Positions 1 through 64,000 of a stretch of DNA of 64,000 nucleotides are shown one piece after another. The DNA lies in NCBI GenBank assembly GCA_964016885.1, contig OZ024740.1:124062001-124126000 (forward strand), read 5' to 3'. Every line of letters begins with the position of its first letter. Positions within the stretch are counted from its first letter, which is position 1. The stretch is from Eledone cirrhosa (Eukaryota). Made by a program: the position numbers and the translations under genes. The notes below the pieces were generated by a model. It saw only the letters and a list, made by a program, of their open reading frames with translations. It was not told the origin of the DNA and searched no databases.

Positions 1-306
1 GGGGGCATATTGTCTATATGCTTGTACCCATGGAAGGTCGGGTACTCTGTATTACTGCGTGATGCCAGAAGTCACGGTCGTGTGTCATTGCCTTCGAGAG
101 GTGTAATTGGGTAAGGCTGGCTTTTATCACCTCATCCCAGGTCATCTTGGGTCTCCCCACTCCGCGGTTTCCATCAACTTCTAGTGCTCTGCACCTTTTT
201 ATGCAGCTGTCATCCTTCATACGCATCACATGTCCATACCAGCGTAACCGCCTCTCCTGCACACAGCATTTGATTCCTCTTATGCTCAGTCCCTCTCTCA
301 ATTCAT

Positions 307-1440
307 TTATGCTTTGTCGTTCACGTATATTACTGTTACACATCCATCGGAGCTGCAGGCTTCGTTTCTCTCTAATCTACGTAAGTCTTCCACTTTCAGC
401 GCCCAGGTCTCACTACCATGCAACAGTGCTGTTCGGATACACGCATAATACAGTCTGCCTTTCATTCTGAGGGAGAAGCCTTTTGCAGCTAGCAGTGGTA
501 GTAGTTCACTAAACTTCTTCCATCCCGTTCTTACCCTAGTTATTGTACTTTCTGAACACCCACCTCCGCTGCTAATTCGGCCACCTAGGTAGCAGAAGCT
601 GTCTACTGTTTCCACAGAGCCCTCCCAGAGATTGGTGGTACTTGTTTCCTGTGGCTGTTTGCTGCTTGCTGTCTCAGCACAGCTGCTGCATGTGAAGCCT
701 ACATTCTTAATTAAGCTTCCAGAGATCCCGCTACATCTCTTGTGTACCCATTGTTTGCATTTGGGGCAGAGAATGGAGTTCCTACCTACACCTTTCCTAC
801 ATACTGAGCAAGGCCATTTCCCTGAGGGGATCTGGGTTCTGTTTTCTCGTCTACATACAAGGACCTTAGTCTTTGTCATGTTGACTTTGAGACCCTTTCT
901 TTCTAGTCCCTGCTTCCAAGTTTGGAATGTATTCTCTAGTTCTACCATAGATTCAGCTATGAGTGCCAGGTCATCAGCATACAGGAGTTCCCATGGGCAT
1001 CCGGTCTTAAACTCCTCCGTTATTGCCTGCAGGACTATGATGAACAGGAGGGGGCTAAGAACAGAGCCCTGGTGGACCCCAACCTGTACGCTAAATTCCT
1101 CGCTATACTCATTGCTAATCCTAACTTTGCTGACTGCTCCCCTATACATGGCTTGTACCGCTTTCACAAGCCATTCATCTACTCCTAGTTTTCTAAGAGC
1201 CCACCAGATTACAGCACGTGGAACTCTGTCAAAGGCTTTCTCAAGGTCGACAAATGCCAAGTAGAGTGGCTTACTTTTAGCTAGGTACTTTTCCTGTAAT
1301 TGCCTCACAAGGAAGAGGGCATCAGTGGTGCCTCTTCCTGGTACAAACCCAAATTGCATCTCGTCTATTTTCACCCGGTCCCTAATCAACTGTGCTATAA
1401 CTCTTTCTGTTACTTTCATGACCTGGTCCATCAACTTCAT
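307..1440 (-). pseudogene. Reverse transcriptase (LINE ORF2 fragment), frameshifted near 350
   Basis: 377-aa ORF with non-LTR RT motifs and a CSVC-x-CPKC-x-HKRC-x-CSSC insert. Confidence 0.9.
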
Positions 1441-1548
1441 ACCTCTATAGTTTCCTCTATCTAGTGCATCACCTTTACCTTTGTAGCAGTCGACTTTATA
1501 CCTCTATAGTTTCCTCTATCTAGTGCATCGCCTTTACCTTTGTAGCAG
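1441..1548. repeat. 59-bp tandem duplication inside the LINE
   Basis: acctctatagtttcctctatctagtgcatc..cctttacctttgtagcagt occurs at 1441 and at 1500. Confidence 0.9.
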
Positions 1549-2064
1549 TTGACAATGATGCTACTGCACCAATCTTTTGGTATGGCACCTTCTAGTATTA
1601 CCTGGTTAACAATACACCTGTACATATACTCAAACACTTGTACATATACTCAAACAGATAAAGGATTTGCTAAAATGAACAACAGAGTCAGGCAAAGGAA
1701 TTTAGATCCGAAAGTGCTAACTATTAACCATCAACTAATGTATACTAAAAAAGCAACAAGGCTCATAGAAAGTTGTCATATACCAGCTAATGGTAAATAT
1801 ACTAATTCTACATTGAACCCAACTATATCTCTTCTTTTCAGTTACTGCACATATTTTCGTAACATTTTATCTTAAGACTAATTGTCTTAATTTGTATCCA
1901 TTTGGTACTAATACGTTGGAGCCCTTTGTATCCATCGTAAAGGAACTAAACAACATATTTCCAGATATTGATCGATAAGATGGGACTGTCTGTGTTTTGT
2001 TCATTTTTCTCTTCCCCTTGCCATATGTTATATTCATTTTGTATGATTTTAGCCATGTGTAATT

Positions 2065-3650
2065 ATTTTTTCATGGGCTCTTAGAAAACAAGGACTGGAT
2101 GAGTGGTTTGTGAAGGCTGTACAAGCCATATATAAGGGAGTAGTCAGCAAAATTAAAATTAACAATGCCTATACTGAGGAATTTAGCATACAGGTTGGTG
2201 TCCACCAGTGCACTGTTCTTAGCCCTCTCATGTTTATTATCATTATGCAGGCTATACCAGAGTTGTTTAAAACTGGTTGCCCATGGGAACTCCTGTATGC
2301 AGATGATCTTATACTTACAGCTGTATCTATGACAGAATTAGAGAAGAAATTCCAAACCTGGAAGCATGGCCTAGAAACAAAGGTTTTTAAAGTCAACCTG
2401 AAAAAAGACTAAGGTCCAATTAACTAGAAGGGAAAAAAGCTCTGATCACCATGCTCATTGTGTAGGAAAAATCTAGCTAAAAATTCCATCCTCTGTCCCA
2501 AATGTAAACTAGGAGTACACAAGTAATGTAGTGGGATCTCAAATAGTTTAGCTAAGAACATAGGTTTTACATGTAGCTGTTGCACTGGAGCAAAAATTAG
2601 TAAAAAAAACACAGGAAACAAGCGCTATCAAATTCCAGGAAGATTCTGCAAAGTGGTAGACAACGTCTGCTACCTGGGTGACCAAATTAGCAATGGAGTT
2701 GGGTGTTCTGAAAGATCAGTAGCCAGAGTGAGGACGGGATGGAAGAAGTTCAGGGAACTACTACCTCTGCTAGGTACAAAAGGCTTTTCCCTCAAAATGA
2801 AAGGCAGATTGTATGATGCATGTATATGAGCAGTGATGTTGCTTGATAGTGAGACCTGGGCAGTGTGTGCAGAGGACTTACTAAGATTGAAAACAAATGA
2901 AGCTTGCATGCTTCAATGGATGCAAAATTATAATATGCATGAATGGCAAAGTATAAATGAACTGTGAGAGAAAAACAAGGCTTAAGAGGAATCAGATGCA
3001 GTGGGAAGGAAAGGAGATTGCATCGGTATAGATATGTGGTGCATATGAAGGAAGACTGCTTTATAAAAAGGTGCAGAGTTTTCAAAGTCAATGAAAGCTA
3101 TTGAGTAGGAAGAGCCAAAATTGCATCTCTCAAAGGCGATGACATAGGACTGAAATCTCTGGCATTATGCAGTAATACAGAAGACCCACCTTCTCATGAG
3201 CACAGACTGAAGCATACATATATTATTCACCTCAATCCCCCAATTCCCATGAGCACAGGCTGAAGCATGTATCTGATATGTACAACCTTTGCCTGCATCC
3301 CCCTTCGAAACACCTCACATAACACTCCACTCCTCACATATGCCCATATACCAACCCTCTAATCTCCACACACCCTTCTCAAAAGGCTCTAGCTCACATT
3401 ATAAAGTGGTCATGATGGTGCCGCAACAAAAAGTCCTCAGCTCTCACTGTAAAGTGGTTGTGTAGGTGTCACAACAAAAAGCACCCAGTACTTCCAGAAA
3501 ATGTGGCTGGTATTAAGAAAAGCATCCAGCTGTAGAAACCAAACATGAGCAAGACATAGTCACCTGATCTGGCCTATCTCACAACAGAACAACTCATATA
3601 ACCCATGTTAGTGTCGAAAATGGACATTAAACAATAATGATGATGATATC
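2065..3650 (+). mobile_element. Decayed family A RTE LINE with 3' UTR and (GAT)n tail
   Basis: ORF 2110-2412 reads GVHQCTVLSP..LYADD, with stops and frameshifts downstream. The 3' UTR ends aaatggacattaaacaataatgatgatgat. Confidence 0.88.
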
Positions 3651-3759
3651 TATCTATCTATATATATATATCATCATCATCATCATCATTGTTTAACGTC
3701 CATCTTCCACTCTAGCATGGATCTATATATATATAAGTGTGCATATGTGTATATATCTG

Positions 3760-4270
3760 CATATTCACCACAATCACAGCTTTCAGATGAACTAAAAGCC
3801 AATTTTTACAATTTCCTATTGCAGCACTTCTCAAAAAAGTGATGAACACAATTATAGATGGTGACTTCAATGGGCATGTTGAACAACATTTTAATGTCTT
3901 CCATAGGGCCCTTGGAGGCTTTCAGCTTAGCATAAGAAATGAGGAAGGCTCCTGGAATTTTGCCATGACAATGATCTATCTGCAACTTAAATTTCAGAAA
4001 ACCAGCTAAACTACTGACCACCAGTAAATCATGTGAGCAGATGAGTGAAGTAGATATTACGTTCACTATATGACTGATGTTTGTAAACACAAAGTCTTTC
4101 TCTGGTTAGGAATGTACCCCTCAACATTACCTAATAGATAGTGACTTTGAAGTTAGAGTTAGACAAACTCAAAAAGCAGGTTAGAGAAGAAAAACATGGA
4201 AGATAAGGTAGCTCTTAGCCAGTGAAACATTTTGAGGTGTCTTGATTGAAGCTTTTGACAGTAAATAAGT
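3760..4270 (+). mobile_element. Decayed APE endonuclease fragment of an RTE-type LINE
   Basis: Translates in pieces to SPQSQLSDELKANFY, GDFNGHV, RNEEG and NFRKPAKLLT. Confidence 0.65.
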
Positions 4271-4723
4271 GAGATAGACATAAAGCGTTTGTGTTTCTGT
4301 TCTGGTGTGTGTCTTGCATCTTTGTGTATATATATGTATATATATATAAAGGCATAAGTTCAATGCAAGCTGACAGTCAGTAGGTGTGAAGAGTGTAGTG
4401 TACCTAGAGTAAATCAAATGTTTAGAGTCCACTCACAGCATGGTTATGTTACTCACAGAGCATATATGAAAAACAACAACCAAAGATGATAACTGTACAT
4501 TTAATTGACTGACATATGTTTCAGCAGGCTACATGAGAACATGCAGTAAAGTCTTACAGTCTTTTTGCAATGACTGCATGTTCTTATGTAGCCTTGAAAC
4601 ATATGTCAGTCAAATAATCTACAATTAACAGTTTTGTTGTGTTTTATACATATATAAATATATAAATATAAGTATGTATGTATACGTACAAACATATATG
4701 TATACAGACGTACAGTAGCATGC

Positions 4724-4819
<96 letters not shown>

Positions 4820-4975
4820 ACATACAGGTACACATACATATATGTACGTATCAGTTTAGCGGACGCTTATTATAACACCCGCTTTGTTCGTTTGTAAACA
4901 AACTGAACAGCCTGAATTTATGCCGTACGGTGTTAAGGCAACCACGTCACCTTTTTGTTCAACACTGACACAGGA

Positions 4976-5018
4976 ACGATGTACTAGTTTCAAGCTTGTT
5001 AGCTATCATCAGCACCGT
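4976..5018 (-). ncRNA. Minimal type I hammerhead ribozyme
   Basis: Minus strand reads ACGGTG-CTGATGA-TAGCT(AACA)AGCTT-GAAA-CTAG-TA^CATCGT. Stem I is ACGGTG/CATCGT, stem II is AGCT/AGCT, stem III is the palindrome ACTAGT, and the cleavage triplet is GUA. Confidence 0.85.
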
Positions 5019-5092
5019 ATACCCTTCTGCCAGACGGTTGAACGTTCGAAAGTATATACTTTCCTTATGAAACTTAACGGCTGAGCAGCCTA

Positions 5093-5100
5093 ATTTGCAT
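5093..5100 (-). promoter_or_regulatory. Octamer motif ATGCAAAT upstream of the hammerhead
   Basis: Exact match (plus strand atttgcat) about 75 nt 5' of the HHR. Function is inferred only. Confidence 0.3.
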
Positions 5101-5253
5101 ATCGAGTGAGTTCGGCCAGGCGTACCGAAAACGATAAGTTGTAATAAAATGAAAACGAAATTTCATTTCTCACTCTTAGTACGGCACTTACTTAAATGTA
5201 AGTATGTATGTATACGTACATACATATATGTATACAGACGTACAGTCGCATGC

Positions 5254-5325
<72 letters not shown>

Positions 5326-5520
5326 ACATACATATATACATACAGGTACACATACATATATGTACGTATCAGTTTAGCGGACGCTTATTATAACGCCCGC
5401 TTTGTTCGTTTGTAAACAAACTGAACAGCCTGAATTTATGCCGTACGGTGTTAAGGCAACCACGTCACCTTTTTGTTCAACACTGACACAGGAACGATGT
5501 ACTAGTTTCAAGCTTGTTAT

Positions 5521-5577
<57 letters not shown>

Positions 5578-7469
5578 TGTGTGTGTGTATGTGTGCAAGT
5601 GTGTGTATGCATTTATGCATAACAGTAGGAAAATCTGCATGGGGTTGATAATGTTTGCTCTTTATCAATGTATGTAGCTGATTGAAGAGGTAGATTATAT
5701 CCCTGCATGTTGTAAGAGGGAATGGGAAAGGTTGTCACCAAAAGAATCATCTGACTACAAAACGTAACTTTTAAAAAATCACACTGAGAATGTAGCAAAG
5801 GAAAATTACTTTAAAACACTTGCAACATACTTGCTGTTATTGTCACTGTGTCAACTACCACTGCATTGCCCACATTCTATTTTCAATTACTTTTAATTAA
5901 TAAAATGCTGAGGTTGTCTCCCTTGCCTTTCTTGATTAGAATTGTTCTTAAGCTAATGATTCTTTCTCTCTTGAGTGTAATGTTAATTAATTAAAATTTT
6001 CTGGCTCACTGCATTAATTATGTTTGCACTAACCTTAACACCGCTGTTTGTGACGTTCTGTTGCTGTCAATTTCTTTATTACTTTAATTAATGTGGAATA
6101 TGTTCTGTGGCTATATAAAATGCAGCTAGTTTAAATGCCAACCAGCATTCTATAAATTTCAACCACCCAAAAATAACAGCTACTCTTTCAAAAGACTCTC
6201 ATTAAAAAATTATATAAATGAATAACTAGATGAATTAATGAAAAAAGTTCCCCTTTTGTATCTAGTATCGAATCATAATAATACTTTTTAAAATGCTAAT
6301 TCCATCATCTTTCCCAGGCTGATTCTTGTTTAAATGAGTAATGTTGTCATAAATTCAAGAAATAATTATATGGAAGTATTTGTTGGCTTCTAGATTGATT
6401 AACAAATGAAAGTATCTAGAAATGCAATCCTGCATACACACATGATTATATACTATGAGTTGAGATATTATAAATATCATATTGACTATTTTGTATACAT
6501 TTTGACAATAAAATTCGAAATTGTGACACTCCTTTACTGTTAACCCTTTTGATAGCAAGCTGCTTGTACCTAGTTCTGCAATACAAAACTATTTGTTTTT
6601 AAGTGTTGATATTTATCTAAAACCTTAACATCAGAATATAATTTAAGAATGTTTGTTAAGTTCGAGACAGATCAAAAATAATAGAAATATTGTAAAATAA
6701 TCCTTTGAAAAACATAAGCAATGTCTTTCATGAATAATATGGTAATGGAATGATGCTGTTACATAAAAGCATTTCTTTCAACATATATGGCAATGATCCA
6801 GTGTGAACACTGTCTACTGATTGGACAGAGTATGAGTCAATAAAACAAGGCCAAGCCAACAAGGATGGAGGGAGTATATGGTCACAAAATCTCCTAGGAA
6901 TAACAGTCAAACTTCCCTCACACCACACCCTACCATCTAAAAATAGAGAAGGGCACGTTATAAAATGTAATACTAGATATCTCTAAAAAGACATGTCAGC
7001 TTAATAAAGGATGACTTAAAGCTAAACAACAAAAACAACGTCAAGCAATGTAGGTAATAGACTTAAAAGTATTAATTCAATTCTACCTCTCATTTTCGAG
7101 TTTGGGACTTTGTGTCAATTTAGGAAGTCAATATATTTATTTACAGATATACATATAGTTATATGTATATATGGAAATATATCTTAACATATCTGTAGAA
7201 AAAAAGTTATTTTCTATCATATATTAGTTCATTTGTATTTATATCTATAAATGTCTGTCTTTTTTTAATGTTAAAAGTAAACGTTTATCTGTGTGAGTGT
7301 AGGCACAGGCATAGCTGCATGGTTACTAATTTCCTTTTGGAACCACATGGTTCCAGTTTCAATCAAATTGTGTGAAAACTTGAACAAGTGTTTTCATAGA
7401 TGGAAACTGTGATGCCTAGACACACATACGCACTAATGCATGTGTATGAGTATATGTATGGGTTTATTT

Positions 7470-7540
<71 letters not shown>

Positions 7541-7764
7541 CTATTTTTAGAAACGTTAAGTGAGTTACAAAATATTGAATGTTAAGTTAACTTAGATTTA
7601 ATGGTTTTAATGTTTTATTTTGGTTACAAAATAATCACCAGGGATGTCTACTTTTTTCCAAGTCCAGGGGCTTATATTATCAAGTTAGAAGGTTTGTTGT
7701 AAAAAATAAAAAAAATATGTGCTGAAGCCATTAACTATAACTTCATATTCATATATATATATAT

Positions 7765-7930
7765 TCCTCACCGTTTTACGTCCATCTTCCACGCTAGCAT
7801 GGGTTGGACGTGTTGTCCTGTTGTGGGCAGTGCCAGGTCGAGTGACTTTGTCTTACTCATACGGGAACTGATTTCTACAGCTGGATGCCCTTCCTAACAT
7901 GAACTTCTTTACAGTGAGTGCTGGGTGCTG
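7765..7930 (-). mobile_element. 3'-end fragment of family A RTE LINE
   Basis: ttttacgtccatcttccacgctagcatgggtt..ctacagctggatgcccttcctaac matches the 3' UTR of other copies. Confidence 0.8.
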
Positions 7931-8059
7931 TAGCGATTTTGGCCTAAGTTTAATATGTTTAATTACTTCTCTGAGTAGATGATTTATTAATATATTTTAC
8001 CCCTTCATGCCTAAATATTAGAAAGAGATAACTTCATAAATTTATATATATATATATAT

Positions 8060-9022
8060 ATCATTATCATCATCATCGTTTTACATCTGTTCTTCCACGC
8101 TAGCATGGGTTAGACGGGTTGTCCTGTTGTGGGTAGTGTCCAGTCGGCTGACCTTGTCTTGCTCATACAGGAACTGATTCTGACTTGATTTCTACAGCTG
8201 GATACTCTTCCTAACACCAACCTCATTTACAGTGAGTGCTGGGTGCTTTTTTGCCGTGGCCCCTCCACGGCCACTTTGCAGTAGGAGGGTGTTGGGGCAT
8301 ATTGTATATATGCTTCATCTTGTTCCTGTGGGGGGGTTGTGTTTTCTGTATTACTGCGTGACGCCAGAGGTCACGGTCGTGCGTCATTGCTCTTGAGAGG
8401 TGCAATTGGGTAAGGTCCGCTTTTATCACCTCATCCCAGGTCTTCTTGGGTCTCCCCACTCCGTGGCTTCCATCGACCTCTAGTGCTCTGCACCTTTTTA
8501 TGCAGCTGTCATCCTTCATACGCATCACGTCCATATCAACGTAACCTCCTCTCCTGAACACAGCATTATATTCCTCTTATGCTCAGTCTCTCTCTCAATT
8601 CGTTTATACTTTGTCGTTCGCGTATATTACTATTACACATCCATCGGAGCATGCAGCTTCATTTATTTCTAATCTGCACAAGTCTTCTACAGACAGCTCC
8701 CAGGTTTCACTTACATGTAACATTGCTGTTCGTATACATGCATCATACTGTCTGCCTTTCATTTTGAGGGAAAAGCCTTTTGCAGCTAGCAGTGGCACTA
8801 GCTCCCTGAACTTCTTCAATCCCATTCTTACCCTAGTTATTGTACTTTCCGAACACCCACCTCCGCTGCTAATTCGGTCACCTAGGTAGCAGAAGCTGTC
8901 TACTGTTTCTACAGAGCCCTCCCAGAGTTTGGATGTACTTGTTTCCTGTGGTCTTTTGATGCTTGCTGTTCCAGCACAGCTGCTACATATGAAGCCTACA
9001 TTCTTAGTTAAACTTCCTGAGA
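8060..9022 (-). mobile_element. 5'-truncated family A RTE LINE with (GAT)n tail
   Basis: Highly similar to 20-720 (KKFRELVPLL..KGRQYDACIR). The tail tcatcatcatc abuts (TA)n. Confidence 0.9.
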
Positions 9023-9271
9023 ACTAATACTTAGACATCCCATACATATATATTACACAAATGCTGATGTACACACACATTTTTATTCCTAGTATACATT
9101 ATGTTACAAGTGTGTAGGTGTTTACGTGAATGAATGGAGGGTAGATTGAGACATGCTATTTTGTTTTTAATTTTATTTATTGTAATCGATATAGTGCAGG
9201 AAAAAGAATACTTACTAAATGTTTGCATTATGTCTTTCACGTCTTTTTTAGGTCTTTTAAAGCTTCATTAT

Positions 9272-9455
9272 ATGGCAGTATTAGTAGAGGGTCGGATGCC
9301 ATGCTTTGCAGCAAAGAGTTACGTCCCTTTATGGTCTGAGTTCGAATCCCGCCGAGGTTAACTTTGCCTTTCATCCTTACGGAGTCGATAAAATAAAGCA
9401 CCAGTAATACACTGGGATAATTACTGGCCTTGTGCCAATTGTAGAAACAATTATG
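9272..9455 (+). mobile_element. tRNA-derived SINE family 1 (Meta-domain-like core)
   Basis: A-box-like TGGCAGTATTAG, B-box GAGTTCGAATCCC, core GCCTTTCATCCTTACGG.GTCGATAAAATAAAG.ACCAG and end GTAGAAACAATTAT. Confidence 0.8.
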
Positions 9456-10289
9456 TGGTTCATCAAACAATTGAAAAAATCAAAAACTTCCTTACCTTCA
9501 GATAAACATATTTTTGAATTTTACCCTTGTTAACAAAACAAAGACAAACACAGCCAACAAAAACAGGAACCGCAGTAAATTGACAACAATAAGAAAATAT
9601 TGACAAAATATTACTTTTGTTTGAACATTAACATTTGCAGCATTATAAAACATTGCAATACATCGACAGGAGTTTTGACATGAAGAAAATATTTTAATGA
9701 ACTGCAAATATATCTTACCCATAGTTTAGGTTGCATGAACTTTTTCACCCAGCCCATGATGCCGTATATCTAAATGTAGAAAATATATTTCATCATTTTC
9801 ACTTAATGTCTGTTTTTTCATGCTGACACGAATTAGATGGCTCATTGTAGGCTGGGACTTGACTGGTTGTAAAACCACATCTTGCCCACCTATTCTCCAT
9901 TTGGCATGGTTTCTATACTATTCACTTTGCAGATAAGAAATAAAAAGTACCATCTTTTTTATACTATCCATGCATGTAATGAATCATCCTATTTTTTAAC
10001 TGTAAAATGTTATTTGATGATGATTTTATCTTTTTTCTAGCAAATTCAGCAATCACTTCAAGTCTCACTTGTTGACTTTGTATGTGTGTGTTGTTGATGA
10101 TGTCAGATATCTCCAAGTTAGCTTGCTCAAGTGCTACTAAGATAAAAAGGAGTCTGGTCTTGACAATCCAATTATTTTTTGAAACAAAAAAATTATTCCA
10201 TTTCTATTACACTTTTGACACAATCTTGCTAAAATCTAGTTTTGATTCTATGAAACAAAACTACAGGTTTTAAAGGGTCATTATTTAAT

Positions 10290-10392
10290 TTTAGGTTGTC
10301 TTTGCCTTTCATCCTTACGGGGTCGATAAAATAAAGTACCAGTAATGCACTGGGTAATTTGCTGGCCTTGTGCCTAAAATAGAACCAATTAT
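10290..10392 (+). mobile_element. SINE family 1, 3' half
   Basis: tttgcctttcatccttacggggtcgataaaataaagtaccagtaatgcactggg. Confidence 0.8.
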
Positions 10393-10409
10393 TTAATTTT
10401 ATAATCTTC

Positions 10410-11876
10410 TTTGCTCACTTATTCTTCAGAGGGTCATAGGCTCAGAATCCTCAAACACTCTTTCCAGCAGGTCCTTTCAGAAACAACCATCTCCAACTGA
10501 CCTGGCTGGATGCCCAGGTGAGACAAGCCAGGCTCATGGATGTTATCTAACCTTCTTGCTGGGGGTCTTCCCCCTGAGTCTCCTGATGGTTAGTTGTGCC
10601 TGTAAAATGTGTCCAGTGATTCTTTCCTAAGATATTCTAAACACATGCTCATAGTATTGCCTGGAGTGCCTCTCTGATCTCTGAGTTATGCCCTCTATCA
10701 AGTAACATTACTCCAAAGATCCTTCAGAGCAACCCCATTTCAGCCACTTGTATTTGCGACTGAATTCTTCTGGTCATTACAGGGTTGGTATGATTACCGA
10801 ACTGAAGATAGCAAGTTTGACTTTTATGCTTAACTCCCTTCTTCCGATTACTGAATGCAGAAGCTGGTGCATTACTGCACCAGCCCCTGCAATTCATGCA
10901 CTTAATTCAGCCTCCTGACTTCCAAAACTCATGAATACAGGCCCAAGATACTTAAAAATCTCTACTTCCTTTAGTAGAACTCCATTTACATGTAGAATAC
11001 ACTGTGCAGTCTTCCTTGCGAGGACGAACATTTCAGTTTTCACAGCACTGATTTTTATTCCAGCCATGCATTATGAACCCTATTGAGGGAAAGTTGGTAT
11101 CACCTTCTGGCAAGTTAAGTAACTCCATGTCTGCAAATTCTAGCCAACTGATTTTACACACGCCAGTCTTGATACGACTTCTAACCCGGTTGTGCATGTC
11201 AATCCTGCTCATGTAAATAATGAACAGGAGAGATGAGAGTATACACCCTTGGCAGAGTCCGACTCCCACATTGAATTGTTTTTGATATACAACTATTTAT
11301 CGGAACATAAATACTCAGGCATTTCTAAAGAGACAACAGCACCTTTTGACGTACAGGAGGTGCATCTGGGAGTAATGACTAATTTCTCAGAAGTTGACAT
11401 CAGAAGAGCAGTTAAAGAGCTCAAATGTGGCAAGGCTTCTGAGAATAATGAAATTCAGCCCAAGATATTAAACGCCTTAAATAAAGAAGGTATTCTCCTG
11501 CTCAATCATGTGTGCCGGTGGCCTTGATCTCTGGAAAGGCACCTAAGCAATGGTAATTGGAAGTAATAATCCCAATTTTCAAAAAGGGAGACAAGCGAGT
11601 TGTTCCAATTAGAGAGGGATCTCCGCGTTATTCCTCCCCGGTAAAGTCTATGCTAAGTGTCTGGAAACGAGCTGCAGGGAGATTGTCAAGTCCAAGTTAG
11701 CTGATGAAGAGTATGGTTTTCACCCGGCTGCAGCAGAGCCGTTCAAATGTTAACAATGCATCAGTTCTTCGAGGAATTGTGAGAGTATTGCCAAAATGTA
11801 TATTCTTGTTTCGTCGACGTTGAAAAAGCATATTACTGCGTTGCTCAGGACCTACTTTCGAAGGTTCTACAGTCTC
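10410..11876 (-). mobile_element. RTE-type LINE (family B) with inverted 5' segment and target-site duplication
   Basis: Minus strand 10410-~11300 is the RT 3' part (VGLCQGCILSSLLFIIY, FAD, YLG). Plus strand ~11310-11876 is the RT 5' part (ELKCGKA, IIPIFKKGD, CFVDVEKAY). Flanked by ttaattttataatcttc (10393) and ttaatttataatcttc (11877). Confidence 0.8.
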
Positions 11877-12179
11877 TTAATTTATAATCTTCCAATACAA
11901 TTTGATATATAAACTTTTGTTACGTTTTGTTACAAATACACTTTTGATAAGGAAATAATGGATAGTTTTAATAAATCCCTCCACATTCTTCTCTTGTTAA
12001 AAGAAATACAATGTATTCATGGAAACATGGTAATAAAAGTGTCAATGATGAGGTGGGATTTGACGAAAACTTGTTTGCTATTTCTAGCAAGACTAATGAA
12101 GATACCGAGGCTTTATTGGCTCTTAGGTACAATGTATGTGTAAATAGTGTTGCCTTTTAGGTTATACTGCATCACTGAA

Positions 12180-13040
12180 GACGCTATTTTCATGTAGAAT
12201 ATATACAAATTTGACAAGTAGTCATATCTGGAGGTGCAGGAATATTTGAAACATAATAAGCTTGTGTCATTGTCTATTCATACGTTTTCATATGGTTTAC
12301 AAATCCACCATTATAGCGAAGGACACAGTAACAGAAATTGCAATTCCAATAATCAACATTTTCAAGCCCGACAAAATCATCCTTTTTTAGTGCCCGTTTT
12401 AGCTCTTTTCTTTTGCTTCATTTGTTTCATCCAACAGTTGACTCCCTGTTTCAATTGTCTTTCTCCATGTATTACAATTATGAGCTTACTTCTCCCATGG
12501 ATTTATATCCAAACCTTACATTTTCCTTACTACAATCTTTGCACCTTTTCTGAGTCATATGCTGTGGTCTTTTGCCTTGCACTAGTTCACTATAAAAGAT
12601 TTCCTTTTGAAGCTTTGTATCATTCATGTGAACAAGATGCCCTACACCCTACATCTGACTCTTAATGACGAGCACCATGATTTTGTAAAACTTCAGTGTC
12701 AGGTGTAATCCTTCTCCATTTAATACCTAGGATCTATTGAATGTACTTTTGGTGGAATCTTTCAAGTATCTTGAAATGCAGCTGACGAGTGTTCCATGTT
12801 TCCAACCCATACACAAAAACTGTAAGCACATGCTTCATCCACAGTTATTTTTGTCCTGAATGTTATGCTTCTACCTGGCCATGCCCTTTTCACTAATTTT
12901 CCAAATACTTTGCCTTCTCTACTCTTTGCATCTAAACTCCTATTCCTTGACTGAGTACTACCCAGATACAGAAAAACATCCACTACTACCAACCTAATCC
13001 CAGTCACATATATTTGGCAGAACAAAATATTCTCCTGCTC
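12180..13040 (-). mobile_element. Decayed RTE (BovB-like) LINE fragment
   Basis: VDVFLYLGST..VFGKLVKRAW..ITFRTKITV, an RT thumb/C-terminal region with many stops. Confidence 0.65.
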
Positions 13041-13043
13041 TGT

Positions 13044-13111
<68 letters not shown>

Positions 13112-13439
13112 AAAATAAGAAAACAGTAGAAATTGCTAATAACATTTTCTCATGGAAAAACATTTTCCTAAAAACAATTTTTAGTACCGGTTTCAGTCAA
13201 TAAAAAATTTGACTTTATACTAGAAAAAATATGATAAAAAGTAGTAATAAAGTTAAGGTGTATATTAATTAGAAGAGAATATTAGAGAACATCCTTTACA
13301 TGTATATGAATTCACATTTTCGTTTCTCTCTTTCTCTCTCTTCCTTGGTCGTAGTAGCAGTCAAAATAGTAGTAGTTCGGTTGTCCTCTGCCACTGTCTG
13401 ACTGGCTGTTGACTTCAATGGCAGTAGTAGTAGTAGAGG

Positions 13440-13790
13440 AAGAAGAAGGTGATGCCACTTGCAGTGACACTTTCTATAGCGGCAACCTGGTGCAGTCTGT
13501 GACTAAACCAGGTTCTGCTGCATGTCGGGCTGAGGAGGCCAAATTCCTCAAGAACCGGCCAAATTCCTCAAGAACTACTCATCCGATAGGTTTGCGGTCG
13601 TGCCCTTGGCAGTGGAGACTTCTAGTGTCCTTGGCCCTAAGGCTACCTCCCTACGCACCACCATAGGCACAGAGCTGACCAGCTGGAGGTGTGAGCCTCA
13701 CGAGTTGGAATGGCTCTTCCAGTGCATCTTCCTTATCATTCACCAGAGAAACGCCTTCTCCATTCTGTCCGCTAGGGCTGTGTGGAAGCC
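13440..13790 (+). mobile_element. CRE-clade non-LTR retrotransposon, restriction-like endonuclease C-terminus
   Basis: DATCSDT..GSAACRAEEAK..PLAVETSSVLGPKA..FQCIFLIIHQRNAFSIL fits the CRE pattern DxT..AAxxAExxK..PxAxETxG..QRxSxAxQRGNA. Confidence 0.8.
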
Positions 13791-13914
13791 AATACGTGGG
13801 ACATCATTTTCTCACCATACAGAGAGATGGAGGTGATGAGAGTGGGAGTTCGGCTCTTTCACGTTCAGACCATATCCTTGTGGTTGTGTTCATTATTTTT
13901 TCTTTTTTAAATAA

Positions 13915-14310
13915 TGAAAATATTGTGTACAGTGCTCAGGTGCACTACAGCTCATCAAACAGTGTATGTATAGTACATAGGGTAATGTACAAACGTCAGG
14001 AAAATGAACAGTGCATGAGTCATGTGTGCATATGTATGGAACGGGTACATCAGGTGTAGTTTTAGCGAATTTCGGGAAGCATGAGGGTTTTAAAGGATGC
14101 AGTGTCTCGGCAGCTAACAACTGACGCAAGCAGTTTGTTCCATACTTCAGCAACTCTAAGCATGAAAAATGTTTCCGAAAGTCATGGGAGCTGTGCTGTT
14201 TTCTGATTTTATAGGCATGTCCACGTGTGTTAGACACATGGAGATCAAAAAGATTATCTATAGATTTCATTCTATTATTCAGTTGTCCTCTCAAGCACAT
14301 AAGTTTCTAA
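13915..14310 (-). mobile_element. CR1-clade LINE 3' end
   Basis: NTRGHAYKIRKQHSSHDFRKHF followed by a frameshifted VWNKL. The 3' UTR is shared with 54545-54745. Confidence 0.8.
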
Positions 14311-14329
14311 CAATTTATATACCTCTTAT

Positions 14330-17300
14330 AACATATATACACTCAAAGACCCGGTTACACGCTCAGTTACACATGCAGATACACCCACTAATAATAGGAG
14401 TATAGTAAAGGAGGAAGGAAAAGCAGGAAAAGAAGACAATGAAGGAGAAGGAGAGGTGGAAAGAGGAGAAGGAGAGGTGGAAAGAGGAGAAGGAGACGAC
14501 GGGGAGGTGTGATAGGATATTATAAGTAGTGCTAGTAGAAGTTGTTCTTGGGATTGACCTCAGTGGAAGAGTGATCTAAATTTGACCTGAAGTTGTAATT
14601 GTTTTAAATATATCTATCTCTCCTAATATTTCCATAGGAAATAATGTTTTTAATTTGTCCGTTAGAGTTACTGTTGGGTGTCTGTTGCAGTGTCGTCTGT
14701 GGGGGATGCACTTAAACAGGGTTCGTATTTTGTGATAAAGTATGATTCTTTGCGAATGGATTGATTGTGGGTAGCGTTGTCTTTAAATTTATAGAGGGGG
14801 GAAAAATTCTGAAGTTAGGTAGTCCATTTGAGGCGCAGATGTCAATGTGTTCACTCAGTGCTACTTTTCTGTATTTCCGTATTTTAATGTGGGTTCTATG
14901 AACAGTCATACGCTGTAGTAGTTCATTTGAGTAATTTTCTATTCACAGTTGTATTACTTTTATGCCTAGCTGATGGAGGATACTGGAATATAGGTTGACT
15001 ACATCAAAAGACACCGGTAGGGTTTGTTCATTATTAACTGTTTTAAAGAGGTGGTTAAACATATCAAGGTCGTCCCTTATGTGGCTTTTAATGTGTATAA
15101 GAAATGGATTTAATAGGGTGTCCAGAAAGTTGCTGAGGCAGTGGGTTTCATATGCGAGGCCTGCTATTATAGGTCTTAATTTGAGGTCATAAGGTGAAGG
15201 AAACTACTGAAAGAAACTTACACCAACTCAACAGCGTATATCAAAACAGATTTGGGAACTACACGCTGTATAGACATCTTAAAGGAAGTTAAGCAGGGGG
15301 ATGTACTATCAGCACTTATCTGTATAGTTATAGCACCACTTATATACCGAACTGAAAAATAATTCTCCTCTGGCTATCAAATAGGAGGTAAAATCCAATC
15401 AAACCTTAGCTATGCAGACGATCTGGCCATCATGGGTTACTCTAGAACTGACCTGCAAGACTTTCTGAATGTATTCGCCAAAAATTCACTGGAGGCTGGC
15501 TTACACATCAACATCTCCCAAACAAAATGTATGACAACTGATAAAAACAATGTCAATCTGCAACTCACAACCTACAACCAGCAAATTGCTCAAGTTACGG
15601 ACTTTGTATATCTCGGTCACAAACTATCATCAAACAACAATGGACTGGTTGCTGTGCAGTATCACATTGCTCTAGGTTGGGAAGTACTAACATCAAAACA
15701 AGTTTCCTAAGATCTTTGATACTTACATCCTACCAGTTGTGTTATATGGTCTTGATGTGTTAATTGGACAACAAGGTCACTCCAGAAGCTCTCTACGTTC
15801 CAGAACCAAATCATGAGACTTATTACTAGCAAGTGGCTCAGTGACCGTATTTGTACCAGTGAGCTGCTTATCATTACCAAACTTAGACGAATTACATCAA
15901 TTGTCAAGAGTACTCAAAATATACAGTCCTATAAAAAGATCACCTCGTGGTGTAAGCAGGTTATGCCTGGAAGGAAGGTTGGCTGGTAAGAGAAGCAGAG
16001 GCCAGCAGCCAAAACGATGGCTTGACAATGTCAACCTATGGACTGGACTTTATCTTTTAACGAAATTTGTGGAGAGAGATATCTCATGTCTGCAACTGGT
16101 AGAGTTTAGCATCACAAGAAGAAGGTGAAGGAACGTTGATGAATATATATATCTGCGGCTCCCTTGCATGCCTTACTTATATTTTCACTTTTGTGTATTT
16201 TAGAAATACCGTAAAAAAGACTGGGTTTAGTTTTCAAATCAGTGATACAGTCGTATTCCTTGTCGGTAAGTCTTTCTTTGTATAGGTTTATCACAGTTTT
16301 TAGGTTTCGCATTATGTTCTGCTGACTGTAGTATTGGGCCTTTTCGTAGTATTTTTCGTCTTCTAAAATGGAGAGCTCTAGAGTTGTATAATATTCCGTC
16401 CCCATTAGGACTACCTCACTCCCTTTACCGGCCTCTTTCATTGTTATAGTTTTAACGTCTAATCTGTTCAGCTCATCTCAATCTTTCTTACAAAAGTTTG
16501 GCCTGTGTTTTTTTTCTGTATAGGTGTTGATATGGGTAATTCGTGATGTGTTTGCAAAAATGGTCGAGACGTGTATTCTTACCTTTTGATGTAGCTAACG
16601 ATAATTCCTCGTTGTACTTGTAATTTTCTACAGAATTCTGGAATAATGTCTTTCATTTCGTAGTACTTTGGAGGTTGCGGGTTCGGTGTAAATTTTAGCC
16701 CTTTGGAGACTATGTTGATTTGGTCTGAAGCTAGTTCGTCATTTGTTGAATTGATGACATTTATCACTGTTGGTCTCTCTTGTACGTCTAGTGTTATCTC
16801 GTACATCTGTGTCTGTGGAATGGGTCTAAAATGATTGAGGTAGTTGCGTCGGTTGCTGTTGCTTAGTTGCCTGCTGTGGTTGTGCTATACCCTGTTATTT
16901 ATAGTTTGGGTTCGTGGTTGTGGGTTGAGTAAAGAGTCCCTATATTTATTGTATGGTTGTGTGTCCCTATATTTCATGCTCGGTGATGATTTCTTATTTC
17001 TTTGTTTTTTGCTGGGATACCCACGTTGTTGCTGCGCGGTTGAGTTATGAAGTAAGGGTTAGGTTTTGTCTGCTCTTTTTTGTTTTTTGTTAGTTGTGGA
17101 CCTGTGTCTGAGTGGTGTTTAGATTTTCTTATTTTTATGAACAAGTTGTGGAAGCGTATTCTGTTTGAAAAACCGTTTCATATTTTAAAAACCAAGTGGC
17201 GCTTTTTTCCCAGCGTTGGAGAGATTTCAGTCTTTCTTTGTCACGATCCTCTTTCCATAGTTTTGAGATCATCATATCTAGGTTGGGACCTTGAGTCTTT

Positions 17301-17720
17301 TTGTTAATTTCTTGGTTGATCTCTTCCTCGATGGATTTTATTTTATCCTCATTTGTCAGAGCCCTCAATTTTAGAAGCTAAATTTCCATCATTTTTTCCA
17401 GTGCCAGTCTTTTCCTGAGTCATCTTTGCGACTCGGGTTCATCAGTAATGGGTAAGCAGAGGAAGGGATAGAAAGTGGAGAAGGGGGAGAAGATTATGAG
17501 TGCGTGGAGATGGGTGTGGTCATGTGAGAGGCAGGTAAATACAGTGGAAGAGAAAGAGCAATGGACATGCAAAGAGAAGAAAAATAAAAACGTTAGAAGT
17601 ACAAAATCTAAGGTTGTAAGTTTGTGTAATATTTCGCCTGGGTAAATCCGCAGTAACATCAGAAATTGTGAGTTTCTGTAAAAAACCACGTGGGCAAGAC
17701 TGCAGTAAAATCAAAACCTG
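14330..17720 (-). mobile_element. Decayed Penelope-like element (N-term, RT, GIY-YIG remnant), internally deleted and interrupted
   Basis: IVSKGLKFTPNP (16579-16806), KEAGKGSEVVLM and FYGISKIHKS (16112-16441), LRPIIAG..SFDVVNLYSSI (~14980-15185), and QRMTVHRTHI..ALSEHIDIC (GIY-YIG C-part, 14712-14930). Confidence 0.88.
15203..16121 (+). mobile_element. 5'-truncated RTE-like LINE (family C) inserted in the PLE, with (AAG)n tail and 12-bp TSD
   Basis: VKQGDVLS, LSYADDL, FVYLGH and GKRSRGQQPKRWLD. TSD aaggtgaaggaa at 15191-15202 and 16122-16133. Confidence 0.9.
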
Positions 17721-18509
17721 AATGATAGTGATACAAGATGTTTACAATTACAGAGTGATTACATTACTGGTCCTGAATTCTATCAAGTAGTCAAAGTTTC
17801 TAATTCTGTGAAATAGAATGGAAGTATGGATTGACATTTCAGTTACACCTGCCTATAAATAAATTCAGGTTATTTCAAGAGGGAGATGGGATGGTGCCAT
17901 GTGTTATCTATTCTTGTGAAGCTAGTGGCAGTTCCTCGCCATTTATAATTATTTATTTCTATTTTATTTTGGGCAGTTTGTTTTTGAAACGTACACGTAC
18001 GTGTATGTTCAAGAGGAATGTATAATTGTGTGATACAATTGCTCCAGGTTGGTTCCATGCGTTGTTGCCACAACCAATCCCTTTAAGTTTTAAATTTTTC
18101 TTCTGAAGATCTGTTTTTCCTCCCCGTAAATTGTAAATGGTAAAATATGTTCGAATGTCCCTGGGAGTTAAGTGATCCAAAGGAATGTTAAAATCCAGTT
18201 CTTTGAAGAATACTTTCAAGTTGTCCCAGACAAAGCAAATACTCATGCGAAAAAAGGGAAAAGTTGAAAATGTTTACCTCGTTTGGTGTTGAATTTGCAG
18301 GTCCAGAAAATGTTTCCAATCACAACAAAGTGCACAAACATACATTATATGTATATATACAGATACATATATTAATGAACATGTATTGCATTATTAATGT
18401 AAATATCTCTATTGTTTTTTTTTCCTTGTGTGTAGCAACACGTGGTTGTGTGTGTTGCTGCTGACTCTAGCAAAGCCCAGGAAAACACGCCTTGCCCTGC
18501 TGACCGATG

Positions 18510-18780
18510 TTGAACTAGGTGGTGCTGTTATGAGACAAGTCTTGGAAGTTGTCCATGCCATACCTTGCATCTATTGGCTGGGCTTTTACAGATGCTGGAT
18601 GCTCTTCTTAACACCAACCATGGTTACAATATGGAGCTGGGTGGCACCGTTATGAGGGAGGTCTGGCCAATTGGCCACGCTGTACCCTGCTGCTCACAAT
18701 GGAACTGTGTTTTTGGGAGCTGGGTGGTCCCATTATGAGGGTGGTCTGGCCAGTTGGCTGCGCCATGCCTTGCTCATAAT
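18510..18780. repeat. Diverged ~85-bp tandem repeat
   Basis: ggagctgggtgg..ttatgaggg.ggtctggcca.ttggc at ~18632 and ~18715, with a more diverged copy at ~18512. Confidence 0.65.
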
Positions 18781-19162
18781 TACACAACTACTATTTGAGA
18801 GTATATGAGGATAATTTTAGGCTGATTTTACCATAGTAGGTAATATAAACATGTCTGCAAGAAATCAGCTCTGCTCTTAAAAACAAGAAAATTTCACGTT
18901 TTGACATTATAATTTATGAATTCTTAAATTTGTTCATTGAATTTTAGTTTTTGTTCAAGTAAGTTTAAATAACAGTAACCAATATTACTGAAATTTTTTT
19001 GAATACGTTTACTTGCAATTGGAATCTTTATAATTTTAAAATTAATTCCTTTTAAAAAGATCAAACACATATACTCTTAGGTGGGAAGGGAGTTTCTCTT
19101 CTACTTTGACACACTTTAACCTACATGAGTTTATGCCTCTAAGGTAGTCACCATTATAGAAC

Positions 19163-19363
19163 TGCTATAATGGTGTATCACACATGTTAGTATATCCGTA
19201 CGAACGAAGGGAAACCCCAAAGTATTAACCAGGCGTAATTTTGAACTACCAACAAGGTCACTACAATGATACACAGTCTACTGACAATTCACTTCAGTTA
19301 TTTATAGACATTTTGCCTAGTCCATTTTTAGTTACGCGGGGGTGTTCAGGGTTTTTTCCTACA
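19163..19363 (-). repeat. 3' LTR of Gypsy element (~200 bp), preceded by PPT
   Basis: Minus strand TGTAGG...ATAGCA. PPT AAAAGGGGAGA is adjacent (plus 19364-19374). Homologous to 23608-23810. Confidence 0.85.
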
Positions 19364-19414
19364 TCTCCCCTTTTGAGATTCCTCTTCCTTTGGAGTGTGG
19401 ATATATATATATAT

Positions 19415-19732
19415 CAGGGGCGAAGGGTGCGTGCATGCAACATGGAATCTTGAGTTGATCAATTGCGTCGGTTGAAGCAAGCAGAATTTTGGCTACTTAC
19501 TAAAACGTATAGACACAAAAAGAGATAACACACATACGCACGACAGCTTTGGGGCAAGCAGAATTTTGACTGCTTACTAAATCGTAGACACATAAAAAGA
19601 TAACACACACACACTAGATAACACTACATGCGGCTTTGACCGGAGGGTCATTTAGAGGGAATTGCACAGCCCCACTTTCCGCCATGGCGATTGGACTGCA
19701 TGGCCTGCTTTCCAGGTTACCCTTCGCCACTG
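19415..19732. mobile_element. hAT-like MITE in a TA microsatellite inside the Gypsy element
   Basis: 14-bp TIRs CAGGGGCGAAGGGT / ACCCTTCGCCACTG (1 mismatch), with ATATATAT on both sides (compatible with an 8-bp TSD). Contains an internal ~78-bp duplication. Confidence 0.8.
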
Positions 19733-20571
19733 ATATATATATATATGTTTTTTTTTCAGCTTTCACCCCACTTCCTCCTTTTTGAGAAATAAATTCCGTC
19801 CAGAGCTTAATATTTTTTATGTTTTGGATTCACTTCTAATAATTCCGTACGTTTCCTTTTGCTTGTACTTTCAACTATTACTTTGGGGGTTTGCACATCG
19901 AAAATATCATAACATTTCCATGATTCTTCATTTTTCGTGACCCTTTCTTCAGCAAACAATTTTTAAAAACTGGTTTATATGTCTCATTTGTTCCCATTTG
20001 TGAGTTTTATAATACACAACATTTTTCCAATTTGTTTACTGACCACGCCATATTCCCACATTTCTTTACCATTCTAAAAAACAATTTGTCGCCAATTTTC
20101 AAGAAGTTTTTCGTATCATTTTTGTTATCCGATACTTTTCCTTTTCGATCCGGTAACGATTTGTCAAACACTGACTTAATATTCCTTGCAAACATCAATT
20201 CCGTAGGTGCCATGCCTGCAGAGGTATTAGTTTTAGGCGTTACACAGTACACTCGTAAGAATTGTTGAAGTGCTAAATCATTTACTGTTTCATTATTTTC
20301 TCTCTTTAAGGCCCTCTTCAATGTATCCACAAACCGTTCCGCTTGTCCACTTGACCTTGGGTGATACGGCGGAGTGGTAACATATTCAAAAGAGAACATT
20401 TTACAAATCTTTTAAATTCATAAGCAGTGAATTGTGTTCAATTATCAGAAAGTATTGTATAAGGAATACCATATCATGCAAACAATTCGTACAAAAAAAT
20501 CTTACTGTAACAGAGGGGTTAGTTTTTAAACTTATAGATTTCAGGCCACTGAGTACAGCTATCTACCATTA

Positions 20572-20825
20572 CAAAATAATTGTTTCTACATTTGGCACAA
20601 GGTCAGCAATTATCCAGTGCATTACTGGTACTTTATTTTATTGACCCCGTAAGGATGAAAGGCAAAGTTAACCTCGGCGGGATTTGAACTCAAAATGGCA
20701 AGGGCTGTACCTCTATGCGTCAAAGCATGGCGTCCGACCCTCCACCGATACTGCCAATCCACCACTACAAATAATTGTTTCTACTTTTGGCACAAGGCAA
20801 GCAATTATAACCCAGTGCATTACTG
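20572..20825 (-). mobile_element. SINE family 1, one full and one partial copy in tandem, inside the Gypsy integrase
   Basis: Reverse complement of the SINE core and B-box (gggatttgaactc). Confidence 0.85.
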
Positions 20826-23585
20826 TTGACTTGCCAAATCTATGGGTAGTCTGAACTCTGGAATATCCGTCTTTGGCCAAAGTTGACGTTTTATGGTAGG
20901 CAATTTTGCTGCCAGCGCACAACCTTTGCAGGATTTTACCAACTTTTCAATCTCTCGGCCCATTTAGGGCCAGTATACATAACTTCTCATAAGAGCTTTC
21001 ATTCTTGATACTCCCGGATGACTAATGTGAAATTCTTTTAATATTCGCTTTTGTAGTGTAACAGGTATTACTTCTCTTCGTTCATACATCAGTACATTTG
21101 CCACAGCGTTGTAATCTATTTGTTGTATGGGTGGCGATTCCCTTCTTTGATCCGTAAATTGACAACAAAGGACGGTGATTAGTCTGTAACCAATAACTCC
21201 TTCCGTGAATAAACTTGTGAAATTTTATCTGGGTAAAAATTATTGCTAACGCCACTTTTTTTAATTTGGCTGTAATTCTTTTCTGCTGGTAGTAGAGAAC
21301 GCGAGGCATGAGCTATGGTATTTTTACAGAAACACGGCTCCAATACCATACTTACTAGCATTTGAAGCCAATGCGATTTCTATTTTGGGGTCATAATGTG
21401 CTAATGATAAGTCCACTGTTAATGTTTTTTATTTCTTCAAATGCTTCTGGCACTCCAATCCAATTCCATTTTACATCTTTTTTTTTTAGCAAATTATTTA
21501 GTGGAGCTCTTACATTTTGCATATTCGGAATATATATTTGATAATAGTTCGCAAACTCCAGCAATGCTTGCAACATAGTAACGTTTTTCGGTGGGGCATA
21601 TTTTTAATTGCACTAGCCCTTGACGGATCTGGTTGACGACCATTTTTACCGATGATTTGTCCTAGGTATTTTATTCTAGGCAAGAAAAATTCACACTTCT
21701 CATCGCTGAGTTTGAATCCATACTCTCTTATCTTTTCAAAAACGCACTTGACATACCTATCATGAGATTCACTTTTAATTAATACACCAAAGTATGCAAT
21801 CAGGAAATGAGAATCTGCCAGCATCGTCTCCATAACTTGTTGGAATATAGCCGGAGGAACTTTTATGCCAAAGGGAAATCCGTTCTAGTTTATAAAAACC
21901 TTTATGGGTATTTATTGTCAAAAGCTTTGTACATTCGTCTTCAACTTATATTTGTAGGTAAGCTTCAGAAAGGTCTAATTTCGAGAAGTTTTCAACCGTT
22001 TAGTCCCGCAAAAATTTTCTCTGGACTTGGCAATGGGTAGTTATGTGGTCTTAAGCATTCGTTATGTCCCGTTGAAAAGTCTGCGCACACATGAATTTTT
22101 TTTTCTACATACACTGTTGGAGCCACCAACTCTGTGTGGTCAATTTTTTTAATCACTCCCATTTTTTACAGTCCATCTAATTTTTTGTTGACTTTATCTA
22201 ATGCTGCAAACAATACATTACGTTTGGTTTTCAATACAGGTGTCACACTTTCTTTCACTTGAAATTTAGCTTTAGTACAACGACCTATCTCACAGGAAAA
22301 AAAAAAAACATCGTGGTACCACCTTTCCAATTTCTTTAAAAAATTTGTTGATACTTTGTTTAAACTGAGAGACGACCCTATTACATTCTTACAAAACATA
22401 TTAATGGGTAAATCCCATAAGTCGAACAGCTCTATCCAGTCAGTACTGAAAAGATTTGTTGTATTTCCTAATACATAGGCTTTAGCTTTTGCCACGAAAT
22501 ATAACGTAACTTACTATTTCGCCTTTAAAAAGTAATTTCTTCCCCGAAACGCCACGTGCAATCTTTGAGATTTTATTTAATGTAGGTTTCCCAGTTGCTC
22601 TCCTACGTGTTTTCATTTATAATAGTAATGTCTCTACCTGTATCTAACTGCAATCTAACATTCACGGTGTTAATTTTTACATACAAAAATTTCCTTTGGG
22701 TATCGTTGTTGATTTTTTTTCCACCGATAACTGGTTTACATAACTGGTTTTGTTTTGCAATGTGAATTATTATGTCCTATTCTGCCACACACTTTCGGAA
22801 AAGACAATCGTATCTGAAGTGTAATCCTCCACATACTAAACATGGATTAATCTTTTGTTTTTTGTTTTTATTTTAGGGCGCACAGACTGTTTATGAGATC
22901 AATCTCTCTCTTCATTTCTTTCTGTATCGTGTCTCATATTTATAATTCTCTGACATTCCTCAAATAATTACTGTAATGTTAAGTTCTGATTCTGCTCTCT
23001 TTTTGTCAGAATTCTGGTACAAATTCCCGCAATCTTTCTTTGCCTTTAACCCTTGCCCGAAAATTAGGCATTTCAACATGTCCGTGAAGTTTAAATATTT
23101 CGCATTCATTGTTAACGATTCCAGCATATGTGACAAAATCTCTGTCCTGTTTCTTTGCCAAATTCATACACTGCCAACTGTTCTCGCTAAAAATTTTCGA
23201 CAGGATATTTACTGTTTCCCCAAAACAGATCCCACCTGGTTTCTTCGGTAGTATATAATGTAAGTTTTTCTCATGTTCGACTGGTGCCAACTTTCTCAAA
23301 AAAAGCTGTGTTTTTGTTTTGTATTGTCAGCATTCTTCTCGAAAAATATCCTCATGTCTTCTAAAGTAGCGGAAAAGGTAATGCCCCCATCTAGGTTATA
23401 TGCGAATTTTCCTATTGAGTTCGCCACAACGTCTGGGGTGAACAACTTGACGCATTTTCCATTTTCGTCAGTATTAATTCTATTAACTGTTGTTGTTATT
23501 GCTGCAACTGTACTACTTGGGCTAGTAAATCTGTCATATTAAGATATTTTTTTGTTTTTCCAAAAACTAAATCAGTCCAATGTAA

Positions 23586-23606
23586 GCTTCGAATAATGCG
23601 TAGCCA
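23586..23606 (-). promoter_or_regulatory. Putative primer binding site
   Basis: Minus strand TGGCTACGCATT.. begins 1 nt after the 5' LTR end CA. The cognate tRNA was not identified. Confidence 0.55.
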
Positions 23607-23607
23607 C

Positions 23608-23810
23608 TGTTATAATGGTGTGTCACACTGTTTTGTATATCTGTACGAACGAAGTTAAAACCATAGTATTCACCAGATGTAATTTCGAACTGCCAAAGAG
23701 ATCCTACACTAAGACTCCATATACACAATCTATTGACAGTTCACTTCAATTATTATCTATAGATTAGTCCCCTTTTAGTTATGCGAGAGTGTTCAAGGTT
23801 TTTCCCTAAA
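23608..23810 (-). repeat. 5' LTR of Gypsy element
   Basis: tgttataatggtgtgtcacac..gtacgaacgaag..gtgttcaaggtttttcccta aligns to 19163-19363 with visible divergence. Confidence 0.85.
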
Positions 23811-23959
23811 ACAAGTATAGAGCTATATTACACTGGTGGGCTTACATTGTGGGTCCAACAAATTATGTTTCTTATGTATTTCTATATGTGGATTCCAATG
23901 TGATTTCTGAATTTCTCTGTTACCCATGGGTTTCTTACTCCAGCATATATGCTTGCCAT

Positions 23960-24150
23960 TAATAATTGTTTCTACCTTTGGCACAAGGCCAGCAATTACC
24001 CAGTGCATTACTGGTACTTTATCTTATTGACCCCGTAAGGATGAAAGGCAAAGTTAACCTCGGCGGGATTTGAACTCAGAATGGCAAGGGCCATAATTCT
24101 ATGCATCAAAGCATGTTGTCCGACCTTCTTCCGATACTACCAATATACAC
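23960..24150 (-). mobile_element. SINE family 1
   Basis: Full reverse-complement copy with core and B-box. Confidence 0.85.
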
Positions 24151-24274
24151 TACTAGCCTCTTATGAAAATCAATTAATCATAAAAAATACAAATACTGAT
24201 TAATCAGCAAAATGGCCAACATTACCGATATCAGTTATCTGCCAATTATTCTGTATATACACAACTCCGAAGGC

Positions 24275-24560
24275 ACATAGCTTAATGATTGGTTCATGAT
24301 TGTATGGCAATGATTTTGGTTCTCAACAATGTTTTATCCTTGGACGAGACACTTTATTTCATGTCTGATACCACTTTCAGATGGCAAAAATGACTTGCAT
24401 CTGTAATTCAAATGACCAGCTGTATCACACACAGTCTCGCTGGATTTTATGGAGAACTACATTGAGTGCTTATGTCTGTGGAGTACTCAGCCATTCTCAC
24501 ATTAGTTTCATGAGCAGACTGTTTAAACAACTGGAATACTAGCTATCAGATCCAACTGAG
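24275..24560 (+). mobile_element. Old tRNA-derived SINE family 2
   Basis: ccttggacgagacactttatttcatg core, shared with 32770-32890. Confidence 0.5.
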
Positions 24561-25307
24561 CTTCTACAACAGTAGTATTTAGAATGAGTTCAGTGTATTT
24601 ATGCATCAAGATCTTGTTATGCTTATTGAAACTGTACTTTTGAAAAACACTTAGTCTATCCATCTGGCACCATGTGAAGGTACAAAGTGTACTAGATTTC
24701 ATGATGGAGATAATCATAACAATGGACATTGCAGTTAAACCAGTATTTGAGAGTGAGCTGACTGGAAAATTATGAAGACCCAGGTGACGATATATTAGAT
24801 AGAAATAGAAGATAAGGAGATAGAGGTAGCAATGGTTCTAGTGGTGCTAATAAGAATAACAGCAATGTTGATAGTTATGGTAATTGTGATATAAGAGATA
24901 ACTGAAGTGATGATATTAATAATGATGCTGATGGTGGTAATCATGATGATAATAATAATTATAGTATTGATAATGTGACTGAGTTGATAATAAAATGAAG
25001 TATGATGTTGGTGGTAATAAGGATTTCAAACATGTAATCAACTAATGCTGTTATTTCACATATCTCCAAATAGAATAACACGTTCCCACCACCAGCATCA
25101 CTACCACCACCAATACTTTCCCCAGGCAAAGTCAGCTCATATATATTTCTAATCTAAATAATAAAAGAAATAGGTGATCATTAAGATATCTTACTTCTAT
25201 TACTTACTTTTCAATATAATGTTACCTTATAGAATAGAAACTGGAATTTTGTTTTATCACAAGTAATATATATATATATATATATATAGATATATAGATA
25301 CATGTGT

Positions 25308-26015
25308 ATCATCATCATCACTGTTTTACATCCATTCTGCCACGCTAGCATGGGTTAGACGGTTGTCCTGTTGTGGGCAATGTTAGGTCGGGTGACCTTG
25401 TCTTGCTCATACGGGAACTGCTTTGGGCTTGATTTTTACAGCTGGATGCACTTCCTAACACCAACCTCATTTGCAGTGAGTGCTGGGTGTTTTTTTTTTT
25501 TTGTGGCACCTACACAACCACTTTACAGTGTGGTCTGGATGTTTATTGTCATGACACCTCCATGACCACTTGGCAGTGGGAGGGGATGGATGCATATTGT
25601 CTATATGCTTCGAATTCTGCTTGTTCCCAGAAGTCACAGTCCTTTGAGAGGTGAAATTGGGCAAGGTCCACTTTTATCACCTCATCCTGGGTCTTCTTGG
25701 GTCTCCCCACTCCATGGGTTCCATCAACCTTTAGTGCTCTGCACCGTTTTATGCAGCTGTCATCCTTCATACACATCACATGTCTATACTAACACATCCT
25801 CCTCTCCTGCACACAGCATTTGATTCCTCTTATGCTCAGTCTCTCTCTCAGTTTGTTTATGCTTTGCCGTTCACGTATATTACTATTACACATCCATCAG
25901 AGCATGCAAGCTTTGTTTCTTTCTAATCTATGCAAGGCTTCTACACACAGCACCCAGGTCTCACTACCATGTAACATTGCTGTTCGTATGCACACATCAT
26001 AGAGTCTGCCTTTCT
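25308..26015 (-). mobile_element. 5'-truncated family A RTE LINE
   Basis: MKDDSCIKRCRALKVDGTHGVGRPKKT, the 3' UTR and a (CAT)n tail on the plus strand; both ends lie in TA repeats. Confidence 0.88.
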
Positions 26016-26058
26016 TATATGTATATATATATATGTGTATATATATATATATATTTTA

Positions 26059-26697
26059 AGACATAAATTGCCTTAAATGTGTTGAAATGTCCGAAATCCT
26101 CAGCAGACAACTGAAGAGGGAACCTGCCCCTTTTTCTGCTTTCCTTTTATTTCTAAGTGCACTTTATCAAGTAACCACACAGCCTCTTGTACCTTCTATT
26201 TTTTTTTTTTTTTGCTGTGACTTGTTTTTTCTCTCCATCTCCATTGTTGTTATTAACTCTTTCCCCTTTCTCTCTCCTTCTCTCACTCATACTTTCTCTC
26301 TCTCTCTGCTCCCTTATTACTTCCATTTTCTCTCATCTCTGCCTCTTTTCGCCTACTCCCACTGAGGTTAGACTTGTTTTTCTTCACTCTCACAATCTTG
26401 CTGTCAATAAGGCATCGGACTTATGTACAGCTGCCAGTTTGACTTCTCTCTCTCCTGATTACTTACATACATGTGCTTCTCGGTATGTTTTCTGCATTTT
26501 TTCTCTTTTTTTTCTCTCTCCTTTTTTCTTTCTCCAATAACTTACAAAAGCACTGGGGATAGACATGTCGTTATTGCGTTGAAATGTCTGAGACCCCCAG
26601 CAGACAACTGAAGAGGGGAGCAGTCCCTTGATTGTGCTTTCCTTTTATTTCTAAATATACTTTATCAAGTAATCATACAGCCCCTTGTTCCTTCTAT
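26059..26697 (+). mobile_element. Direct-repeat element (period ~497 bp) with degenerate permuted hammerhead motif
   Basis: 26059-26199 is repeated at 26561-26697. Both repeats contain AGACAT..GTTGAAATGTC..CAGCAGACAACTGAAGAGGG. The spacer is pyrimidine-rich and the flanks are TA repeats. Confidence 0.7.
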
Positions 26698-26764
26698 ATA
26701 TGTATATATATATTTATATATGATAATAATGGAGCTGCGTTGCAAATGGGTTACATATGAAAAA

Positions 26765-26850
26765 TGTGTCCTTCATCAGTGGCCTTCCAACCGTCGTAGG
26801 CATTTCGTCGCTTTAAAGGCCATATACCTCAGGTTGGTGCGAGCAACGGC
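26765..26850 (-). ncRNA. Candidate non-circularly permuted hammerhead ribozyme, copy 1
   Basis: Same motif as copy 2, with CTGATGA at 26779-26773 and predicted cleavage between 26823 and 26822. Confidence 0.6.
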
Positions 26851-27393
26851 TAAAAAAAGTCGTTGGGACACGTAAATAAAGGGAACGCTAGGGTAAACAA
26901 ACAAAATGGTTTAAGCAACAGAAAGTGATGAAGAAGAAAGAAACAAGTCCCAGATTTCTATGAATATAAATTCGGTGGAATCGTGAACGAGAGAATAAAG
27001 ACCATCAAACCTGGTTGAAATGTGAGCAAGGAAGGAATTTCGCACAGGTCTAACGGGAGGAAGAAGGGGTCTGGTCTGCGAATTCGGTAAACATAAGTTC
27101 TATGAAATCGCAGACGAGAGAGAGAGAGAGAAAAAAATTAATACCGGCTTGGTCAAGTGCGCGCGAGAAAAGGATTACGGACAGGTTAAACGGGAAGAAA
27201 GGGGAGGAGGAGAGGTAGTGACAGAGAATGAGTGAGTGAAAGGTGAGGAAGAGGCTAACAGAGAGAGAGAGACTGCTAGAAAGGGTAAAGATACAAAGAA
27301 CGAAACAGACGGGTAGCAGCGGAGGAAAAAATATATGTGTAAATATGATAATAATGGAGCTGCGGCGTTGCAAATGGGTTACATATGAAAAAG

Positions 27394-27479
27394 TTTGTCC
27401 TTCATCAGTGGCCTTCCAACCGTCGTAGGCATTTCGTCGCTTTAAAGGCCATATACCTCAGGTTGGTGCGAGCAACGGC
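27394..27479 (-). ncRNA. Candidate non-circularly permuted hammerhead ribozyme, copy 2
   Basis: Minus strand reads GTTGCT-cgca-CCAACC-tg-AGGTATA^TGGCCTT-taa-AGCGAC-GAAA-TGCCT-acgac-GGTTGG-AAGGCCA-CTGATGA-agg. Confidence 0.6.
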
Positions 27480-27759
27480 TAAAAAAAGTCGTTGGGACAC
27501 GTAAATAAAGGGGACGCTAGGGTAAACAAACAAAATGGTTTAAGCAACAGAAAGTGATGAAGAAGAAAGAAACAAGTCCCAGATTTCTATGAATATAAAT
27601 TCGGTGGAATCGTGAACGAGAGAATAAAGACCATCAAATATTTATATATATATTTATATATACATATAATGTATATATATCATATATGTATGTATATATA
27701 TTATATATGTATATATATATATTATATATGTTTCTATGAATATATATATATATGTATAT

Positions 27760-29172
27760 ACTTATGATGAATTTAGCGTAATAATAGTGGTTCATCAGGG
27801 CTCCGTTCTTAGCCCCCTCCTGTTTATTATTGTCCTACAGGCTATAACAGAGGGGTTTAAGATTGGCTGCCCATGGGAACTTCTATATGCAGATGATCTA
27901 ACTCTCATAGCTGAATCCATGGCTAAACTAGAGAGGAAGTTCCAAACATGGAAGCTTGGCCTTGAATCAAAAGGCCTTAGAGTCAACTTGTCTAAGACTA
28001 AGGTTCTAGTATGTAGAAAGGAGAATAGGGCACAGGTACCCTCTGGGAAATGGCCATGCTCAGTGTGTAAGAAAGGAGTAGGCAGAAACTCCATTCTATG
28101 TCCCAAATGCAAACTATGGGTACATAAAAGATGTAGTGGGATCAGAGGTAAGCTATCTAAGAATGTAGATTTTATATGTGGCCGATGCTCAGGAGCAGTA
28201 AGTAGCAAGGACCCACTGGATGAAATCTCCTTCAACTGCCTAGATGGTTCTATAGAAATAGTAGATACCTTCCGTTTTCTGGGTGACAAAATCAGTGGTG
28301 GGGATGGGTGCTCTGAAAGTGTAGTTAGAGTGGGATGGAAAAAGTTCAGAGAGCTAATACCGCTGTTGGCCACAAGAGGTTTTTCTCTAAAAATGAATGG
28401 CAGATTGTATGATGCATGTATACGAACAGTGATATTACATGGTAGTGAGACTTGGGCATTGTGTGCTGAAGACCTTTGTAGATTAGAAAGAAATGAAGCT
28501 TACATGCTCCGATGGATGTGTAATAGTAATGTGCACGAAAGGTGAAGCATAAACGAATTAAGAGGGAGACTAAGCATAAGAGGTATCAAATGTGTTCTGG
28601 AGAGGAGATTGCGTTTGTATAGACATGTGATGCATATGAAGGACGACAGCTGTATAAAAAAAGTGCAGGGCAATGAAAATTGATGGAAGCTATGGAGTGG
28701 GTAGACCAAGAAAAACCTGGGACGAGGTAATAAAAACTGATCTTGCCCACTTACACCTCTCTAAGACAATGACACTGGATTGAGATCTTTGGTGCCATGC
28801 AGTTGTACAGAAGACCTGACTGCCATTGCATACAAACCTACAGTCAGTAGGCATCTCTTAACCCAATGTACACCGCGCCTCCACACCCCACCCCGTCTTC
28901 CCTTTCCCATTCCGTCCACTGTGTCGATGACACAACAGTCCACACTGTGAGGTGGCCATGTAGGAGACATGATGAAAAGGCTCCCAGTCCACACTGTAAA
29001 TGTGGTTGGTGTTAGGAAGGGCATCCAGCTGTAAAACAACCTGCCAGAGATGCTTCCGTGCGAGCGAGACATGGTCTCCCGGCTATTCCTGCATCAAATG
29101 AAACAAAACCGTCTAATAGATGCTGGCATGGAAGATGGATGTTAACCGATGATGAAGATGATGATGATGATT
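27760..29172 (+). mobile_element. Family A RTE LINE with PHD-like insert, 3' UTR and (GAT)n tail
   Basis: ORF 27736-28545 reads HQGSVLSP, LYADD, CSVC..CPKC..HKRC..CGRC and FRFLG. Tail gatgaagatgatgatgatga. Confidence 0.92.
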
Positions 29173-29939
29173 CATATATAAATATATATGTACATATATA
29201 TTTATATATAGAGTTGACAGAGATATTCTAATCATGGGAGTACTCGATGCATGGGGAGATGCGGTATCGGGATAGAGTTATATAAAATCCCGACACCTCT
29301 ATGCATTCAGTATGTATACACATATATACATTTCTTCACTGGTTACCAACACATATGATCAATTCTACCTATTTTTTAATCCCTATAACTTAACTGATCT
29401 TATTTGATCCTATTTCTATTTTGTTTAGCCATCTGCTCATTTAATTCTATATAACCAACCTTTTACTGTTAATTCTTCTCTTAGAAATACTCCTTGAGCC
29501 TATAAACTCCATCTATAAATAAACTTACCTTCCCACCCTCTATTCCTATGACCATTATTCCCCTCCTCTTCCTACTTCAATCCTTCCCTCTAACCACCTC
29601 TACCTCAACCCCCACTACTTCCTTCTCTTGACCCCTTGTGAGTCCAGAGACACTCACCACTGTCTCCATTAAACTAGTTTACTACTATCATAAACTCAAC
29701 AAAAGCAATAACAAATCCAGTGACCAATTTTCTCACACCTTACAAATATCAACACCCTTGAAAAAGGCTTTCTGAACAAACAAGCTGAAACTGCTTTGTA
29801 CTGTGGTTGGGATTTTACATATCTCTCCATATATATTTATATATCCACCAGCTGCATGTGTTTTTCATTGGAAGCATGACCCTCAAAAAGTATAACACTA
29901 TCCGTTTCAATACATGTTTTGAAAAAAAAAATCTTGCAA

Positions 29940-29944
29940 ACCGA

Positions 29945-30006
<62 letters not shown>

Positions 30007-30030
30007 AACAATAATAATAAATAATAATAA
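29940..30030. repeat. (TA)n and (AAT)n microsatellite, representative of many in the window
   Basis: Seen directly. Similar arrays at ~7470-7540, 13048-13107, 49660-49725, 50044-50080 and 55712-55865. Confidence 0.95.
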
Positions 30031-30409
30031 ATACAAAGACCAAAATCCGAAGAGGTCTGAATTAGGATTGTATATATATATATATATAAGTATATATAAA
30101 CACGTACAGCAAATATTTATTATTAGTATGGATTAAAAGTTTAAGCAATGAATTACTGATTTCACCCTATGTGGGATCTTCTGAAACTGAGAAAAAATAA
30201 TCTGTAGCAATAGAAGTAAATATTTCAAAAACGGTACAACCAAATATTGCTTTTAGAAAACAGGAAGACCTAACAGTGTTGCTTGAGGACATATGCAAGA
30301 ATAATTACGTCATTATGTGGAACGGGAAGAAAACTTCTTTCTATGAAAAAAATGTATGCTTGCTATGAAAAAAATCAGGAGACTAATATACTTTTTAGAA
30401 TAGCCAGAT

Positions 30410-31975
30410 ACCATCATCATCATCATTTTACATCCGCTTTTCCCTGATTGCAGGGGTGGGACGGGCCCTATTCAGCACAGCATCTCTAGACTTGTCACGG
30501 TCCTTCCTCATCTCCTCCGTGAGCTTCAGCAATCTGAGGTCCACTCTCATCACCCCTGCCCATGCTTTTTCTGGTCTTCCTCTACTGTGTCTTCCTTCTA
30601 CTGGGAATGCTTGGCACTTCTTTACCTAGCGGTCATCCTCCATGCGCATCACATGACCATATCATCGCAGTCTTCTCTACTGCACACTACAATTTATCCC
30701 TCTTATACACAGTTTCTCTTTCAACCCATCTATACTTGGTCATTCACACACATTAACATTGCACATCCAACGGAGCATGCTTGCTTCATTTCTCTCCAGC
30801 CATCGCATATCTGCAGTTGCTCCCCATGTCTCACTACCATGCAGCATCGCGCATCTCGCACAAGCATCATATAACTGGCCTTACATATTCAGGTAGAAAC
30901 CCTTCTTTGTCAACAGAGGAAGCAGCTCCCTAAACTTCTTCCAACCCGTCTTTATCCTAGATGCTATAGTTCCGGAACACCCCCTCCCATGCTAATCTGA
31001 TCACCTAGGTACCGGAAGCTATCAACCACTTCTATAGAACCCACCTGCATTGTGTCTATCATTGCAACTTCTGCTATCAAATTTCCCTGTCCATCTACTG
31101 CAGTTTGCCTGCTATCCCACTGCATCTCTTGTGTACCCAAGATCTGCATTGTGTACATTTTATAGAATTTATGCCAGCTCCTTTTCTACATATCAAACAT
31201 GGCCATTTCCCTGACGGAATCAGGGTCTTGTCCTCTTTTCTACTCATCAACACTTTTGTCTTAGCTAGGTTCACTCTCAGTCCTCTTGATTCCAACTGCT
31301 GTTTCCATAGCCAGAATTAAACTCTAGCTCCCCTATTGATTCTGCTATAAGAACCAGATCGTCAGCATAGAGAATTTCCCATGGGCAGCCAGTCTTAAGC
31401 TCCTCTGTTATGGCTTGGAGGACTATAATGAACAATAGCGGGCTGACGACGGAACCCTGATGTACTCCTACTTGTGTCTGGAATTCCTCACTAACTCCAT
31501 TCCTACTCTCACTTTACTGAGAGAACCTCTGTACATAGCTTGCACTGTCCTCACAAGCCTTTCCTCTACACTTAGTTTCCTTAAAAACCACCAGATGACA
31601 GATTGGGATACCCTATAAAAGGCCTTCTCTAGGCCAGCAAAAGCTAAGTATAGTGGCTTATTCTTCTCTAAGAACCTCTCTTGTAGTTGTTTCCCTAAGC
31701 ACTAAAAAGAGGGCATCTGTTGTACTTTTCCCAGGCACAAAACCAAACTGCATCTCATCTAATTTCACCTTTTCTCTAATCAGTTGCGCTAATATTCTCT
31801 CTGCCACTTTCATAACCTGATCCATCAGTTTTATGCCCCTTTAATTGCTCCTCTCCAGAGCATTCCCTTTACTTTTTGTAGCAATTTATGAGAATACTGC
31901 TGCACCAGTCTTTGGGTATGACTTCACCATATATAGCTTAATTGACGATGCCTGCAATCAGTTTATTTCCTACCG
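30410..31975 (-). mobile_element. Decayed RTE LINE related to family A (different 3' end), with partial PHD-like insert
   Basis: LRVNLAKTKVL..WPCLICRKGAGINSIKCTQCRSWVHKRC, FRYLGD and LYADD (~31360). (CAT)n tail at 30412. Confidence 0.88.
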
Positions 31976-32764
31976 TATATGAAAAATGATGTTAATAATA
32001 GTAAAAGTAATAATAATAATGAGAACATTAATAGTAATGCTCTTACATGAGTATGCACTGACTGGTGTGGATATATACGTAAACAAAGATATAGTGTATA
32101 CAAATCATACGTTTATACGTTAAATAGTGAGAGAAACGATTTTTTTGTGGGAAGAGAAGTTAATTCTCTGTCAATGGACTAATGCACTAGTTTCTGTTAC
32201 CCAATCTGCTGGCAACAGACTATATTGGACTGGCGTGCATAGAAATTAGGTAATACTATTAAACATTACGTAATCGGCTAAGACTAACTTCATTAGCTAG
32301 GGGTTAGCCACCTCGGACCAGGATAAACACTAGCCCACTATTTGGTTTGCAATCACTGTTACAGTAGTCAGTGTCACTTTCAGTGTCATGTGACAGTGAA
32401 AAGGAGCTAAGCTAGTATTCCCTATTTTTGAGGAACATACTGACACATCGTTACAAATTGAAAAAAGTAGAGAATGAGCCATTAAAGCACTTGGCTAGGT
32501 CTTCAGTATAGAAAGCTGAGACAAAATTGCAAACAATTAATCAAAATTGAACTATAATAAACAGAGTAAAATGTTCAACTTACAATTTGTATGCAATAAT
32601 ATTGAAACAAAGTCATCAGAAGAACCGATGTATCTCCAGCCATTCTCTCACTTAATCAATTTTTTAATTAAGCCAGCATCATTAAGATACCAACCAAAAT
32701 GGAAAGCATAGTGTACACTTATACGTTAAATAGTGAAAGAAGAGATTTTATTTTTGTGTGTTAT

Positions 32765-32890
32765 ATATATTGGGCTTGCAATCGGAAGTTTGTGAGTTCA
32801 ATTCTCAGACCGGGTGATGTGTTGTTTCCTTGAGCAAGACACTTTATTTCACATTGATCCAGTTTACTCAGCTGTAGAAATGAGATGATA
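32765..32890 (+). mobile_element. tRNA-derived SINE family 2
   Basis: B-box GAGTTCAATTCTC followed by ccttgagcaagacactttatttcacattg. Other copies lie on the minus strand at ~36610-36755, 44080-44225, 50930-51050 and 51770-52030. Confidence 0.7.
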
Positions 32891-32904
32891 GGACTGGGGT
32901 CCCT

Positions 32905-33170
32905 ATAATTCCACTGCAAAATTGTCGTGGAGGTGCCATGGAAAAAAAAGCACCCAGCCCACACTGTAAAGTAGACATGTAGGCGCCACGGAAAAAGAAG
33001 CACCCAGCACACACTGTAAATGATGTTGGTGTTAGGAAGGGCATCTAGCTGTAGAAATCAAACCAGAATCAGTTCCCGTATGAGCAAGACAAGGTCAGCC
33101 GACCAGATACTGCCCACAACAGGACAACATGTCTAACCCATGCTAGCGTGGAAGAAGAGACGTAAAACAA
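32905..33170 (+). mobile_element. Family A RTE 3' UTR fragment
   Basis: aaaagcacccagcacacactgtaaa repeats, ttaggaagggcatc and catgctagcgtggaag. Confidence 0.8.
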
Positions 33171-33539
33171 AACAAAAAAAAAAAAATATATATATATATA
33201 TATGCATGTATGTATGTGTACATATGTATGTATATATGTAAGGTCACTTTTCAGCGCTACTGGTAACATGAAACCGAGTACAACCTGTGCATGGTTGTGC
33301 CATCGGCATATAAACCGGGAACCCCACCAAGCTTGCTTGGTGAGAAGCGTGATTTTGGACACCCTGTGGAATTAAAAAGAAAACCCGCCAAAGGGCAAAG
33401 GATCTCAGGAGAGTCAACGGCCATCCAATAAATTTTTTTTTTATTCTGGAGAGAGATACTCCTAGTCTTCATTAAGACATCTCTCTGGGAGAAGATTTAT
33501 CTGATATAAAACCTGCGATTTTATATCCAATGATGTAGA

Positions 33540-33870
33540 CTAGTTCTTCTTTTTGGGCAAATACATTTGATGCAAGCAGGGAAAAGCAGACGGACCTGCA
33601 GGCTTGTGGGCTTCTTTGTCTTTAGGTAGTCTCAAGTAGCACATAACTAGATGGTGATCAGTTGACAGCTTATCCCCTCTCTTAACACGGACATCCAGTA
33701 CAGAAGAGGTCAGAGACAATAACAAAATGAATTACTGATCTCTATCCCTGATTCCTATTATACTTTGTGTGTTCATCGATGGCTCTGGATGAAGGTGTTC
33801 TCACTAAATCAGAAGTCTGATAATATATCTCCAGTCATATTGAGATCAGAATGACCGTTCCTTCCAATTG
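33540..33870 (-). mobile_element. APE endonuclease fragment of an RTE-type LINE
   Basis: VLDVRVKRGDKLSTDHHLVMC (SDH motif of APE). Confidence 0.7.
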
Positions 33871-36800
33871 ATACAGAACAACTATCTTCACTACTAATTA
33901 TGTCACCTAGATGATAGAAACTATCTTCTACTACTTCATATCACGCCATCTTAAAAGTACAAAGATGTCATTTCATGAGTACTGCCAGTTAACTGGTGTT
34001 GTACATTTAATACATTGTAAATGTTGGTTCTAGAAATCCAACTACATCTGTTGCTTCCTTACATGCGTACCACGATCACAGTATGTAATTACTATTTACA
34101 ATTATTCCTCTTTACATATCCTGGAAATAGGTTTCTTTATTAAGGAAACAGTCTGGTTGTAGTGAATAACATAAATAAAACTTATCTATCTTTGATAGTT
34201 ATGATGAAACTACCAATTTGCAAATATGCTGATTATTAAATTATCCATTCTACTATGAAGTAACCAAATTCTAATGTAAACAAATTAAAGATAACAATTT
34301 GTCAAGTGTTCATTTTCATTATTCTCCATTAGCTAATTCTAAAAACCTTTCTATTCTGTTACTACAAAAGATGCACCCAATACACCCTGTACACCCTGTA
34401 AAAGCATTAGTAAGAGCATCCAGCTGTAGACACCATGCAAACATGTTTGGGAAAAGGCACCAGTACATCCTGTAAATTTGTTGGCGATAGGAAGAGCATC
34501 CAGCCATAAAAAACTAGCCAAATAAAGTTTTCTGAAAGATATAACCACCTTCTTAATATCTCTGATTAATTAATTTGATCAGTAATGTCATATCCAACCC
34601 TTGTTAGCAGGGAAAATGGACATTATGTGATAATCTATGATGAGGGAACCTCTTTATGCATGCACAGTTTGTCATGAGTAAGTTAGATTGTTTTGTTTAA
34701 GAAAACAATACAATTCTTTCAATTAAAAATATTTTGAGTTCGTATTCTAACATTCAAAACATCAAAGTACATCATTTTTTCGGTTTTGAAATCACTTTCC
34801 TGTAACTCTTTTAGATTTATAAACACTCACTTTTCAATCAATGGCAACTTGAAAAAATATTTATTACTCAATTTTTCTTGGTGTTGCAACATAATTTTTA
34901 TGTTATTGGGTTAAAAAATAAAGATACTTATAATATTTTTCACCTATGTTTGCAAGGGTACATGAAAAGCCTGGTCTGAAAGTATGAAACAGAGTGAACT
35001 CCAGGAAAGACACTCACGGAGCAGCTGGTAGTGTTAAACTGGTTAAAATTATTTCCTAAATAAGCCAGAATTAAAGCAAGATTTGAACTCAGAACAAATA
35101 CAGCATAGCCACCACTACATTGCTTATTATATTTAATGGTTTTAGACACATTTCTACAATCAGGGAATAAATATTTAGGGAATTACCAGTAAATAATTTT
35201 AAATGACATAGAAAATATTTAACTAACTCATTTCAAACAGATTTCAGTTAGAACAAAAAATGTGTGTGTTGTAGGCTGCTTATAGATATGAAGCGATTTG
35301 AAGGATATAGAATTTTGAATAATATTGTTGTTTGAACATGATACTTCATTTCACATATATGAATAAACATTCAAGAGAAATAATATTCAACTGAGATATT
35401 TTCAAATATTCATTGGAACTAATAACTATGATTTGATGTGTTCTTTCTAAACAATATAATCAGGATTTTCCTAACTGCAATCATCAAACTAAAGGTAATT
35501 ACTATTTGGTTATTGCTAGTACTGTATTTCTGTGAATATTAAAATTACTTCTTCGCTATGTAATTAAAATCAAATAAATATAACTCTAAACTATAGTCGA
35601 CTGTAACACATTTCACAACATCATACCAACTTGTAGTTTCCTTGTAACATAAAATATTAAAGAATGAAAGATACTAATTTAACAAACTAAACTAGAAAAC
35701 TAATCTATAAACAATTCCCATGCACACATCTCTATATATGTATATGTATATATGTACATATGTATAGCTGGAACTAAAAATGAAAGGCAGAGTAAATAAT
35801 ACTTCTAGTAGAGTTTATTTATTTTGAAGAAGGTGATAATTCATTCCATTCCTATTCACAGATGTTTAGATCATGTGATTTTTAGGTGATAACTAGCGCA
35901 TGTGAGTGTATACAAATCTTATTTTTTAAATATTCAATCTATAAGGATGATGTTAATTCCTAAGAAATAAATTGCCAACTTTGGAATTTAAACAGTTATA
36001 GTTATACAGAGTTACATGTTTAACATTAAAGAATAATTCTCACTGTTCTTTTTATAAACTGAATTTTGAAAGCATATGTTAGGGAATTTCATTATCATCA
36101 TTGTTTAATGTCTGTTTTCCCTGTGAGCAAGGACTGGACAGGTTCTACATAGACAAAGTCACCACTGAAGTGGGGCTACTGACTTCCCAGACAGGCTAGA
36201 AAGGAGGGCATTGTATCTCAAACATGGTCTTATTTCAATCGAGTGCATAGGAGAACTTGGCATGCCTTTGACACAATCTGTGATGACCCATCTAGTTCTT
36301 AGTATCAAGGAAAATGGACATTAAATGCTACAGCTGATGATGAGGATGATAATGAATTCCACTGAATATACAGCCTGTATGTTTTAAATTATTTTCACTA
36401 CAATAATGACTTTTGAGGTCTTAAGTAAAATATCTTTAAATTATGTAATGTTATAGTGACAGGTCATCTATCAGTACCAACTATAAGTGTTTGACTAATT
36501 GGACAGCCTGTTCATAAGATTAATGTGCATGTCATTGAGAATTCCACAAAAACAGCTACCTTTAACATATTTTTCAGTGAAATTCAGCATGACACTGTCA
36601 TGCTGAATTAGTTACTACTCATTTTTTGCCAGCTGTGTAGAATGAAGCAATGTGAAATAAAATATCTTGCTTAAGAAAACCACATGCTACCAGGTTTGAA
36701 CTCCTGACCTTACAATCATGAGCTAAACCCTTTATCCACTAAGCCATTTACCTCCATATTGACTATTTGAAATTGCATAATATCATATCATAAATTTTAT

Positions 36801-37699
36801 AATAGTATTTTGATTGAGTTTTTCCTTGTAAAGGCTCCCACAAAAGAACTTCACTAACAATTTCATCTTTAGCTCTCCAGCAATGCCCTATCGGACATCA
36901 TCAAATTGATGTTAAACGATGATGATGATGAGAAGGAGGATTTAGAATTTCACAGTGATTTAATGAACTATTCAAATCTGGATCTGCTTATCAACTAAAA
37001 CAGCATATAATTTCCGTTTTCAATTTCAGAGAAGTATGTTTGGCTAGATTTATGTGGCATTTTATAGTAGTAGATTAGCAGAATCATTAGAATGCTGGTA
37101 TTTGATCCATTTCTCTATGTTCTGAGGTCAAATCCCATCAATATCAAATTTGCCTTTAATCCTTCCAGGTTTAATAAAATAATGTACCAGTCAAGTAATG
37201 GGGTAGGTATAATTTACTTTCCCTTCCCTCAAATTGATGACCATGTGCCTAAATCAGAACCTAGTATATGGATATTCTAATGATCATGTATTGTTGCTGT
37301 TGAAATGTATTATTAACCTTAGCATCAGAACAAGTTTTGCTAGCTCTCTAAAGTCATTGCTTCCTTTAAATGGCATTGTATATTGTTTTTCGAAAAAAAT
37401 ATAATGCAGAGAAATGACATACTAAATATGTGTAATCCTTTCTGCTAAAAGAAATGACAAGTTGGTTGTATCATATCGGATTAAGGGTTTTGATACCTTT
37501 TAATGGGGTGCTTATGGCTTTTAGTAAACATGTATAATCTTCAAGATGTGGTGCCATATAGAGAACACAAATCTACATGTTTATCGCATTAATGTTGGTA
37601 TTATGAAAAAGGTGTATGGTTAAAATGCTTATGCATAACCTTTTGTTATTATTTAAAATCTCTGTTAACCCTATAATATCTATTGCTAATAATTCACCA

Positions 37700-38390
37700 T
37701 ACTACGGCAAAGCATAAACGAACTAAGGAAAAAATTAGAAATAAGAGGGATCAGATGTTGTTTACTCGAGAGAAGGCTACGTTGGTATGGTCACGTGATG
37801 CGCATGAAAGACGACAGCTGTATAAAAAAGTGCAGGGCAATAAAAATAGATGGTAGCCACGGAGTAGACAGACCCAGAAAAACCTGGGACGACTTGATAA
37901 ATTCCGACCTCACACACTTACACCTCTCCAAGACAATGTCACTGGACCGAGATCTTTGGCGCTACACAGTAATAGAGAAGACCCGCCTTACCTAAGTACA
38001 AAGTGAAACCTACTACAGTCAGTAGGCACCTCTAACAATATACACCCCCGTCCCACTACCCCCACCCCATCCACATCACCCCTTTCAATGTAAAGTTATG
38101 TTGGTACCACAACATTCAGCCCGAAACAAATGAGGTTGTGTAGGTGTCACGACAAAAAACACACAGTCCACGCTGTAATGTGGCCGTGTAGGTAACACGG
38201 TAAAAACCTCCCAGTCTACACTGTAAATGTGGTTGGTGTTAGGAAGGGCATCCAGCCGTAGAAAACCCGCCAGACAGTCCTATGCAAGCAAGACAACCAC
38301 TCTTGCCTCAAGTGGGAAAACTCCCGTCCAAACCCATGCAAGCGTGGAATATGGACGTTAAAAGATGATGATGATGATGATGATGATGAC
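37700..38390 (+). mobile_element. 5'-truncated family A RTE LINE
   Basis: RRLRWYGHVMRMKDDSCIKKCR..RPRKTW, the UTR repeats and a long (GAT)n tail. Confidence 0.9.
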
Positions 38391-41300
38391 TTCATATACT
38401 AACTTCTAATGAGAAAAATAGCAAATTAGAATGCTTGTAGAAAGTCTAAGGAGTCTTTGTTTGAACAAACATTATTTGGTAGTTAGTGCAACTTTTTCTA
38501 CCACACCTTTTAACTTTCCAATAATCGATTTCTTTTCTGACATATTTATAATTTAGTTGCAGTAGGGTTGAGGTGAATCTATTCTGATGTGAGATTGTAT
38601 GCCAAATGTAAATGTAATGAGAAATCAGAGACCACATGGAGATGAGAACCCGTTTCACCTGTAGTGGGTGAGACAATATTTTAACATTAGTACACACTGT
38701 ATAACGGTGCAGAAGCAAACTGAAACAACATAGGTTAGAGGCGACACTTTTGTGTAAAGGGCCTGACAACATCTCTAATGTTTGAGCCAAAATAAAATGC
38801 GCCCTGTACTCTCTGTAAAGTGGTTGGCATTACGAAGGTCCTCTAGGTGTAGCACCCATGCCAAAATATGGAACATATAAGCAAGCCATGGCCTCTCCAT
38901 CCCATCTAGTCTCAAATTGTGACAACCAATTCACTCCATGCAGATATAGAGAGTAAATGTTAAATGATGACGATCATAATGAGTACAACTTGAGAGCTTC
39001 ACTAACAGTTCAGAAATTTTGATTCCTTCTTTCTTAAAACTTTATGTAATTATTAGTGATGCTGTTGTTCAGCAGAAGCTTCTTAAATTATCGCATACAC
39101 TCTCATGGCTATCTGTTGCTGGACCTAACTTTTCTCATTCTTCTTTCCTTGTAGGTTACAATGTTTTATTTTAACAAAAGTTTTGTATTAATGTTACAGT
39201 TTTGCAAGCTTTAACAAAAATCGAAGGGCAGCAATTTGCCACACTCACTAGAAAGTAGTAGAAATTTGTTTCCACTCTCATGAAATTCTGGCATAATCAA
39301 TATTGTCTTTTAGCATTTTATCATTTTTCAGTATTTGTTCCAGTTCTTTGCATTCTGAATTCAAATCTCACTCTGACCTACTTGAACAATACATTTTATC
39401 CATCATCAAGTTTAAAACCGCCACCTGACCCATTGGTGCATTTGGTAGTATCCAAATACAGCAAATATTCAGGCCAGGTCTCTGATACTCTTGATACAAT
39501 AAACTCACTCATTCCCTTCTCCAAATCACAACACAGATTCAGACTATACACAAAAATTACTCAAAATATACATGGCTGCAGCAATTAAAACACTTTTGCC
39601 CCAAACATTCTAACAGCAAGCAGCATCGTGTTTGAATTGATTAAATAAATAAATATATATAACTGAGGACTTATAGTACCTATTGTGAGTACTCTTCAGT
39701 TATGTCAAGGTCATAACGTTTGTATCAAGGACAAGACAATCCTTACCTCGTACTGGTGCATTGATTAAATACACTCAGGAACACTCTAAAGTGATTGGTG
39801 TTAGAAAGTGCTACCAGTCATAGAAATCATGTCAAACAAAGATAGGAGAGAACTCTTCAGTTATATTAAGAACATAACAACCTCCCTAGTGCCTATGCCC
39901 TCAGGAAATCACTCAGTAGGATCTGAAAAATGGTTAGTGATAGGAATGGCATTCAGTTACATAAACCATACCAAAACCAGATCATATATTAGTGAGATGC
40001 AGCAAATTTTCCCTGCACATTTAGGAGGACAGTACTAATTTGTTCAGTGCCAACCCATCCAACTCATGCCAGCATTAAATGATGATGATATTCAACTGAA
40101 ATTTGTTTTAATTAAGTTTCAAACAAGTAAAAAGAGAATAATGTAGCATAGCAAATTCTTTGCACATTTTAGCAGGAGCACTTTGTAAGACATTTTTGCA
40201 AAAGAACGATTTCTGTGTCAGCAAATTTGGTAATATTAGAACATTTCATTATTGGCTACCATGATTATTGATGCTTTGTTTAACACACACCGATATATGT
40301 TCTTAAGGGACATTAGCAATCTAAGACAACCACAGTGTATGTTAACAGTATTGAAAGAATGAAAGTAATATATATATATATGAAAGTTATAATAATTATT
40401 CAAAATGGATGAAAGACAATTAAGCCTTCCGGCATGGTTGAAGGAAGTGTTCACTTATGAGAAACTGAGAAGGACAAATGAATTAGCACAGTACATCATT
40501 TCAAATGAAAAATGAAAGCGAAAAACTTTATTTATTAACCAAATTTGCAGCAAGTGAGAATCTAAAATATAGACTTGAAAGCTTCTGTGCTCCTATTAAT
40601 TAATGATCACCTGAGGAGAAGCAGATTACTGATTATGCAGTTGCTTAAGGCCTATCGAAAATAAGCATGTTGATAGCAGCAGATGGAGTTTAAATTTTAG
40701 ATTCCTTAGAAGATGGCAAAAATACAAGCAGAAATTTTAAATTAAAGACCATGGGTTTATTTTGATTCATCACATTGTGAATTCGAGGAAAACAGAGGCT
40801 GGTTTTATCTTGTCTGTTGCTGATTTTATAAATTCTTTGAACTGATTTAAAGTAGGGTTATTATTATTGAGAATAAAAAGATTAGACTCTTTAGATTGTA
40901 AATTTGATTTCTGCCACTCTTTTAGGTCAGATGATAAAGTTGATTAACATAACAAGGAAAAGACAAAAATTACTTCCTTCAAATAATTTCATTTACATTC
41001 AAAATCAGTAAAATATATTTTATATAGGCTATGGAAATTATCAGAAAGAAGTGTCTGTAGGCTAATAGTAATTTGTATTGTATGGTTTAATATCGTTGAA
41101 GAAAGATATTATAACAAGCTTATTTTCAACTGGGTATGAAGAATTTTGTCCAAGAATAATGTGAATATGGAAGTTCTCTTGAGTCTTAAGTTAGTGATCC
41201 TGATACACATAAGTAAACTTAATGCTAAGTTCTGACTGGGTTGCTACCAAAAGGTTTAAAAGAGTGTATAGGTTTGAATATATTGAAAAGGCCCTTGTAG

Positions 41301-44300
41301 AAAGTAATAAACACACATCATAGTTTATTTCTCACTTTCAACTGGTTCTCAAAATATGCGTAAGGACCATTCAGCCACTACATAGGCACCAGAATTCTCT
41401 TATGATAATGTCAGATGTATTGATGTAGCTTTGCATGATGCCATCCCTGAACACAACTTCCTCCCACTTCTCTGAAAAGACACCTATACAAAATAATGGA
41501 ATATTGACACACACTGACTATGTGGAATGGATAAAGTAACTGCAGAAGAGCATTTCTATAAGCAAGTAAATCAGCTGAGAGAGAGAGAAGCTAACTAATT
41601 TATCATTCTACCATGCCACAATTAAAAGAATTCCCAAAATATTTGAGTCCGAGAATAAAGCCAACTTAAAGTCAATCTTGTGGTTCATATCTTCCCTTCA
41701 GAAAATGGAGTGTTTCTTTTTGTAACAACTATAACATATAATTTGTTTATTTATTCATTCCATACGATAATGACAATTACATTATATGATGACATGATAT
41801 GCATGGGAGGGAGAGAGAGAGAGAGGGGGAGGAAAGAGTCCATTTTGATTCACTGCCCAGTCATGGTCAAGATGGTTGGTGGTAGGTATGCATTTAGATA
41901 TGAACCTATAACTCCTGTTGAAGTCATAAAAGCACATTTATAACAGAGCATACCTTGGGTACTTACACCTGGTAGAAATCATCTCCTTTCCAGGCCTGAA
42001 CACAACAGATTTATTCTGGGAGAAGTGAGAAAGAAACAAAGACCCCAATACTGAACTGGTACTGTTATTTATTAACCTTGAAATGATGACAGTCAAAGTT
42101 GTTCTTGGTGAGCTTTGTACTAAATGAGTGCAGAGAGCTGGAAAGAATATGACCAAGTATTCTATTTTAAATTGAAACTGCCAATATCTGGATATGAACA
42201 CAATGAATAACTAGGACTATTCTAGTGTCTTGTTATGCTTGGAGTCTATTTTCATATCCTTAGATAGGTATGTTCTAACTTATCAGGGCTTTGACACCCA
42301 ATGACTATGGCCACCTGGCTTAGTCCATTTAATAAAGTAATGTGCAGTAGTAGGGCCACTGTTCAGGCAATAGATTTTCGGAGTTAACAATGAGAGTTGA
42401 GGTTCATGTAGAGAGCAAAGGTGAAGGATCGTTTTCCCCTTGAATACATTTTTCCACTGGAATTACTACCACTCTCTGAGTAGACCATACAAAAACTATT
42501 AATATCAAACAGCTTCACTTTGAAAATGCAATTTACTTTCCGTTTAGATAACTGTTCAATGTACACTGGTGTTTCTCTAGCTAAGACTATTCAATTCATC
42601 CTCCATTGCTTCGAAAGAGACAATTTAAAAAAAATTATATCAAGTACAGCTTTCCTACAAAAGAAGCAATCTCATAATAAATAAGGGAAAAGAAAAAAAC
42701 TGTAAAGCATTTAACTGCTACCATTCCCCAGAGAGTGGAGTGACATCTTATTAAGAAACACAAACAAAACAGAATCCCCAAATGAGCAACCAATATACAC
42801 ACAAGTTGGTACCAAGATATGTGATCTAGCAGTTAACTAAGTCAGTTATGCTTTTTTTGCATTCTACTTTTCCATTCACATAGAAGATGTATTCGAGAAA
42901 ACATGCAGACTTTTTTACTTTAATTTTATATCATAATTGAAAAACATTACTGGTTACAAACTTCCAACAGCCCAATCATTAGTTTATAACATTTTTAACA
43001 ACACAACCCTACTTGTATTCATTTTATAGATAGATGTTTTTGCAACAAGGATGTTGTTATCACTTTGTTAGTTATTTGTTCGTTACATCCAATATTCTTT
43101 TATGTTTATGAAAAGTATACACACACAATATATGTGTATAACATCATCATCATTATCTTCATATACACATATATATATATATTTATACATATATATAAAT
43201 ACATAAATATACATACATATATATAAATACATGTATATATATATATACACAGATACATTTCTCAATTCTATATATCTAAATTTTTAAGATGTGTTGTTAT
43301 AAAAATGACTTTGAAATTTATGAACTATTGACCTCATCTTTTGTTACTTTTTTCAGACAATACACTTAATTAAACTGATTCATTCACTGGTTGGTTACAG
43401 GTGTTGTATTATATATATATGTATATTTCAACCTATCCTTAAGCTGCGTTTTAACTCAAAATTTCAATAGTCAGAAACACTCCACCATAGTTATGTATGA
43501 ATTTAGAAATGAATAGATGTTTTCCTCATAGCTACAAATAAATACTAGCTAATTAGGGAGAACTGTAGAGTTTCAATATCAAAGTGACTGATGCATTTTA
43601 AGTTTTCATAACACCACACATGTATTGTAACAATCTATTCTGCAAGGCACTACACAACACTACATTATTCATCAACGTATGACAATACATAATCGAAAAC
43701 AATACTTTAAGTAACAAATTCACTGAAATGTGTTAAGTAACTTGGCAATACTCTCACATCTTCTCAGTTGCATGTATCTAGGATGCACTTTTAAATTTTG
43801 TTTTTAAACTGTATCAATATCTATCCCTTATTTTTCTTTATCTTATAAATGCATATAGCATCATTTTTAATACGTAAATAATGGACCTGATTGCTAAGAA
43901 CTGTGTTGTGTAAACCTTCACCAGTTTCAATGTTCCAGCTACTTGATCCACAAAACAGGTAGCGCATGCAATTAATGTAAATGGCTGAGCATTCCATAGA
44001 CAGGTGTATTTTTATGTACTTTTCAGGAAGATTCAGCATGATACAGTGTATGTGAAATAGATGACCCTTTGAATTACAAGTACAACTCATTATTTTCAGC
44101 TAAGTGGAATGAGCAATGTGAAATAACTTGTCTTGCTCAAAGGCAAAATGCTTCATTGGGAATCAAACTTACAACCATAAGATCATGAGCCAAACACATT
44201 AACCACTAAGCAATGCACCTTCATGCTGAGTAAATTACATACCTATTCAATAACCTAACCTTCACAACAGTCCACACTTCCTGAACCATCTAGTACTTCA

Positions 44301-44589
44301 AATTATTTGATTGGTCAAAGCTCAACAAAGTCCATGCTGACTATTCTTGGCAACAAATTTATTTTGTGTCTAATTTATTCAAGGAAAGCTCAATGGGTTA
44401 TTACTTATCATTCTTTTAGCTATGTCCTGCCTCTGTCCTCACATAATAAAATCTCTCAACCACAAATCCTTAAATGATTCACTTGAAAAATGACATCCAA
44501 GGAGCAATGGATACCTTTGTGAACTGAACAACAGGCTAGTTAGTTCTTTTAAACCCCATATTAATTTGTCACTTTCAACCTTGTCACTA

Positions 44590-44840
44590 AAGGAAAAGAA
44601 GATAGTTAAATACCTGGGCCTGAGCGACTGCTTCCTCTTTGTACCAGCCTCAATCAAAATCTCTGGTTTCCTTGGTTTTTGCACTGCTCATTTCTTCTGT
44701 AAAATCAGAATGTCAGCAGCCCACTTGAAGAAGGAGCCTTATAAAGTGGGATGGCTGCTGCATCAGATGTCTCTGATCATTCTCCAAGGTAATGCCTTTG
44801 CCCTTTTGTCCACAGAGCACAGCTGGAACACTGCTTAAAC
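44590..44840 (+). mobile_element. Second CRE-like endonuclease C-terminal remnant
   Basis: FLFVPASIKISGFLG..WLLHQMSLIILQGNAFALL parallels 13440-13790. Confidence 0.6.
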
Positions 44841-45853
44841 TGGGGTGTATTATCTGAAACCCACTCCTTTTCTTTCATTGTTGGATTTGTTTTATCTGAT
44901 TCTTTTCTTAATTTCATTTTAATAGTGTTCTCTTTAACAGTGTGTGTGTGGTTTTTTTTTGTACAAACAGCTTTGTAAAATAAAATTTACACTAATAGAC
45001 ACAGTATATTTGAAGAAATCAACATGAGAATATCGCTAATTGTTTGGTTAAGTTTGGAGAATTGTGGGCATATTTCATTCTAAGGGAATTTTAACTCATA
45101 ATATTCAGAAAAGATGCAGAACAATCAAATATTAAATCCAATTCAACAATTTCAGTTTAATTTAGATGATATTTTGGATTTGAAATATATGTACAAATTT
45201 TAAATCTGAAAAATCCTATGCTATATGTGAGATAAATGATTACATTTTGTTTAAAGTAGACATGTAAATTATACCATTTCATCACACATGCCTCGACATT
45301 TCATTATTTTGTTTATATAAGAAATGGGTGATGGCAACATATTATGAGGGTAAGCTTAACAGCCTATTCAATCAGACTACTTTTTCACAGTAAAGTACAC
45401 CAAACATAAGGTAGAGCCTTAATAATACAAAATATAGTAAAACATATATGATTATATGCAATAATTTTACTGAGAATTCAGAAATATTTATATATGTAAT
45501 CTATTAGCAGAGTAGCTGTGAAAATTGATTTCCTTGGAGAGAGTTATATTGTGGAGCAAGCTCTCCCTTGTACTAAAATGTGAAGGCATGTTTAAGAATA
45601 AACATTTGAAATCACATCTAGCATTGCAAATGTAGAATGACAGTTAGGAATGGAATTTTCAGATAGGAGAACTAATGAATGCTGATGTTTGTACTATGGG
45701 TACAGGCAAACAACTATTTGTTGATATGTATATTTATGTGGGTTTCATTCACATATAAATGATTTATTTAAATATATATTTCTGTGCAACAGAGCTTATT
45801 GATATACTTGTTGATATACAGCTATGTCTGTAAGTAACTGGAACATATGTTTG

Positions 45854-46178
45854 CATGGCCAGATTTAGAGCTAGGGTAGGCCAGGGCACTTCAGGTTTGA
45901 CAAGCCACTCATCAAGAAATTATAATGCACAGCAAATCCCCAGTTTTACATATCAAAGTTGGCTGGTGCAAGTAATTAGAATTGAAAAGTTATACATGAA
46001 GGTATTAAATTCAAAAAGTCTATCCATCCTCATTTTCATCCACTTTCCACACTCTCATGTGTTGAACAGGTTGTCGCAGTGTGAGACAAATAAATTGCTA
46101 CAGCTGTTGCTGGTGGGGCACCCAGCTGCAGGGGCTGGGAGCAATTGCCCCCTTTGGCCCCTATTAAATCAAGCCCTG
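45854..46178. mobile_element. hAT-type MITE (325 bp) with perfect 8-bp TSD
   Basis: TSD TATGTTTG at 45846-45853 and 46179-46186. Imperfect TIRs CATGGCCAGATTTA / TAAATCAAGCCCTG. Confidence 0.8.
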
Positions 46179-46364
46179 TATGTTTGCATACTTTAAAAGC
46201 AGCAAATAATTTGTTATTAATGCATATTTCTTGTAGCATGGTTTTGGATTTCATTACTAATATAATCATCCTTGCACCATTATTGTCTGTTATATAAACC
46301 ATTATTATCTGGGCAATGGATTCATAGAATCCTGAATCATTATACTCCAAGTTCAAATACCTCT

Positions 46365-46720
46365 ACTGTCAAGTTTTGCCTTTCATACTTACCATAACAA
46401 TAAAGCAAGTAATTACCAATAATGCACTGGAGTCAATTTAATCGACTTTCTCTTTCCCTTTAATATGCTGGCCTTGTGCCAAATGTTGAAACAATTATGA
46501 TTATTCTTATAATTTTTATTATTAGGGCGGTGGATTGGCAGTATTGGTAGAGAGTCAGACGCCATGCTTTCCAGCATAGTTACGTCCCTTTACGATCTGA
46601 GTTCAAATCCCGCTGAGGTTAACTTTGCCTTTCATCCGTACAGGGTCGATAAAATAAAGTACCAGTAATGCACTGGGATAATTGCTGGCCTTGTACCAAA
46701 AGTAGAAACAATTATTATAA
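46365..46720 (+). mobile_element. SINE family 1: old partial copy followed by a full copy (46524-46718)
   Basis: A/B boxes and core as in the other copies. An older minus-strand copy lies at ~46975-47110. Confidence 0.8.
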
Positions 46721-48184
46721 GTTTACTTGATTGGCAGAACAGTTAAAGCATTCCAGGACTTTTGCATGCATGCATTGTCCAATAACTCCTGAGAAAATTG
46801 TAGGGGTGCTGTATTGACACACAGCGTTTCTAGGGTATTTTAAAACCTGGCAGAGACCAATCCATTTCCAGTCTGAATACAGCAGATTTCTTCCAGAGAA
46901 AGATAAAGAGGGTTTAGAAAATGGAAGAGAGAAACAGATATAGAGGAAGAATCGACCACAGTACTAGAGGGGAATTTTTTTTATTGACCTCAAATGGATG
47001 AAAGGCAAAGTTGATATGGCGGGATTTGAACTCAGAGAACAGAAAGCCAAAACAAATACTGTAAAACACTATTTCTGACGTTCTAGTGACTCTGCCAATT
47101 TGCCACCTCCATGTATTTTAAGAATTTCAAAAATAATGGGAGAGAGAGATTGAGAGTATGTGTAAAAATAAAATAGTTGACTTTCGAGAATCTTCAATGG
47201 AATTTGATAAAGAAGTTTGCTATAATTTTAATACAGCTCTTTTATATTTAGCATATGAAATTCTCCAACTCAATATGAAAACACTCTACAAATGCCAAAC
47301 AGCTTCACAATGGAGTATTTTCCTGTCCCAATTAACACAACCCCTTCTTAGAATCTATTTTGAAAAACTTCCTTTCCTTGTTAAAGAAACTATTGAAGCA
47401 TAATTTGTACAATCATGGGCAGTAGTTTGTTACAGTTCAGATATTCCATGACTGTAAATATGACTCCTTGTGAGGAGAATTACCACATTCAATAAGTGAA
47501 GGTTTTGTAAGAAAATGTATCATGAAAGTATCAAATGCCAAGGCTACATATTCATAAAGTTATGAAAAGAAAGCACAATCACATTTTAAAGCTGTTTAAA
47601 GATACATATTTAGAAAATATACTGATATTGAACGTAAGTTATGTAAGAAAATATCCTACGCTAAAACTTATATTTCATACAAAATCATAAATTAATGAAT
47701 AGGTTGAGAAAACAGAATTTTATACTGACACTGTAAATATTCTACTTGCATAGGAAAATGAAGTAAATTACATACCTTAATTAAAGTCATCCTTCAATGT
47801 TCTGACAGAAGATAAGACAGGTTAGCTCTAGGAAATAATGTTTTTATAATGAGTGAGGGAGAATACACACTTAGAAGAACAGTCAGTAATGCAGTTGACA
47901 AGTAAGCCATTCTTATCTGAGTGGTGTGAATTGAATTGATGTTATGTAACAATTGGAAAGGTATAACTGTCTCAGCAAATACATCTCTATATAGTGGGTT
48001 GATGCAGAAACATTACATGTGTGAGCATTTATAAATGCTTATATGAGAAGTGTTTATGAAATACCACATGTACAGTGCATATTTATACACAGTTTTGGGT
48101 TCAAAAGTTTGGATTGTGGTAGTAGAGCATGTGGTATACTTTCGTGTGTGCCTATATATTGGGGGTGTAGTTAGGAGAATATTT

Positions 48185-48490
48185 CTGGTGTGTAAAGTGG
48201 TAATGTAGGACCCAGCACACAATGTAAAGTGGTTATATAGGAGTCATAAAAAAAAGCACCTACCACATACTGTAAAGTGGTCGTGTAGGATTCATGAAAA
48301 AAAGCACCCACCACACACTGTAAATGTAGTTGATGTTAGGAAGGGCACTCAACCATAATAAAAAACCTAGACAGAAACAGTTTTATATGAGCAAGACATG
48401 GTCACCTGACCCAACTTGCTTTTAATGGGACAGCCTGTCTAACCCAAGCCACCATGGAAAATGGACATTAAATGATGATGATGATGATGT
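48185..48490 (+). mobile_element. Family A RTE 3' UTR fragment with expanded ~48-bp repeats
   Basis: Repeated tgtaaagtgg..tagga.tcat.aaaaaaagcacc units and a (GAT)n tail. Confidence 0.75.
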
Positions 48491-49657
48491 TGATTATACT
48501 GGTTATGTGTGGGCGCAATGCCAATGATGTAATGAGGTAGTAGTCACTGCAGAGTAATACAGACACTACTTAATATGGCAATTGCAACCTGATGCTATCT
48601 ATTGCCTCCACACCAGTAATTGGTGCAGGCTGGTTGTTATTTTGTTGGGAAGATTAGGATATGTTTTTGAAGGACGAATTTAAATGTTAAATCATGTCTT
48701 GTTTGGCATGTGTCTGGGAATGGAGGTGATTGTAAGATTATGGTTCGCAATTGCTTGAGTTCGTGTATCACTTCAGTTTACATTTGTTTACATTTAAGTT
48801 GAAGCAATTGATGGTCAGAGTTATATTTATTTGAAATGCAGTGTCTATGACATTTAGTAAAGTGATTGAAAGGGACATTAAAAATAAATCCATAAATATA
48901 AGTTACTTGGATAGAAGTATAGCTTGCATACAATAACAAGTTTGAAATGATGATGCTATATTAGCTGTGATATAATTACAGCTTAAAATACTCACAGTAA
49001 GACTCTATTATATATAAACATATTGCATATACATCCCCATATGCCTTTATTCTGAAACATGCTGTGCTACTGCTATTGCTAATTAATACTGGCTGGTCAA
49101 GCTTAGCACTATATGTAAATAAGCTTTCAACAAGAATTGTTTATTAACAAAATCTATTAGAGTTTACTATCTTTCATGCCTTGACATCTGGTCTTAAGTG
49201 GGTACTGTCGAAAGGTACCAGTGGACTACATGTATACAGCACTAAATACATGTTTATCATACATAAATATATTGTTTATGGGTCCATATATATGTTGTTC
49301 TGAATTCTCTTGTGTAAATGCTTTCAGTAATTTACAGCTTGTGATTTCAAATATGTTTCTATTGCCATATCAATGAATTTCGTTATAAAAACAAAACTTG
49401 CTTTGGAAAAATTGTCAGTTGTATTACTTCCAAGTTGAAACTATGTAAAATAACCCTCTCCTAACTTTGGTCTACTAATAATTTGTCTTTTCATCAAACC
49501 TTATCTGTAATTCTTCCTTGTGATAACAATTTTACAGATGAAGCTTTTCATTATCATTTATTCCAACCAAACTCTAAACCTCCCACCACCATCAGTTTTC
49601 ACAAGATTGCTGTCCACAAACAATAGACAACTGTTTAAATTCTGAAACATAATATAA

Positions 49658-49724
<67 letters not shown>

Positions 49725-50040
49725 TACATATCACATATATATGAGGTTTAGTAGGTGAGCAAATTTATATTCAGAAAGACAGTTAATCCAATTTAAACTA
49801 AGACAGACACAAATATAGTCAAGACAAATTTTATTTGCTCACCTATAAAAAAGTAAAATGCAAATAGCTAAATGAATAAAATATTATCAAATCTGATACA
49901 CATATGGTTTGAAATTACTACCATCATCATTAGTTGTGGTAGTAGTAGTGGTAGTAGTTTTTCACAATTCACATCACTAAAACTAGATTTTATTTTTCAT
50001 TGATTTTTAAAAGACATTTATTTCTCACCCTGAAAATTCA

Positions 50041-50082
<42 letters not shown>

Positions 50083-53000
50083 GTTATATAAGTTCACCTT
50101 TTACCATTCTAATAAAATCTTTTACATCTTCAACATTCTCAGTGTGCTGGCAACACTGCAATTAAACATTGTTTTATTATTGTTATCTTCATATAATTCC
50201 TCTCTTTGCATTCTATTTTACATTATTTCAGTTTTTGCCTGTTGTTTTATGACTTTTCTCAGAATGTTTGTTTGATCTCTTTATTGATATCACTAATTGA
50301 TATTTTTTACAATTTTATAGATTATCTGATTTTCATAGATTCCTGAAACAACATTTGTATACATATAGATACATATACATATTCATATACATCATAAACA
50401 TACACATAATATACATATATGCATACACATAATACAGACAAAGACACACATACATTTATATACATATGTATTAATTACAGATACCATCAGCCCTCTTTCT
50501 ATAGTTGTAATGAACATCAATATTAGTTTTAGTAACTTTTCCACTTTTTTTCCTACTATCTGTTTATCCTGCTCGTGAACATAATTGCTATTGTTATCAG
50601 CATGAAAGAGATCAGTTCTACCAGTACAACTATCAAAGGCAGATGATGTGAAGCAATGCCATCATATCTAACAAGACAAACACAAATCTAGGGAAATATT
50701 CAATATGTTTTGAAAAATATAAAATAACTAAATAAAATAAAAAATAACACTCATGTCTATAACAAAACATTGTCCTGATAACCATCATATAAAAGTTAAA
50801 CAATGATAAAATGAAATGAAAAAAAAACAAATGAAATTTACATCTCACACCTATGTAGGTTCCATTGGCCTCTAATGAAGCTGCATTGCACATGTTTCTT
50901 GCTTGTTTTAATAATAGGGACCCAGTTCTGTTGTGAAAAGCAACGTAAAATGAAGTGTCTTGCTCAAAATCACATGTTGCTCAGGCAAGAATAGAACTCT
51001 TGAACTTATCATCATGAGTTGAATACTCTAATCACTAAACACACGTCTTCGCATTGATAATGACATTTCACCAATTATATACAGCTAGGGTCCATTCCAA
51101 GTCATCTAGTTTATCGAGCCAGAGTTTATCCCAGTTTCATTGCTGTTAAGTGATTGAGAGTACAAGACACCCTGGAGAGCAAATCAATCCGATGTGAGAT
51201 CATCTGAGTTAATTGGAACAATGTGAAGTAAAATGTGTTGCTTGACAATTATTTACAAAAGTAACAAAATAGTAGGCAACAATAGATTTTAGTATTAAAC
51301 TGCTCTGATACCCTAAATGCTACACTAACATCTTAGGTCTCATTTTGATAAATTAACTCTTCAACTGAGTGATAACCATCCTGACACATGTATGATGATA
51401 ACAAATGAGAGAATAATTATCTATTATTGACCTGCTGAGAGAGCAGCCACTGTCTGTGTAGAATCAATCAAGTATGTTATTAGCTAGTTAAGAGAAAGTT
51501 CAATGAACATTATATTATTACTCTTGTAATATGAAAATGCTTGTTCATAATAAAATTAATGTCTTACAATCTCATTAAAACATAAATGATAGTGTGTGAG
51601 ATTACAGCCAGTGAACACCAGCACAATATGTAACGTATCTGAAGTATGAAACAAGCATGGGCAACCTTTATTGAGCAGTGGGAGGCATATGATGTGGCTC
51701 ATCATATGGCAGGCCACAATACAAAAAAAAATTCAAGGTCATTTTAAAATTAGGCGAGCCATTCAAAAAGTCAAAGTCTGCCTCGAGCCTAGAGTCCCAT
51801 CAGGCCAGTTACTGTGACATTAAACGACAGAGTACAAGACGCCCTCCTAGATAGGACCCCAGTCCATCACAAGGTTAAACCAGCAGGTATTATTGGTACA
51901 CATTTTCAGCTGAATATACTGAACCAACATGAAATGAAGTGTTTTGCACAAGAACACAGCATGCAACCCGAGTCCAGGAATTGAACCCATAACATTATGA
52001 TCGTAAATCTAACACACTTACCACTAGAATATGGCTAAATGCTTAAGAAGTTTGCTTTTAATCATAAAGTGCCAGGTCACATCTCATTGAATAGCATCTT
52101 GTGTAAGTGTCATTTACCATAATTTCAATATGATCTAAGTCTTGTAAGTGAAATTGGGTTGATAGAAACTGTTTTTAAACCTGATGGAAGGGCTGAAAAG
52201 GTCACACACTGAATATTGTATTAAGGGTACACATATGGAATGCTTAGCCCCTGGCACTGTAATTTCATGAGCAACCTGTTCCACAGATTAAACAACTAGA
52301 ACACATCAAAATCGGCATACCAATATTTAAAGTAACCTATACATATAACATTGAAATGAAGGCAGTCTACCAATAATAAATAATGTCATGGAAGTATTAA
52401 ACAGACAATTGGTAAAATAGATGAAGCCTTACAAGATTGAAACATATCATAAGTTGCCAATGTACTTAGCAAAGCTCAGATTCACTTCTCTCTGCATGCC
52501 CCTATGCAATATTTAACATTTAATAAATTTCAATTTTGGAGTCGTCTCTCTCATCTTTAACAAAAACTGTTTTTAATGATGATACTTTTTTCAGTACAGA
52601 TATAATTTTAATTCACTACTTTACCGTATTTGCTCTTGTATAACACAAGAAATTCAATATAAAAATTAAATTATACTAGTGTGAAAGAAATTAATACAAC
52701 AACAATCCTGTGAAAATGCAGATACCAAAAACAGTAGCTCTAAGATATCTAACAACTAATAGATACACTTCAATACTATATGTATAGTAAATACATTCAA
52801 TGGCTATTTTAGATTCTGTTACCACTACTACAGAATGTAATTGTACAATCTTTTCTAATCTAAAAGATTACAATTTCAAATGTAAATGTTACATTACTCA
52901 CAATAAAAATATGGATTTGGAAATAGATGTAATTATTACAGAATATTAATTTAAAATAAAGTCAGAAAATTTACTTGAAATCTTTTGATACCAACCTAGA

Positions 53001-54199
53001 CAAAATCAGCTCTGGACCTATTTAAACGGGTCCCTATCTAAATTAAATTTACCAATTTCAAACGGTTCCTATTTGAATTGAAATATGCAACATAATTTTA
53101 TATCAGAACCATATGCTAGGTTATTATCTTAGTAAGGAAATAATTTATAAATTTAGAAAATGCTATGAAATTCTTTATTAATTGATTAAAATGGAATGTA
53201 TTTGATAAGAAATCCAGCCATAAGAGAACACTACAATTTCTGTTGTTGAGAGCCCCATTGTGCCATGTGTTAAAGAATATCTAGTGGGAAGACAAGCTCA
53301 CTATCAAGAACTAGGAAAAGAAGTGGCTGGATGCAAGGCAGATGAGAAATGATTAATGTATTATGATATTACAAGTACAGTTGTGAGAGAATAAATTGTT
53401 GAAAATGAAAAATAGGGATTTAATCAGTCTTTAACTTTTCAAATATGTCTTGCCAGAGATTCTTCAAAGGGCATTATTTCAGTTTAATGTCAGAAAACAC
53501 AAAAGTCACAAAAGTTTTCTTCTGATTAGGATGATAAAATTATACAGTTTTATAGCTTTATAATAAAACTGAGAAAGCAGCATGATTTGACGCAGTTCAA
53601 AGTTATGATACTTTTACATTTTTATTAAAAAAGTATGAAACTGCATAGTCTTGTTTGTTATGATTTTTGTCATTTAAGGGAACAAAACACTGAAAGTAAA
53701 CTTGTCTATTTTCAGGACATAAAAAATAACATTACACTAGAATCTTTTTTTTTTACTTGGTAGAACTAAATTAATTACCGTAGTTATATCTAGAAGAAAA
53801 GCAATTCATCACAAAAATGAAATATTTACTTTCCTTCCTTATTGTTTACTGCCACACTGTATTACTGGATAAGGGAGCAGGCTCACTTTTAAAGAAACCT
53901 ACTATATTGGTATGGGATCAGTTTAGAGTTCACCATAGTGAGCCAATAAGACACCTATTGAAAGATATGAAAACTAATCAAACTCTAATTTCACATGTTT
54001 TTACAAGTATTCTTCAGCTTCTTGATATTTATCTGAACAAACCATAAAGAAGATTGGTTATCATAGATGACATTTGATAACATGAGGAAAAACAGCAGGC
54101 GGTAATCTCAAAAAGTCTAGCATTACTATTTTACACACCTAGGGAAACGTTGGTCAGAATGCTTTACTTGAAGTTATAGAAATATTTTAAAATACTTCT

Positions 54200-54546
54200 T
54201 GTGACGTTAAACTCGCCAGTTGCAGACTGCGCATCAACATGAGATATTCTTCTCCACAATGTTTGATCACCAGACGCAGCAGAGTTTAAAGATCAAACAT
54301 CAAGTCCAGTCCATAAGTTCACATTATCAAGTCATAGTTTTGGCTGCCGGCCTCTGCTTCTCTTACCAGCCAGCCTTCTTTCCAGGTATAACCTACTCAC
54401 ACCACAAGTTGATCTTTTTATATGACTGTATAGTTTCAGTACTCATGATTTGACGATTGATGTAATTGGTCTAAATTGTGTAATGTTGAGCAGCTCACTG
54501 ATACAGATACGGTCGCTGAGCTGCTTGCTAGTCATAAGTCTCATGA
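54200..54546 (-). mobile_element. Family C LINE 3' fragment
   Basis: Reverse complement matches 15810-16105 (RLMTSKQLSDRICISELL..EGWLVREAE/GKRSRGRQ). Confidence 0.75.
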
Positions 54547-54745
54547 CTAGCATCCTTTAAAACCTCCATGCTTCCTGAAATTCGCCAACACCACACCTGA
54601 TATCCCTCCCCCCATATACATGCACACATGTATATCATGACTGATACACTGTTCACTTTCCTGACATTTGTACATTATTCTATGTACTATACATGCACCT
54701 TTGATGAGTTGTAGTGCACCTGAGTGCTGTACACAATAATTTCAG
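54546..54745 (+). mobile_element. CR1 3' end
   Basis: gcatcctttaaaacctccatgcttcctgaaattcgc..tgtagtgcacctgagtgctgtacacaata is the reverse complement of 13920-14100. Confidence 0.8.
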
Positions 54746-54940
54746 TGAATTGACAGTATCAGTAGAGCATCAGACACCATGCTTTGCAGCATAGAGTTAT
54801 GGTCCTTTACATTCTGGGTTCAAATCCAGCCGAAGTTAGCTTTGCTTTTCATCCTTACGAGATCAATAAAATAAAGCACAGTAATACACTGGGGCAATTG
54901 CTGGCCTTGTGCCAAACGTAGAAACAATTATTATTATTAT
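54746..54940 (+). mobile_element. SINE family 1
   Basis: B-box GGGTTCAAATCC, core and ATT tail. Confidence 0.82.
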
Positions 54941-55710
54941 AAATCAGATGTGAAGGAAAATAATCTGCTGTGGAATAATCAGGAGGAAATAACTGATATC
55001 ACTGCAAGTTTAGATGAAGGAGATAATTGGTTGGAATTATTTTGAGAATCAGGATGATAAATCATTTTGATGATAATGATTTAGCTGTGATAAACTCATG
55101 CCACGAACAAAATGTTATTGAGAGAAAGCAGGAATCATGTCAGTTATGATTCCTCTGTGTTTTTATTTTAGCTTTCTTAGTTTTTGTGTTTTATGTGTTT
55201 TAAAAATTCAAACCTGTCAACTCTCGCCGTTGAACAAGAAGATCTCCCACCCAATTTTGGGGTGGGTTATAGATGTCTTCTATTATGAAAATGGGTATAG
55301 TTTTCAAAATGTAAAATCTTCCCATTTTGCCTCATTTCTCCCTGTTCTGGGGCACATTTCTTTTCATGGTACTTTCCGTTTGGATTTTTAAAGATTCGCA
55401 GGTCTGAAATTTTGAGCTACACATTTTTGGTTTCATAAAAAATGTATGTACATACACAAGTATTACATTGTTTAAGAATGTAATATATATTACTTTTAGC
55501 TACATAAAATGAAGGTAAGTCAATTTAAGTCTTGTGAGAGAAATAGGGTAGACAGTTTGGAAGATATTACATATGGTCAGCAGCTGCTTAAAAATATCCA
55601 CATGATATCTTCCTATATGCAATGAAATATTGTTAAACCTTATGCAATTCATGAATTCATCACAAAGGCTGCCATGGATCAGCACCAAAATGTTTATGCA
55701 AAGATGGCTG

Positions 55711-55865
<155 letters not shown>

Positions 55866-56299
55866 CAAATAGAATCAAAGTCAGTGTTGCAGCATATGTA
55901 CAAACTTTAGTAGCATACAGCCCAACGCAAGACGGACCTCGTAACAGCATTGAGTGCTTTAAACGGCTCACTGCCTGTAACTGTAGTTAAACACATAGAC
56001 ATATATATATCATCACCATCACTGTTTAATGTCTGTTTGCCATTCTAACATGCGTTAGATAGATTGTCATGTTCTGCGTCTATCAGATCAAGTCACCACA
56101 TCTTCATACATTCCATTTTTTACTTGGTTTAGACAGTTGGATTCCTGTCTGAATACCAACCATTATACAGTGCACACTGAGACCATTTTTTGTGACACCA
56201 AGTTTGCTGTGGGTGTTGTGGCATCAGGACTATCACCTTACAAGTGAAAATATGCAAAAATTGTAAGTTTCATTATGACCATAAACAATTCCTATTATT

Positions 56300-56475
56300 T
56301 GAATTGGCAGTATCAGTAGAGGGTCGGACGCCATGCTTTGATGCATAGAGTTACGGCCCTTGCCATTCTGAGTTCAAATCCCGCCAAGGTTAACTTTGCC
56401 TTTCATCCTTACGGGGTTGATAAAATAAAGTACCAGTGCTGGCCTTGTGCCAAAAAGTAGAAACAATTATTATTG
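56300..56475 (+). mobile_element. SINE family 1
   Basis: A/B boxes, core and ATT tail. Confidence 0.85.
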
Positions 56476-56569
56476 ATATCAACATTCCAGTAAATGAGAT
56501 TTGATTCTATTCTTAGTTAAAAACTAATACCTTCTTTGGATGGAGAATTCAAAGAATTGTAAAATAAAG

Positions 56570-57425
56570 AAATACACAATCACATAGATGAGGTAGAGTC
56601 TGGGCATAACAGGGATCAGGTGCAGTGTGCAGGAGAGGTGATTACGGCCGTATGGACTTGTGATGTGTATGAAGTATGACTAATATATAATGAAGAGCAG
56701 GGCACTCAAAGATAATGGAAACTATAGAAGAAGAACATCTAGGAAAGTGTGCGATGAGGTGATAAAAGCTGACCTCACACACTTGCACATTTCAAAGTCG
56801 ATGACAGAGGAACCAGATCTGCAATACTGCCTTCCTATGCACAAAGGATGAATCAACATATAGTGGTCCCTAGTATGCAGCACTTCTTCCCCTATCCCCT
56901 TCTCATTCAGTACTCCAGAAGACCTGCCTTCCTATCTGCATGGGATAAAACGACATCTAGTGCTCACTGGAATGCACCATGCATTATTTCTCCGACACCT
57001 TCAATACACCCCTACATCTTAACACTCCACGTTTCACCAGCTAAGTACCCATCTGAGTTCTACCTTGCCAATCCCCACCCTATGCACATGCACTCTTCAC
57101 CTCCATTTTCCACTTCTGAAGCATTCTTCTTGACCGACCTATATATACATGCATGGAAAGATGAACACATTCTCCTACAATAGTGCTAAAAATAGCTAGA
57201 GACAACTGAACGCCCATGTCCATCATGTAAGATGCTTGTGTTGGTGCCATGATAAAAGAGCACTTAGTCCTCCCTGTAAGGTAACATGACAAAAGAGAAC
57301 AGTGACCTCACAACAAAAGCACCCAGTCGACACTGTAAAGTGTTTGTGTTGGAGCCATAAAAAATTGTCCCAGGTCCTATTGTAAGGTGGTCGTGTTGGT
57401 GTCATGAGAAAAAGTGCACTATCCA
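56570..57425 (+). mobile_element. Old family A-related RTE 3' fragment
   Basis: GIRCSVQER*LRPYGLVMCMK..DEVIKADLTHLHISK, followed by UTR-type repeats at 57230-57420. Confidence 0.65.
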
Positions 57426-57477
57426 AACTATATATGTGTATGTGTATGTGTGTATCAATACCTGTTAATGAGAAATA

Positions 57478-57584
57478 TTTTTACTTATATACTCTATAAA
57501 ACGATTTTATAAAGAAAGGTTTTACTTATATACTCTATAAAACGATTTTATAAAGAAAGATTTTACTTATATACTCTATAAAAC
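57478..57584. repeat. 41-bp minisatellite, ~2.6 copies
   Basis: ttttacttatatactctataaaacgattttataaagaaag, period 41. Confidence 0.92.
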
Positions 57585-58705
57585 AACTGAAAATACTGCA
57601 CCAAATGGGTTCAAATACCAAATCTTATAAGGAAGGAATTGAGGTATGATGTAATTTTCCTTTTCGATTCTTACAAAATATAAAATATATCAAAATTATG
57701 TGTGTGTGTGTGCGCGTGTGCACGTGCATGTGTGTGAGTGTATGTGTGTTACATTCAGGTTATTAGTGCCTATACTAATCAAATGTTGGTGGAAGTGAAA
57801 GTACAAAAGATAATGCTGTTCAATATTCTGTTTTCTGGTTATAGCTCTTTTTCAAATAAATGAAAAATGTCTAAGTCCCTATAGATCGCGAAATTCAAGG
57901 GAGTTTTTAGGCTATATATATTTGATGACCTATTCACTAATGTTGAATTCTGAGTTCAATTCCTGTTGAATTGAAATTTTTCCTTTCATCCTAAAAAGAC
58001 TGATTGAATAATTACCATTTATAGTGGTGAAAATCAAACTAAGAACAAAAAATTCAGAAATGGACAATATATCTAAAGTTGTTCAATTGGCTACACTTAT
58101 GGTTTATTCTGCTTGATCAGTACTGATTCTAATAGGATGACCACCACCTCTATCACACCTCTACCACTGTCACAAAAAGCAGCAGAAACAAGAGAAGAGG
58201 AAGAAGAAGAAAAAACAAAAATAATAACCATCAAAACTATTCCCATTTCATCACTATATTCCATCTCATTCCTCAACATACAATTATTCAACTCTGCCTT
58301 TACTAACTTCTTCCTTAGACTTTCAATATTCACCAAGTGCTTGACCATTCAACTGGCACATAAATCTTGCAATAAATCATATTCGTATTTCCAGCACACA
58401 TTAACAGACAAACGCATTCACACATAGACACACACAGACAGATAAAAGCACATATAGATATATCCGCATATATCTATATTGATCTACCTCTCTATTACAT
58501 GGGTGGGTTGTGAGTGTACTTATGTGTTTATTCAAAGTGAAAATATATTCAATAAACTGATATTAAAAACATTTTTTTCCTGTATTTTCCCCCCAAGAAG
58601 TCAATAAACCAATCAGCCAACAAAGAATTAAATAAATACATAAATAAACAGAATAAATGCTTTCATGTCTGTAAAAACAAATTATCCAGCTTATTTAATC
58701 AGCAA

Positions 58706-59637
58706 ATATTTTTTTTTCATAAAACACTTATTTTCCCCACAAAATACCTTCCATTTCCATATATTCATAAATGTTAGATAAGCACTCACTTCTATTAAAA
58801 AGATATATTTTATTTTAGAATCCTATGGGGCCCCACCCCTAAAGGAAAACCAAGAAAAAAGAAACATTTTTGTTAATAGCCAGCCCCTTAATTTTTCTTC
58901 CTGCTCTAAACATTGATAACTAGCATTTAATGGGGTTTTTTTGTAAAAACAGGTGTTAAGCTTGTATGTTCCATCCATGAGAATTTTTTTCATTTTGGTC
59001 CTACACCCAGCATCAATCTCATTAACCTATTTATTCTCACTTCTTCCTCCATCATTATTAGCCATGTCTTTCTCAATATTCTATTTCATCTAATTCCTTC
59101 TACATTTACTTCCATTTTTTTTATGGCCAAGTTAACATTATCCTTCCTCAACAGATGACACAGCTACCTCATCCAAATTCTCTTCACGACATTCATTACA
59201 ATCTTTACAACGCATGCCTTAGTGATATTCTGTTCATCTACTCAAGCATTCTCCTTATATTCTTTCCAGTCTTTTTGGTTACTCCACATTCACTACTCCT
59301 ACCTTGCTCTTATAAACCAGGACACTTATCAAACATGTAGCAGAATGCTTTCTCTTCAGTTTCAGTGACATTCATCTTACTAGCATGCCTCTAAGTTCTT
59401 AGAACTTCTTCCATGCACATTTCACTCTAGCCACAGTCTTCATTCAACAAGACTTTATAGTGGCAAAATGTTTTCACGGCTTCCACATTCACACTATTTC
59501 CAAGATCCAACACAACATCCTCTCCATCCGTTGTTCCCTCCACATATTTTTTTTTCATAAAACACTTATTTTCCCCACAAAATACCTTCCATTTCCATAT
59601 ATTCATAAATGTTAGATAAGCACTCACTTCTATTAAA
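58706..59637. repeat. Identical 94-bp direct repeats 838 bp apart (58706-58799, 59544-59637)
   Basis: atattttttttt cataaaacacttattttccccacaaaatacc..cacttctattaaa occurs twice. Confidence 0.9.
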
Positions 59638-62340
59638 TATAGCCACCCCATTAATAATCCTCACTTACAATTAGACTTTTCAGAACCTACTCAGAGTCAA
59701 TTATCTAAACTATAATAAAGTAAGAAGAAGCGCGTGACTGTGTACAGTTTATAATTTTTTATCCCATTAGTAAAATAAGTTGGATTATTTTGAATAAATA
59801 ATGAATGAATATTACATAATTTATCTACTAAATTTCGTGGCTGTTCATTAAATATATTTTATTATTTATTTAAAGATTCACTTCTTTAAAATTTTCAAAT
59901 GTCAACACTTCCGTTTAAATAAACATATTCATTGTCTTTCACTAATTTTCTCCTAATGCAGTTTATATATAATATCGTCTTTTTTTTAATGTATCATGGA
60001 TTACGTTACTGATTGCATAAGTCTGTGTAACACAGTCTTCGTTCAATTTCTGTGTGTATTGTCAATTACGATTTTATTTGATGTATCATATCTACATGTA
60101 TATATACTTGCGTATAATATCAATATACACACTGCACATGCTTGCAGAAAACCGCCCGGTAGGTGGTTTTTCTGCTAGTAAATTTAATGGACTACAATCC
60201 AATAAACTTTCTGTACTTTTTTCTGTTATTTCTGACCTGTCACACCACCTTCATCTTTCCAATATTCACCTTCATATCCTTTCTTTCCATATATTCCTTC
60301 TATCCATTATAAGGTTGTGGTCGCATGTAATTATGTTTATCATTGTTGGTGAAGGGAGTGAATGGCAGAATTGGTAGAGCACAAGACTAAATGTTGTGGT
60401 GTTTAGTTACATCACCTCACACTTTGAGGTAGACAAATGGATGAATAACAAAGTGTTAGATAAACACTGGAGTAAATTCAATTTGCTACACACATCACTC
60501 AAATTTCTGATGCATGAGAAATGTTAATATCAGTTGAGATTTTCATTCATTAATTTGCAGTATTTGTTCATACACCTAAACCTTCGAAGTTCAAAGCCCA
60601 TCTGAGGTAAGTATATGTTTAATCTCATCAGAGACTGAAATAAACAATAGTTTAGTCTGGGGTGAATTCGCTGTAGCCACTACTATTCAAATTTATAAGT
60701 TTGTGCCAAAGTTAGAAATGGTTATTAATTGGTATTGAAATAACTGTCATTTTTAATCATTGCAATTATTTTGTCATAGTAAAGAAATGATTTCATGATA
60801 AATCAGGTTCATGACCACTAATCAATTCTTACTCTTGCAGTTTCCTTTCAAAATGCTTTTCTTTCAAAAAGACAAAAAATATTGCAGCATTTTACTTTTA
60901 AAGAAACTACTATTGTTTTGCCTTATTTTGTTTTGAAACTTTTTGATACCAGTCCACCTGAAAATGGTTCTGGTTCTGCAGTGCTAAGCTGTTTATTTTA
61001 GTGTTTATATTTATCTAAAAGTCATCGTTTTGTATGATAACTTTTGTTATATTATGCTCCAAAACCATTTCCAACATCAACATTGTCAGCCATTTTACAT
61101 CTGCTTTACCATGTGTGAATCTTATATGTTGTGCTTTCCATAGTTTTTAGCAGTTTTATTTTCTTTCTGGATACTCTTTTAATCCCCAACCATATTACAG
61201 CAAAGACTAGGTGCATCATTCATGCTTTCAGCACTTGAAAGGTTTCTGGCTGCACATTAGGGTCTCTCTAACCTGTATCAGTTTTATTCAGCGTAACTGC
61301 TCTCCTAGATAGTTTATGGAGGCCACATTTGATGAAGAGGGTGGTTAAGTATTTAGGGCTTTATTACAGCATGTTCAACTTGTTCTGTGTAAGATACAGT
61401 GGAGTATATTGGTTACAGTATTTGCTGATCTGTATTCCGTATGTGGTATGCTCAAATGTTGTTTAGTCTAGCAAACCCAAGATTAAAGTTGTTCTGCCTT
61501 ATTACATATCCAAGAATACACTGTTTATCGACCTCCTTTTTTAAAAACCTTTTGATACCAAACTGCCTGAAACCACCCTTGTTTCATATTTAAAAACAGC
61601 TATTTATGTTTATAAAAATTCTTCCCTTATAATAACGAGAATGCTATTTTACTAAACCCTTTTACAGATTTTTTTTTATTTTCAAAATTATTTGAAATTC
61701 ATAAACAAAGTTACATTAGAAATAATGTAATGATAGAAATAATGTAATGATAGAAGTTGTGTGATATGAAGAAGATTTGGCTGTTTCTAATAGTTTGATT
61801 GATCAATTGTAGGTTCTCTCATTGCCCTTTTTTTATTATTGTCATTGTCAATAACACCATAGTTGTGATAACTTTAATAAGAGAATAATGAAAATACTGC
61901 TATCAATATTGCTGATTTCCTCCACAAAACTGGAAAGACAGCAGCCTGCTTGAGGAGGGAGCTCCGTGAGATGGGGGAGGGCTGTTTCAGTTGATTGATG
62001 TCTCTGGATATATTCCACAGTAACACCTTTACAATTTTGTCCATGATGACTGATCCATTATGTGTTTTTTTCTGTAGCCAATGAGTGGCTTTTTTGGTGT
62101 TTCTTTATGCATCTTATTCTTCACCACTAAGGGGTAATTATGTTCAAGATACCACCTCTATGACGATTATCAACCAAGATTAGTGAGCTCGCCCTGCCCA
62201 TGAGACACGGCTATTCCCCACTAGGTGCCAGGGGTTATATTATTATTAGAGCTGTCCTTAATATTCTCTTCATGTAAACATTTTGTGGTAGGCAAAGAAA
62301 TCACTATCACCACATTGCCATCATTATTAATTAGCAGTAT

Positions 62341-63092
62341 GGGCGGTGGATTGGCAGTATTGGTAGAGAGTTGGATGCCATGCTTTCCAGCATAGTTACT
62401 CCTTTTATGGTCTGAGTTCAAATCCCGCCGAGGTTTACTTTGCCTTTCATCCTTACGGGGTCGATAAAATAAAGTACCAGTAATGCACTGAGTAATTGCT
62501 GGCCTTGTGCCTAAAGTAGAAACAATTATTACTATTAACAGTATCGATAGAGCATCAGACACCATGCTCTTCAGCATAGAGTTATGGCCCTTTACGTTCT
62601 GAGTTCAAATCCTTCAAGGTTAACTTTGCCTTTCATCCTTACTGGGTCAATAAAATAAAGCACCAGTAATGTAGTGGGTTAATTGCTGACCTTGTTCCAA
62701 AAGTAGAGACATTATTATTATTTTTGCAGCATAGAATTATGTCCCTTTATGGTCTGTGTTCAAATATTGCTGTGGTTAGCTTTGCCTTTCATCCTGACGG
62801 GGTCGATAAAATAAAGTACCAGTAATGCACTGGGATAATTGCTGGCCTTGTGCCAAAAGTAGTAACAATTATTATTATAAGGGGTAATAAATTGGAGAAT
62901 TGTTAGAATTTTAAAAAAAAATAATTGTGGTATTCATTCTGGTTCTTCACACTGAGTTCAAATCCCACCAAGATCAACTTTACCTTTCATCCTTCCAGGT
63001 TAGATTACAGAAAGTACCAGGCATGTACTGGAATTGACATAGTCAATTAATGCTGAAATTCTGGCCATGTGTCTTTGCTAGAAATGATTATC
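62341..63092 (+). mobile_element. Head-to-tail array of four SINE family 1 copies
   Basis: Copies at ~62341-62530, 62539-62720, 62724-62878 and 62888-63092, each with B-box and core. Confidence 0.88.
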
Positions 63093-63189
63093 CTGGTAAG
63101 TACTGTTATTTTTATGCTGTGTTGACATAAGCACTGCAAATCAAAAACGAAATTTGCGTTGATTTAAACGAATTACAGGAAGACATTTT

Positions 63190-64000
63190 TTTTATGTGAC
63201 ATACGTATGACCATGTCAACACTTCTGCTTGGTGTTGTTTATCGACCCCCAAACTACCATCAGGACATACAGCTTTGCGATATCCTCAGAGCTGCTGCCA
63301 GAAAAACAACCACTTATGTGTTTATTGCAGGTGACTTCAATCATCCTGAGATAAATTGGGAAACCTTTCGTTGGCGACAAAGTGCAAACAATTTCCTTGA
63401 GCTAGTGCTGGACTCAAACTGGTCACAAGTAGTCACCTCTCCAACAAGGGGTGACAACACTTTGGAGCTGCTCTTCACCACTACTCCTGAAGTGGTTATC
63501 AGTTGTACTACTGAGGAACCTCTAGGTGACTAATCATGCTATGATCATTGCCAATCCGGTTCTTGCGGGCAGCAACAAAAACCAGAACCATCTCCAATCT
63601 GCTTGCTTTGATTGGAAGAAAGCAGATTGGAACTGGTACTGCACTGAGCTACAGCGCCCAAACTGGCATGAGTTCTATAACTCTGGAGATGTGAACATTA
63701 TACTCCAGATCATCCTGGACTCAATATGGATAGCGTGTGCAGCATCAGTGCCACATAAGCAGAAAAAAAACACCTCAAAAGTGCAATTTGGTAAACTTCA
63801 GCGGTCCGACTTGCCAGGAAAGAACGTCGGAATGCTGAACGGGAATATAAACTGAATAAATCAGATGCCAACAGAAAAAAGCGGAATACATTTTCCAACC
63901 ATCTCAAGCAAGTGACAAAAAAGGCAGTGCTTGAATTTGAACAGTGGATAGCAACCAATCCTGACAGTAAGGTGTTCTGGAAATATCTGCACTCAAAGCA
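63190..64000 (+). mobile_element. CR1-clade LINE ORF2 N-terminal part (APE endonuclease), decayed, runs off the window
   Basis: LLGVVYRPP, IAGDFNHPEINW, PTRGDNTLELLFT, NHAMI, FDWKKADW and KVFWKYL. Confidence 0.88.

Follow-up and report, generated by a model that had tools for sequence, protein, structure and literature searches.

On comparative sequence evidence, a 629-nt repeat of Eledone cirrhosa (family A) encodes a real, selected hammerhead-like RNA structure that lies outside hammerhead types I, II and III and outside type SGC as defined. The conserved blocks follow the order S-G-C, which has already been published; what is new is that block C is split and that a helix (P0) and a hairpin take the place of the link between A9 and G10.1. 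In the reading preferred here, to which a probability of about 75% was assigned, family A is a non-coding repeat that a Penelope-like element (PLE) likely copies in trans, and its S-G-C core with the split block C likely self-cleaves after an AUA triplet.

The window, i.e. the whole 64,000-nucleotide stretch of the 3.0 Gb E. cirrhosa genome that was analysed, contains one family A insertion (26718..27638, minus strand). This is a non-autonomous PLE-type insertion of about 1.5 units of the 629-nt repeat, truncated at its 5' end, with (TA)n-rich DNA on both sides. As noted in the preliminary description, it holds two near-identical repeats lying 629 nt apart, which are 99% identical over 250 nt; their alignment extends to about 293 nt and includes a few substitutions and two short gaps. 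An LTR pair was considered for these two repeats and rejected, as they represent a partial tandem of the 629-nt unit. The predicted monomer between successive cleavage sites (26823..27451, minus strand; 629 nt) would be pyrimidine-rich and weakly structured (z -1.62). Between the two 3' ends of family A, both of which end in CATAT in front of (AT)n, lies an optional tail of about 42 nt (26718..26760, minus strand). The unit is non-coding; no reading frame belonging to it was found in the loci that were read.

Copy 1 of the ribozyme, read 5' to 3' on the minus strand, begins with the 5' strand of P0 (TGTCC, 27495..27499, pairing with 27400-27396) and continues with a 20-nt hairpin (27474..27493) that leads from P0 to G10.1 and has three pairs changed on both sides between subfamilies. 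These are followed by the 10.x strand of stem II (27468..27473; G10.1 at 27473, a bulged C, then TCGC, with an alternative register at 27476-27471), the 5' strand of an interaction helix (CCAACC, 27461..27466) and block S (27445..27458), which comprises the 16.x strand of stem III, U16.1 (27453), A17 (27452), the predicted cleavage position 27452/27451 and the 1.x strand of stem I. A TAA link leads to block G (27427..27440), made up of the 11.x strand of stem II (C11.1 at 27436), GAAA at 27435-27432 and the 15.x strand of stem III. The 3' strand of the interaction helix (GGTTGG, 27416..27421) lies directly 5' of stem I' (AAGGCCA), which together with CUGAUGA occupies 27402..27415 (G5 at 27406, G8 at 27403 and A9 at 27402), and the 3' strand of P0 (GGACA, 27396..27400) follows one nucleotide after A9. 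Copy 2 has the same fold 629 nt lower (26766..26871, minus strand), with predicted cleavage at 26823/26822 and a P0 of 6 bp.

The motifs named in the preliminary description, AGGTATA (27458-27452), TGGCCTT (27451-27445), GAAA, TGCCT (27431-27427), AAGGCCA (27415-27409) and CTGATGA (27408-27402), were all located on the minus strand where it had placed them, and 629 nt lower in copy 2, in an order that is none of those of types I, II and III (CGS, GSC, SCG). Its view of the core as non-circularly permuted and pseudoknotted, with stems I and III and the predicted cleavage position, was upheld by covariation and by the descriptor described below, and the upstream partner proposed for stem II was found paired both in the descriptor and in the comparison of families. 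The register given for that stem, GTTGCT/AGCGAC, is likely shifted, since the 20-nt hairpin takes up GTT, and CCAACC/GGTTGG, which had been taken to extend stem III, fits better as the helix through which stems I and II interact. P0 and the hairpin, which replace the link between A9 and G10.1, had not been recognised. Covariation points to a fold of six helices with a split block C. Its core has CUGAUGA, GAAA, an AUA triplet of the NUH type and the pair A15.1-U16.1; U16.1 and A15.1 were invariant in all 38 copies compared, CUGAnGA and GAAA being part of the pattern by which the copies were found.

Dinucleotide shuffling of the window, to a total of 138 Mb, produced 34 matches to a bare S-G-C core (stem III of at least 3 bp and stem I of at least 5 bp). 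Both window copies passed the full six-helix descriptor, which had no match in 138 Mb of shuffles, a figure that gives an upper bound on chance rather than an independent test or a proof of function because the descriptor was fitted to these families. Twelve diverged copies, hand-picked to span the subfamilies, were aligned with helix registers chosen by hand; 95.4% of the cells were paired, compared with 25-50% for partners that had been slid, and the shuffle control of this alignment ignores relatedness. Changes on both sides were seen in 8 of the 33 pairs (stem I 3, hairpin 3, stem III 1, interaction helix 1), and several of the compensatory changes are at CpG sites and could have arisen through deamination. 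Stems I and III were paired in 98-99% across copies with two-sided changes in both. Within the A group stem II had no two-sided change, partly because the search pattern fixed one of its strands.

In a comparison of six families or subfamilies, each represented by one natural copy, 154 of 156 pairs held within the copies, compared with 49-72% when strands were swapped between families; family F was left out of this count because the pattern did not match that copy, its fold being visible otherwise. The interaction helix was paired at 24 of 24 positions, and stem II could be closed at 10.1-11.1 only through the upstream strand (30/30 pairs in six families, with the family A register unsettled). 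The strand that follows CUGAnGA failed to pair with the 11.x strand in all eight family representatives. Compared with the window copy, four distant monomers had an identity of 77-80% in the ribozyme and of 56-59% in the remainder of the unit; there was little extra conservation in close subfamilies (two monomers), with 91-94% for the ribozyme and 89-91% for the rest. The folding z-score of the ribozyme was only -1.10, a value obtained by minimum-energy folding, which is blind to pseudoknots. Comparison with Rfam gave no hammerhead match in positions 24000-31000 of the window, even at E<=10.

A looser pattern gave 35 matches in E. cirrhosa, compared with 2 for controls, and led to families E and F, with a further family, G, in the same loci. 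All six helices were present in families E, F and G with letters different from those of family A, and the full core with an NUH triplet (AUA, GUC, GUU or GUA) was kept in all families. In family E the split fold is built from different stems, the triplet is GUC or GUU, and the hairpin has 10 bp. A decayed family F element lies in the window itself (26056..26697, plus strand); it has a unit of about 498 nt and the same split-core fold, is older, and meets the family A element tail-to-tail at one (TA)n tract.

Beyond this genome, a metagenome scan detected at least 120 stretches with the pattern, and 27 loci among those listed represent two related families with the split fold. A strict test requiring stems I and III and the upstream stem II was passed by 10 of 120 metagenome loci among the matches listed, and by none of 31 viral loci and none of 120 prokaryote loci among the matches listed. 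The 27 metagenome loci are animal repeat DNA and, by eye, near-identical to the 3' ends of Acropora Naiad consensi. No RT was found upstream of the metagenome copies in 12 loci.

In E. cirrhosa, an exact two-part pattern for family A was matched 135 times, compared with once for the reversed control; 135 is a minimum, because this pattern misses most of subfamily B'. The 30 closest loci were 95-99% identical. In them the 629-nt unit forms partial tandems that reach about 2.4 units; the 3' ends are fixed and lead into (AT)n, whereas the 5' ends vary, and some 5' pieces are inverted. Both orientations occurred at 13 of 48 and 4 of 28 loci in two sets. Identity between subfamilies was 70-91%, and their units measured 494-700 nt. 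Families A, E and F each have two 3' ends, separated by about 40-45 nt. Hallmarks of PLEs include partial tandems, truncated or inverted 5' ends, (TA)n targets and an optional tail; the pattern of family A matches the tandems, the inverted copies and the tail of 30-40 bp reported for PLEs in PMC8557442, and also the two internal priming sites demonstrated in vitro for one PLE (PMC11167929). The family A element is very probably a non-coding repeat mobilised by a PLE, and the non-autonomous, PLE-type character proposed in the preliminary description is supported by the tandems, truncations, inversions and two 3' ends. Many hammerheads that belong to other PLE families and have the canonical order were close to family A copies, probably as a consequence of shared (TA)n targets.

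The 5' ends of 104 copies in 88 loci (a few of which overlap, and some of which were chosen by similarity) were compared with the predicted cleavage site. None of the 104 was at the site, which indicates a template that is continuous across it, either a circle or an uncleaved multimer. One 5' end was located 7 nt after the site and eight were 3-15 nt before it; the latter perhaps reflect stalling of reverse transcription in the pseudoknot.

In the proposed life cycle, the minus strand of the element would be transcribed and the ribozyme would cut at 27452/27451 and 26823/26822. Cleavage after AUA is regarded as probable within this model. The products would be held together by about 22 bp (P0, stem II, interaction helix and stem III), with stem I staying within the 3' product, and this pairing would delay their release, making re-ligation more likely or, if strands are exchanged, formation of a 629-nt circle. 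The odds for a circular monomer are put at about even. A PLE RT/endonuclease would then nick (TA)n DNA and prime about 65 or 105-110 nt past the cleavage site, the enzyme being postulated and the 3' ends observed. Copying through the cleavage site would give the partial tandems, 5' truncations and 5' inversions seen in the DNA.

A possible origin of the ribozyme was found among Naiads, a group of PLEs described by Craig et al. 2021 (PMC8557442) as lacking canonical hammerheads; nine were flagged HHR_core and eight HHR_half_core, and no fold is given in the parts of that paper that were available. The Naiad consensi from its supplement were read by eye over the last 350-450 nt of 51 of the 54, together with CTGATGA matches 21-48 of 62. 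Within this material nine of the 54 consensi were recognised as having the split fold at the 3' end; they represent six unrelated sequence types (Naiad_Bfor, 3_Chem, Amil, Aacu, Anas, EuTe, Obim, Ovul and one further record), and some of these are among those flagged HHR_core or HHR_half_core. Each of the nine has G10.1-C11.1, a hairpin before it and P0 after A9, and stem I of Naiad_Bfor is only 2 bp. Six nematode Naiads (1-3_Nbra, Hcon, Hpol and Asuum) have intact type-CSG hammerheads at their 3' ends, by eye, with links that exceed the length allowed by the published descriptor. The remaining consensi had neither the split fold nor a CSG hammerhead in the part examined by eye. Naiad-1_Movir and Naiad_Mley, and bivalve, hemichordate and two Clytia Naiads, showed a twister-like or another conserved structured motif at the 3' end. 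The other conserved motif is possibly HDV-like. Naiads may thus swap ribozyme classes.

Like the Naiads of PMC8557442, as far as the available part describes them, family A has (TA)n targets, partial tandems, inverted 5' copies and a 30-40 bp tail, in addition to the fold found in nine consensi. An autonomous Naiad differs in having an ORF with an N-terminal GIY-YIG and a C-terminal RT, whereas the window unit has 629 nt and no ORF. Three DNA patterns for an intact Naiad gave no match in E. cirrhosa. A short peptide search detected six decayed Naiad-like remnants, and their RT had 153 matches, mostly with stops or fragmentary (150 of 3293 candidates scored). These remnants shared no sequence with the family A unit, their 3' ends had no readable hammerhead core, and no longer relatives of the remnant RT were found in a protein database search. 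The decayed Naiad-like family has a long 3' UTR that ends at (TA)n. In the loci read, no RT frame was contiguous with a family A copy, the searches having scored top candidates. Naiad ancestry is considered likely because the ribozyme architecture is common to a subset of Naiad PLEs, and a Naiad origin of the fold is moderately favoured.

The fold itself was weighed against three other readings. Chance assembly of core motifs inside a repeat could be argued from the shortness of the motifs, the AT-rich genome and the missing support from Rfam, and is nevertheless given a negligible probability in view of the absence of full matches in the shuffles and of the recurrence of the fold, built from unrelated stems, across several families and phyla. 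Within the same ribozyme, stem II might consist of GTTGCT/AGCGAC as six contiguous pairs, or might switch between that register and the hairpin form, an alternative judged unlikely but appreciable. All six of its pairs are formed in the window copy and six also in the main B' form, where 10.1-11.1 changes from G-C to A-U, and it resembles the family G stem II, ATTGCA/TGCAAT. It would, however, destroy the 20-nt hairpin, which has three two-sided changes and, in families A, B', F and G, immediately precedes G10.1; the 10.1-11.1 pair would be broken in 3 of 12 copies, the link to the interaction strand would be 4 nt rather than the 0-2 nt of other families, and rough energies for family A are -13.1 kcal/mol for the hairpin with the short stem II against -9.9 kcal/mol. 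In families F and G a stem II of 6 bp comes immediately after the hairpin, with the interaction strand next, and in families A and B' the same hairpin is followed by one extra base and then G10.1 (27473)-C11.1 (27436), a bulged C and TCGC/GCGA. The bulged register, G-(C bulge)-TCGC with GCGA-C, is therefore more likely, since GTT is taken by a hairpin conserved in four related families; 10.1-11.1 is then a G.U wobble in subfamily B'. The weak points of family A in this register, a bulge beside G10.1-C11.1 and a C.A mismatch before P0, bear on a further reading, in which the fold is selected and is non-catalytic in family A, or dependent on protein, and serves as a structure bound by the PLE enzyme near its priming sites. 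Both priming sites are within about 60 nt of A9, and the Poseidon hammerhead needed protein (PMC11167929, in the sections available). Binding alone would not obviously demand that the full core and an NUH triplet be kept in all families, or that U16.1 and A15.1 be invariant in all 38 copies, and this reading is considered rather improbable.

For the life cycle, the main alternative is that the ribozyme cleaves and the 629-nt circle is irrelevant: the PLE would copy uncleaved read-through RNA, and cleavage would only trim or destroy transcripts. In the accessible part of PMC11167929, a PLE in vitro used mainly uncleaved RNA, its hammerhead needed protein, and hammerhead mutants left insertion unchanged, the unprocessed RNA being the dominant substrate. 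The weakly structured monomer, unlike many retrozyme circles (PMC7229834, as far as accessible), and the exchange of about 22 bp needed for circularisation point the same way. On the other hand, copies of more than two units, and the finding that no copy starts at the cleavage site, are just as compatible with a circle, and animal type I retrozymes do yield circles, as reported in the same part of PMC7229834. Copying of read-through RNA is thus seen as a substantial possibility, somewhat below even odds. Concerning the enzyme, the current driver might be a PLE with a C-terminal endonuclease (Neptune, Hydra or Poseidon type), independently of where the ribozyme came from. RT fragments of these types with long open frames were present near several loci, and the Naiad remnants are old, whereas family A copies are 95-99% alike. 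Hammerheads seen beside Neptune-, Hydra- or Poseidon-type elements nevertheless had the canonical order, the 3' tails of these elements differ from that of family A, and Naiad consensi and non-coding repeats were the only places where the split fold was observed. The chance of such a driver is set just under one half.

We consider it fairly probable that A9/G10.1 is a fourth hammerhead breakpoint, and that the active four-block, six-helix form would be the missing ribozyme of many Naiads, from ctenophores to molluscs, and of many non-autonomous riders that are invisible to searches for types I-III. Together with the CSG hammerheads of nematodes, this would make PLEs the genomic home of non-circularly permuted hammerheads. 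Natural, covarying examples contradict the assumption that CUGAnGA and its stem II strand are inseparable. Non-circularly permuted ribozymes were previously known from metatranscriptomes, metagenomes and one bacterium, and would, if this reading is true, be present in animal genomes at high copy number. The finding bears on why Naiads seemed to be free of hammerheads and on the nature of their unexplained half cores, and censuses of ribozymes or retrozymes that use type I-III descriptors would miss whole families. A ribozyme whose products are still paired by about 22 bp may serve RNA circularisation.

Hammerhead variants with extra helices are said to have been described by Weinberg in 2015. 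A viroid precedent exists for a tolerated extra base between A9 and G10.1. Such a base is tolerated in the type-SGC descriptor as well (PMC10085705), and in the available parts of the same paper no insertion of more than 1-2 nt between CUGAnGA and stem II is known, the descriptors requiring CUGAUGA(U)G. The preliminary description had mentioned reports of rearranged hammerheads in eukaryotes; the S-G-C order has been published, as type SGC (Eckert 2023, PMC10085705, accessible sections), and was defined from metatranscriptomes, not from eukaryote genomes. In the accessible portions of the literature on hammerheads and PLEs (including PMC13725137, PMC10162972, PMC6765202 and PMC13282606), a split block C is not described, although the alignments of type-SGC variants could hold a similar fold, nor are permuted hammerheads in PLEs or animal genomes.

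Family A resembles the animal non-LTR retrozymes (PMC7229834; bioRxiv 10.64898/2026.07.22.740005; both as far as available) in having non-coding, dispersed tandem units with one hammerhead core each, a low GC content and a proposed mobilisation by PLEs. Those retrozymes differ in their type I hammerheads, found with type I descriptors, and in units that are typically 170-400 nt long (range 51-972), whereas the elements described here have 494-700 nt and the split-core fold and, in family A, lack a type I hammerhead (order S-G-C; no Rfam match). With the canonical types I, II and III (Rfam; PMC3088659, available part) the split form shares the core nucleotides, the NUH triplet and stems I-III, and they too often have a helix that connects stem I with stem II; the block order, the two crossing layers of helices and the split block C set it apart.

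The closest known relatives are in PMC10085705, as far as its text was accessible. Type SGC (HRIMA-1 and variants) has the same S-G-C order, full core and 3-nt link between stems I and II (here TAA), and also an interaction helix joining these stems, with strands that abut stem I' and follow the 10.x strand. It differs in that here block C is split, with the 10.x strand and the interaction strand 5' of block S, and in that P0 and the hairpin stand between A9 and G10.1; the family A ribozyme falls outside type SGC as defined, since stem II cannot be formed with the strand that follows CUGAUGA. Type CSG, with two metagenomic examples in that paper, keeps block C intact and has the same cyclic order, and moving its 5' piece (interaction strand, stem I' and CUGAnGA) to the 3' side gives the split form. 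By this reasoning, types SGC, GCS and CSG share one cyclic order, and the split form results if this cycle is broken within block C, at the A9/G10.1 junction. A new helix closes the break, so that the RNA ends leave from a side domain.
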